A DNA stretch of 61,830 nt, counting the filler, from Squatina squatina (lineage: Eukaryota), in the NCBI GenBank assembly GCA_031763465.1. It is 4 parts of 4 records of this genome, joined end to end, with 100 filler letters (N's around TTAATTAATTAA, not from the genome) between each part and the next. Parts side by side here need not be neighbours in the genome. Positions count along the whole stretch, not along the records: positions 14,503 to 28,330 come from JARFOE010000203.1; 3 more parts are not named here. One strand, 5' to 3'. The translations under genes and the position numbers were made by a program. Below the pieces are notes generated by a model, which worked only from the letters and a program-made list of their open reading frames with translations, was not told the origin of the DNA and did not search any database. Of this stretch, positions 1-61,830 are shown piece after piece. The first letter of the stretch is position 1. The number at the start of each line of letters is the position of its first letter.

Positions 1-664
1 TGTCTCTTTAGGTAATTAGTCCCAATGGCCTTATGCTTTCCTGTGTTCCCTGGGATCATTCAGATGAGAGCTGGCTGGGAACAGAGGTCAGGAGGAGCCT
101 TGTTGTCTCCCTGTGAGTCACTGTTTTCCTCGGATCTGTGTGCTTGTCAGATGGTGTTCTGTGTGTGTCTGAGTGAGCGGCACGGAAGCGAAGCGGGCCC
201 CGCATGTTACCCGAGATGTTTGGCGCTGACATCTTGGAGCCTTGCAGCTGTCAAACTCTGGCAGCAGTTGGAAACAACACCATGGTGACAGCCTCAGGAA
301 TCCAGCTCCAAGCTGACAAAGTGCGTAATCCCCATCACAGATTCAAAGAGCTGGAAGAAAAAATGCCTGACTGTAGCACCAGGATTGAATGTTGCTCACC
401 AACAGGGGAGGCAACAACAAACGGTGGCACAGAGAAATAAACCCATTCAATATTAAAGGACCTGTACTTTACGTACTTAAAGATACACAGTGGAAAACAG
501 ACTAAGTGAATGATCTGACTTGAGTATAGATGCAATGAACGCAAATATAAAATAAGGGAGCCTGAAGGATGATGTGAGATTGGAAGGAATTTTCCCTACA
601 TAGTGATAGCTGTGTGGAATGGATCCCAAGATGTGTGGAATGGACCCCTAGATGTGTGGAATAG

Positions 665-915
665 ATAGTATTACATAGTATTTACAGCACAGAAACAGAC
701 CATTCAGCCAAACAGGTCCATGCCAGTGTTGATGCTCCACATGACCCTCCTCCCACCCCTCTTCATCTCACCCCATCACCATATCCTTCTATTCCCTTCT
801 CCCTCATGTGCTTATCCAGCTTTCCCTCAAATGCATCTTTGTTAGTCGCCTCAACCACTCCCTGTGGCAGCAACTTCCACATTCTCACCACTCTCTGGGT
901 AAAGAAGTTTCTCTT
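665..915 (-). mobile_element. CR1-type LINE / related SINE 3' tail fragment
   Basis: Reverse complement matches the CR1 3' end seen repeatedly in this window (…gaagaggg-ggaggagg-tcatgtggagca…ggctgaatggtctgtttctgtgctgta); truncated by a gap. Confidence 0.65.
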
Positions 916-1789
916 NNNNNNNNNNNNNNNNNNNNNNNNNNNNNNNNNNNNNNNNNNNNNNNNNNNNNNNNNNNNNNNNNNNNNNNNNNNNNNNNNNNNN
1001 NNNNNNNNNNNNNNNAATTACTCAAAGACAGTTTCAAATGGGATCTGACAGTGAAACTCCTCAATTAAAAGGCTTCTAATGATGCAGCAGAGCTGAGTCT
1101 GAGTAATAGACTTGTGTAGGTGTAAGGGCACTGATGTACATATGGTGACACACCAGGCCACCACTGCACTTTTCTTTGTTGACCATCTAATTTAGTTGCT
1201 CTAAACATTTATTTTAGATGTATACATTTAGTTTATAGTTGTTTTTTTATGACGAACCTATTCTGGAGAACTCACGAAGCTGACCTTGTATTTATTCTCA
1301 TCTGTTGACTTTACTTATGGCTTCCTGGCTAAATATTTAGGAAACTTTGGATCTTCCTGTATAACCTTTTCACAAACCCTAATACAATGTTTTCTTACTA
1401 AATAAATTTCAAAAGTACTTGTGTGTTTTTGTTCTCATGTGGAGACAGTAGACATAAACGAGGGGTTTCAGCACGTGTTGAGGATTAACAAAACTCTGCC
1501 AACTTCCTGATGCACCAGTCACTTTTTCCGACTTTACTTTTCCCCTTTCTTCAGGTGGTCAATATAATTAGTCAAGAGGTGTGAAATAAATATGGATGAG
1601 GTGGGAGCCAGGAGGTGTTGATATTACGTCCCAATGCAAATTTATGTAAGATATCAGATTCAGAAGATGAATGGGAGGACAGTGATATAGCTACACTGTC
1701 ATTAAAAGTTAAGAAAATGTAATCGAAGATCCTGTGTTGCTTTCCAGACTCCCACAAGGGCAGAGGTCATGGTTGTTTTTATCATTGAG

Positions 1790-2070
1790 ATGTGGGCAAC
1801 ATTGGCAAAGTAGTAGTTATTGCCCATTCCTAGTTACCCTGAGGGCATTCATAGTTAACCATATAATGTGGGACTGTAGTAAGGGTGGCAGGTTTCCTTC
1901 CCTGAAGGATATTAGTGAATCACTTGGGTTTTTACAACAATCGGAAACTTTCATGGTACTAGCCCACAAATGACCAAATTCATTGGATCCAAGTTCACAA
2001 CTTGTGCTGGTGGAATTTGAATTCACAACCTCATACTATAATTTAGTTTCATAATCACTAATGCACTGTA
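1790..2070 (-). mobile_element. Degenerate tRNA-derived SINE
   Basis: B-box-like GTGAATTCAAATTCCACC on the minus strand, plus a body (ggcaggtttccttccctgaagga…gggtttttacaacaat) resembling a common fish/shark SINE. Boundaries approximate. Confidence 0.45.
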
Positions 2071-3194
2071 TCCACCAAGAGGAGGTAAGTTGGGAAGTAC
2101 TAATTAGGTGACACAAAACTTGGGTTTTAACAGTTTGTAGGTTTTATGAGGAAGGGAGACTGGTGGAGGAAAGAAGTTCTATCAAAGTCCCAGATTCCTC
2201 CATCACCATCCCTGNNNNNNNNNNNNNNNNNNNNNNNNNNNNNNNNNNNNNNNNNNNNNNNNNNNNNNNNNNNNNNNNNNNNNNNNNNNNNNNNNNNNNN
2301 NNNNNNNNNNNNNNAGGTGCTTGGGTGTTTATCCCTCCAACCCTCCCCCAAGTCACTGACAAGAGTAAGGGTCAGGGTTAGGGTGAGAGCCACAAGCAGG
2401 TTGACAATTAGGGCCAAAGTCGAGGTCAGTGTAAGGGTTGGTGGGACATAGTGGTGGACGACCAAATATTACATTACAGGTAGCTCGTTACCAGACATTA
2501 CAGGCAATGTCTTGCCAAACTCAGCTAGTTTTATAACAATGTCGCTGGCGGTATAGTGAATTATGTGTTTATCTGGTGCATGTGTGACTGATTCTTTGTG
2601 TGTATGTGTCTTGCCAACGTTAACAGATTCTATAGTTCTGGAACCCATCCAGCTGCTCTGTAGTCACAGCACAGACCACCGGCCACAGCATAGACCTGCT
2701 GGTTAACCTGTGCTGGCTCTCACTGCATCCCTGTTGAAGAATGCAGCTTTCAGGGGGGTTACTGGGTTAAGCTTGTATGCCGTGCACATTCTGCATGTTC
2801 CAGCTTGTCCGGCATCTCACCCCAGTGAAGCAAAAAATCTCTTTGGAACAGACTGGCCGTCCCTGGTGACATGCCGAGTAAATGCCCCCTGCTTGGCCAT
2901 CTGCATCAGTCTCCTGACATTCGCGACCCTTTCATTCTTCCTGTGTAACACAATTTAAAGTACAACAGAAAAACGGAATTGCAGGGCGGGCCCTGGGAAT
3001 GTGCAGTGCAAGCATGCTGTGCTGTGCAGAAAGAACAGTTCATGGCAAGTGACAGCTCGTCACTGAAACAGGGGGCTGTCAGACACTACACCAAAAGTAG
3101 GAAATGTGAGAGGATAGAGGTTAGCAATTGTCGGACTGTAGAAGATTCTGATCAGCAGTGAAACGCTTTATTGCTGCCTAAAGTTGTGTAAAGG

Positions 3195-3598
3195 TATGTG
3201 TGCCTGTGTGCACAACTGCGTGTGTTCACATGCGACTGTGCGGGCCTGCACACATAACTGTGTCTATCTGCATGTGGGTATCTATGCATCTGCAATTCAG
3301 TGTGTGTGTATTGTGTGTGTATCTATCAATGTGTCTGTCTGTGTTTATGCATGCCTGTAAGTTTGTGTGTCTCTATCCGTGTGTTTGTCTGAGTGTATTT
3401 ATCTGTATTTGTATGTTTATCTTTTTCTGTGTGTGTGTTGATTTATGAGTGTGTGTATTTCTCTGTGTATTTGTGATGTGTGTGTGTCTATTTCTGTGTG
3501 TCTATTACTGTGTGTGTCTATTTCTGTGTGCATGTGTGCCGAGACTTCTGTGTGTGTGTGTCTAATTCTGTGTGTCTATATTTCTGTGTGTGTGTCTA
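3195..3598. repeat. Degenerate (TG)n-rich low-complexity repeat
   Basis: Visible tgtg/tctatttctgtgtg units; accounts for the Cys/Val-rich spurious ORFs. Confidence 0.9.
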
Positions 3599-6247
3599 NN
3601 NNNNNNNNNNNNNNNNNNNNNNNNNNNNNNNNNNNNNNNNNNNNNNNNNNNNNNNNNNNNNNNNNNNNNNNNNNNNNNNNNNNNNNNNNNNNNNNNNNAT
3701 ATGAATTTCCACTCAAAAGCACTCACTTGCCCAAAATAGCATTTCCAGAATAATTGAAGCAGGTCCCGATTCCTGTTACTCTGACAGCAGAATCCGACTG
3801 ACTAAATGATTGCATATGATGTTGTTTTGAGGGAAAAATGGCAGTGATGCAATATAAAAGATTATAACAATTTTGCACCATTATTAAAAAAAAACCACAA
3901 ATAAAATTGGCGTCACAGATGCCCTGGCTTGCTGACTGTCGACTGCTTGGATGCCTATTTTCACTGGACCAAGTCTTTTTTTTAAATTGGATCAGTTCCA
4001 GTGATGTAGCGTTCTATGTGGTTCTGTAAACTCACCTAGTATTCCCTAATCCCTTCTTGTGCTGAGCTTTGGCAAGCAGTGGCCGTCGGAAGTAATGGTA
4101 ATATCAGTGAAGCTCTGGGCCAAACCACATCAGAGAGTCATCCATGATTATTAAACCATCTTGTCTTTCAGGATATTATCAAGCCAAGCAAAGCCACTTT
4201 GCTTTCATTAGAGCAGATTTTTTTTCAGCCACATCAGTAGTCTGCCTCTGTGTCAGTCCCCGTCAGTCTCGGACAGACAGCATTCACTGTTTAAGGAGGG
4301 GAAACATGGATAAGATTCAACCACTTATTTCACCCATTTGCAAATAATCACAATGATGTGGCATCTTGAAAGTTATGACAGTTCCAAATGAACAGAGTTC
4401 GTTATTTTACTAACAAAGACGCAGAGACTGATATCCTTTTATGGGATGCAGCCATATTTGTGGCTGGAACACATATAAATATTTTTTTAATGAGAAATGT
4501 GGTGCTTGATAGTGCCTTGGCAGGGTAATACTTTGGTACAGAGTGCTGGGATTCTAGCATTTTCAACAACAACAGATGTGTAATAAACATAAAATATATC
4601 CTTCATAAATGAATGCATTGAGGTCAATTTTTAACTTTACCTCCTTAGTGCAGTGGCCTGGGCAGAGGGCAGAGAGGAAAATCAGGCGGAGAGGACTGCA
4701 CACCCATAATGGAGCCCGTCTGATTTTTCTTCCGTTCATCAAATGAAGAAAAATCAGGTGGGCTCCTTCTGCTATAAGTGCATGATTCTCCCTGTCTCAT
4801 TTTTCTTTCTGCACCTCTTCTTTCATATGGTTGCAGCAAAGCAAATCAAATGTTAATATCTATGTCAGATACCCAGGCCAAAGCTTCCGGTGTAACAGTG
4901 TGGATATCTTGTAGGCTGCCTGCAAATTTCCTCTGAAATTCCTCTGTCTAGTGCTCAATGATGTTGCGCCAGGGTCTGATTAGGAGCTCCACGGTCGTAT
5001 AATGGGGATGCTTTAATCTTTCGCCTATGGAGAAGGTGGCAGCATCTACCATGACCAATTTTGAGGCAGTTGATGGTTGTCCACTGTTTATGAGGGAGGT
5101 TTGATCCTTCAGGTTGTACTGTGGGCTCCTCTATAAGGAATCCATTCCGTATGTCACAGTTCTTTCAAGCATTTCGCCATCGGTTATCAAGGCTGAAGGG
5201 ANNNNNNNNNNNNNNNNNNNNNNNNNNNNNNNNNNNNNNNNNNNNNNNNNNNNNNNNNNNNNNNNNNNNNNNNNNNNNNNNNNNNNNNNNNNNNNNNNNN
5301 NAATTTTAAATCTGAGATTGATATATTTTTGTTTACCAAAGGTATTAAGGGATATGGGCCAAAGGCGGGTATATGGAGTTAGGTTGTAGATCGGTCATGC
5401 ACTCAGATCAGCCATGAACTCATTGAATGGTGGAACAGGCTCGAGGGGAGAAATGGCCTCCTCCTGTTCCTCTGTCCCTGTGAGACAAGCCTTATGCCTC
5501 CACAGCTTGAATGCCTTGCTTGTGTCTCAGTGACCAGAACTGGACAACATTCCATGCGCAGCCTGACCAGGGCCCTCGACATTTGATTGGAACTTCCCTG
5601 AACATATTCCACAGTCAGAATTCCTGGATAGATCTCCCACAGTCAGGGTTTATTGATAGCTTGTTTGAAAAACGTGTAATTGAATTTTTAAAAGATGCCA
5701 GTACATGTTAAATGAAGTTCAACCATTACATGACTGGTTGGTAATTGAGAACAGGAGCCCTGGCTGATGCTTCTGCTCCCCAGCCCAGGAGTCAAATGTA
5801 AGCACTTGCTGAGATCTGCTCATCGCACAAAGCCTAAGGCTTTAGGCTTCCACAGCCTGTTTCACACTGCTTGGACACATTCAGTCATTCAGGGCAATTA
5901 GAGTGATTGACTGAAACTTCAAAATAGAAAAAAACATGAGATTTGATTTCTCCTCGACTGACCTTGAAATAGACAAATGGTTATTGTCACGAAGGGGTTA
6001 AATGCTAAAGAAATAGAATATTTGGCAGCGAATGCGTCTGAAGGGGAAGGGGATGAAGCAGGCGATTAGAAGCCGTCATTGTGTACTGCCTTCTTCAGAT
6101 GGGAAGTCCCGAATGGGACATTTAGACTTTCCATTACATCACAGTGCTCGGTAAAATCATATACTGTATGGCCCGTCATTTTGTGTGCTATCCATTTCAA
6201 CTTTTTTATTTAACCTATAATTTTTTTCCTTCATCTCCCCTCATCAG

Positions 6248-6373
6248 GCTCGAGAGCAGTAAGTTGAAATTGACTCAGCGGTTTTGCCACAAGGAAAGGT
6301 TGAGCCAACATGACTATGCAGTGAATGAGCAGCCCCGCCCCCGCCCCCGCCCACGCTCTCTCAGTTTGGATTG
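6248..6373 (+). CDS. ANKFN1-like 5' coding exon (LESSKLKLTQRFCHKERLSQHDYAVNEQPRPRPRPRSLSLDW)
   Basis: Strong polypyrimidine tract plus cag acceptor; TG|GTAAGT donor; 126 nt, phase 2/2. Joins in frame to the exon at 8906 (TG+G = Trp). Resembles the ANKFN1 N-terminus (AQRLSHRRKQSQCD…SINW). Confidence 0.75.
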
Positions 6374-7280
6374 GTAAGTGTGATCTACGGGGAGGCTCAC
6401 TCTCACGCTGAAACACAGTCACTTGTACAACCCAACTGCAGTCAGTGCTCCTTTGAACTTTGCTCTCGTGCTCCTTCTAAGTGCCAAATCTTCCATCCTA
6501 CTGAATCTCCCCACTTCCTAAATCTCCACTGTCTCTAGACTTCGAAGACCATTTTCCGCTCTAACTCACTCTTTCCCAGAGCCTCAAATCTGTGAAGCTC
6601 CGTGTCACTCTGAGTCTCCCCTTGCTCTCACAATCTTCACAGTTTCAAAAACCAAGTATGGCGTCACTCCTTCCTAATTAATCTCATTCTTTTTTTTTCT
6701 CTTTCTCGTGACCCATAGTATGAGCCTTAACCTTTCATCTTTTCTTTTCAACAAGAACATGAACATTAAGGACTTCATTTCCAACAGTTGTTGAAAGAAG
6801 TTGAGGCCAGTATGCTGCAGTGTTGCCCTTGTATGTTGGTGCTGTTCATATTCTGAGACACCTGTCATTGTGGTGTCTGGGTATTAAGGGCATATGTAAG
6901 TGACTTGAAGATGTGAGGGAAACCAATAGTGTTGGAAGAAGACTGATATGGACCACTGACACCTACAGTCATTGATTGATTGTGCAGTTCACTAGTATCA
7001 GAAACGACAAAATTCAGAATAATGGATTCTGGTGATAAAGCAGCAATTTTTCAAACACAATTAAAAGATGAATTGACAAGGTACAGCAAAGGAGAGATAA
7101 AGCTGCCTTGTGTAAGAAAAGCTAATCACATGCTTTGAGATGCTGCGTGAATAGCACCCACCATCAATCAGAGCTGTTACTTAAGCACGATTTTATGTGA
7201 ATCATGACTTCATCGATATGCTGGAAAATTAAACACTTTTGTTTGAACAATATGCATCTAGTATCAGTATTAAACACTTC

Positions 7281-7374
7281 CAGCACAGGTACTGCACGGG
7301 TTGGATACAGAGTAAAGCTCCCTCTACACTGTCCCATCAAACACTCCCAGGGCAGGTACAGCACGGGGTTAGAT
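7281..7374. repeat. ~66-bp elasmobranch-type satellite (acactgtcccatcaaacactcccagggcaggtacagcacggggttagatacagagtaaagctccctct)
   Basis: Repeat units run into a gap; the same family occurs in reverse at 14275-14402. Confidence 0.75.
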
Positions 7375-8905
7375 NNNNNNNNNNNNNNNNNNNNNNNNNN
7401 NNNNNNNNNNNNNNNNNNNNNNNNNNNNNNNNNNNNNNNNNNNNNNNNNNNNNNNNNNNNNNNNNNNNNNNNNNCATATTGAATGGCGGTGCAGGCTCGA
7501 AGGGCCAAATGGCCTACTCCTGCACCTATTTTCTATGTTTCTATGTTTCCCCTCCCCGCAAAATTCCCACTGACTGTTACACTGAGAATGATACTGCTTC
7601 ATGCTATCAGTTTACTATTAACAGATAACTGTGGCTGGGAACACTAAGCAGTGGCTCCTAACCCAGTCCCAGTGCTTCCAGTCAGTCTGGTGCCAAGCCT
7701 CATCTTACACTTTTTCCTTAAATGTGCCACATTTCGACAAGCTGCACTTGACAGGATCTGAGAAAGTGAGTGCAGAATTGCAATTACATGCTCCACAGTT
7801 TCAGTGATTTATGAGGCCAAACAGCTCCAGTGAAGCAGTGTTCAGGAGAGATTAGCCAGTTTGTCAGTACACTGAGGCTGGAAATTGACTGTAGCTGAAG
7901 TCCATCTGATACCCGGTTAAAATACTCGGCTCATGTCCTGATAATGATGAACAATTCACACTGTAAACACTCAATATTAAAAGAAGTCCAAAACCAGTCA
8001 TGTTCAAACGATTACCACTGATCTAATTTTTTATCAACTTTCAAAGAATGAATCTACAATGACCTCTGAAACAATTTTCAAAACAATGGCAGCTGCTCAA
8101 CAAAAACTTGCATTTACAGAGCACCTTGAAAGTTGTGAAGAAATAATCTGCTTGGTGTTTGTGCATTTTTGGTGCTGGTTTGCATTGAACGTGATTGGTT
8201 CCACATCATTAACTATATTCAAAAGGCAGTTAGATGTGGCCCTTAAGGCTAAAGGGATCAGGGGGTATGGAGAGAAAGCAGGTACGGGGTACTGAGTTGA
8301 AAGATCAGCCATGATCGTGTTGANNNNNNNNNNNNNNNNNNNNNNNNNNNNNNNNNNNNNNNNNNNNNNNNNNNNNNNNNNNNNNNNNNNNNNNNNNNNN
8401 NNNNNNNNNNNNNNNNNNNNNNNACTTAGAAACTGATATTAGAGTGGGTATGTGTATTGCTGATTGGTGTGTTGTATGGACGTCCTGTCTTGTGGCATTG
8501 CTCTGCTCATCATCTTTTGGCAGAACAATGTGTAATCACAATCTTTGACATACTTTCGATGAGTGTAGATGAACTATTGGGGGAGGAACTGCACCCTGAC
8601 TTCAGCAGTTAGTTACCAGTGGGCTCAATGTGACGTGCAGCATGGGTGGGGCAGGGGGGAGGTGACAATTTATGTGCAGCATGATCTGTGAATTGGGGCG
8701 TACTGAATGTACAAACCAGTGGTGAATAGGAGACCTGAAAGGATGGTGGGCAGGCTCTCAACTCTGCTCCAACAAGACAGAGTTGTAAATCTGCAGCACA
8801 GCCCAACTGATGTTAAGAGGCCTCCACTCCAGACCCTGAGATGATCTGTAACTATATCTGTGAATGTGTCTACAGTAAAGAACCTTCTTGTTATTGTACT
8901 GACAG

Positions 8906-9107
8906 GTCCTCATCTCCCAAGATGACTCAGCAGATGCGGGATCTCCAGCTGGCTCACGGGAAGAAATTGGTCACTCCGTCCTCTCCTAATGCAGCAAAGA
9001 GATTGTACCGAAATCTTTCGGGAAAGTTCAAAGTTAATTATACTTCGTTCGATGATACAAACTTGATAGGAAGAAATGAAAAGAACAAACAGCGGAAGTC
9101 CTGTGCG
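8906..9107 (+). CDS. ANKFN1-like (Wide awake/Nmf9 family) exon preceding the ankyrin repeats
   Basis: KMTQQMRDLQLAHGKKLVTPSSPNAAKRLYRNLSGKFK…SFD matches ANKFN1 MTQQMQNLHL…PSSPNAAKRLYRNLSEKLK…SFDE; gacag acceptor and GCG|GTAAGG donor. Confidence 0.9.
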
Positions 9108-9460
9108 GTAAGGAAGCCCAAAGATTCTACTTGGTGGTGATTGGGTGTGTTTCACGTGGAAATGACTCGGGGCCCTGTTTATGCACTGTTGTGTTCTCTG
9201 CCTGCGCAGCTGGGCTGGAATGGGCAAACTGTGCATCGGTTTCAATTTTCATTGACTTCAAAAGTCAAAAAGGGGATAGACAAATGATTCAAATGGAGTG
9301 TTGTGTGTGGTTTCTTTACGTTTGATGTTCCCATTGGGTGTAATGTCCCTGATCACCCCTGTGAGTGGACTCCATCTCCCCTACAAAGCACAGTGTGCCT
9401 TTATCTGCCCAATATCTAGATAAATGTAGCAAGACCCTTTGTGACTGTACCCTGGCTTAC

Positions 9461-9677
9461 TGGACTATATACAGACCCCCAAATAGTCAGAGAGAAATAG
9501 AAGAGCAAATATGTCGGCAAATTTTTGAAAAGTGCAAAATGAACAGAGCAGTAATAGTAGGGGATTTTCAACTACACTAATATTGACTGGGATAGAATCA
9601 GTCAAAAGGTATAGAGGGTGGAGAATTCTTCAAATGCATTCAGGAGAACATTTTTAGCCAGTATGTAGCAAGCCCAN
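9461..9677 (+). mobile_element. CR1 LINE ORF2 endonuclease fragment
   Basis: YRPPNSQREIEEQICRQI…AVIVGDF motif of the CR1 APE domain; frameshifted. Confidence 0.85.
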
Positions 9678-10429
9678 NNNNNNNNNNNNNNNNNNNNNNN
9701 NNNNNNNNNNNNNNNNNNNNNNNNNNNNNNNNNNNNNNNNNNNNNNNNNNNNNNNNNNNNNNNNNNNNNNNNNNNNTGGTTCTATCAATGACCTGCTCCC
9801 GGGCCATAATGTCCGAGGCGAGAGGGTTGCAGTGTGTAAGGAGCTAGAGGCTATGCGAGCCACAGGGATGCGCGTTCGATGCCTGCCCCTGGATCCAGCT
9901 AACGAGCGCTCGTCTTGTGCACCATTCAGCGCTAAGTAAGCATGGAGAATTACTACAATCCCAAATGGCTCGGAGCCAACTAAGTCTCTTGTTCGACAAG
10001 GCCGTTTTTTTTTCCCCTTGTCTTTCCCTTTTTAAATTATGAGGGTTGAGATTTATCGGGCTATTTGTTTGAGGAGGGCAGAGGACTGGAAAATCCAGCC
10101 CTAATCGGGGAAGAGTGTTATTAAAAACAAATCTCATTCAGGCTTCATTTAATTGGCAATAATGGGAGAACATCCTCCCTTCACTCTCCCAAGCTCCTTG
10201 TTTTGCTGCCTGGGCTGATGAATTCACAGTCACCAATCATCCATTCCCTCACCTTTGATGTCCTTGCTCTTGGCCCAGATCAAAAGTGAAAGAACATGAT
10301 GTTACAACACATCATTTCACGACATTAAGNNNNNNNNNNNNNNNNNNNNNNNNNNNNNNNNNNNNNNNNNNNNNNNNNNNNNNNNNNNNNNNNNNNNNNN
10401 NNNNNNNNNNNNNNNNNNNNNNNNNNNNN

Positions 10430-11840
10430 AAGGGAACATACTTGCTTTGAACCCTCAGTATCTCCTCTTTGAATGTCTCCCACTGCTCTGACACTGATTT
10501 ATCTTCAACGAGCTGATTCCAGTCCACATCTTGGCTTAGTAAAATTAGCTTTTTCCCAATTGAGAACTTTTATTCCACATCTATCCTTGTCCTTTTCCAT
10601 AACTACCCTAAATCTAATTGAATTATGATCACTTCCACCAAAGTGCTCCCCAACTGATACTCCTTCCACTGCCCAGCTTCATTCCCTAAAACTGAACCCA
10701 GAACCGTCCCCTCTCCTGTTGGGCTTGCCATGTACTGGCTAAAAACTTTCTCCTGAATGCATTTTAAGAATTCTGTTTCCTTTGTGCCTTTCACACTAAT
10801 TCCACCCCAGTTAATATTAGGGTAGTTGAAATCCCCCACTATTACTGCCCTATTGTTTTTGCACTTCGCAGAGATTTGCCTGCATATTTGATCCTCTGTC
10901 TCCCTCTGACTGGGGTCTGTAGTACACTCACAGTAGTGTGATTTCCCCTTTTGTTCTTCAATTCATCCCAGATGGCCTCTTTGATGATCCTGCTAACATA
11001 TCATCCCTCCTCACAGGTATAATTGTTTCTTGAATCAATATTGCAAATCCCCGCTCCTTTTTTATCCCCCTCCCTATCTTGTCTCAAAACCCTGTAACCA
11101 AGAATGTTGAGCTGCCATTTCTGCTCTTCTTTCAGCCATAGCTTTCAGTAATAGCTTTAATATCATACTCCCACGTGTCAATCTGTGCTCTCAGCTCATC
11201 TGCCTTATCCATGGACTTCTTGCATTAAAGTAAATACCATTTAGTACTGCCAAACTCCCTTGTTGTATATTTTCTAGCCTTTGTTTCCTCTGCCTTCCAA
11301 ACTCGTTTACTAATTTTCTGNNNNNNNNNNNNNNNNNNNNNNNNNNNNNNNNNNNNNNNNNNNNNNNNNNNNNNNNNNNNNNNNNNNNNNNNNNNNNNNN
11401 NNNNNNNNNNNNNNNNNNNNCACTTGTTGTCTATTTTCTAGCCTTTGTTTCCTCTGCCTTGCAAACTTGCTTACTAATTTTCTGCATTCCATTTCCAACT
11501 TTTCTTTTCTCCCTTCTGAATCTACTCCCTGGTTCCCATTCCCCTGCCAAGTTCAGTTAAACCCTCCCTAACAGCACTAGCAAAAACCCCTGTGAGGATA
11601 TTGATCCCAGTCCTGTTGAGGTGCAGCCATTCCAGCTTGGATAGGTCCCACCTCCCCTAGAAATGGCTCCAATGCCTCAGTAATCTAAAGCCCTCCCTCC
11701 TGCGCCATCTCTCCAGCCATGTATTCATGAGCTCTATCTTCCTATTTCGGTACTCACTAGCATGTGGCACTGAGAGTAATCCAGAGATTACTACCTTTGT
11801 GGTCCTGCTTTTCAATCTCTTTCCAAGCTCCCTAAACTCT
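10430..11840 (-). mobile_element. CR1 LINE fragment (end of ORF1 and ORF2 endonuclease)
   Basis: GDFNYPNINW…FLKCIQE…SPTGEGTVL and DWNQL…SVSEQWETFKEEI motifs; degenerate and interrupted by a gap. Confidence 0.85.
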
Positions 11841-12885
11841 GTCTAGCCATGCTGCAGCCACTGGGGTTGCATTGCATGACATCACTAGGATAGTGCAAAG
11901 CAGTCACTACAGAAATTCACAAGGGTGATTAGTTGATTTCTTGATGTCATATTGGGAGAAAATATGGATAAAATTGGATTGGAAAGTTTGCTCTGTGGTG
12001 GCTTTTATTTCAGCATTGTGGTCAAGAGGATGCTGTGACAGTCAGTAACAGAGGGAAGATAAGGTGTGGGACAAATGTTGAAAGGGGAATTGGGGTTGTG
12101 TTCACTGGTACCACAGGTGGATGATTCNNNNNNNNNNNNNNNNNNNNNNNNNNNNNNNNNNNNNNNNNNNNNNNNNNNNNNNNNNNNNNNNNNNNNNNNN
12201 NNNNNNNNNNNNNNNNNNNNNNNNNNNCATTCAATCATTTTCCCTCCAGCTTCCCATGGGTGTCTATGGTGGTCTGTTGTGCACATTTCACCGCCTCCTT
12301 CACTCAGCACCACGATATCCAGAATTATCAGCTGATAACTTCGTACAGCGCCTCCCATCATCTGCACTCCATTCTGCATATATCTGTCTTCACAGCCATT
12401 ATAGAGTGCACCTTCACAAATGCGGGCAAGTGGATATATGGTAGTCGTTTTTTGCATATTGAAATAATCCTTCCGATCTTGTGCGAGAAGGCAGTACACA
12501 ATCCAAGAAAGATGCCTGCAACTGAAGATGACCACGTGGTACAGTGTGGCCAGCAAGCTTACAGAGACTGACCACATTTGAAAGGTACAGACTTCAAATA
12601 CAGGGCCAGGACTTGGAGGAGGAAGCTGGAGATGGAGATACTAAAGTTGCTGAAAGAATCTGACACCATTGAAGTGTGAGCTGGTGTAAATGCCAAACAA
12701 GCTGCTACTGACTTGTAACAGGCCGGCACCATTTCCTATCACATACAAAAAAAAGATTAATTTGTTACACATACCAAAGAACTTTTTTGTCTTCATATAG
12801 ACCATAAATAGCACAAAATAACGTCACGTTGGATACTTCATGGTCCTTTTGGACATAACATCATGCTATTAAGTTTTGGACGCAA

Positions 12886-13827
12886 TCAACAACCACAGGT
12901 TTGTAAACAAACAGAGGAAAGCTGCTTTGCCTCACTATCAAAAGGCCCATTTGGAAGATAGCAGCTTNNNNNNNNNNNNNNNNNNNNNNNNNNNNNNNNN
13001 NNNNNNNNNNNNNNNNNNNNNNNNNNNNNNNNNNNNNNNNNNNNNNNNNNNNNNNNNNNNNNNNNNNNNNNNNNNNNNNNNNNNNNNNNNNNNNNNNNNN
13101 NNNNNNNNNNNNNNNNNNNNNNNNNNNNNNNNNNNNNNNNNNNNNNNNNNNNNNNNNNNNNNNNNNNNNNNNNNNNNNNNNNNNNNNNNNNNNNNNNNNN
13201 NNNNNNNNNNNNNNNNNNNNNNNNNNNNNNNNNNNNNNNNNNNNNNNNNNNNNNNNNNNNNNNNNNNNNNNNNNNNNNNNNNNNNNNNNNNNNNNNNNNN
13301 NNNNNNNNNNNNNNNNNNNNNNNNNNNNNNNNNNNNNNNNNNNNNNNNNNNNNNNNNNNNNNNNNNNNNNNNNNNNNNNNNNNNNNNNNNNNNNNNNNNN
13401 NNNNNNNNNNNNNNNNNNNNNNNNNNNNNNNNNNNNNNNNNNNNNNNNNNNNNNNNNNNNNNNNNNNNNNNNNNNNNNNNNNNNNNNNNNNNNNNNNNNN
13501 NNNNNNNNNNNNNNNNNNNNNNNNNNNNNNNNNNNNNNNNNNNNNNNNNNNNNNNNNNNNNNNNNNNNNNNNNNNNNNNNNNNNNNNNNNNNNNNNNNNN
13601 NNNNNNNNNNNNNNNNNNNATGGAGTCTGCAGGGAAAGGGGCACAAAGTCATCCTGTAGCCATTTCTCCGTGTTGTCCATGGATAACACCAGGCCAAAGT
13701 GATCGAGCTGATCATCTCTGTAAAACGGGGCATCCGTGTCGCTGCTCATTTTCATCGCTGCCTCATTTGTTTCCCTTATCACCAGCCTAACAATCTCTCG
13801 TGCTGATGTGCTGTCTGTGACGTGAAG
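12886..13827 (-). CDS. ANKFN1-like Ras-association (RA) domain exon, probably terminal (652-N gap inside)
   Basis: Acceptor tttctctgcttctag at 13828-29, then LHVTDSTSAREIVRLVIRETNEA…FYRDDQLDHFGLVLSMDNTEKWLQDDFVPLSLQTP. This resembles the Wide-awake RA domain (LHVT..TTAREVV…F.LV….E..L.DDF.PL.LQ.PW). The stop at 12886 assumes the gap preserves frame. Confidence 0.75.
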   Translation of the reverse strand, partial: LHVTDSTSAREIVRLVIRETNEAAMKMSSDTDAPFYRDDQLDHFGLVLSMDNTEKWLQDDFVPLSLQTPXXXXXXXXXXXXXXXXXXXXXXXXXXXXXXXXXXXXXXXXXXXXXXXXXXXXXXXXXXXXXXXXXXXXXXXXXXXXXXXXXXXXXXXXXXXXXXXXXXXXXXXXXXXXXXXXXXXXXXXXXXXXXXXXXXXXXXXXXXXXXXXXXXXXXXXXXXXXXXXXXXXXXXXXXXXXXXXXXXXXXXXXXXXXXXXXXXXXXXXXXXXXXXXXXXXXXXXXXXSCYLPNGPFDSEAKQLSSVCLQTCGC

Positions 13828-14274
13828 CTAGAAGCAGAGAAATACGGCTGGTTAGGAACAAGGACGGTGGAAGTGGGAAGCTGCAAAAAATTATAAGCTT
13901 TAAGTAACCTCATTGGAGTAGAATTTCCAAAAAAAGAGGCTGTGTCTACATCACCACACCGTGCAGTCCAATAATTGGTTGTTTTTAAACAGTTAGCAGC
14001 AATGACACTATCAAAGCAGCAGTGACAGAGTGGGAATACTGCATCAACACACAGAGAGAAACTCCTGACACCGGGGTTCAAATCAATGAAATTCAATTCT
14101 TCTCTGCTCACTGTAGGAGTCCGACATGAATTTAGGTTGAGCAAGCTCAATCCAAATCAGTATAGGCCCACAGCACAAAGCTGGCCCTAATCCAGCACTG
14201 ATTGGCAAACTTATTCAGAGTGCCAAGAGTGCAGCTGGTGTGGGAAATGGGAAATGTCACTGAGTGCAGCTAGG

Positions 14275-14402
14275 GGACAGTGCAGAGGGAGCTTTACTCT
14301 GTATCGAACCCGTGCTGTACCTGTCCTGGGAGTGGTTGATGGGACAGTGTAGAGGGAGCTTTACTCTGTATCTCACCCCGTGCTGTACCTGCCCGGGGAG
14401 TG
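14275..14402. repeat. ~66-bp elasmobranch-type satellite (reverse orientation)
   Basis: About two copies of gggacagtgtagagggagctttactctgtatc…cccgtgctgtacctg at the scaffold end. Confidence 0.8.
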
Positions 14403-14502
14403 NNNNNNNNNNNNNNNNNNNNNNNNNNNNNNNNNNNNNNNNNNNNTTAATTAATTAANNNNNNNNNNNNNNNNNNNNNNNNNNNNNNNNNNNNNNNNNN
14501 NN
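14403..14502. other. Artificial scaffold linker
   Basis: N44-TTAATTAATTAA-N44, giving stops in all six frames. Confidence 0.97.
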
Positions 14503-14720
14503 GATTTTCCCCATCAGAGGAAATAGTGTCTCTATATCTACCCTATTGAATCCTTTTAACATTTTAAGCACCTCGATCAGATGACTGCTCAATCTGCTGT
14601 ACTCGAGGGAATACAAGCCAAGTTTATGCAGAAGATCATGTGGGCTGACCTCGATATCCAAACTGAGAAGCTTCATTATTTGAATTTGTTTTGTTTGTAT
14701 TTCCTTTCAAAATCCTTCAG

Positions 14721-14791
14721 GAAATAAAAGGGAAGAAAAAAATGGTAGAAAATTAATCCAAGAGAAACCAGAAGGCACTATAGAATACAGA
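14721..14791 (+). CDS. OXR1/NCOA7-family exon preceding the LysM domain
   Basis: ccttcag acceptor, AGA|GTAAGT donor; NKREEKNGRKLIQEKPEGTIEYR resembles OXR1/NCOA7 QKP.GT(I/M)EYT. Confidence 0.85.
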
Positions 14792-14878
14792 GTAAGTATT
14801 CTCCAATTTTATCACTTCCTTTGCATGTCTTGATAAGTATGCTATAGATGGAGATGCAGTATGCAATTTTTTTTACAG

Positions 14879-14986
14879 GCAGAAATGGAGGACACGCTGT
14901 GCAGCATAGCCCTGAAGTTCAACAGTACACCAAATAAACTGGTTCAGTTAAACAAGCTTTATTCACAAAGTATTGTTCCTGGGCAG
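14879..14986 (+). CDS. OXR1/NCOA7-family LysM-domain exon
   Basis: AEMEDTLCSIALKFNSTPNKLVQLNKLYSQSIVPGQ vs NCOA7 AGNQDTLNSIALKFNITPNKLVELNKLFTHTIVPGQ; canonical splice sites and an 87-nt intron from the previous exon. Confidence 0.92.
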
Positions 14987-15939
14987 GTATGTGAATGTTT
15001 AATAACAAAAAGAAGAACTGTATNNNNNNNNNNTATATCCTATAATTCCCCAAAAAGGAGCAGGAACTATTGAAAGTACACAGTGGATTAGTCAGTATCT
15101 AATCGAGTAAAATAGGCTAATATTTCCAGTGAGACATTAAGGGATCTATTTCTAGTATTTTAATGTGAGTGCATAATAGTGGAGAAAGCATCTGTAATAA
15201 ATTTCCATACCTACCTAATCTATTACTGTTCAGACACAGCCTTTATCCAATCCCAGCTCCCAAATATATGTTGCTCCTTTATTTTAAATATGATGAGCGC
15301 ACTGCATTAAATTAGAGTTTAAATTTAAATAGCTTCAGTTCTGTACATTAAAATCTAGATTCCGATGCGCTATCAGGCTGTTTGTGCACGCACACCCACT
15401 ATTATTAATTGTAGCTATGGCTAGCTACAGAGGTTGTGGAATGTGGAGTTAATGATTGAAGCGGAGACCATGTCAACTTTTAAGAATGTTAGATCGGTGG
15501 TTGAAGGAAAAGGGAATAAAGGGATATGGGAACAGAGTGGGTACATAGAATTAGGACTACTCCTGACATGGAGGATTAAAACCAACATGTACAGGTTGGA
15601 CCGATTGGCCTGTTTTTATTTTGTAATTTCTATGTAATTCTAAATTTGCAAGTGTCTACAGTTAAAAGTGCCAAGTGGATGATAATGCTCGAGAGCCCCA
15701 CTATCACAGCTATCCAGCCATTTCAGTTCACTCCATGTAACATTACTAACCGGCTGACTACATTTGACACAGCAAACGTTAATGGCGTTGACAACATTCA
15801 GCTGCAATGCTGAAGACCTGTACACTGTAGCTAACTGCTNNNNNNNNNNNNNNNNNNNNNNNNNNNNNNNNNNNNNNNNNNNNNNNNNNNNNNNNNNNNN
15901 NNNNNNNNNNNNNNNNNNNNNNNNNNNNNNNNNNNNNNN

Positions 15940-16238
15940 CCCATACAATGGATGGAGATGAGCGTTCCCTGCCCACTGCCCCATACAATGGATGGAGATG
16001 AGCGTTCCCTGCCCACTGCCCCATACAATGGATGGAGATGAGCGTTCCCTGCCCACTGCCCCATACAATGGATGGAGATGAGCGTTCCCTGCCCACAGCC
16101 CCATACAATGGATGGAGATGAGCGTTCCCTGCCCACTGCCCCATACAATGGATGGCGTCGAGCATTCCCTGCCCACTGCCCCATACAATGGATGGCGTCG
16201 AGCGTTCCCTGCCCACTGCCCCATACAATGGATGGAGA
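15940..16238. repeat. 40-bp minisatellite (cccatacaatggatggagatgagcgttccctgcccactgc), about 7.5 visible copies
   Basis: Near-identical direct tandem units; the array continues into a gap. Confidence 0.95.
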
Positions 16239-17588
16239 AGAGCAAAGAGCTCCCTCCAGGCCATAAACTGGCAAAACTCACCAGGATTCAAATGGCAGTC
16301 CACACTGCAATTCAAACTTTAGTTTTGTGTCCACCAGGCTGCTGGTGGTGCTATTGGACCATTGCTCACAAATACAAGAGAATTTCCACTGAATTGCAGT
16401 TTCACAACCCACGTTCCTACCAGAAGGATACTGCACTGAAATCATTACATAATAAAAGTTACAAACATTTTGTGACTGAAGGATGACCATAACTAGGAAA
16501 TGGCTGTAATTCTGATGAAAAATAACTTTAAACCATTCTATTTTGTAAGACAGGTTTTACATACGAAATATGAATGTACCGAGTGCTACCCATTACTGCC
16601 AAAGCTTAGTTGAAAACCAGTCTTCATAACACACAATAATGCCTCTAACTGAGGTGGCTCGATTCTGGACAACGCAAAGGGAGACTATCTAGTGGGATAG
16701 TGACAGTAATTATTGGTGCATCATCATACAGTTTAAATAACCCCAAAAATTCATTTTGACTTCAGAAGCTGAGCCACATTACTGTGTGCAGGGTGGGAAA
16801 GGAGGAAGAGCAGGGAATTACATTACCTCTCTTCCTTGTGGCACTGGAGGGTAAAACCTGTTGTTGGAGAGATACCCTGTAAAGATGGTCAGCTCACTGG
16901 GGATCACCCACCATGTATCGCCCAGCTCTAGCTTATTCTTCAGAGGAAGAAAGGCTTTAAACAGGCTGGTACTAAACACACTGGAAGGTGATTCTGCAGA
17001 CTTCCAGTTCCTGAGTCCTGACAGAGAGCCATGGGAGACCTGAAACAAAGGAAAATGTAGGATTCTCTTACTTTTCTCTTAAAAGCACAATATTCCGCGA
17101 ACAATTCTGGCCAATATTTATCCCCTCAATCAACATCACTAAAACAGATTATCTGGTCATCATCACATTGCTGTTTGTGGGAGCTTGCTGTGCGCAAATN
17201 NNNNNNNNNNNNNNNNNNNNNNNNNNNNNNNNNNNNNNNNNNNNNNNNNNNNNNNNNNNNNNNNNNNNNNNNNNNNNNNNNNNNNNNNNNNNNNNNNNNT
17301 GCCAACTCTGACACACCGCTTCCCTGTTTACATTAACTATTGATGTGCTCAAATATCTTGTGCTGGGTTTTCTTGCGGTTTTGATTGCCATTCCTACCAG
17401 TGCTGCTCTGAATTTGGCCAGTGGAAGGACTTCCAACACATTTGGCTGTCTAGCGTTTGTATAACTTGCTAGTTGACTATGCTTTAAAATGTTTGCGTAT
17501 CTGCAATTGTAGATTGGAGAAATGCTCTTATTGGGCAGCTAATTTGGCATTTGAGTCCTTCAATAACTGGCTCTTTTTTCCACCGCAG

Positions 17589-17730
17589 ATCTTGGTACAA
17601 TATGGTGAGAAGTGCAGAACTTCTGACGAGCTCCTGCCGTTATTGGAGGTCTATCGGATTTCTATCCAGAGCTACACCAGCGCAAGGCCTTACCTTACCA
17701 CGGAGTGTGCTCATATTAATTTTGTACTTG
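17589..17730 (+). CDS. RLF: RLF zinc-finger protein, early exon (3' end lies in a 10-N gap)
   Basis: ILVQYGEKCRTSDELLPLLEVYRISIQSYTSARPYLTTEC matches RLF/ZNF292 LLEVY..AIQS…ARPYLT.EC; ttttttccaccgcag acceptor. Confidence 0.85.
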
Positions 17731-19333
17731 NNNNNNNNNNAGCATTTTTTTCGAAGAAATTGGAGCCTAAAGTTTTCTTTTTCTAAAGTAAAGGAAATCT
17801 GCTTGGAATTATTTATTCTTTACCTTCTTGATTGATCAGCTAGTTTTGTGGGCCACGATGAGATTTGATCTGTGGTAAAAATGTTTACTGCAGAAGGATT
17901 TGTGCAGTACTCCTTGTATGTCATTTGTAACTGCTAAATGCACATTGGGTCTGCAGATTCATACATCAACGTGCATAGTTTGAGGAAATTAACTACCTTC
18001 ATTAACCACCTAAATTGCATTTCATAAAAAGCGTTGGGTCTGTGGTATTTTGGTAGTGCANNNNNNNNNNNNNNNNNNNNNNNNNNNNNNNNNNNNNNNN
18101 NNNNNNNNNNNNNNNNNNNNNNNNNNNNNNNNNNNNNNNNNNNNNNNNNNNNNNNNNNNNAAGTTATCCAATCTGAAGTAAGTAACCAGTTGATTTCTTG
18201 GAGTTGAAAATTTTATTGGAATACTGTTGACATTTAGTAACAATTTTTCTTATAGTGCTAGTACCTGTGCCTTACTATTGATTTGAAAATGAACTCATTA
18301 AAGTACTTGCTATTCCAGTTACTTCATAAAAATATCTTAATCATACTCTGTTGCCCCGTGTTAATGTAGTTTTGGCATACTTCTGTAGTCAGTGCTGTTC
18401 TTTTATAAATTTGAAATTGGATATGGATTTGTTAATGTGCCTTGACCCAAAGCATTTCAAATATCATTTACTCCAATGCCATCTTAAATTTGATATTGGC
18501 GCACACTGGTAAACCGGTCCAGTGACCTTTATAAAATCAGGAGAGACAACATGCACTCTTAGCTACTATATCCTGTCACCTAATTGAAGCTGAACGGGCT
18601 TGTGATGGCTGAAGACGTTGTGAAGATATTCTGTAGTCCACTAACACTGTAGGATAGGCTTTTTCCAGCCAATAGATATTGATCACATTTTGGAGTGTGC
18701 CTTTGTGATTAATTTCCAACAGCTGTCTGTCAATACTGTTTTCTTTGGGGAAATACTTTCCTTCTAACTTTTCTCATTTTGTAAGCTCTGTCCCTTCAGT
18801 GACACCATGATGCATGCACATTCCTCCTCCTGTCCCTGCCTATGCCCCTCTTCCCCCTGCCACCTTAAAATACCTGCTGTGTACTATCTGGGTCTTTTCT
18901 TCCTCTGGAGAGTTGCTTCCCAAGTAGACCAGGTGATTCCCTATGCTATGATTTCAGGATGTATAGTATTGGTATACCAATATGTTGAACAGTCCCTCTT
19001 ATTGTGATTTTAAATGCTGTACTTAAGAAAATTACACATTATAAAAGCTCGTAGTCTGTAGGGCATCATAAGCATCTGCTGAGAAGGTGGTCAGCTGGGA
19101 AAGCACAGCGTGACGAGTTGTTTTCTTCTCCACCTCCAACTGAAGCACTGTTTTCTTTCAGTGACTGTCAAAATAAGAGACTAATGTGGGGAAATTGGTG
19201 AGAGGTATATTCTTGACTCGTGCACAAGGCTTTTAAGTCCATTTTAGTTAAAGTATTACCAGAAGACCCTAACGTGGTACACATTTCTTAAGACAGGAAA
19301 GAAACATAACTTTTTTTCCCATTTGTTTTGCAG

Positions 19334-20991
19334 GCAGAAGGAGCTGGTCTCCCCATTTCTATTGAACTGTGTGTAGGAGCCCTTCGTATNNNNNNNNNNN
19401 NNNNNNNNNNNNNNNNNNNNNNNNNNNNNNNNNNNNNNNNNNNNNNNNNNNNNNNNNNNNNNNNNNNNNNNNNNNNNNNNNNNNNNNNNNNNNNNNNNNN
19501 NNNNNNNNNNNNNNNNNCATACCGTGAAGTGGAAAAGCTGTATAAGCAGCCTGATCAAAAATATGATGAGGAAAATGGCCCTATTCCCAATTCATTACAC
19601 TGTGAACTTTTGTTGGCGTTGAAAGCCCACTGGCCTTTTGATCCAGAGTTTTGGGATTGGAAAACTTTAAAACGTCATTGCCGGGGGCATCTGGGAGACA
19701 AAGCTGTTGAGATTTCAGAAGATGAACTTAGTGAAGATGAATTAGATGGTAATGAACTCTTTGATCAGATGAGTAAAATCCCTGAGACAATGAATGATGG
19801 AAGAGAGAAAGATGGAGAAGCGCTTAATAAAAAGAAAGAAAAGGTTATGTCTGAGAGATACTATAGATGGCTTCAAAATATGTTCTTCTGTGTACTGTGC
19901 AAGAAAGACTATGTTGTAGCTAGAATTGTACACCATGCAAAGACGCACATTAGAGACGGAATATTTTCTTGCCCTGTTTGTGCAAAAAAGTTTAAGAAAA
20001 AGGAACAGTTTACCCCACATGTAAAGGAACATATTAAAAAACCGAAGCGAGAGAAAAAACAGAAAAAGAAATCAGAAGCAGCTGGAAAATCTTTGCTACC
20101 TTCATTAAATGTGAGTGCTCCTCCTAAGCAACAACCTGCAGTAGATGAAGCGAAAGGATTGGTTAAAAAAGAGGTTGAGGAAAATGACTACATAATCTTC
20201 AGCGGAACTGACTCGGTGGAGGAAGAACAAGGTGATGTGTCCAAGCCGAAAGCGGATGGAACCGTTGTATCACAGTGGACAGAAAGTTATCCATGCCCAG
20301 GNNNNNNNNNNNNNNNNNNNNNNNNNNNNNNNNNNNNNNNNNNNNNNNNNNNNNNNNNNNNNNNNNNNNNNNNNNNNNNNNNNNNNNNNNNNNNNNNNNN
20401 NCCCAGGAACAGATTGCTCGAGGTCATTTAAATACTACAAAAACCTCACTGCCCACTTGAAAAATGATCACTTGGACAATGATGAAAATGTAAAGCACTT
20501 CCTTGAAATGAATAACAGGAAGGCGCTGTGTAAATACTGCCGGCGCCATTTTGTCAGTGACTACCACCTTAAAGCCCATTTAAAAGTACACTCTGGATTG
20601 CAGCCCTATATTTGCATTCAGATGAACTGTAATGCAAGCTTTCAGGCCTTTGCTGATCTAGTGAAGCACAGAAAACAACACAAAGAATTCAGGTCCAAAT
20701 GTACATTTAAAGGTTGCAACAAGGTGTTCAGTGGGTCTTGCTTGTTGTATCATCATGAAGCACAGCATTACAGGGAAGCGGCCTATTCCTGCAATTTAGC
20801 TGGCTGTAAGAAATTCTACTTTTCCAAAAGTGAATTTCAGAATCATCTGCAAACACATGGCATAATGAGACTGGAAGATTTTGATGCCAAATTTCTGAAA
20901 AAAGAAAGCGACTCCACAGAAGGCCTGGTCGATGATGGTCCTAAGCTGGTGACTGTGCAGGACAAGCTCTGTCCAGTGGTTGACAGTTCCA
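19334..20991 (+). CDS. RLF: RLF large exon, 5' part (conserved domain and C2H2 fingers; contains gaps)
   Basis: Acceptor at 19332-33; AEGAGLPISIELCVGALR; PNSLHCELLLALKAHWPFDPEFWDWKTLKRHC (RLF-type KRHC); multiple C2H2 fingers. Confidence 0.93.
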
Positions 20992-21091
20992 NNNNNNNNN
21001 NNNNNNNNNNNNNNNNNNNNNNNNNNNNNNNNNNNNNNNNNNNNNNNNNNNNNNNNNNNNNNNNNNNNNNNNNNNNNNNNNNNNNNNNNNN

Positions 21092-21280
21092 AAGCACACC
21101 GCTAGATGTGCAGTGTATTCCGGGTATACTGGCACACTATTAGAAGTACAGTTTATTCCAGGTACACTGGCACACTATTAGATATACAGCCTAGAGTCTA
21201 GTCCAGGTATACTGGCACACTATTAGATGTACAGTCTATTCCAGGTATACAAGCACTGTTAGATGTACAGTCTAGTCCAG
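21092..21280. repeat. 36/38-bp tandem repeat (ccaggtatactggcacactattagatgtacagtctatt) abutting RLF coding sequence
   Basis: About five diverged units are directly visible. Confidence 0.85.
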
Positions 21281-21795
21281 GTGGTTCTTATTGCCCAGAG
21301 GGACTCGCCACTACTACTGCAGATTCAGGTTTTGTCAGCAAGAGTCGGTCTGGATATGGTAATCTGCAGGGTGTTTATTCTGAAAATCTGCTTGTACCCT
21401 TAGAAAAGTTGGCATCATTTAAAGAGCTAAGTGACATTGAGGATATGATGAAAGCAGCTACCCTTCATCCAGAAATTAACAGGAGCCTGGCTAAGCACAG
21501 AATTACAACTAGTGTTGGGGAGAGTTTGGCAGACTTAAATAAGCTTGTTTGTGGGATAGATGGCTGTATTATGATGTATGCCTTGACAAAGGACCTGAAG
21601 AAACACATTAAGATGGCTCATCCAAACTACTACAAGGCTAAGAGACGGATCGGTAAACATCGAGATGTTCTGAAAGGTTCTGTAGCAAATCAAGTCAAAG
21701 TTAAAACTGAAATGGGACAGCGGGCTTTTGCACCAGAGCTTGCATTACAGGGACAGGAAGGCCAATCTGCTGTACCTGTGACTGATGTACAATGA
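21281..21795 (+). CDS. RLF: RLF middle segment with one C2H2 finger (boundaries uncertain)
   Basis: Frame open 21202-21795; LVCGIDGCIMMYALTKDLKKHIKMAHPNYY finger. The 3' end runs into an antisense CR1 fragment (~21778-21832). Confidence 0.65.
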
Positions 21796-22960
21796 CAGAG
21801 AGGTCTCGTTGCACCTCCCCTTTTCCTAATCGNNNNNNNNNNNNNNNNNNNNNNNNNNNNNNNNNNNNNNNNNNNNNNNNNNNNNNNNNNNNNNNNNNNN
21901 NNNNNNNNNNNNNNNNNNNNNNNNNNNNNNNNTTGAGGACCATTCTAATTTTATCTGCACGTGGTTTATTGAGCGTGGCACAAAAACAAAACAAGCTGAT
22001 ATCACCCAAAATAGGCCAACAGTCTCAATCTATAATTACCTTTCAAAAAGGTACAGGGATAAGTTTTTTTTTAAGTAAAATTATATTCTTATGAATAGAT
22101 TTTTTTTGAATAAAACAACAACATTTGCATAGGTGTTTATTTTTAAATGATAAAATAAAATGTTGGGAAAGAGTTAAATTGTGCTTGCTTGATATTGTCA
22201 GTATACTGTAGTCAATTGGTAAAGCCCCCACCCATGGGGAACAGGGACACATAGCACTTGGCAATATAATACACAGCCCTGGATTTAGAGTAAAAATGGC
22301 AAAATGGAGACAAGAGCTCAGGTATCTTATTAATTTTTTTTTTTATAAAGAGGTTGGAAGAGGAAAATAGCCCTCCTGGGAGGAAAATGTACTTATAAGT
22401 TGGAGGTGGGTTATAAAAGGACTAGTTCCAGTCCCACAAGAATCCTTTGAATAAAATGGAGGCTGAGTGACTGAACGTCACTCTCGCTAGAGATGGCAGT
22501 GGCTGCTGTCGGTTAGTTATAAGTCCAGGCTTTGAACTGGATCGTGTGGAATGGAGATGTGAAGGCATAGGACAGAAAGGGGAGGGCATGGAAGACAGAG
22601 TTACAGAGAGACATACAGACACTGGGGAAAAAAGCAATGAAAATCAAGTTTGAGGATTTGAATAGATTGAGAAAGAGATCAAAGCATTATCGCTTTCTGT
22701 CTCTGCCATTCACAAATAATAAAAGAAAACCTTTGATAATGGTAGGGACTTAAAAAAAAAAATTGGCAAATTAAGCATGCCAGCATTTATAATTGTCGTT
22801 GACATACACGGTAAAGATTTGGTATGAAGATGTAGAGAAGGAACTGGGGCTTTACTTTTTTGTCAATATAAGCGCAGTATCACTATAAACAAGTTTTACA
22901 TAAGTGGGTAGGACTATATATGTAATATAAAACTTTCGAAAGTAGTTTTGGTTTGTTCAG

Positions 22961-23422
22961 AGAATACAATGAATGAGTCCTTCACTACTGAAGTAGAATG
23001 TTCTGAATCTGCGGAATCTTTAAAATCTGAGGAGATGCGTTTGAATGGCAGCATGGAATCTAGTTGTATGATGCCAGATAGCGCAGACGATTCAGAATCC
23101 AAGGAAGAAGGTAGAGGAAGCCGAAGAATTGGTGCTAAAAGTAACTTGTGTTACATGTTGAATAAATACCACAAACCTTACCACTGCATTCACAAGGGCT
23201 GCTCTGCGGCTTTCACTGGCCAGCCCAATCTGATACGGCATTACCAGACTGTGCATCAGTACAACCGGGAACAGATGTGTTTAGAAGAAGATCGAGGCAA
23301 CACCAAGAAAGACAATACCAAAGTGAAGAAAATCTTCAAGTGCAAGTTTGAAGGTTGCACCAAACGCTTCCAATATCCAAGAGTGCTTTTGAGACACTAC
23401 AGTGAAATCCACAAGCTCGCAG
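22961..23422 (+). CDS. RLF: RLF segment with C2H2 fingers
   Basis: SNLCYMLNKYHKPYHCIHKGCSAAFTGQPNLIRHYQTVHQYNREQMCLE is RLF-like; candidate acceptor tttggtttgttcag at 22959-60. Confidence 0.85.
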
Positions 23423-23630
23423 NNNNNNNNNNNNNNNNNNNNNNNNNNNNNNNNNNNNNNNNNNNNNNNNNNNNNNNNNNNNNNNNNNNNNNNNNNNNNN
23501 NNNNNNNNNNNNNNNNNNNNNNTACTTACCTTGCTCACTGCCAACCTGCCCGATCTTGAGGCCTCAATCCAGCCAGGTGCATCAGGACGCCTGTTTGGGA
23601 CTTCCCAGGTCACCTATCAAATTTAAATGA

Positions 23631-25544
23631 GGCCAAGGCTTCAAACTCACAGGGTCCTCTTCACTTCCAGAACAGATAAAAGTCAAAAGAGAGGCCACAG
23701 GTGACTTAGAATTTAAGTGCAGTATAGATGGTTGCAGCCGTACTTACACTATCCGCTCCAGCTACCTGCGCCATGTACAAAGACAGCACAAAGCCCATTA
23801 TAAGTCTATATTACTGAGACCACGCAAAAACTTTCAGTATGACCATAAGCCTAATTTGGAAAGATGCAACCAGGGCCATCTTATTGATGGAGACACCCAT
23901 GGCTCAGCTTCTACGGTTGAACCTGATTTAAAGCTTTTTGGGCAGGAGCATCTCACTGATGAAGACAGCTGTGGCTCTGCACGATTGAGTGAGCCTAATT
24001 TGGAAAGAATTGATGCAGTGCATCTTAGTGATGAAGACAGCTCTGATTCTGAATCTGAGGTTGAGCCTGATTTTGAAAGATACGACAAGCGTCTTGGCTC
24101 ATACGGTTCAGCACTGAAGCTTGAATCTAACTTTGAAAGTCACGACAGTGGAGATCTTGAAGACAAAGCATACAGCATGACAGCAGAATTGGAGTCTGAT
24201 TTAGAAAGGGGTGTTACAGAACATCATTCTGATGACACAAATGACTCGGCACCACAGGAAGAAGATGCTGAGAGAAATGNNNNNNNNNNNNNNNNNNNNN
24301 NNNNNNNNNNNNNNNNNNNNNNNNNNNNNNNNNNNNNNNNNNNNNNNNNNNNNNNNNNNNNNNNNNNNNNNNNNNNNNNNNNNNNNNNNNNNNNNNNNNN
24401 NNNNNNNNNNNNNNNNNNNNNNNNNNNNNNNNNNNNNNNNNNNNNNNNNNNNNNNNNNNNNNNNNNNNNNNNNNNNNNNNNNNNNNNNNNNNNNNNNNNN
24501 NNNNNNNNNNNNNNNNNNNNNNNNNNNNNNNNNNNNNNNNNNNNNNNNNNNNNNNNNNNNNNNNNNNNNNNNNNNNNNNNNNNNNNNNNNNNNNNNNNNN
24601 NNNNNNNNNNNNNNNNNNNNNNNNNNNNNNNNNNNNNNNNNNNNNNNNNNNNNNNNNNNNNNNNNNNNNNNNNNNNNNNNNNNNNNNNNNNNNNNNNNNN
24701 NNNNNNNNNNNNNNNNNNNNNNNNNNNNNNNNNNNNNNNNNNNNNNNNNNNNNNNNNNNNNNNNNNNNNNNNNNNNNNNNNNNNNNNNNNNNNNNNNNNN
24801 NNNNNNNNNNNNNNNNNNNNNNNNNNNNNNNNNAGAGGTCCGAGCTTCAAAGAAAATGAGGCAAATCAGGCTTTTCTGCCTAAAAATGGAGGAGTAATTA
24901 CAAATATAGTAAAACAAAGCGGGAGCCAAAATGGTTCACTTTTCACCAAATTGAAGCAGCCTTTGAAAAGAAAAAGTGAAATGGAGGGACACTCACCGAG
25001 AACAGATTCCATGTATTCCACTTTGACACAGGGCTCATTCTTTGGCAGCAAAGATGGCCAACAGAGCCAAAATGCTCAGCAGAAACCGTTTGACTTGACC
25101 ACATATAAACCTATAGGCTTTGAAGCCTCATTTCTGAAGTTTATTCAAGAAAGTGAAGACACTGAGAATGATGATGAATTGTGGCATTGGGAACCACCTA
25201 AACGCTGCAAAAAACATGCTTCACAAAGGAGGGAGTCGGCAGGTGACACTGGATTGAAAGAATCGACAATGGAGAACTGTAAAGAGTACAGTGCAAACTG
25301 CGACAAAAATGTACATGACAGTTTCACAACAATTGAACCGCTAATTTCACCGGGGCCGTCTCCATCTTTGGAGAACTTGCGAACGATACTGGATAAGGCA
25401 CTCACAGACTGTGGAGATCTTGCCTTAAAACAGCTTCATTTTCTTCGGCCTGTAGTAGTCCTGGAAAGGTCTGAGTTTTCCACTCCCCTACTAGAACTCT
25501 TTCCAACAAAAAAGAGCGACGAACTCTGTGTGGGAAGTTCATAG
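23631..25544 (+). CDS. RLF: RLF C-terminal segment to the stop codon (gap inside)
   Basis: FKCSIDGCSRTYTIRSSYLRHVQRQH finger; FDLTTYKPIGFEASFLKFIQESE; C-terminus DKALTDCGDLALKQLHFLRPVVVLERSEFSTPLLELFPTKKSDELCVGSS is nearly the RLF C-terminus. Confidence 0.93.
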   Translation, partial: GQGFKLTGSSSLPEQIKVKREATGDLEFKCSIDGCSRTYTIRSSYLRHVQRQHKAHYKSILLRPRKNFQYDHKPNLERCNQGHLIDGDTHGSASTVEPDLKLFGQEHLTDEDSCGSARLSEPNLERIDAVHLSDEDSSDSESEVEPDFERYDKRLGSYGSALKLESNFESHDSGDLEDKAYSMTAELESDLERGVTEHHSDDTNDSAPQEEDAERNXXXXXXXXXXXXXXXXXXXXXXXXXXXXXXXXXXXXXXXXXXXXXXXXXXXXXXXXXXXXXXXXXXXXXXXXXXXXXXXXXXXXXXXXXXXXXXXXXXXXXXXXXXXXXXXXXXXXXXXXXXXXXXXXXXXXXXXXXXXXXXXXXXXXXXXXXXXXXXXXXXXXXXXXXXXXXXXXXXXXXXXXXRGPSFKENEANQAFLPKNGGVITNIVKQSGSQNGSLFTKLKQPLKRKSEMEGHSPRTDSMYSTLTQGSFFGSKDGQQSQNAQQKPFDLTTYKPIGFEASFLKFIQESEDTENDDELWHWEPPKRCKKHASQRRESAGDTGLKESTMENCKEYSANCDKNVHDSFTTIEPLISPGPSPSLENLRTILDKALTDCGDLALKQLHFLRPVVVLERSEFSTPLLELFPTKKSDELCVGSS

Positions 25545-26591
25545 AACTATTTGTATCTATCTAACAAACTGAAGTCACTATACTGTAACCTATAGAGAGT
25601 GATGAAAGCCGAGCTGCAGAGAATAAAAAGCGGAGACACCTGGGGCTTCCATTTGGGAAGCAAAACCTTGGTTTGTTCTGGTTTTGTGCATGATTGTGTG
25701 TGTGTATACGGAACAAGTATTAGGGTACTTATCGGGGATTAGTAGTTTTCACTAAAAGAACTTGAATGTGCACGTACTGGTGCTCTTCTGTAAGATATTG
25801 TACACTACATCTCCTTTATGTATGGGTTTTGAGATAGTACACAGTCAATTAAATGGCAATTTTTCACAAACATTGTACTGATGGATTTGTAAATTGAATT
25901 GTATTGATGCTTTTGAAAAAACCCACATTGGTCGCCTAATTGATTCATGGGGATCGACATAGTCTTGACAGTTAAGTTATCAATAAAGAAAAGATATTTC
26001 TTTTTCTGCAACAGAGCTTTGGTTAACCCAATTTTAAATTAAACCTGTAGTTTTCTCTGAAATATTCTTGCAATCATGTAGGAAGTAATCTCTAAATTGG
26101 AACAAATACTGTAGCTGATTTTATTCTTGAAGGTTTCCACTTTCACTTTTACATGACTTTCTNNNNNNNNNNNNNNNNNNNNNNNNNNNNNNNNNNNNNN
26201 NNNNNNNNNNNNNNNNNNNNNNNNNNNNNNNNNNNNNNNNNNNNNNNNNNNNNNNNNNNNNNGGCGCCATTGGATATTAAATCATCAAGACATCTTCAAT
26301 TAAGCTGCACCATTCAGCAAATCAGTATTCAAATAAGCTGTAATTGAATACATAATAAGCGAACATCACAAAGACTGGTTTACCTCACAATCCATCTATT
26401 TTGTCTATTGTGTGGTGCACGATGTTTGGGTCAGTGTGCGCTGGTGTTTCTGTGGCACCGTTTGTCAAATTAATGCTTCACTTTCTTCGTCATAAATGGC
26501 TAGATTAGCCTCCGATTCCTTAACTTCCAAGTGTACTTCTAATCCTAATCGGTGCAAGGCCACTGATTCCTCAACCTGGTCACGAATTCGC

Positions 26592-26792
26592 ATGGAAAAT
26601 ATCCCAAATGATTTCACGAGCACCATCTGCAACACTTCTCCACCGTCCTCTGATACATACATGGCAAACAAACCGTACTCTGAGTTTGTTAACAATTTCC
26701 CAGGAACGGCCTTGCTGTTTGCCTGCCTGATGATCCTGTTCTACATCGTCCTCTTTATTCTCAAGAGAAACAGTATTCACTCTGTATTCAAG
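26592..26792 (+). CDS. Probable TMCO2 exon 1 (single-pass membrane protein)
   Basis: ATG in a good context; S/T-rich N-terminus; hydrophobic helix ALLFACLMILFYIVLFIL; KRNSIHSVFK then AAG|GTGAGT donor. Lies between RLF and ZMPSTE24. Confidence 0.6.
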
Positions 26793-27756
26793 GTGAGTTA
26801 TCAAAAGCATATTTCTCAGTGCTGTGCTTGGCCATTCAGACCACAAGGTCTGATTCCCACTCCATGCTGAGGTTGCTGGTCTCAGCCACCAGTTGGGGTA
26901 CTCCNNNNNNNNNNNNNNNNNNNNNNNNNNNNNNNNNNNNNNNNNNNNNNNNNNNNNNNNNNNNNNNNNNNNNNNNNNNNNNNNNNNNNNNNNNNNNNNN
27001 NNNNGTTCATGTTACAGGCTCGGCGAGGAGTGTTCTGAGCACAGACACTGCAAGCCATTATGCGAGAGCTCTTTCTTCAACATTACACACAGGGGGCATG
27101 GAATCTATCCAAACCTGTCAGCTTGAGGGATAAGGTGCCTTCTTCCCAGCTGTCGCTCCCCCTCCTAATGTCACAGGTCATCCCTAGGACGTGGCTGTTC
27201 CCATTCTCCGCTCAATAATTTTATAGATTATCTCACACACAAAGTTGAAAATGCAAATAAGAGCTTTACTGCAGCCATCTGTAGTTTTGTTGCACATTAT
27301 CATCTTAAACTAGATTTGCAGGTACAAAATGTTTGTTTTACAAGATAATGCTATGCACATAATTACTGCTGTGTAACAAAGATGCACAGCTTGTTCAAAC
27401 CCTAGGGCTGGAATGTTGCTATCTCAGTACCAAGGGCTGACTGAACACGTCATTCATCCTCAGCCAGAATGGCAATCGGGAGCAGAATCATTCATCGCCA
27501 GTGCCGAAGAGTTGTTCTCATATCTTCCCTCATAGAACAGTGTGANNNNNNNNNNNNNNNNNNNNNNNNNNNNNNNNNNNNNNNNNNNNNNNNNNNNNNN
27601 NNNNNNNNNNNNNNNNNNNNNNNNNNNNNNNNNNNNNNNNNNNNNCCTGAGAACATAGTGACTATAAATGCTATTGAAACCAGTGTAGCGTTTGATAGCG
27701 TGGATGTGAAGCGCTTGATGTGCTTCTAACTTCTTCTCTCCATCCTTCCTTTTTAG

Positions 27757-27898
27757 GTGTTGGTGACTATCTATGCTGATTATATCGCGCCACTGTTTGA
27801 TAAATTCACTCCACTTCCTGATGGGGAGTTGAGGAAGAATATTGAGGAAATGGCCAAGAGCATCAGTTTTCCCCTAACCAAGGTTTATGTAGTAGAGG
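27757..27898 (+). CDS. ZMPSTE24: ZMPSTE24 (CAAX prenyl protease 1) internal exon
   Basis: [48 protein letters not shown]; canonical splice sites; 142 nt. Confidence 0.96.
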
Positions 27899-28130
27899 GT
27901 AAGGCACAAAGCTATATGAGCTATTGCACCAGTTCTGTAGCATTTTGATAGATGAAACTTGAAGGCATAATTGCTTCACGTGCACTGAAAGTAGCCTGTT
28001 CAAAGAGAATATGTTGTCGCTTGGTGAAGCTCTTGTTCACTGAAACGTAACAACAATGCTGAGCTCGACTCCAGTGTAAGCAAATAAATAAAGCTGGAGA
28101 TGCTTTTGTAACCAATGAACCTTTACAAAT

Positions 28131-28330
28131 CAAAATACTGCAAGTGCTGTAAAGTGAAATAAAAACAAAAAATGCTGGAAGTACTCAGCCGGTCAGGCAG
28201 CATCTGTGCAGAGAGAAACATTTCAGGTCAATGACCTTTTGTCAGTTTCTCGTGAAAGGTCATAGTCATTGACCTAAAATGTTAACTCTGTTTCTCTCCA
28301 CAGAAGCTGCCTGACCTCCTGAGTATTAAC
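28131..28330. mobile_element. Two inverted Penelope-like element terminal-repeat fragments
   Basis: A minus copy followed by a plus copy of the tail also seen after the GIY-YIG fragment at ~49920-50055. Confidence 0.7.
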
Positions 28331-28430
28331 NNNNNNNNNNNNNNNNNNNNNNNNNNNNNNNNNNNNNNNNNNNNTTAATTAATTAANNNNNNNNNNNNNN
28401 NNNNNNNNNNNNNNNNNNNNNNNNNNNNNN
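28331..28430. other. Artificial scaffold linker
   Basis: N44-TTAATTAATTAA-N44. Confidence 0.97.
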
Positions 28431-28886
28431 ACCTGGTACTGCTCCTGGCATGCTTTTCTGCACCCCTCACTGAACCAGGGTTAGCCCCCTGGCTTGATGT
28501 TAATGGTAGAGTGAGGAATATGCTGAGCTATGAGGTTACAGATTGCAGTGGAATACAAATCTGCTGCTGCTGATGGCCTTCAGTGCCTCATGGATGCCCA
28601 GTTTTGAGCTGCTAGGTCTGCTCTGAATCTATCCCATTTAGCATGGTGGTCATGCTACATAACACGATGGAACTCCAGCAGCTTTATTAACTTTTTTCAA
28701 GGTTCTAAGGTAACAGGGAGTGTTGTTGAAAGTTGAGAATGCCTTGATTCTTAGTTAAAGGCTTCTGCCCAAAACACTTGCTCACAGTCATGCTCGAGTA
28801 TCAGGGAGAGGGAGTAGAGGCAGCAAAGATGAGAAGATGCATGCAGAGGGAGGAGGGGGGCTCGGAGGGCTCTCAATAGCGACTTC

Positions 28887-29125
28887 ACAGAGAGCAATTC
28901 TCTTATATCCACTTAAGCAAGGAACAGTGTATTAGGAGTCTACGCTTCACCAAGGAGGTGGTTACAAAACTCTGGCACCTCCTGGTGACCAATGGCTCTC
29001 CCAGTGGCAGTCAAGGTCACCAATGGTCCTCAATTTCTTCGCCAACGGATCCTTCCAGCCTGCAGCAGGAGACATAGCTAACCTCTCCCAGTTTGCCGTC
29101 CATCACTGCAACTGAGCGGTCACAA
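28887..29125 (+). mobile_element. Harbinger/PIF transposase (HARBI1-like) relic
   Basis: REQFSYIHLSKEQCIRSLRFTKEVV…ALPVAVKVT…LNFFANGSFQPAAGDIANLSQFAVHHC, with frameshifts and a stop. Confidence 0.85.
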
Positions 29126-29241
29126 AGTCTCTCTACACCAGNNNNNNNNNNNNNNNNNNNNNNNNNNNNNNNNNNNNNNNNNNNNNNNNNNNNNNNNNNN
29201 NNNNNNNNNNNNNNNNNNNNNNNNNNNNNNNNNNNNNNNNN

Positions 29242-29880
29242 CCTGAACACACATCTGTTCCAGCACCAAGCCCACCTACTTCCACCTCCACAATTCTGCC
29301 CCTACCTCATTATCTGGTGAAACTGTCATCCATGCCTTGCTATCTCTAGACTTGACTATTCCAATGCTCTCATGGCTGACCTATCTTCCACTCGACATAA
29401 ACAAGTTCATCCGAAACTCTGTTGCCCGTATCCTATCTCACACTAAGTCCTGTTCACCCATCACCCTTGTGCTTGCTGAGTTACATTGGCGCCTGTGGCG
29501 GCATTGCCTCAATTTTAAAATCCTTGTTCTAGTTTGCAAATCCTTCCATGGCCCTATCTCTAGCCCCCTCCCCACCTGCCTCCAGACCTGCATGCCTGAG
29601 ATCTCTGCACTTCCCTTGTGCATCCCTGATTTAAATCGCTCCACCATTTGATAGTTGTGCCTTCAGCTGCCTAGGCCCCAAGCTCTGGAATTCTCTCCTC
29701 CCTAAACCCCTCCACCTCTTTTTTTTTAAGGCACTCCTTAAAACCTACCTTTGTCTAAGCTTTTGGTCATCTGTCCTAATCTCCTGATGTGGCTCAGTGT
29801 GGAACTTTTTTTGATCACTCCTGTGAACTGCCTTGGGACATTTTACTATGTTAAAGGTGCTATATAAATACAAGTTGTTG
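29242..29880 (+). mobile_element. L2 LINE 3' end
   Basis: LDYSNAL…NSVARILSHTK…ITLVLAELHW…FKILVLVCKSFHG motifs and an L2-type tail (aaaggtgctatataaatacaagttgttg). Confidence 0.85.
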
Positions 29881-30236
29881 CTATACGCTGTACATTGTTA
29901 TAAATCTATAACACGGAGCCAGTATCTGCTCTTGTGTCTACAAGGGCAAGATCGAGTGATGTTGTCTTCCTCTGGCAGAATAACTAACTACAGGCCTAAG
30001 CTCCTTAGTCATGGTGTTTGATTTGTATCTCGGTTGTCACTTGTTGCAAATTTAGCTGAAAATTTCCCACTTTTAGTCCTTGAAATATTAACTTACAAAA
30101 AAACTTGATTATTGATAATGCAAGCAAAAGTGACAAAGCATTTCATATCCCCAAAGCTTCTAATAATGTTTTGTCATGGAGTGGAAGGGTGGAAAGAATT
30201 GTATCAAATATCCAGAACTCCGCAGGGTTATTAAGT

Positions 30237-30440
30237 GAAATACTGCAGATGCTGGAATCTAGAATACAAACAAAAGAAGCTGGAAAAACTCGGGTCAGGC
30301 AGCATCTGTGGAGAGAAAAACCGATTCAACGTTTTGGGTCAATGACCCTGTGTCAGAACTGGGGGCGAAAAAGCCAGAAATACAGCAAGTTTTAAAGTAC
30401 TGACAGGCAAAGGGGTGGGAGGGGAAAGGGAAGGACAAAG
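30237..30440 (-). mobile_element. Penelope-like element terminal-repeat fragment
   Basis: aaatactgcagatgctggaatc…ggtcaggcagcatctgtggagagaaa; same family as ~49920-50055. Confidence 0.7.
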
Positions 30441-32422
30441 GGTTGTTGTTGTTACTCTGTCTCTCAAGTCTCAAACCTAGACTTTCTCCACCCACATGCC
30501 ATCTTAGTTTAAATCCATCCCCCATTGCTCGATTCCCCCTCTCCAAGTGACAATCTGCTTCAAAAATGTGCATGTATAGTGATCATGCCTGTGTGTGCAT
30601 ACGTATTCTGTGCATTCATGTGCACTGAAAGTCCATTTATTGTTTAATCCCCTTTAGCTCAATCTACTATTAAAGCTTGAACAAAATCCATTGTTAAGGT
30701 TAAAACAAATCCAAATGAGGATCCGGTGGGGGAGGATTGAGTATACTATCGTGGTACTGTCTTGTCACTGAGCAGGTGTTGAGGGGGAAGAGAGAGGCAA
30801 TACAAAGTTTTTAACAGGATATTAACCCTTTCATTCCCCTTTTTTCCCTTCTTGTGCATGTTTTCTCTTTTGACAATTAGGTTAGGGTTTTTTTTCTCCT
30901 TTTCTTATTTGCTGGTTTATTTCTCTCCATTGTTCAGATTTGTATTTGTTGCACTGGAGGGTTGATGTAAAGTAGTTGGCAGGAGAGTAGATTTCAAAAC
31001 TCGAGTTTTCAACCTGAACCTGGAGAATTAATGGGTGTGGCAATACCTCTCAAACACATTTATCCTACTCTTTATAATAAGTGGGTGTGGTGCTTGAAGC
31101 TTCAAACACATACTACAGAGATACTGCACCATTTCTCCTTTTCTCACAATTCATATTAGGTTATAAGTTTCACGTCTGTTGACCATCCTGTCCAAGGACC
31201 CATTCTTTATGTGTAAGCTGACATTGAGTGCCAGCTATTCAGTGGTGTGAGGCATTACATCCATGCTTGTCCACAGACACACACGTGCAACTGGGGTTAT
31301 TAAATAGTTGTCAAGCTTGGGAACACTGATTCTTTTTCATTCTTCTCTAACCCAGGCAGTGAGTTCAATTGTAACGTCACCACCTCCATCACCCCAGTTA
31401 AAGTTGTAGCTCAGAATAGACGATGGTGTAACCTTGATACTTTCTTGGTCTATATGGTTTAGTTGTGCACTGGACAAGTATGATATATTTGTGTTTAAAT
31501 TTTACATTTAGATTCAATCAGTATCCCTGTAACAAAAACGATATTGAATAAAACAGGAGTGGCTCGCAAAAGAGTTAACCTTGTTTTATTCCAGAGGGGG
31601 TTCTACCAGGACAAGTGATATTGTTTTTGCATCGTAGGCTTTACTGCTTCTATCTGAATTATAGTTCATGTTGAAATGAAAATGGAAACTGGAAAACTGC
31701 ACTGGAAAAAAAAATCTTGTTTTAGTAAATTTGGTGTCTGCTGTGAGACGTATGTCTCCTAGCTGATATGGTGGGGCTTGAATGAAATTCAGAGCAGGTT
31801 GTTTCTGACTGTGCCGGAAAGCTTCCCTGTGAGGTGGAAGTGTAGCTTTCATCACAACATCAAAATCACAACAACAGCATTTCTTGGCATTGTTTCTAGG
31901 GGGCAGGTAGCAGGAAATACCCTGGGGTTTCCGCTCCCATTCATTATCATTGACTCCTATTGTAAAGAATGGATATAAAGCGAGGTCAGGATAGGGNNNN
32001 NNNNNNNNNNNNNNNNNNNNNNNNNNNNNNNNNNNNNNNNNNNNNNNNNNNNNNNNNNNNNNNNNNNNNNNNNNNNNNNNNNNNNNNNNNNNNNNNAAAT
32101 CCTTATGAGGGTACAAAGGACTCATGCATACCAGCACAGATGCTCACACTTCTGCGGGACCACTTAGATAGATAGTTGATTCCTGGTGATTCACAGTTCA
32201 CAAGTGAGCAAGACCAGTTGGTGGCAGGGTCAGCAGTGGAGAGTTGGTTTCAGCAGGCGCAGCCTTCTCCAAGCTCTGCTCAGGTGGCCATAAGAAGAAT
32301 TAGGAGCAGGACAAGCGGCCTTTCGAGCCTGCTCCATCATTCAATAAGATCATGGCTGATCTTCGAAATCAACTCCACTTTCCTGCCCTATCCCCATATC
32401 CCTTAATTCCTCTGGAGTCCAA

Positions 32423-33109
32423 GGGGCCGAAATTAACTGTCGCTGCGCTTAAAACGCATACGGGGCAGGAGCCGGCATTTTGCTCACCGACGCCTGCCTC
32501 GTCCTGGCCCTCCTGGTATTCTCTGCTCCGGGGCAACCTGAGGGACGCAGCACGCTCCCAGACGCTCCTGGGGTGGCCAGGGTCGGACACCAGTGGCGTG
32601 GCTTCAGCGCCATGCCACCGGCCTCCAAAATGCTACGTAAGCGCGCTGCGCACTGACGTCAGCAGGACAGCCGGGCCTCTTTTCAAGGGGAGGGCCACCG
32701 GTCATTCTAAATGTGCTACCCTGGGCCCGCCATTTATCGGCCAATTTATTTTAAAAATGGCGACCGGACGCATAGATGCCCTCGTCTTTAAGGGCCCCGT
32801 TGCAGCAGCAGGTTTTCCTGTTGCTGCATTCGCCCCACGCTGCAGCTGCCTCCCACGGGCGAATTTCCGCGCGGGACACAAACGGAGTGGTGAGGGCATT
32901 GTGGCTGCACGGTACAGGTCGGTGGGTGTCTTGATGACATCATGCGCCGACCTGTCACGAATTCTACTGGGCAGGTGCAAAGGCCTTTGCGCCCCAGCTG
33001 AATTTCAGGCGAGCCGAAATGGCTGCCTCCCAACGCCATTTTTTTTAAACATCCCATTAGCACCCCTCAGAGGCACTAATGGGACATTAAAAATGGCCAA
33101 TTTCAGACC
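32423..33109. mobile_element. GC/CpG-rich non-autonomous DNA element (Harbinger-like MITE)
   Basis: Imperfect terminal inverted repeats ggggccgaaatt…aatttcagacc, lying between a CR1 tail and an L2 fragment. Confidence 0.5.
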
Positions 33110-33610
33110 TGGGGTGTTGCTTAACTGGGAGCCAATGTAGGTCAGCAAGCACAGGTGAGATGGATGAGCAGGACTTGGTGCGAGTTAGCACATGGGTGGC
33201 AGAGTTTTGGATGATCTCAAGTTTATGAAGTGTAGAACTAGGGAGGCCGGCCAGGAGTGCTGTAGGTCAATCTGTGCAGGTGGAATCTGCTTTGGCTGCG
33301 CCTAATGCAAATCNNNNNNNNNNNNNNNNNNNNNNNNNNNNNNNNNNNNNNNNNNNNNNNNNNNNNNNNNNNNNNNNNNNNNNNNNNNNNNNNNNNNNNN
33401 NNNNNNNNNNNNNAGGATGAGGGTTTCAGCAGCAGATGAGCTGAGGTAAGTGTGGAGTCGAGCAATGATAGGAGGTGCAAGTAGGTGGTCTTGGTGTCAG
33501 GAACAAATACAACATGAAGGTTGCAAACAGTCTGATTCAGCCTCAGACAGTTGCAAGGGAGTTGGATGGAGTTGGTGGCTAGGGTACGGAGCTTGTGGCA
33601 GTGACCTAAG
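33110..33610 (-). mobile_element. L2 LINE fragment
   Basis: LRLNQTVCNL.VVF and other motifs shared with the L2 at 57990-59480. Confidence 0.65.
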
Positions 33611-34868
33611 ACAATGGGGGCAAAATTGCCCCTTTTTTGCACCCCGTTTGCACCTCCGAGGAGCCAGACTGCCATCGTGCAGCCCCGGCACTGTGCTGCT
33701 CGCCCAGTCTCACGCGTCTCTGGCGGCCCAGTCGTGGCCACCAAAGGGCCATGCAAAAAGTGTAGCGGCCCTTCCCTTTAATGGAAGGGGAGGGGCATTG
33801 TAGCGCGTCAGCACTATGCGTAGCGCTGGCCAGCTCCCCGTGGCACTGGGGACAGCGTTCCGCATCCTTTGAGGGTCGTATGGTCCAATTCCACGTCAGG
33901 GGCGGGACGTCCGGGCCGAGCGATAACAGTCCCGGCCCCGNNNNNNNNNNNNNNNNNNNNNNNNNNNNNNNNNNNNNNNNNNNNNNNNNNNNNNNNNNNN
34001 NNNNNNNNNNNNNNNNNNNNNNNNNNNNNNNNNNNNNNNNCAAAATCATGAGTGGTCTGGACAGAGTAGATAGAGAGAAACTGTTGCCATTGGCAGAAGG
34101 TTCGAGAACCAGAGGAGACAGATTGGCAAAAGAACCAAAGACGTCGAAAGAGAAAACTTTTTACGCAGCGAGTGGCTAAGGAATGCACTGCCTGAAAATG
34201 TGGTGGAGGCAGACTGATTCTTATCTTCCAAAAGGGAATTGGATTAGTATCTGAAGGAAAGAAATTTGCAGGGCTACGGGGGAAAGGGCGGGGAAATGTG
34301 ATGAGCTGAGACCCAGCACGGGCTTGATGGGCCAAATGGACTTATTCTGTGCGATAACCATTCATGATTCTATGATTCTAATATCTGAATGCAAACAGGG
34401 GAATCTAGATAAATATATGAGAGAGAAAGGAATAGAAGGATATGCAGATAGTGTCAGATGAAGTAGAGTTGGAGGAGGTTCGAGCAGAGTATAAAAACCA
34501 GCATAGACCTGTTGGGTCGAATAGCTGCTTCTGTGCTGTATCTTCTATATAATTCTATGAAAGCACTCTCATTAATATCACCACTATCTATCCTATCTCT
34601 CAGAATCAACTCTTAGCCCCACACAATGAGAAAAAAGAAAGAGCAGAGGTCACACAGCAGAATGATAGAGCACACAGGATTGCACCATCAGATCCCCCAA
34701 CCAAAGGCACATCTCGTGAAAAAGAATGGCGTCCGCCTCACTTGCATCGCCTCTGGTGTGGTACTTGGNNNNNNNNNNNNNNNNNNNNNNNNNNNNNNNN
34801 NNNNNNNNNNNNNNNNNNNNNNNNNNNNNNNNNNNNNNNNNNNNNNNNNNNNNNNNNNNNNNNNNNNN

Positions 34869-35180
34869 CTCTGGTTCTTTTGCCAATTACCTTAAATCTG
34901 TGCCCTCTCATTATCAACCCTTCAGCCATTGGAAACAGTTTCTCGTTATTTACTCTATTGAAACCCTTCATGATTTTAAACACCTCTATCAAATCTGCTC
35001 TTGGCCTTCTCTGCTCTAAGGAGAACAACCCCAGCTTTCCCGGTCTATCCATGTAACGATAATCCCGCAGCCCTGGAGCCATTCTAGTAAACCTCTTCTG
35101 TACCCTCTCCAAAGCCTTCCCGTCCTTCCTAAAGTGGAGTGCCCGGAACTGAACACAATACTCCAGCTGGGGCTGAACCA
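34869..35180 (-). mobile_element. CR1 LINE RT C-terminal fragment
   Basis: LEYCVQF…LERVQKRFTRM…LGLFSLEQRR.RADLIEVFKIMKG…RGHRFK. Confidence 0.9.
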
Positions 35181-35220
35181 AATTGGATTAACCAATCCTT
35201 CATCCCATTTCCTGCATAAA

Positions 35221-35426
35221 TAGGGTGACCAGATGTCCCGGTTTTGCCAGGTCAGTCCCGGTTTTTGAGGAAACGTCCCGGTGTCCTGACACTTACCTCA
35301 AAATTGCTCAAATGTCCCGTTTTTTTGTGTCCACTCGACTGCGCATGCGCAGACCCAGCAGGGACCTGAATGCACATGCGCAGACTGATTGTCCCAGTTT
35401 GCCTCTGTTCCGATCATGTCACCCTA
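35221..35426. mobile_element. hAT-Blackjack-type MITE
   Basis: Termini TAGGGTGACC…GTCACCCTA; 8-bp target-site duplication tgcataaa/tggataaa (7/8 match). A second, gap-truncated copy starts at 44803. Confidence 0.8.
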
Positions 35427-37024
35427 TGGATAAATAAAATGGCCGCCCTGCGCAAAATGGCCGTCACCCTCACTTACAACAGCCACTGTATTTCAAAGTA
35501 ATTCACCTCACGTGAAGCACTTTGGAGCATTTGAGAGGCAGTCAGCTGCCATATAGATGCAAGTTTGTTCTGTCCTTTTCCTACAAACTCGGAAGCTACG
35601 CAGTTCGCAGGATCATCAAGATCCATGTGAGATTTGAATCGGTCAAGTTAATAAATCTTTGGCAAAAGAACCAAAGGCGACATGAGGAAAAACATTTTTA
35701 CGCAGTGAGTGGTAAATATCTGGAATTCACTGCCTGAGAGGGTGGTGGAAGCAGACTCAATCGTGGCTTTCAAAAGGGAATTTGTTAAGTCCCTGATGGA
35801 AAATAATCTGCAGGGCTATGGGGAAAGGGCGGGGGAGTGGGACTTGCTGAGGTGCTCTTACACAGAGGCGGCACGGGCTCGATGGGCTGAATGGCCTACT
35901 TCTGTGCTGTAACCATTCTATGATTCTATGAAAATATAACCCAAGACAAAAACACCAGTTTTGTGTCAGCTAACTTGCTGCTGCATATTTTTGTCACAAC
36001 ATCACCTGACCCGGACTTGAGTGAGTGTGTGGTTACAGTCGATCATTGTGGTGGACCCCTCATCATTTCTGAATATTTGGCTTTTCAAAGCAGCTACAAT
36101 CTGCAATGTCAAGGATTTCACCTCGCACTTGTCCCTTGCACATCTAAATCCCATCATCAGTCATTCAACGTATTCTTCAATAGTGGTTACATTGTAGGAA
36201 GAGGAATAGGCCATTCAGCCCATCGAGCCTGTTCCGCCATTCAATAAGATCATGGCTGATCTGTACCTCAACTCCATCTACCCAGCTTTTCTCCTCATCA
36301 CTTGATATGGAAGAACTCAGGAACAGGAGTCGGCCGTTCAGCCCCTCGAGACTGTTCCACCATTCAACTCCCTCCACCCGATTTGCTCCATGACCTTCGA
36401 CACCATTACAGGACACAAATCTCAGTCTTGAAAATTTCATTTGATGCCCCCACCCCCTGCTGAGCATCCACAAACCTTTTGTGGGGCGGGGGAAGACAGT
36501 TCCAGATTTCCACTCCCCTTCATGTGAAAAAAGTGCATTCTGTGTCATGTAAACAGAGGAACATTTTTGCTTGGTTTAATGGTAAGAGGATTCCTTTGCT
36601 CAGTGCTGCAAGTAGTGCTCGGCCCAGCGAGCAGCTGGAAACGGTAATGCTTTGCTGGCAAGAAGAGAGACACATGAGCACGTTGTTAATGGGAGCAGGA
36701 TCTGTGCAAGGACCCCGTCCCAACTGTTGAGCACACACCAGTGCTTCTACATGAGCATTTGATGCTGCCAACATCACTGCAAACCAACACCCATTATGGA
36801 ACACAATGCGACTCTGACAACGTCTCCCATGGTGTTGATCACAGGTATTCTGGGCCTGGAGCCTGGTTACTGATGGATACTGGGCACCACTCTCAGCTCC
36901 CTCATTGTTGACCCTCACTGACTGGCCCCTGGCCCAGCCCTCGAATTTGGTACTCACTCCCTGTTCTGTAAATGTAGTCAACGACTTATCATTGGTAGAC
37001 CTCCCATGCCATTGCTTATTGTTA

Positions 37025-37540
37025 GTCAATGAGAGACAGCATAGATTTGTGAAGGGTCAGTCATGTCTGACTAATCTAATAACCTTTCAGAGGAGGTCAT
37101 TAACATGGACAAGGGAGTGACTGTGGAAGTTATCTATGTTGACTTCCAGAGGGTTAAATTATGAGGACAGGCTGCATAGAGCAGGCGTGTATTCCCTTGA
37201 GTATAGAATATTAAACAGTGATAAAATTGAGACGTTTAAGATGATCAAAGAGTTGGTAGGGTAGATCGATAAAAACTATTTCCTCTGGCAGGGAAGCCCA
37301 GAATAAGGGGTCATGATCTTAAAATTAGAGCTGGCCTGGTCAGGGTTGAACATGTCAGGAAGCACTTCTTCACCCAAGTACTAGTGGAAATGTGGAACTC
37401 TCTCCCCACAAATCTATTGAGGCTGGGGATCAATTGAAAACTTCAAAAATGAGATTGGCAAATTTTTGTTAGGCAAGAGTATTAAGGAATGTGGAACCAA
37501 GGTGGGTAAATGGAGTTAACATACAGGCCAGCCATAGTTC
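37025..37540 (+). mobile_element. CR1 LINE fragments
   Basis: QHRFVKGQSCLTNLI motif fused to a degenerate 3' end. Confidence 0.8.
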
Positions 37541-37661
37541 AGCGAAACAAGTCATTGTCACCTAAATGATGCCCCAAGGTTTTTACCAAATATGGTTTCA
37601 AGGTGAGGCCCCTTTAACTGGTCAGGTATAAGTGTTACATCACAGAACAAGCCTGAGTCAC

Positions 37662-37842
37662 CCGTTGCGCATCACAATGAGGTTAGACACCACGACAGGT
37701 TTGTACACTGGATCGATTCGAGGCTGAGGCTTTTCCTCAACCAGATTAAGTGAAGGAAAGGGAGCGGTGCTGACTGGGACCAACTGGCTGATCTGTCCAG
37801 GAGTGAATGCGGTTGGATTGAAGATCTCAACAACTTTGCTTT
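37662..37842 (-). CDS. Unidentified candidate coding exon (SKVVEIFNPTAFTPGQISQLVPVSTAPFPSLNLVEEKPQPRIDPVYKPVVVSNLIVMRNG)
   Basis: Strong acceptor (ttgtttctgttctcttcag), donor CGG|GTGACT, only one frame open, non-repeat composition. Confidence 0.5.
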
Positions 37843-38394
37843 CTGAAGAGAACAGAAACAATGAAAGCATCATGAGCCAGCTGATTATTCTGAAGAGAAC
37901 ACCAGCAATGAAAGCATCATGAGCCAGCAGATGAGACAGAAGGTCATAAACTTTGAAAGGTTTGTCTTCACCTGTTTTATCTTGTATCATTAGTGAAAGT
38001 TATAATGAGCAAATGAAGAGTTTATCAGATACAGTAATATTGGTGCACAGTCAGGTGGAACAGTTCATTTTGTTATTGGTAGATCTCCCGTGGCGTTGCT
38101 CATAGGTAGACTGTGGCCTGGAGCCTGGTTACTGATGGTTACCGAGCCCCACTCTCAGCTCCTCACTGACCGGCTCCTCCCAGTCCTTGAGTTTGGTGCT
38201 CACTCTCTGCTCTGTCAATGTAGACAGCTACTTATCATTGGTAGATCTCCCATAGCTTTGTCTGGAGGGTGTGCAGTAGTTACAAATGTTGTCTGGGCCC
38301 CATTCTGAAGTACCAGGCAAATATTTATTAAGCAAAGTGTTCACCAGTACTGAGAGCTCAGGGTTAGAGGATAAGAGCATGGCAACGGGAGGAG

Positions 38395-39712
38395 GTAACA
38401 GGACACTTAGAAAATAATGATAGGATTGGACAGAGTCAACATGGATTTATGAAAATAAATTCATGTTTGACAAATCTGTTGGAGTTTTTTGAAGATGTGA
38501 CTGGCAGGGTATATAAGGGGGAACCAGTTGGATGTAGTGTATTTGGATTTTCAGAAGGCATTCGATAAGGTGCCTCTCAAGAGGTTGTTATACAAAATTA
38601 GGGCACATGGGATTGGGGGTAATGTAATGGCAATGATTGAGATTTGGTTAGTGGACAGAATACAGAGAGTAGGAATAAACAGGTCATTATCAGATTGGCA
38701 GACTATGACGAGTGGAGTACCACAATGGTCAGTGCTTGGGCCGCAGTTGTTCACAATCTATATCAATGATTTTGATGAGGGGACCAAATGTAATATTTCC
38801 AAGTTTGCTGATGTGACAAAGCTAGGTGGGAATGTAAATTGTGAGAAGCCTGAAGGGGATAGACAGGCTAAGTGAGGGAGCAAGAACATGGCAGATGAAA
38901 TATAATGTCAAAAAATGTGAAGTTATCCAATTTGGTTGGAAAAATAGAAATACAGAATATTTTTTAAATGGTGAAGACATTGGGTAATGTTGATGTTCAG
39001 AGGGATCTGGGCATCCTTGTACATGAATCACTGAAAGTTAACATGCAGGTGCAGCAGCAACTAAGAGAGCAAACAGTGTATTGGCCTTTATTAAGAGGAT
39101 TTGAGTATACGAGTAAAAACGTCTTGCTGAAATTATATCAGGCCTTGGTGAGACCGCACCTGTTGTATTGTGTACAGTTTTGGTCTGCTTACTTATGGAA
39201 GGATATTCTTGCCATCGAGGGAGTGCAACAAAGGTTCACCTGACTGATTCCTGGGATGGCAGGATTGTCCTATGAGGAGAGATTGAGTAGACTAGGCCTA
39301 TATCCTCTAGAGTTTAGAAGAATGAGAGGTGATCTCATTGGAATATACACATTTTTTACAGGGCTTGACAGGGTAGATGCAGGGAAGATGTTACCTCTTT
39401 CTGCGGGGTCTAGAACCAGGAGTCACTGTTTTAAAATAAAGGGTAGGCTATTTAGGAATGAGATGAGGAGATATTTCTTCACTGAGAGGGTGGTGAATAT
39501 TTGGAATTGATTACCCCAGAGGGCTGTGGAGGCTCAGTCATTGAGTATATTCAAGACAGAGATCGCTAGATATTTAGATATTAAGGGAATCAAGGGATAT
39601 ATGGGGATAGTGCAGGAAAATGACGTTGAGGTAGAAGATCAGCCATGGTCTTGTTGAATGGCGGAGCAGGCTCGAGAGGCTCGAAGTCCTGCTCCTATTT
39701 CTTATGTTCTTA
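38395..39712 (+). mobile_element. CR1 LINE, 5'-truncated (RT to 3' UTR)
   Basis: QHGFMK..SCLTNL, DVVYLDFQKAFDKVP, SGVPQ.SVLGP, KFAD.TKLGG, LVRPHL.YCVQFWS; degenerate. Confidence 0.95.
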
Positions 39713-39721
39713 TATTATTAG

Positions 39722-41000
39722 AAGAACTAGGAGCAGGAATAGGCCATTCGGCCCCTCAAGCCTGTTCCGCCATTCAATGCGATCATGGCCAATCTGATCT
39801 TGGCCTCAACTCCACTTTCCTGCCTGTTTCCCATCAGCCTTGACTCCCCTGTAGTTTAGAAATCTGTCAATCTCAGCCTTGAATATATTCAATGACAGCC
39901 TCCACAGCTGTCTAGGGTAAGGAATTCCAAAGATTCACGACAATCTGAGAGAAGAAATTCCCCCTCATCTCCGTCTTAAATGTGCGACCTCTTATTCTGA
40001 GATGATGCCCCCTGGTTCTAGGTTCCCCCACGAGGGGAAACATCCTCTCAGCATCTACCCTGTCAAGACCCTTCTGAATGTTATAAGTTTAAATAAGATC
40101 ACCTCTCATTCTTCCAAACTTCAATGGGCCCAACCTGCTCAATCCTTACTCAAAAGACAACCACTTCATCCAGGAATCAACCTGGTGAACTTTCGCTGAA
40201 CTGCCTCCAATGCAAAAATATCCCTCCTTAAATAAGGAGACCAAAACTGTAGGCAGTAAATTGAGGTGTGGTCTCACCAACATTCTGCCCTGTACAGTTG
40301 TAGCAAGACTTCCCTATTTTTATACTCCATCCCCCTTGCACTAAAGGCCAACATTCCATTTGCCGTCCTTAATACTTGCTGTACCTGAATGCTAACTTTT
40401 TGTGTTTCATGTACGAGGACACCCAGATCCCTCTGTATCGCAGCATTCTATAGTCTCTATTGAAATAATATTTTGCGTTCCACTTCTTCCTACCAAAGTG
40501 GATAACTTCACATTTTCCCACATTATACTCCATCTGTCAAATTTTTGCCCACTCACTTAACCTATCTGTATCCATTTGCAGACTCTTCGTGTCCTCCAAA
40601 CCACTTGTCTCCCCACCTATGTTTTATCGTCAGCGAACTTGGCTATAATACACTTCAAATCATAAATATATATTGTAAATAGTTGTGGCCCCAGCATTGA
40701 TCCCTGTGGCACCCCACTAGTTACAGTTTGCCAACCTGAAAATTACCCATTTATCCCGACTCTGTTTCCTGTTAGTTAGTCAATCCTTTATTCATATTAA
40801 TATATTACCCCCAACATTATGAGCGCTTATCTTGCTGTGCAGTAACATTTAATGTGGCACCTTGTCGAATGCCTTTTGGAAATCCACTGGTTCCCCTTTA
40901 TCCAACCTGCTCATCACTTCCTGAAAGATCTCTAATAAATTTGTCAAATATGATTTCCCTTTCATGTTGACTCTTCCTGATGGGATTATGATTTTCTAAA
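39722..41000 (-). mobile_element. CR1 LINE, 5'-truncated, antisense
   Basis: Same RT motifs in reverse complement (gtggcaccttgtcgaatgccttttggaaatcc; ccccagcattgatccctgtggcacccc). Confidence 0.93.
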
Positions 41001-41499
41001 TGTCTGTTAAGACTGGAATGTAGGGCGGGGGGAATTGAAGAAATTGTTCGCACAAGAGGGGAATATAAAATGCTTATAGTTGTCCTTGTTGCAATCCAGT
41101 GATTTCTGTGTAATTGCTTCCTCTGCTACAGGTGCACGGTTGGTGTCAGGATGAGTGAGAGGATATGATCACCCACAAGAGAGAGAGCCCGTCCTGACCA
41201 AAATCAAATCAACGGCAGCAGCGACACTGAAAGACTCCTCACGCATTCCCTCTGTGTCCCATCCATTTCTCAGTGCCAACTCTACACCATTTAATTTGTT
41301 TTTTATTTGACGACCATTAACAGATCGATCTACAGGCGCAGGCAATGACTGGAGATGGTGTTGAACCAACTTTCTCCATTTTGGTGCATTTCTTTCCCAT
41401 CCCGCCAGGTCTGTAATCTCTATCAGATCTGCCTAGCCTTATTCTGACATCTATTTTATTGTTAATTTTTAAAATGTCCCACGTCCTCTCCTTCCTCCC

Positions 41500-43699
41500 T
41501 TGTTGTCCCCTGGGCTGGACCTTCACGTTCAGCCTTCATGTCCCCGCATCGGCATCAAGCACCAACCCAGCTCCAACTCCAGGCTCAGTTCGGCACCGCT
41601 CGGGGTTAACTGTACTGGCACTGGATAGGGCCCAGTCCATACAGTCATCTCTGACCGATGTCGGCTGGGGGTCCACCTTGGGACTGAACATGAAAGTCTC
41701 AAGGCGGGACGCTCCGGTTGTTGCCTCGATGGTGTAGAGTGGGACAGGCTGGTTAAGGCCACTCGCTAACCAATCCCTGCCATCCCAGTACACACCTTCG
41801 GGTGAAGCCCCGGTACCACCTTGTACCGAGGCCTCCCAGAATAGAGGAAGAGTCCTCCTCTGGCACCAGCTGGTTCGGAGGTGTCCGTGCCTACTGGTGC
41901 CAGAATCAGGCTGGTTCCCCCAAGCGCCGCCAGCTACTGTTGGTGTGTCCTTCACCAGAGGCATCCATTGTCCCCTCTGGTGACACCAACCCAGCCCCGG
42001 GACATTGGTCTCCAGTTGGCGCCAACTCATTTGGGGGCACCACCCTCGGGGGTCTCGACCCCACTCAGGGTCACCTATGCTGAGGGTGAATTCCACTTTG
42101 GTGAGGGCAGTCGCAGGCCTCTGTTTGCTATTTATAGATCTGTGACTCCCACCCACCACTGTGGACCCACCTTCAGCCACTCCCTACAATACTCAAGGGG
42201 TACTCCCAGGGAGGGTGCCTGAGCTGCAGAAGCCAGGTTGGGAGCTTGAATCGACCATGACTTCCATGCGTTGAGGCTTTTCCATGTGTTCACCACAAGG
42301 GTGACTTCGAGTCTGAAACTGAGAGTCCGGAAGTCCCTTCACAGCGGGGTTGAGTCTTTACTTGGGGTCTTGCAAAGGGCTCAGGCATTGACATTAGTTG
42401 GGTTCCTCCGACCAATTTCCATGGCAGTTAAGCAAGTGTTAAGCATCCTCCAGTTATGGTCAAGCTAGAGAGTGTCCATAGTATCTCCGCCACCCTGCCT
42501 CACAACTTAAGGTTTGCTGGTATCGCTGGCGAACTTCAGTCGTGAAAGCATCAGAACCAAATGGTGGGACATGTGGGTCTGGCGGATCTTCCTGCAGGGT
42601 TTGGCACATATCCCATTTCCCTGCCACCAAATACACTGGGGCCGGCTTTACTTACCAGCAGGTGAGTTGAGGGAGCAATCCCTGCCACAGAGGACCAGCT
42701 TCAGAGAGCATCTACTGCAGCCACAGTCTGTGTGGGTGCCCTCATTGTAGGAGCAGGATCTCTTGTCCAGTGGCTCTTGCATCACCACTTAGATTGACCT
42801 TGCACTTTGGGGATCCTTCAGGTACTGCAGATGCCCATTGGTGTTGAGGGTTGCTTGGCGAGCAAGTGGAGGAGCTGCTGCAGCAGAACCTTCAGGCATT
42901 CCCGAATTAGCATACAAGGGTGGGGGGCACCGCTCACTTTGCAGCTTAGCCCACCCCATCTATAGGGTCCTTCCACTCACCACTACCAATCCATTCCAAT
43001 CCACTCACCACCTATCCACTAACCACCACCAATGTACTCACCTCCTCCAATTCATTCATCACCACCAATTTAATCCAATACACTCACCTCCACCAATCCA
43101 TTCACCTCCAGCAGCCTTTTCAAGGCTTCATCCGGAACACAATGTCCTTTGTATAATGCTAGCCTGTCATTCCAGATTTGGACCTGGAATGCAGGTAGTT
43201 CGCAACAAGTAACCTTTGAGACCCTGCCCAGTGAACATGCTTGGATCCAGGAACCATCTACTAGTGGGCATACTGGCAGGTGACATCATGGTTTACCATC
43301 CACACTGAGAGCTCAACTGTTGTGCGGATATTTCTCCCCAGTTGAGTCTTCTGGATGACAATCACTTCGCCAGTAAAGTTTCCACAGGTCTCCTTTGTTG
43401 CAGCATCTGAACTAGAGCTGGTGGTCCTGGGAACACTGTGCTCTCCAGGCATTGGTGCTACAGCCATCAGTCTCTTCAGGTAATGCTTCAACATATGGAT
43501 GGGAGGCACATTCAGGATGGATGGTCTTCTCGACAAGTGAGTTCACTTGACATTTCAGCAGGCTCAGAGTGTGAACGGTACAATAGGACATTCTTCACTT
43601 TCAGACTCGGTGCGGGGTAAGCCAATGTGTCTCGAGACAGGTAATATGACAGTAGTCCGGTAAGTCAACAAACAGGGTGGGACTCCTTGCTGGGTCCCT
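41500..43699 (+). mobile_element. Degenerate DIRS1-like (tyrosine-recombinase) retrotransposon
   Basis: GNMTVVR*VNKQGGT at ~43640-43685 matches the DIRS RNase H motif DN.T.V.Y.NKQGGT; decayed DAS..GWG and HIN.LEL-like motifs upstream. The 5' boundary is a guess. Confidence 0.55.
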
Positions 43700-43799
43700 N
43701 NNNNNNNNNNNNNNNNNNNNNNNNNNNNNNNNNNNNNNNNNNNNNNNNNNNNNNNNNNNNNNNNNNNNNNNNNNNNNNNNNNNNNNNNNNNNNNNNNNN

Positions 43800-44278
43800 G
43801 GATATACTTACCTTAGAGGGAGTACAACAAACGTTGACTAGACTGATTCCTGGGATGGAAGCGGATTGTCCTATGAGGAGAGATTGAGTAGACTAGGCCT
43901 GTATTCCCCAGAGATTAGAAGAATTAGAGGTCACCTCATTGAACTCTGTACAGTTTTTAAGGGGCTTGACAGCTTGACAGGCTGTTTCCCCTGGCTGAGG
44001 AAACAGTCTCAGAATAAGGAGTCAGCCATTTTGGACTGAGATGAGGAGAAGATTTTCGCTCAAAGGGTTGTGAATCTTTGGAATTCTGTACCCCAGAGGG
44101 CTGTAGATGCTCAATCATCAAGTATGTTCGAGACAGAGATCAATAGACTTTGAATACAATGGATCCATGGGATACGGGAAAAGTACTGGAAGGTGGAGTT
44201 GATGTAGAAGATCAGCCATGGCGGAGCAGGCTCGAGGGCCAAATGGCCTACTCCTGCTTCTATTTCTTATGTTCTTAT
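43800..44278 (+). mobile_element. CR1 LINE 3' end
   Basis: DILTLEGVQQ.LTRLIPGM and the typical 3' UTR. Confidence 0.85.
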
Positions 44279-45124
44279 AAATGCAAGTTCTTTCTTTCAA
44301 TAATCGTACATATTTGTCCCCTTGGGGTCCTTACTTTTCCATTTAAATAGAAATGTAATATGTACTTGTAACCATTTTTAAATCAGTGAAGTATTTCTGA
44401 GAATAGCAATACAAGGCAAACTATACCCAGCCGATGAGCAATGCATGATTCAAACTTCAATGAAAACCAGGAATACAACTTCTGAATTCTTTGTAAACAA
44501 ACGTATGTGCTCATAATGTTCAGTTTTTCATCAATATTTATAATTAAATCTTAACATATTCCGTATGAATATAATTTTATTCTCTTGAACACATTTTTGC
44601 ACAAGATGAACATAGGCTTTTGTTAGTGCTCTTTAAAGGGAAAAAGACTCAAATAAGGATTTCATGAGCAATATTTTATATTCATGGCATTACATGGATT
44701 CTGCAAATTGCAAAGCTATAATTTCTTTCAAACTACCAGTAAATTTTGCGCTTGAACTCTAGGCAACGTCATTTTCATTCAGGAAGCTAGTAATGTACTG
44801 GCTAGGGTGACCAGATGTCCCGGTTTTGCTGGGACACTCCCGGTTTGTGAGGACATGTCNNNNNNNNNNNNNNNNNNNNNNNNNNNNNNNNNNNNNNNNN
44901 NNNNNNNNNNNNNNNNNNNNNNNNNNNNNNNNNNNNNNNNNNNNNNNNNNNNNNNNNNNCGCCCGTTTTGCGCTGGCGCAAACGGGACCCAAATTTTGCG
45001 CCTGTGTTTTAGCGCCAAAAGTGGCTTAATGCCAGTTTTGCGCCACTTTAACGCTAGAAGTTTTACCACGAATTGTCCGCCCTTGATCACCTTACCCAGG
45101 GAAGGATAGACTTGCCTTAGAGGA

Positions 45125-45597
45125 TGATGAAACAAAGGTTCACTAGCTTGACTCCTGGGATGAGAGGGCTGTCCTATGAGGAGAGATGGAGTAGAATGGG
45201 CCTATATTCACACTAGAGTCGAGAAGAATGAAAGGTGATCTCATTGAAACTATAAAATTCTTAGAGGGCTTGAGAGGGTAGATGCTGAGAGGTTGTTTCT
45301 GGAGATCACAGTCTCAGAATATGGAGTTGGACATTTAGGGCTGAGGCGAGGAGAAATTTCTTCATTCAGAGGGTTGTGAATCTTTGGAATTCTTACCCAG
45401 AGGGCTGTGGCTGTTCAGTCAATAAGTATATTCAAGACGGAGATCGATAGATTTTTGGGAACTAAGGTAATCAAGGGATATGGTGATAGGGCAGGAGAGT
45501 GGAGTTGATGTAGAAGTTCAGCCGTGAACTTTTTGAATGGCGGAGCAGGCTCAAGGAGTCGTATGGCCTACTCTTGCTCGTATTTCTTATGTTCTGA
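45125..45597 (+). mobile_element. CR1 LINE 3' end
   Basis: Same family as 39200-39712. Confidence 0.85.
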
Positions 45598-46014
45598 TAG
45601 AGGTCTTCAAAATTATGAAGGGTTCAATAGGGCGGATGCAGAGAAATGGTTACACTTTTGGGTGAGTCTAGAACAAGTGGTTATCAACACAAGATAGTCA
45701 ATTCCAGATCAGTCAATCCTGGAGCACATGGTGTAAACCTCCAGCACCAGCTGCAGAGGTCCTAAGCATAGTTCGGTTTTCTCAAGAACATACCAACTGA
45801 TGTTATAGATACCAGGGATTCTACAAATCATGCAGATGAAATTAGCTGCACAGTCTGCACCAGTACCCAGACAACGGGTCAAAAATTCTGGTTGGAGCCT
45901 TGCGGCATGCAAAGACCTCCAACCGGAAAGATTTCTATGAAACTACCTGGTGGCCTGCGGGTTTCGTACTCCTCCGGTTGCAGGCCCAGAATCGCAGTCC
46001 AGTGCAGAGGCCTC

Positions 46015-46114
46015 NNNNNNNNNNNNNNNNNNNNNNNNNNNNNNNNNNNNNNNNNNNNTTAATTAATTAANNNNNNNNNNNNNNNNNNNNNNNNNNNNNN
46101 NNNNNNNNNNNNNN
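46015..46114. other. Artificial scaffold linker
   Basis: N44-TTAATTAATTAA-N44. Confidence 0.97.
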
Positions 46115-47341
46115 GGGATAGTTTCTAACAGATTATTCCACACTGAAGCTCCCTTGCCAGCTTAGTTTGACTTTTTGACACTAAATCTTACTGATCTGGC
46201 CCAAGTAGCTAGCATGAGTTCAGATTCCATAGCATCAGCAATAATCCATGTAATGGCATTTTACAATAACTATTCTCTGCCACCCTTCCAGAATAGCTAA
46301 CTGACCAAGTTTTTATCTATTTGGATTTTGTACTTTTGGCATGGTATCAAATTTTGACTTGTAATTTGGCCCATGTAGACTAGAACAATGAATACAGTTG
46401 GAAGGCCATTCCTTTTCCAGCAAACTAACAATTGTTGGAATTGACTTTCAAATAAGTCATTCTTTGGCAAAGATGAGCTCAAATTGAGTTGGGTTGCAAA
46501 TGTGTATTGGATGACCAGAGAACTTGCTGATTTCAGTACTAGTATACATACTGCTTTCTCAAGGTAACACTGGTCTTTATCCAGACTCTAGGATAACTTG
46601 GTCAGACTGTCTTTAGTCAACAGGAGCACTGCACTTTCTCTAAACTTGCAATTTAAAATTTCAGATCTCAATTGTCAACACTGAAGATGATTCAGCTTGA
46701 TCTTTATTATGGATGGATTCTTTTTAATCAACCTACAATTTGATATCCAGCTCAGTGGCACCACATGTCCTCTTGTGTGGACAGTATTTTCTACTACACA
46801 AATATTTATTTAAAGGAGTAAAATGTCACTGTTTTGGTACCATTCCTGAATCTTGCAGTATTGAGATTAACTTTGCAAGCACTTTCACATTAAGCCATTG
46901 TATGGAGAATGCAGACTAATCTAAATACTGTTACTTGTATAAAAACTTGTAAATAAGTCTTGGCATTTTGAATACTCTGTAAATAACTAATATATACAAT
47001 AACATTTTTGCAATGGTTGGGGTAAAAGGACAACTAGGATACCAAACTGCCAAGGGTTTGTAAGAATTTTTATGTGCCAAATACAAATTTGTCTAACTTG
47101 TTTACAGAAATATTGCCATGCTTGGGGGGGAAAGCAATGCTGTAAATGTTTTGACTATGAAATAAATGTCATAATTGNNNNNNNNNNNNNNNNNNNNNNN
47201 NNNNNNNNNNNNNNNNNNNNNNNNNNNNNNNNNNNNNNNNNNNNNNNNNNNNNNNNNNNNNNNNNNNNNNNNNNNNNTTCAATCCACTTGCTACTTTGCG
47301 TGAACAGATAAGTTCTTTTAAAGAAGAAACAGCAGACAGAA

Positions 47342-48646
47342 ATGTTAAAGCTCAAGCAAAGACGCCAGAGTCTGTTTGCAAACTATAAGCTAGGAGAGAG
47401 TTTAAGTGCGGCTCAGCGACAAGGGAATGACTTGCCATTTGTGAAAGACTGTTCCTTGAAACCATGGAGCTCCATGCAAGAACTTGGGTCTGATATCTAT
47501 GAAATTAAATATGATGATGAAACAGATTCTGACGAAGAGTTACCAACTGTCCCCCAGTACAAACTAAATTCTCCCTCAAAAGATTATCAGTTAAATATTA
47601 ACGTTGGAGGCNNNNNNNNNNACCGTGCTGCTGCCCGGTTTCCTAAGACCAGAATTGGAAAATTGGCCACTTACACTGATTCCGCAAGGAAATTGGATCT
47701 GTGTGATGACTACAGTGTGAGAAACAATGAATACTTCTTTGATCGAGATCCTGAAATCTTCCACCATATCTTTAACTTCTACAGGACAGGGGTTTTGTGG
47801 ATCAAAAATGAGCTCTGTCCCAGAAACTTTCTTGAAGAGATCCACTACTGGGGTATACGGATCAAAAACAGTAATAGGTGCTGCAGAATCTCCTTTGAAG
47901 AAAGACAAGATGAGTTGAATGAGCAGCAAAAGGTACAACGAGAGCTCCAAGCAGAACTTGAAGTGGAAGAAGATGAGGAACACTTCAGAGACTTGCTATT
48001 TGGTCACCAGAGAAGAAGAATTTGGAACTTAGTGGAAAAGCCTTTCTCTTCGGTTATAGCTAAGATGATGGCAGTGGCTTCGAGTATTGTTGTACTAGTC
48101 TCCATTGTAGCCATGGCCTTGAACACAGTTGAAGAAATGCAGTTCAAAAGTGCAGCTGGCCAACTGAGTGGTCATACCTACATGGAGCATGTGGAAACTA
48201 TTTGCATCATATTCTTTACTGTAGAGTTCCTGCTAAGAGTAATGTCCACACCAGATATTGAGAAGTTTACAAGAAGCGTTCTAAATGCAGTTGATCTTAT
48301 TGCAATCCTCCCCTTTTATCTCCAAGTCACCCTCGAATGTTTTGAGGATGAAGACTATGGGAGGCATGATCAGGATATTGAGAGAGTGGGCAGAGTAGGA
48401 AAAGTTGGCCAAGTACTGAGGATCATGAGACTGATGAGAATTTTCCGGATTTTAAAGCTTGCCCGGCATTCCACTGGACTGAGGGCATTTGGTTTCACAT
48501 TGAAGCAATGCTACCAGCAGGTTGGCTGCCTTTTCCTCTTTATAGCAATGGGCATATTTTCCTTTTCTGCTCTGGTCTTCTCTGTTGAACATGACGTCCC
48601 AGGGACTAATTTTACATCTATACCACATGCCTGGTGGTGGGCTGCG
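47342..48646 (+). CDS. KCNV2: Kv8.2 voltage-gated K+ channel modifier subunit, exon 1
   Basis: T1 domain (LNINVGG…EYFFDRDP…NFYRTG), S1-S5, S4 [36 protein letters not shown], pore helix IPHAWWWAA then GTGAGT donor; next to PUM3. Confidence 0.93.
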
Positions 48647-49265
48647 GTGAGTACAATCTAACAATTCCTGAACTAATGGGGAAGGGTTACTTTGCTTAAT
48701 AAGTAACTATCTTCAGTGCTTAAAGTGCAGTGTCAGGGATGTTGTATCGTTAATTCCAAAATATCATTTTGTGATGATTCGTGAGGGCTGTCAATCTCGG
48801 GGAGAGGTAAATTAATTTTCATTATCAACCTTCCCTGGTTCGGTGCATGGGCCAAATTCAGAGTTAAGCTCACTCTACACTGTCCCCAAAGTATATCATG
48901 ACTGCAACCACAGAAGAGTGCTATGCATCTAGCCCATGCTATGTTAATATGACTCAAATGTGAATTTTTCTCCAAGCGCATCCTTATAGCTCCTTTGATT
49001 GGCACTGACAATTTAGTGTCAATTTGTACCAAATTATGGACTGCTTTGCATTGAAATTGTTATTTTATATTGTATCCTTACTAATTGTAGGGAGAGGGGC
49101 TGTCTTCATCAGTTCATGAGAGGTAAGGACAACAATAGAATGAGAGGTGATCTCATTGAAACATANNNNNNNNNNNNNNNNNNNNNNNNNNNNNNNNNNN
49201 NNNNNNNNNNNNNNNNNNNNNNNNNNNNNNNNNNNNNNNNNNNNNNNNNNNNNNNNNNNNNNNNN

Positions 49266-50055
49266 GAAACAGCAATGTACTTGGTACTTTTTCCAATTTA
49301 GTATATTGTATTCGCTGCTCACGATGCAATCTCTTCTACATACGAGACCAAACGCAGATTCGGTGATTACTTTGCGAAACACCTCCATTCAGTCCACAAG
49401 CGTGACTGAGTTTCCAGTCGCTTGCCATTTTAATTCTCCTGCCCACTACCACTCTGACGTCTCTGTCCCAGGCCTCCTACACTGTTCCAATGAAGCTCAA
49501 CGCAAGCTCGAGGAACAGCACCTCATCTTTGATTAGGCACTTTACAGCCTTCCGGACTCAACATGGAGTTCAACAAAGGTCAGATCATAACTGGCACAGA
49601 CATGATGGATCGAACGGCCTGCTTCTGCACTCCAAATTTCTGCCAACAGCTGCTGTCTGGGGAGAAAAAGGGGCAGAGGTTTGTAATGATTCTGCTATAG
49701 CCATTTACAGCTCCTCTGGACCCATCTTTTATTTCTTTACTTGTGCCATTACCATCTCTTTGCACCATCATCCCTTTTGTTATTTAATCACTCCTGCCTT
49801 CCACCCACTCAGATCTTCCTTTTTGTTCCCTCCACCCCTCCACCCCTCCACCCCTCCACCCCTCCACCCCTCCACCCCTCCACGTGCTTGAAACCAGTTA
49901 CATCCCCTTAACACTTTCCAGTTCTGGCAAAAGGTCATCAACCTGACACATTCACTCTGTCCCTCTCTCCACAGATGCTGGCTGACCTGCGGAGTATTTA
50001 GAGCATTTCCTGTTTTTATTTCAGATTGCCAGCATCCGCAGTATTTTGCTTTTAG
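49266..50055 (+). mobile_element. Penelope-like element: GIY-YIG endonuclease fragment and 3' terminal repeat
   Basis: SNLVYCIRCSRCNLFYI.ETKRRFGD…PVACHFNS…EAQRKLEEQHLIF..GTLQPSGLN, frameshifted; includes (ccacccct)n at ~49832-49883. Confidence 0.9.
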
Positions 50056-50603
50056 TGTTCACTTATCATTGTGCTCTGCTTGGTCAAATGCCAAGGGCTG
50101 TCAGATGGTGCACTGTCTGGAATAGTCATCATGCCAGCCAGCTCATCTACAAGCCTAGGCACAGCTACCCAACACAGACTGAAGATTTAACTGAGAGATG
50201 AAGCAATGCCATCTCCTTCAAGAAGGACTTCTGCAGCCAATTAGTCATCTTTCAGTATTCTGCTGGTCTGTGTTAAGTGCCTGGCCTCCACTCAGGAATG
50301 CTCCATGCTGACATGATAGAAAACAGGAACTCGCTATTCAGAAATCACATGTGCAGACCCACATCCCATTACGCCACAATACAGCTAAGAGTGGTCCAGT
50401 AAGTAACTGCTTGGGATAATGTCCATTTCAAAATTTTAGTGAACAGTGGAAAGCTGTCAAGTCTGAGGGACAATTTACCAGTTGATTTAGTTTGATGCAT
50501 TAAAACCGAAGAACACCAGAAACAAGTCCTAAAAAAGTTAGAAACATGGTAAAATGCAAAGTTCTGGATTATTGCCTCCAGGATCACTAAACATTCTACT
50601 TAC

Positions 50604-50670
50604 CCATACATTAGAATTTTTTTCACGATATGCCTGCCATATTTGGATTTGCTCAAGTCAACCAAATGTC
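50604..50670 (-). CDS. PUM3: PUM3 (KIAA0020/Puf-A) internal exon
   Basis: HLVDLSKSKYGRHIVKKILMYG vs human DLVELSKAKYSRNIVKKFLMYG; tttccag acceptor and GG|GTAAGT donor. Not in the ORF track. Confidence 0.9.
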
Positions 50671-50766
50671 CTGGAAACAAAATACAAGCCAGTATCAAGC
50701 GACGGGAAATACTTTAGAAAACATCTTTCCTCAATGTTACGAAGAGCATACAAAGATTTCAAATAC

Positions 50767-50860
50767 CTTTCAATTCCTCAAAGGCCTCTTGCCTTTGCCG
50801 TTCATCCCCAAACTGAATGTAACACTGGATAACTCGGGCGGAATCATGTGCAAAAGCAAT
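50767..50860 (-). CDS. PUM3: PUM3 internal exon
   Basis: IAFAHDSARVIQCYIQFGDERQRQEAFEELK vs human IAFAHDSTRVIQCYIQYGNEEQRKQAFEELR; phase-compatible with the exon at 50604-50670. Confidence 0.92.
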
Positions 50861-51160
50861 CTGGAAAGAGTTGATAAATCACAATTCAAGCCAATATCAA
50901 ACCTGCAATCTCTTCAGCCCCATAAATGTTGGAATTTCTAGTTTACTGAAGGAGAAATATTATGGATTCAGTGAGATACTTTTAGGATAACACACAATCC
51001 CCCAGGAAGACTTAAAAAAGAGATTGGGAGCCAACACTGATCATTCAATAGCATTTTTATGTCAACACAAGAATCCAATGCTTAAAGTTTTCTTGGAGAT
51101 CACATTATGTCCTGATAGGATTCCTGTGACATTGCTCACAGTTATGTCGGATGATACACT

Positions 51161-51783
51161 GGCCCTGAAATTGCGGCTCCTATGGGCGTGTACGAAGCGT
51201 GCCCGCAAGTTCCGGGTTTAGGGATGCATTGCACATGCCCCTAAACCGAGAACTTGCAATCTGTCAAGATTTCTCTCGACAGATCATCCGCTTCCGAAGG
51301 AGTTGGGCTATTTTCCGTCAAGACTCTTAAAGAACACAATTTCCCCCCCCAAAAAATGTAAACATTTAAAATCATATAAAATAAGGTAAGTACATTTTTA
51401 GTTAAAGTATATAAATTTATTTTTCAAAAAATTAATGTTTTGCTTTAAATAAGTAATTAAATTCTATTTTCATTCATTTTAAATGTGTAATTTTTTTTTA
51501 ATAAAGTGCTCGCGCGTTTTGGGAGGTATTCCCATTCATATTAAATGATTACGAATGTGTGTAATCACCATTAGTGTGAATGAGAATACACTTACCTGGA
51601 TTGGCTAGGCCCGACCATGTAATCCTATCTACGTCTGCAATCCGTATACGTGAATAGAATGTGAGGTCCACTACGCATGGGCAACCAGAGAGGACCAGAA
51701 GCCGAAGTCTCCGTACCTCCCGGAACCCAAGGTAAGTTTGTAGACCCCCACACACGGTAAGTCTCCAACCAGGATTTTAGGGC
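51161..51783. mobile_element. Harbinger-like MITE
   Basis: Termini ggccctgaaatt…attttagggc with a candidate 3-bp target-site duplication (act). Confidence 0.5.
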
Positions 51784-53097
51784 ACTGTTTTGTAGACAGG
51801 AGAATGCAAACATGGAGCAGTGTTTAAGTTGCCTTTGAGGCCACAAAGTCTAATTGCTCAATGTAAAAATAACCTGAAGTCAGAATTTAACTGCTATGAG
51901 GAGAGACATTTGGCANNNNNNNNNNNNNNNNNNNNNNNNNNNNNNNNNNNNNNNNNNNNNNNNNNNNNNNNNNNNNNNNNNNNNNNNNNNNNNNNNNNNN
52001 NNNNNNNNNNNNNNNATGCACTGACAGCTCACTCTTTTCCAATGATATTGATAGAAGCATGTACAGAATTATTAACTATTCAATAATTCATACAAATCTT
52101 CAATCTTTTCACCTCGTCTGCTCTACCATTCAATTAGATAATGGCTGATCTGTACTTCAAACTCTGCTTAGCTGCCTCTGCTCCATAGCCTTGGATACCT
52201 TTACTGAGCAAAAATCTATCAAGCTCAGTCTTGAAAATTTCAATTAACCCAGCATTCATAGCTTTTTGGGACAACGAGTTCCAGATTTCCATGACCTGTT
52301 GTGTGAAAAGGTCTTTCCTGATTTCACTCCTAAATGGCCTAGCTCTAATTTAAGATTATGCCCTCTTGTCCTGCATTCCCCAGCAGTTGTTTCCAAATTC
52401 TCAAAAAATATTTAACCTTTGTGAAAATTCCAGCTGCTCTATTACTTTGAAGCTCTGAAGCCAATCAGGTGGGAAGTGCAACGCCACAGTTAATTCACAA
52501 TGCTTTTGTTTCAATGGCAGTCAGAGTCACAGTGCATTGCACCACAGGCCTTCAGAAAAGAGCTCACAGATACAGTTTCCATACAGAAAGCATCTGACCT
52601 CAATGAAGGTATCAGGCTGGATGCTGAGGGGAGATAATAACTTCCCCAGAGAGTGATAGAGATAGGAAGGGGAATAAAATCCGAGGGCAACTAAATCCAT
52701 GATAGTCTTGCAGCCAATGAGGCAGTTGGTAGAGGCCTGGAATCAGGTCAGGTGCCTGCCTCCCAGTTAAGGGTGTAGGGTAATTTTTACAGGAATGTAA
52801 AAATGAGTTATGAGAAAAAAGAAAATGGGTAATAATTAATATTGTTTTTGTATGTTTGATTGGAGACTGGGCCGATTCACACTATCTTGGAATCCAAAAG
52901 CCCACAACTGTTGACCCATTAAATCTTGTATTACGTAACAGTATTACATTCCACTGCATTACTGTGTACACCTAGCTAATAATCTGTGTTCGAAATACTT
53001 TCCAAAGCAATAAAACCATACTATCTCTGACTTCATTCTAATGAATGCTGTAACGATGGACTGCAGTATTTTAAAGGAACAGAATTGAAATGTTTAC

Positions 53098-53187
53098 CTG
53101 AAGAAAGGATTCTTTAAGTCTAGCAGGTTTCCAGACTTGAAGCCTGTCTGGTCTACCATAGCCATAATGTGAATATCGTAGCTTTGT
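53098..53187 (-). CDS. CARM1-like late exon
   Basis: [30 protein letters not shown]; 90 nt; canonical splice sites. Confidence 0.9.
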
Positions 53188-53930
53188 CTGTGGTGTGAAT
53201 GCAGAAGAAAACACAAGTAAAGCAAACCNNNNNNNNNNNNNNNNNNNNNNNNNNNNNNNNNNNNNNNNNNNNNNNNNNNNNNNNNNNNNNNNNNNNNNNN
53301 NNNNNNNNNNNNNNNNNNNNNNNNNNNNTTCACCTCTGGGATCTGGGTTTCAGTGCAGCCTAGACTGAAAGTCGCCTCTTGCTACCAGCAGCAAGGGTCC
53401 TAAATTAAATTAAATTTGGTGATCTCAACAGTTTTTAAAACTAGCGGGGTCACACTATATAAAGCTATCCACAATTCAGAAATTAGATATCTCGCCCCAA
53501 GAAAACACCCAAATGGCTGATGAGGAAAAGGAACTTTTACAGTGGGTCTCTTTCTTCTTAACCCAAAGTAAAATGACACTGTTGGGGTAGAACAGAGTAA
53601 GCTTTATTTGCATCTAGCCTGACTTCTGGCCTGACTTCAGAACACTTGATGCTAACACTGGGTGCCAAAAGTAGAAAAGTATTCCATTCCCAGTACAAAC
53701 ATCCCTAGCTACAAAAAACACAAAAACTTCACCCCCTTCAAAATACTGCACTTTTGTTGTGTCGTGCAATCTTAAACACCTTTTCTTGTTTACATGAGGG
53801 AAGCTCGATTCTTTATCCACTTCGCATTAGCGTCAAGACTAATATCACAGGAACCGATCTCACACCCCACCCTAGGCAACTTATCAACATTCTGACTACA
53901 AGTTGTATGTTTCTGCATGTGTTGACCTAC

Positions 53931-54108
53931 CATTTGGCTTCAACCATTTTTTTGCATGCAGGTAGCTTTCGAGCATCCTCTCATTAAATAACAAATATCC
54001 CCTAGGTTCTGAAATAATGATGTCCACTTTCTCAGGAATAGTAATTTCCTCGATTTTCCCTTCCAGGACCATTACCCGTTCTGAAAGATTGTTACTTTTC
54101 ACTAGAAT
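53931..54108 (-). CDS. CARM1-like (PRMT4 paralogue) double-E-loop exon
   Basis: [60 protein letters not shown]; 178 nt. KKWLK and the position next to PUM3 favour carm1-like over CARM1. Confidence 0.92.
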
Positions 54109-55088
54109 CTGAAGACATAAACAGAAAGCAACATCTTAGCACAGATAGGTATCACAAGCTGGTGTGGCTTTCTGTGGGCCAACCTACATTGTATTTAAAA
54201 TTAAATAGACAGAACAGAAGAATGAGAAAAGATAACTCACCGCATCTACCNNNNNNNNNNNNNNNNNNNNNNNNNNNNNNNNNNNNNNNNNNNNNNNNNN
54301 NNNNNNNNNNNNNNNNNNNNNNNNNNNNNNNNNNNNNNNNNNNNNNNNNNTTACCGGGGTGACCAGGAAGACCTTAAAAAAACGCATAGTTGCAGACTCA
54401 AAATATAACAGTAAGAAGTTCTTTCGGTAATTGTTTAAGGGCAATCAGACATGAGAACTCTAAAGGATGCAAAACAACTTGAAACAAAGATTGTCCTAAG
54501 TCAAATTAATGGCTTTAATATAACTGCAGAGTGAAGTCCTGGATGGGTTAAATGAGTTCAAAAACCATAAATGCCCAGGGATAGACAATATTTACCCTAG
54601 CGTGCTAAAGGAGGCTAGGAATGAGATTTGCGAGGTGTTGAGAATTACGATGGTTGTTTCCACAAGCAGCCTTGTTGTCACCACCCCTCATTAGGTGCTC
54701 AGTTTATCTGATAAGCTCCAGGTAAAACCTCAACCTTTCTTGGTGCCAGCAAAGCTTTTATGTATGAAGGTGTTCGAAAGATGCCTCAACTCTCGATCAG
54801 ACTGGCCTAATTGGCAGAAGTGGAATTTGCCCCTTTGTGCATAACTGGTGAGGAGATCAACCGATATTTTAGTCAGTTGCTAAATTTCTTGGAAAATATT
54901 GAGCTGCTGCTTAAGTTTACAAAATGTTCTAGTCCACACCCTCCAATTAGCAATAGTCAATTCCACTGGAAAACTAGCTGATGTGATGCACTGCCTGTTG
55001 AGGCCTTCATTCATCATTCGATTTATATAAATTCTTTGTAAAACAATCTGACTTTGAAGACCATTACAAAAGGCAGTTGCATCTTTTA

Positions 55089-55271
<183 letters not shown>

Positions 55272-57989
55272 TCAGAATCCATAGATTCCTGACTGTGTTA
55301 AACTTTAATCACCCAAGTGATTTAAGTGGCTGAGTGCGGATTAAGTTCACAGAGTAGGCTTTACACAAGTTAATGCAATTTGTGAACATGCCTTTTTCTG
55401 GGGGAGGCAAACTGACACACTTCCTTGCAGCACTAACAACTGGACCAGAAGGTGGAACGTAGGTCTGTGCACACAAGTCTCTGCAGCCCTGACCTTTTGA
55501 GCTCAGCCAATAATACTGGTAAGTACTGAATGAAAACTGGGTGTTTCTGCACAGTGAAAGAGAGCAGTAAATTTACAACAGAAAATTGTACAAATCCCAT
55601 TAATTATGGGCATCCTGTCGCCAAAGCTACATTCCTGCCACGAATAGATAAGCGTGGCACAGACATTCAACATCAAACCTGGTGCTGTCATTCAGTGCAA
55701 CATTTTATTTAATTTACTGGCATCATTTGGTTTTAAAAGTTACGATAGCACAAACATTTGAAGTGTTATGTTCCCAAGGATGTGTGATAAAACTGCATTA
55801 TGTGTTATGTGTTTGTTCAGTTTGGATCTGGGGTGCCCGGTCCCTTTAGACAGCTTTATAGGCGCGCACACACACAAGGACAATTTGCTGGTTTCAGTCC
55901 CTACTGCAGTGCAATTTTCAAAGTTAAGTTAGAGGTTTCTTTTGAGATTTGCTATTGGTGAGAGGCTGATGATGGCAGATGGTATGACTTAGGTGGATAA
56001 TTTAGAAAGTTTTTAATAAAGAAATTAAAAAGTGTGCTTTTGTCAATCTTTATAGTTGGTAAGAATAAAGTAATGTATGAGGGAACAGTCCTCTGGTACG
56101 GAGGGCTTGTTCTGTTAATCTTGCTGAAGAGCTGTTCGCAAGCTCTCTGTTGGTCTAATGGGGAAGAGGGAGTCCATATCCAAGTTCCTGGTTTGTCCAA
56201 GTGGGGATGCTGTTTCAGGCGCGCCAATAGTCTAATGCAGAAGGAGAGGCTACATCTATTGGGTTGCGGATAGGGGGGTGGGGGAGGAGAGAGGAAAGAG
56301 TAGGGAAAGGGAAAGGGTTCCAAATCGAAGTTTCTTGCCAGCTTAGATGCAGGAGCTAAATCATAATTCCAAGTCAAGATCCTTAACATTTTTTTAATGG
56401 GTATTTCAACTGTTTTAATGATGGAATTAGTTTCTGGAACAGCTAAAATTCAGGTGGAATTCTCTGCCACAGAAAGTAGTTGAGGCCAGTTCATTGGCTA
56501 TATTTAAGAGGGAATTGGATGTGGCCCTTTNNNNNNNNNNNNNNNNNNNNNNNNNNNNNNNNNNNNNNNNNNNNNNNNNNNNNNNNNNNNNNNNNNNNNN
56601 NNNNNNNNNNNNNNNNNNNNNNNNNNNNNNCTCACCCCTTCTCCTCCCTCCCAGATAGGGCCTCCCTGTCCCTTTATCTATATACTGTGATTTCTTCAAC
56701 ATTCAATTAAACTAGTCAACCATGATCTGCTCTATCCAGGAGTGTTCACTAATTTCATCCCATATTATGGACTCTAGTGTTAAGCCACAACTGAGGCAAG
56801 ATTGTTACGTTCCTCTTTTTTGAGCAGGGTTGTAACACTCAGCATCCTCCAGTCCTTGGGAAGAGATCTATTAAAGATTGTTCATTCCGCTGCTATCTAT
56901 TTCCTCGTCGCCTTCAGTGTTCTATTGAAAGGGGTTCTGCTGAAGGGTACCACCCAAAACATTTATCTTTTTTTCTTTCAGATGCTGAATTAACTGTTAA
57001 AACTCATTTCAAACTTTTTTCTGTTTTTACTTCAGATTTCCAGCACTTTTTAAAAAAATCACAGGCTAAATTTTCTACCCACTGACAAGGAATGAGCGAT
57101 AATCTAGGCCAGGTAGCTGACTGGTTCTTACCTGGAAATATTGTGCTGCAGATGCATCTTCTGTTCGTTGGCTGAATGCTGAACGAGCTTTATTGGAGCT
57201 TTTAAAGATCTTTAAGGAATTGTAAAAGGTAAAGAACTCTGAAAACAAGGGAATAAAGATTCTGTTAAAATCAAATAATTATAAGCCATGCCATAGACAC
57301 AGAGTGGGCATTATGATCATGGCTACCAACTCACAGCACTCTTGGAAACGTTCCCTCGACAACNNNNNNNNNNNNNNNNNNNNNNNNNNNNNNNNNNNNN
57401 NNNNNNNNNNNNNNNNNNNNNNNNNNNNNNNNNNNNNNNNNNNNNNNNNNNNNNNNNNNNNNNTAACTATTTTTCTCGTGTATTACTTATTAATTTGAAT
57501 TAGTTATACGATTAATTTCAACCGAAATGAAATGAAATGAAATGAGTACTGGAGGAAACCATAGTCACATATTGCTGCTGCTGTCTAAAAGGTGTGAATG
57601 AAGGGCTCCGCAGAATGCAATCTCAGCAACGCCTCATCAGTTTTGTGTCAGCCCATACACATGCACACTCAGCATGTTGTGTGCATACTCTCACCTCTAC
57701 CGAATAAGTTGCTTCCTTACTCACCGAGTTACAGTAACAAGATGTGGAATATCAACATGCCAGTCCAGTGAAACTCATTTTTCTGAGCATGTCAGAATCC
57801 ATCATTGGCATGCCAGTAACTTTGGAATGTTGCAAGACAATGGATTCATCTTAGCATCTATGCCAACAGTTAACAATAAACTGTTTTTGCTGTAGAAACT
57901 TGCCCATTTGTGCAGGAAAGGTTAAAAAAAAGCCTTACAAAGCCACAAGTTTTCTTTTAAAGATGTTCTGTTGAAATAATTGAAGGTCA

Positions 57990-59480
57990 TACCAGAAAAG
58001 GCAAACAAGGCTGAAGGAATTACAGACATAGGGAGGGGAGAGGCCATGGAGAGGTTCAAAAACAAAGATGAGAATTTTAAAATCAAGGCGTTGTTTAACC
58101 AGGAGCCAATGCAGCGAGCACAGGGGAGACGGATGACTGGGATTTGGTACAATTTAGGACACAGGCAGCCAATCTTTGGATGGCCACATGTTTACATAGG
58201 ATAGTATGTGGGAGGCCAGCCAGGAGTGCATTGGAATAGTCAAGTCTAGAGGTAACAAAGGCATGGATTCAGCAGCAGATGAGCTGAGGCATAGGCGGAG
58301 AAGGGCAATGTTACAGTGGTGGAAATAGGCGGTGTCAGTTATGGCACGGATGTGTGGTCGGAAGCTGATTTCAGGGGCAAATATGACACCAAGGTTGCGA
58401 ACAGTCTGGCTCAGCCTCAGGGTGATGTTGGGGAGAGGGATGGAGTTGGAGGCTATGAATTTGTGGTGGGGACCGAAGCCATTGTCTTTGGTCTTTCCAA
58501 TATTTAGTTGGAGGAAACCTCTGCTCATTTGGTACTGGATGTCAGACAGTCTCTAGTACCATCAGCGTACATGTGGAAACTGACATTATGTTTTCGGATG
58601 TTGTCGCCGATGGGCAGAATGTGGATGAGAAATAGGAGGGGGTCAAGGATAAATCCTTGGGGGACACCAGGGGTAACGACGTGGGTGGGAAAAGAAGCCA
58701 TTGCAGGTGACTCTCTGGCTACGATTATATAGGCAAGAATAGAACAAGGCGAGTGCAGTCCCTCCCAGCTGGACAATGTTGGAGAGGGCTGGAGTGGTCA
58801 ACCATGTCAAAGGCTACAGACAAGTAAGAAGCACAAGGAGGCATACCTCTGTCACAGACACATAGGATATCATTTGTAACTTTGATAAGAGCCATTTTGG
58901 TACCGTGGCAGGGCCAGAACCTGATTGGAGGGATTCAAACATGATTTCCAGGAAAGATTGGCATGGATTTGGGAGGTGACAACATGTTCAAGAACTTTGG
59001 AGAGGAAAGATAGGTTGGAGATGTGGCAGTAAGGGCGTAGAGGTCAAGGGATATTTTTTTGAGTAGAGGGGTGATAACGACAGATTTGAAGGAGATGAGC
59101 CAGTATCTGAGGAGAGAGAACTATTAACAATATCAGTTAACATGGGAGCCAGAAAAGGAAGTTGGGTGGTCAGAGGTTGAATGGGGATAGATTCGAGGGA
59201 GCAGGAAGTGGGTACCCTGAACAAAATGAGTGGGGAGAAGGAATGATGGGAGATCAGAGGGAATCTGCAGAAAGATGCGAGTTCAGGGCTAGGGCAGGGG
59301 GGAACCTTCGAGGAAGTTTGGCCCAGTGGGCTAGGGGAAGGAAGGGAAATAGCAGAGGCAGCTGATTGAATCTTAGAGATAAAGAACTCCCTGATCTCCT
59401 CGCACTTATTGTTGGAGTTGAGGGTGGAGGAGGCAGGAGAGAAAGGTATACGATGACAGTTTGCAATAGAGAAAAGAAGA
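57990..59480 (-). mobile_element. L2 LINE ORF2 relic
   Basis: [15 protein letters not shown]…VSFHMYAD; FLQLNIGKTK…VRNLGVIF…LDYSNA motifs. Confidence 0.9.
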
Positions 59481-60027
59481 CAGGCATTATCTTTGCATTA
59501 ACATTAACTAAGTTTCAAAAATACTTCATTGTGAAACTCTGTCATTCTGAGGTTATATAAGTGCAAGCTTTACATGCTGTCCTTTGGTGATATCATCCAC
59601 CTAGTCAGTTTCACATGTACATTNNNNNNNNNNNNNNNNNNNNNNNNNNNNNNNNNNNNNNNNNNNNNNNNNNNNNNNNNNNNNNNNNNNNNNNNNNNNN
59701 NNNNNNNNNNNNNNNNNNNNNNNAAAAAAATACAAAATCAGGACTGTGGAAGCCATAAAAAAGATAGTTTGCTCAGAAAACTTCTCATTCGAAGCAGAAA
59801 ATGGAATATGATTTGCAGCAGCAGGAACAGAAAAACAAACAGGTGGCAGGAGGTACCTTCATATCACATAGGACAGGAAGGGAAGGTCAGATATGGTTCC
59901 ACATACAAACTCTGACACGGATAGGAGTCACTGATTTTAACAGTTCATTGCATTGCTGAGCTTTTCAGTGACTCTGAGGCAAGATTTAGAAAAAAAACCA
60001 TTTTTTTTTAAACAAGAAAAACAAATT

Positions 60028-60033
60028 TTTATT
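60028..60033 (-). promoter_or_regulatory. Poly(A) signal of an AU-rich 3' UTR (~60010-61250), probably RFX3 by synteny
   Basis: AATAAA on the minus strand with U-rich downstream sequence; repeat-free, UTR-like sequence upstream. Gene identity is inference only. Confidence 0.5.
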
Positions 60034-61830
60034 GATTTTACAGACAAGCCACAGCTTATAGAAACACGACAAGAAAAGCTAGCCTGAGTTCAAGTCTGAA
60101 ATATTAAGAAAAAACTTTCTACACAAGTGTCTTCAGTATATACTAGTTGCTTGTCTACACGTAAGAACACACTATAAGATTTCATATTCTTGTTTACAAA
60201 AAGTTCCTGTCATCGTACAGTACACAGTACAAACCCTTCACACGCACACTATTGGTTTGCTTCAACCAATTTATAAAGGTCATGATATATTGAAAGATTT
60301 CATAAAACATTTCTCACAAAATCACAGCATGAAATATATATTTACATAATTGAATGTTATTCAAAATCACATCCTCCTCACAGGTGTTTAAATTAAAACT
60401 ATATGCAGCTGTCAATCAAAAAACTGGAAAAAAAACATTACATAATCTCACACTACATTCTCTACAAAAAATCTGAAAAATTCTTAACTTTTACATTATT
60501 ACTTCACACAATTCAGATGTAGTTAGACCAATTAAAAAAAATCCCCCAATATTTTGGGCCTTTTCTGTGCTTGTGCATCTGAATACTCCAATTTGCCACT
60601 TAGTAAGTGAATTCTAAAATGGCACTGAAAAATTCTATTCCAAAGGGACCTATACTGAATTGCCAACTAGTCACTCAGTGTTAAAGGCTGTAGTTANNNN
60701 NNNNNNNNNNNNNNNNNNNNNNNNNNNNNNNNNNNNNNNNNNNNNNNNNNNNNNNNNNNNNNNNNNNNNNNNNNNNNNNNNNNNNNNNNNNNNNNNNNNN
60801 NNNNNNNNNNNNNNNNNNNNNNNNNNNNNNNNNNNNNNNNNNNNNNNNNNNNNNNNNNNNNNNNNNNNNNNNNNNNNNNNNNNNNNNNNNNNNNNNNNNN
60901 NNNNNNNNNNNNNNNNNNNNNNNNNNNNNNNNNNNNNNNNNNNNNNNNNNNNNACAGTACCTTTCTTTGTAAATCTTGGGACAATAGAGTAGAATGTACA
61001 TCATCTTTAAATTACTCAATTTTAAGAACAAAAAGTAATGATGTGGAGTCCAACGAAGCACTGAATCAGTGTTGTTCTGCAGCCTGGGTGCATATGTACA
61101 ATTTAGGCACAAGATTAACCAGTGTTTTTTTTAAAGGCACTCACTTTTCTCCTCAAGGTCAATTTATTCAAATAACTCATATTTGGTATATTGGTGCTTT
61201 ATGTTACATTATCTGTTTTAGTCAATCTTTTCTAGCCTTGGAATCCTAACTTATGCTGGGGTGGGAATGGAGTGTTTGCTGAAGTCAACTGTCTGGCTTT
61301 ATAAAAGCTTAACTGGAGAAGCTGGTGGGAGAAAGAAGTAAAAAAAAAACTATATCCATTCTTGGCAAACAATCTAACTGGGATATAACCTGGGATTTTA
61401 ACAACCACCTCCTCGCCCATCGAGAACTGTGTGTGGGGGGAGTTTAAAATGGTTTCCAACCCGCTGTGTTCCCAGCAGCCGTAATTTCTATGACAGCAAA
61501 TCAAGCCATTGGATGACACTTTTGCTAAAGACAGGCAGGGCCTACTTAACATTCAAAAATTGCAGCCCAATGAGGATATCAATGCCGCAATGTAATATCA
61601 ACTTCAAGCCGGGGGAGTCCTGCATTGTCTGCAGCCCGACAACAGTACACTGGTGGGAGGAGCCCACAGGCCAGAAGAGGCCAAGGTAAGTTTAAGAAAT
61701 TTGCTTCTGCTTTAGCTCCTTGTGGGCCAGGAAGAGCAGAAGAGTTCCACCCAGACCCTGAAAGGAGTCCATGGCCCTCTTCAGTTCCGGCTTGCCCCCA
61801 CCTTCCTCATCCCAGGTTGCCTCCAGACCT

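Follow-up and report, generated by a model that had tools for sequence, protein, structure and literature searches.

Positions 26496-26792 as the probable first coding exon of a fast-evolving TMCO2-family gene in Squatina squatina

The 61,830-nucleotide stretch of Squatina squatina DNA analysed here (the window) very probably carries, at positions 26496-26792, coding exon 1 of copy A. Sharks and rays have at least two genes of the TMCO2 family, of which copy A evolves faster; the genes are likely arranged in tandem and are likely co-orthologues of mammalian TMCO2, and copy A would encode a single-pass product. The exon lies in the second of the four parts joined in the window, which matched G000:C203:935545-949372 of the assembly (GCA_031763465.1) base for base. 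Its features are as follows.

26496..26792 (G000:C203:947538-947834), + strand: coding exon 1 of copy A, TMCO2 family, 99 codons, assigned by identity to copy A proteins
26553..26612, + strand: N-terminal family motif (Cys20, Trp28, Arg32, Asp39), common to copy A, copy B and a coelacanth DUF5531 protein
26706..26762, + strand: predicted single transmembrane helix (residues 71-89), then a basic stretch, from hydropathy and sequence
26793..26800, + strand: phase-0 splice donor GTGAGTTA, from sequence

The first-pass annotation described an exon starting at the ATG at 26592. Its open frame from 26592 to 26792, ending in KRNSIHSVFK and followed after AAG by the phase-0 donor, was seen in the sequence, as was the single hydrophobic helix with a basic stretch behind it (best 19-residue Kyte-Doolittle mean, 2.89; three K/R and no D/E in the next 15 residues). 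The start was moved to the ATG at 26496, 32 codons (96 bases) upstream and directly after a stop codon. The 32 added codons aligned with the annotated N-terminus of each of the four copy A proteins, and each of these begins at a Met matching 26496; where the candidate has its Met at 26592, the two skate A proteins and copy B carry Thr. Therefore, 26496 is the better start, and 26592 was ruled out as the start codon. The N-terminal motif lies mostly outside the interval 26592..26792 originally annotated. Its four residues did not vary among the 10 full-length proteins compared and belong to neither the membrane helix nor the coiled coil. A 35-place pattern of the motif matched, genome-wide, only copy A exon 1 and a paralogous exon (L024), with no match in the control. 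L024 ends at the same alignment column as copy A exon 1, with the donor GTTAGTTA, and the bamboo-shark isoforms X1 and X2 part right after the Lys that precedes the donor column of 26792.

A 67-residue query from 26592-26792 retrieved one protein among nine candidates, isoform X1 of bamboo-shark LOC122563531 (73% identity, E 2.9e-22). Exon 1 showed 75% identity to the bamboo-shark and 72% to the catshark A protein, 50% and 49% to the A proteins of Amblyraja and Leucoraja, and 28-32% to copy B. The orthologues of exon 1 are listed below.

LOC122563531, Chiloscyllium plagiosum
LOC119977482, Scyliorhinus canicula
LOC116988320, Amblyraja radiata
LOC129709904, Leucoraja erinacea

These four RefSeq orthologues resemble the Squatina exon in their start and exon end at 49-75% identity. 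Frame, start and donor are conserved across two sharks and two skates, and 26496..26792 belongs to a real, conserved gene. Most RefSeq records of copy A read "uncharacterized", and the bamboo-shark model treats A and B as a single gene. Its isoform X2 (XP_043573312.1) joins A exon 1 to the later exons of B, either because the transcript is a genuine read-through or because the model merges two genes. The earlier suggestion that the gene may be too diverged for routine annotation is not supported as worded, as RefSeq models exist in four species and XP_043573312.1, which carries the orthologous exon 1, is named TMCO2-like. As RefSeq thus contained the gene and that one name before, the advance is modest; it consists of the revised start codon, the identification of the exon as part of the fast copy, a third last exon and the neighbourhood on the KDM1A side. 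In its accessible part, PMC12917576 describes Tmco2 as limited to mammals. Among the TMCO2 titles found in literature outside subscription journals none named a fish, and a search for TMCO2 with shark in the same literature returned only an unrelated review.

Family membership was judged by Pfam profile PF15844 (TMCCDC2), whose curated cut-off is 27 bits. Two of the four full-length A proteins passed (catshark, 28.3 bits; thorny skate, 28.7) and two failed (little skate, 26.4; bamboo shark, 16.9). All four full-length B proteins, one of them from a chimaera, passed with 35.7-43.5 bits, and the best B E-values reached 4.6e-11. The assignment to the TMCO2 family proposed from the window is borne out by these scores, and so is a family age older than mammals, since shark, skate and chimaera proteins pass the profile; these genes push the family back to the jawed-vertebrate ancestor. 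The highest score seen was that of XP_043573312.1 (46.9 bits); the later exons of B alone gave 39.8 bits, and A exon 1 thus adds about 7 bits. Neither the candidate exon alone, L024 alone nor L023 alone (the likely last exon of copy A, see below) matched PF15844 at E<=10. A profile built from B only gave the candidate exon 52.6 bits, against 5.2 for the best shuffle (463 of 500 shuffles scored) and -2.6 for the reversed sequence. No amniote TMCO2 sequence was among the matches of the protein searches with shark A and B queries, so the link to TMCO2 rests on the Pfam profile, one RefSeq name and position.

The full-length shark proteins matched PF15844 over about positions 43-168 of 171, with the Cys cluster at profile positions 162-169 within the match. 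This reach into the Cys cluster, the E-values of B and the scaffold position beside ZMPSTE24, which agrees with the human block, argue against a purely compositional likeness, in which any hydrophobic helix with a coiled coil would score. Scores near the cut-off and the appearance of unrelated helical families at weak E-values speak for such a likeness, to which we give almost no credence. As in mammalian TMCO2, a single membrane helix leads into basic residues, a helix of coiled-coil type and clustered cysteines; RLF and ZMPSTE24 are the neighbours in the scaffold order. Unlike it, sharks have two, likely three, copies, and copy A has about 220 residues with a longer N-terminus and a presumed third coding exon.

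The neighbours of the exon were surveyed in 140 of the 189 open frames of at least 75 codons in the 190-kb flank, plus selected shorter frames; L006, which overlaps the window, was left out. The nearest neighbours are as follows.

19520..25544 (stop at 25542-25544), + strand: RLF/ZNF292-family last-exon pieces, broken by assembly gaps (Pfam TPR_Rlf and zf-C2H2_ZN292 on 19520-20299)
27757..27898, + strand: ZMPSTE24 internal exon, PDB chain residues 211-257 (PDB CAAX prenyl protease 1, E 5e-21)
C203:957089-957310, + strand: ZMPSTE24 last exon, from the open-frame survey

The scaffold order is MTFR-family (-), LysM exon, RLF-family (+), candidate exon (+), ZMPSTE24 (+), CDC50-family (-) and KDM1A (+), followed by two long frames without a Pfam match (-), HTR1D (-) and HNRNPR (-). 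From their positions, we take the RLF/ZNF292-family gene to be RLF and the two long frames to be LUZP1. The assembly comprises 1.15 million contigs, and the candidate exon sits on a 642-base contig of its own flanked by two 100-N gaps, while the N-terminal exons of ZMPSTE24 are on unplaced contigs. The gene order around the exon therefore comes from scaffolding and not from continuous sequence, and distances on the scaffold are lower bounds. The placement between RLF and ZMPSTE24 on the same strand, as first annotated, is found in the scaffold order but is interrupted by 100-N gaps. We assume that the human order and strand are likewise RLF-TMCO2-ZMPSTE24, that the human TMCO2 and KDM1A blocks lie about 17 Mb apart, and that TEX46 stands head to head with KDM1A. 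The available portion of PMC2921284 places RLF, TMCO2 and ZMPSTE24 in one human block of about 435 kb, and that of PMC8269103 places human KDM1A, LUZP1, HTR1D and HNRNPR within chr1:23.4-25.2 Mb. In goat, KDM1A and TEX46 were both selected in one breed, with no positions given in the part available (PMC12538952); the parts available of PMC2696593 and PMC10136318 hold nothing on gene order.

Several other elements were observed in this region. The RLF-family last exon contains repeat-like, non-coding pieces and a stop near 21795 within 21092-22930, which are probably misplaced contigs. Minisatellites with a period of about 40-42 bases, judged by eye, occur at 15940-16240 and at L010:5964-6351, the latter with Cys-rich open frames on both strands. 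A LysM-domain exon (14882-14986, + strand, 35 bits), with MTFR-family exons on one side and the RLF-family gene on the other, is similar to OXR1/NCOA7 and may, we presume, represent a third paralogue. A CDC50/TMEM30-family exon (G000:C203:958028-958258, - strand), in tail-to-tail orientation to the last exon of ZMPSTE24, may, again by our assumption, be an ohnologue of TMEM30A/TMEM30C lost from the mammalian block.

Copy B was found in catshark, bamboo sharks, skates, an electric ray and the chimaera Callorhinchus; no chimaera copy A was among the protein-search matches. The identity of the last-exon core was 84-97% among species for B versus 48-83% for A (shark-shark and shark-skate pairs), and by this measure copy A is the faster-evolving gene and copy B its slower twin in sharks and rays. 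The candidate had been proposed as a TMCO2 orthologue; it is a family member, but the term orthologue is not supported because there are at least two copies and this one evolves faster and is more diverged. In S. squatina, exon 1 of copy B is L024 (84% identity to catshark B, donor at the column of A). L023, on an unplaced contig, is the likely last exon of A (67-71% identity to shark A); its open frame follows an acceptor and closes with a stop codon, and AATAAA lies 41 bases beyond the stop. In the tree, the candidate exon and L023 fall with A and L024 falls with B. Copy A would thus run from exon 1 at 26496-26792 through a putative middle exon of about 10-16 codons to L023. No such middle exon turned up in the 200 kb around exon 1, which contain 42 gaps of exactly 100 N and of which 105,248 bases are N. 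L023, L024 and the further last exon L025 are all unplaced and have no 25-mer in common with the scaffold. A tandem arrangement of A and B is likely: the skate identifiers are consecutive (LOC116988320/321), the bamboo-shark model joins A exon 1 to the later exons of B, and both catshark genes are on a contig of the same length.

The missing middle exon, together with the long branch of L023 (0.71) and a 5' end that differs from the sequence of other sharks, could also mean that copy A in S. squatina is a decaying relic that has kept exon 1 and whose product is no longer made. We regard this as very unlikely, as the start, frame and donor of exon 1 are intact and its branch is normal (0.12), L023 retains the signals described above, and the assembly leaves genuine ZMPSTE24 exons unplaced too. 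An intact copy A remains the preferred reading, and the genome holds a further last exon of the family.

G000:C225561:815-1087, + strand: L025, third TMCO2-family last exon, with an acceptor before 90 open codons, then a stop and, 57 bases further, ATTAAA

L025 scored 27.6 bits on PF15844 over 90 residues, above the cut-off, and showed 35-36% identity to B and 14-19% to A; no close relative was found in the protein collections with queries including L025 itself. The last exon of B was not found in S. squatina with A and B queries, the best matches being L025 (35-36%) or L023, and L025 could therefore be a much-changed B exon. As B is strongly conserved elsewhere and L025 is only 35-36% like it, a third family gene in S. 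squatina is probable on sequence grounds. A search for exon 1 of this third copy with a coelacanth query gave only matches at E>=0.096, at loci that a local profile rescored below threshold, and the genome-wide motif pattern matched the two known exons only.

In the best tree, A lies inside B after the chimaera split with support of 54/44, and an all-B clade was not rejected (p-AU 0.377), so the tree does not date the A/B split. The A branch carries 1.97 changes per column. Copy A dates back to the shark-ray split or earlier. These data also bear on whether copy A and amniote TMCO2 are strict one-to-one orthologues, with B and L025 being separate lineages lost in tetrapods. The scaffold position of the exon, flanked by exons of an RLF-like gene and of ZMPSTE24, and the top PF15844 score of A exon 1 with the later exons of B fit that scenario. 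Whole B (35.7-43.5 bits) and L025, however, fit PF15844 better than whole A (16.9-28.7), and the long A branch, the nesting of A inside B, weakly supported as it is, and the lack of a chimaera A among the search matches also count against it. We consider it very unlikely and retain the likely co-orthology of A and B.

A second family bears on the origin of these genes, namely DUF5531 (PF17671; cut-off 25 bits), which we take to be TEX46; no literature naming DUF5531 or PF17671 was found. On PF17671, none of the four A proteins (best, 15.3 bits) and three of the six B proteins passed, L025 scored 15.4-16.7 bits, and a search of the S. squatina genome gave no match among six candidates. The coelacanth protein LOC135352971 scored 50 bits on PF17671 and 17.8 on PF15844, and the B-only profile gave it 39.7 bits versus 11.2 for the best shuffle (426 of 500 shuffles scored). 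It shares with the shark copies the N-terminal Cys/Trp/Arg motif, the helix and a Gln-Glu-Lys pattern in the coiled-coil region, but differs in having no Cys-x-Cys-x-x-Cys cluster; A is the shark copy least similar to it (BLASTP E 7e-05 versus 5e-14 for B). The ESM Atlas returned no usable match for the bamboo-shark protein and, for the coelacanth protein, only leads below 0.9. The B proteins and LOC135352971 thus appear to bridge the TMCO2 family to DUF5531, and a common origin is likely.

The B proteins above the PF17671 cut-off, the shared motif of the coelacanth protein and the presence of KDM1A in the same scaffold block would also suit an assignment of the shark genes to DUF5531 instead of TMCO2. 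All 10 tabulated proteins (four full-length A, six B) scored higher on PF15844 than on PF17671, A reaching at most 15.3 bits on the latter, and this assignment is highly improbable. With the shark genes placed in the TMCO2 family, the TMCO2 and TEX46 sites would adjoin in sharks, if the assumed human positions and the scaffold are right, which fits a local-duplication origin. We tentatively propose, at somewhat less than even chances, that TMCO2 and TEX46 are sister genes duplicated locally in one ancestral block before the shark/bony-fish split (RLF - TMCO2 cluster - ZMPSTE24 - CDC50-like - KDM1A - LUZP1 - HTR1D - HNRNPR). Sharks would keep this block whole with three members, the unannotated L025 being perhaps the true TMCO2 or TEX46 orthologue. 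If so, it would be a 450-million-year-old sperm-head module, and its mammalian members, some 17 Mb apart, may overlap in function.

The copy A product is predicted to be a single-pass membrane protein of about 220 residues. Three to six K/R follow the helix versus none or one before it in 10 of 10 proteins; by the positive-inside rule, the N-terminus with its Cys/Trp/Arg motif would be luminal, and the cytosolic part would carry a long amphipathic helix and the Cys-x-Cys-x-x-Cys cluster. Hydropathy gave no N-terminal hydrophobic signal in copy A. The coiled-coil region and the Cys cluster (near residue 182) are present after the helix in the copy A orthologues and in L023, whose link to the exon is itself presumptive. 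A partner, a metal or a lipid anchor might be bound by the coiled coil and cysteines, which would face the cytosol. A model of the catshark orthologue placed helices at 69-114 and 122-175 but was weak (mean pLDDT 59.8, pTM 0.25), and Foldseek with this low-confidence model gave no match at E<=0.001. TMCO2 is labelled tail-anchored and SNARE-like in the part of PMC6687282 available; the label does not fit a helix placed before the coiled coil, and it was rejected for the shark proteins, as in nine of nine full-length proteins measured the helix stands ahead of the coiled coil, with at least 90 residues after it.

By analogy with mammalian TMCO2 and TEX46, we slightly favour a role for copy A as a coiled-coil adaptor anchored in the spermatid membrane, at the acrosome or nearby, that would link membrane to cytoskeleton in head shaping. 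Rat TMCO2 is reportedly located at the acrosome. In the portions of the sources available, mouse and human TMCO2 are testis-enriched and mouse Tmco2 knockouts are fertile (PMC12917576), so any sperm role may be redundant; TMCO2 is one of the spermatid proteins that decrease in Actl7b-null testes (PMC10652042) and is among the genes differentially expressed in azoospermia (PMC8875138). Loss of Tex46, a gene whose range PMC10957234 gives as amphibians to mammals, leaves mice sterile and with a deformed acrosomal cap. If DUF5531 is TEX46, a dispensable gene and an essential gene would be paralogues. The invariant residues of the N-terminal motif are targets for mutagenesis. An N-x-S/T site, absent from skate A and copy B, lies at residue 46 in all three shark A sequences.
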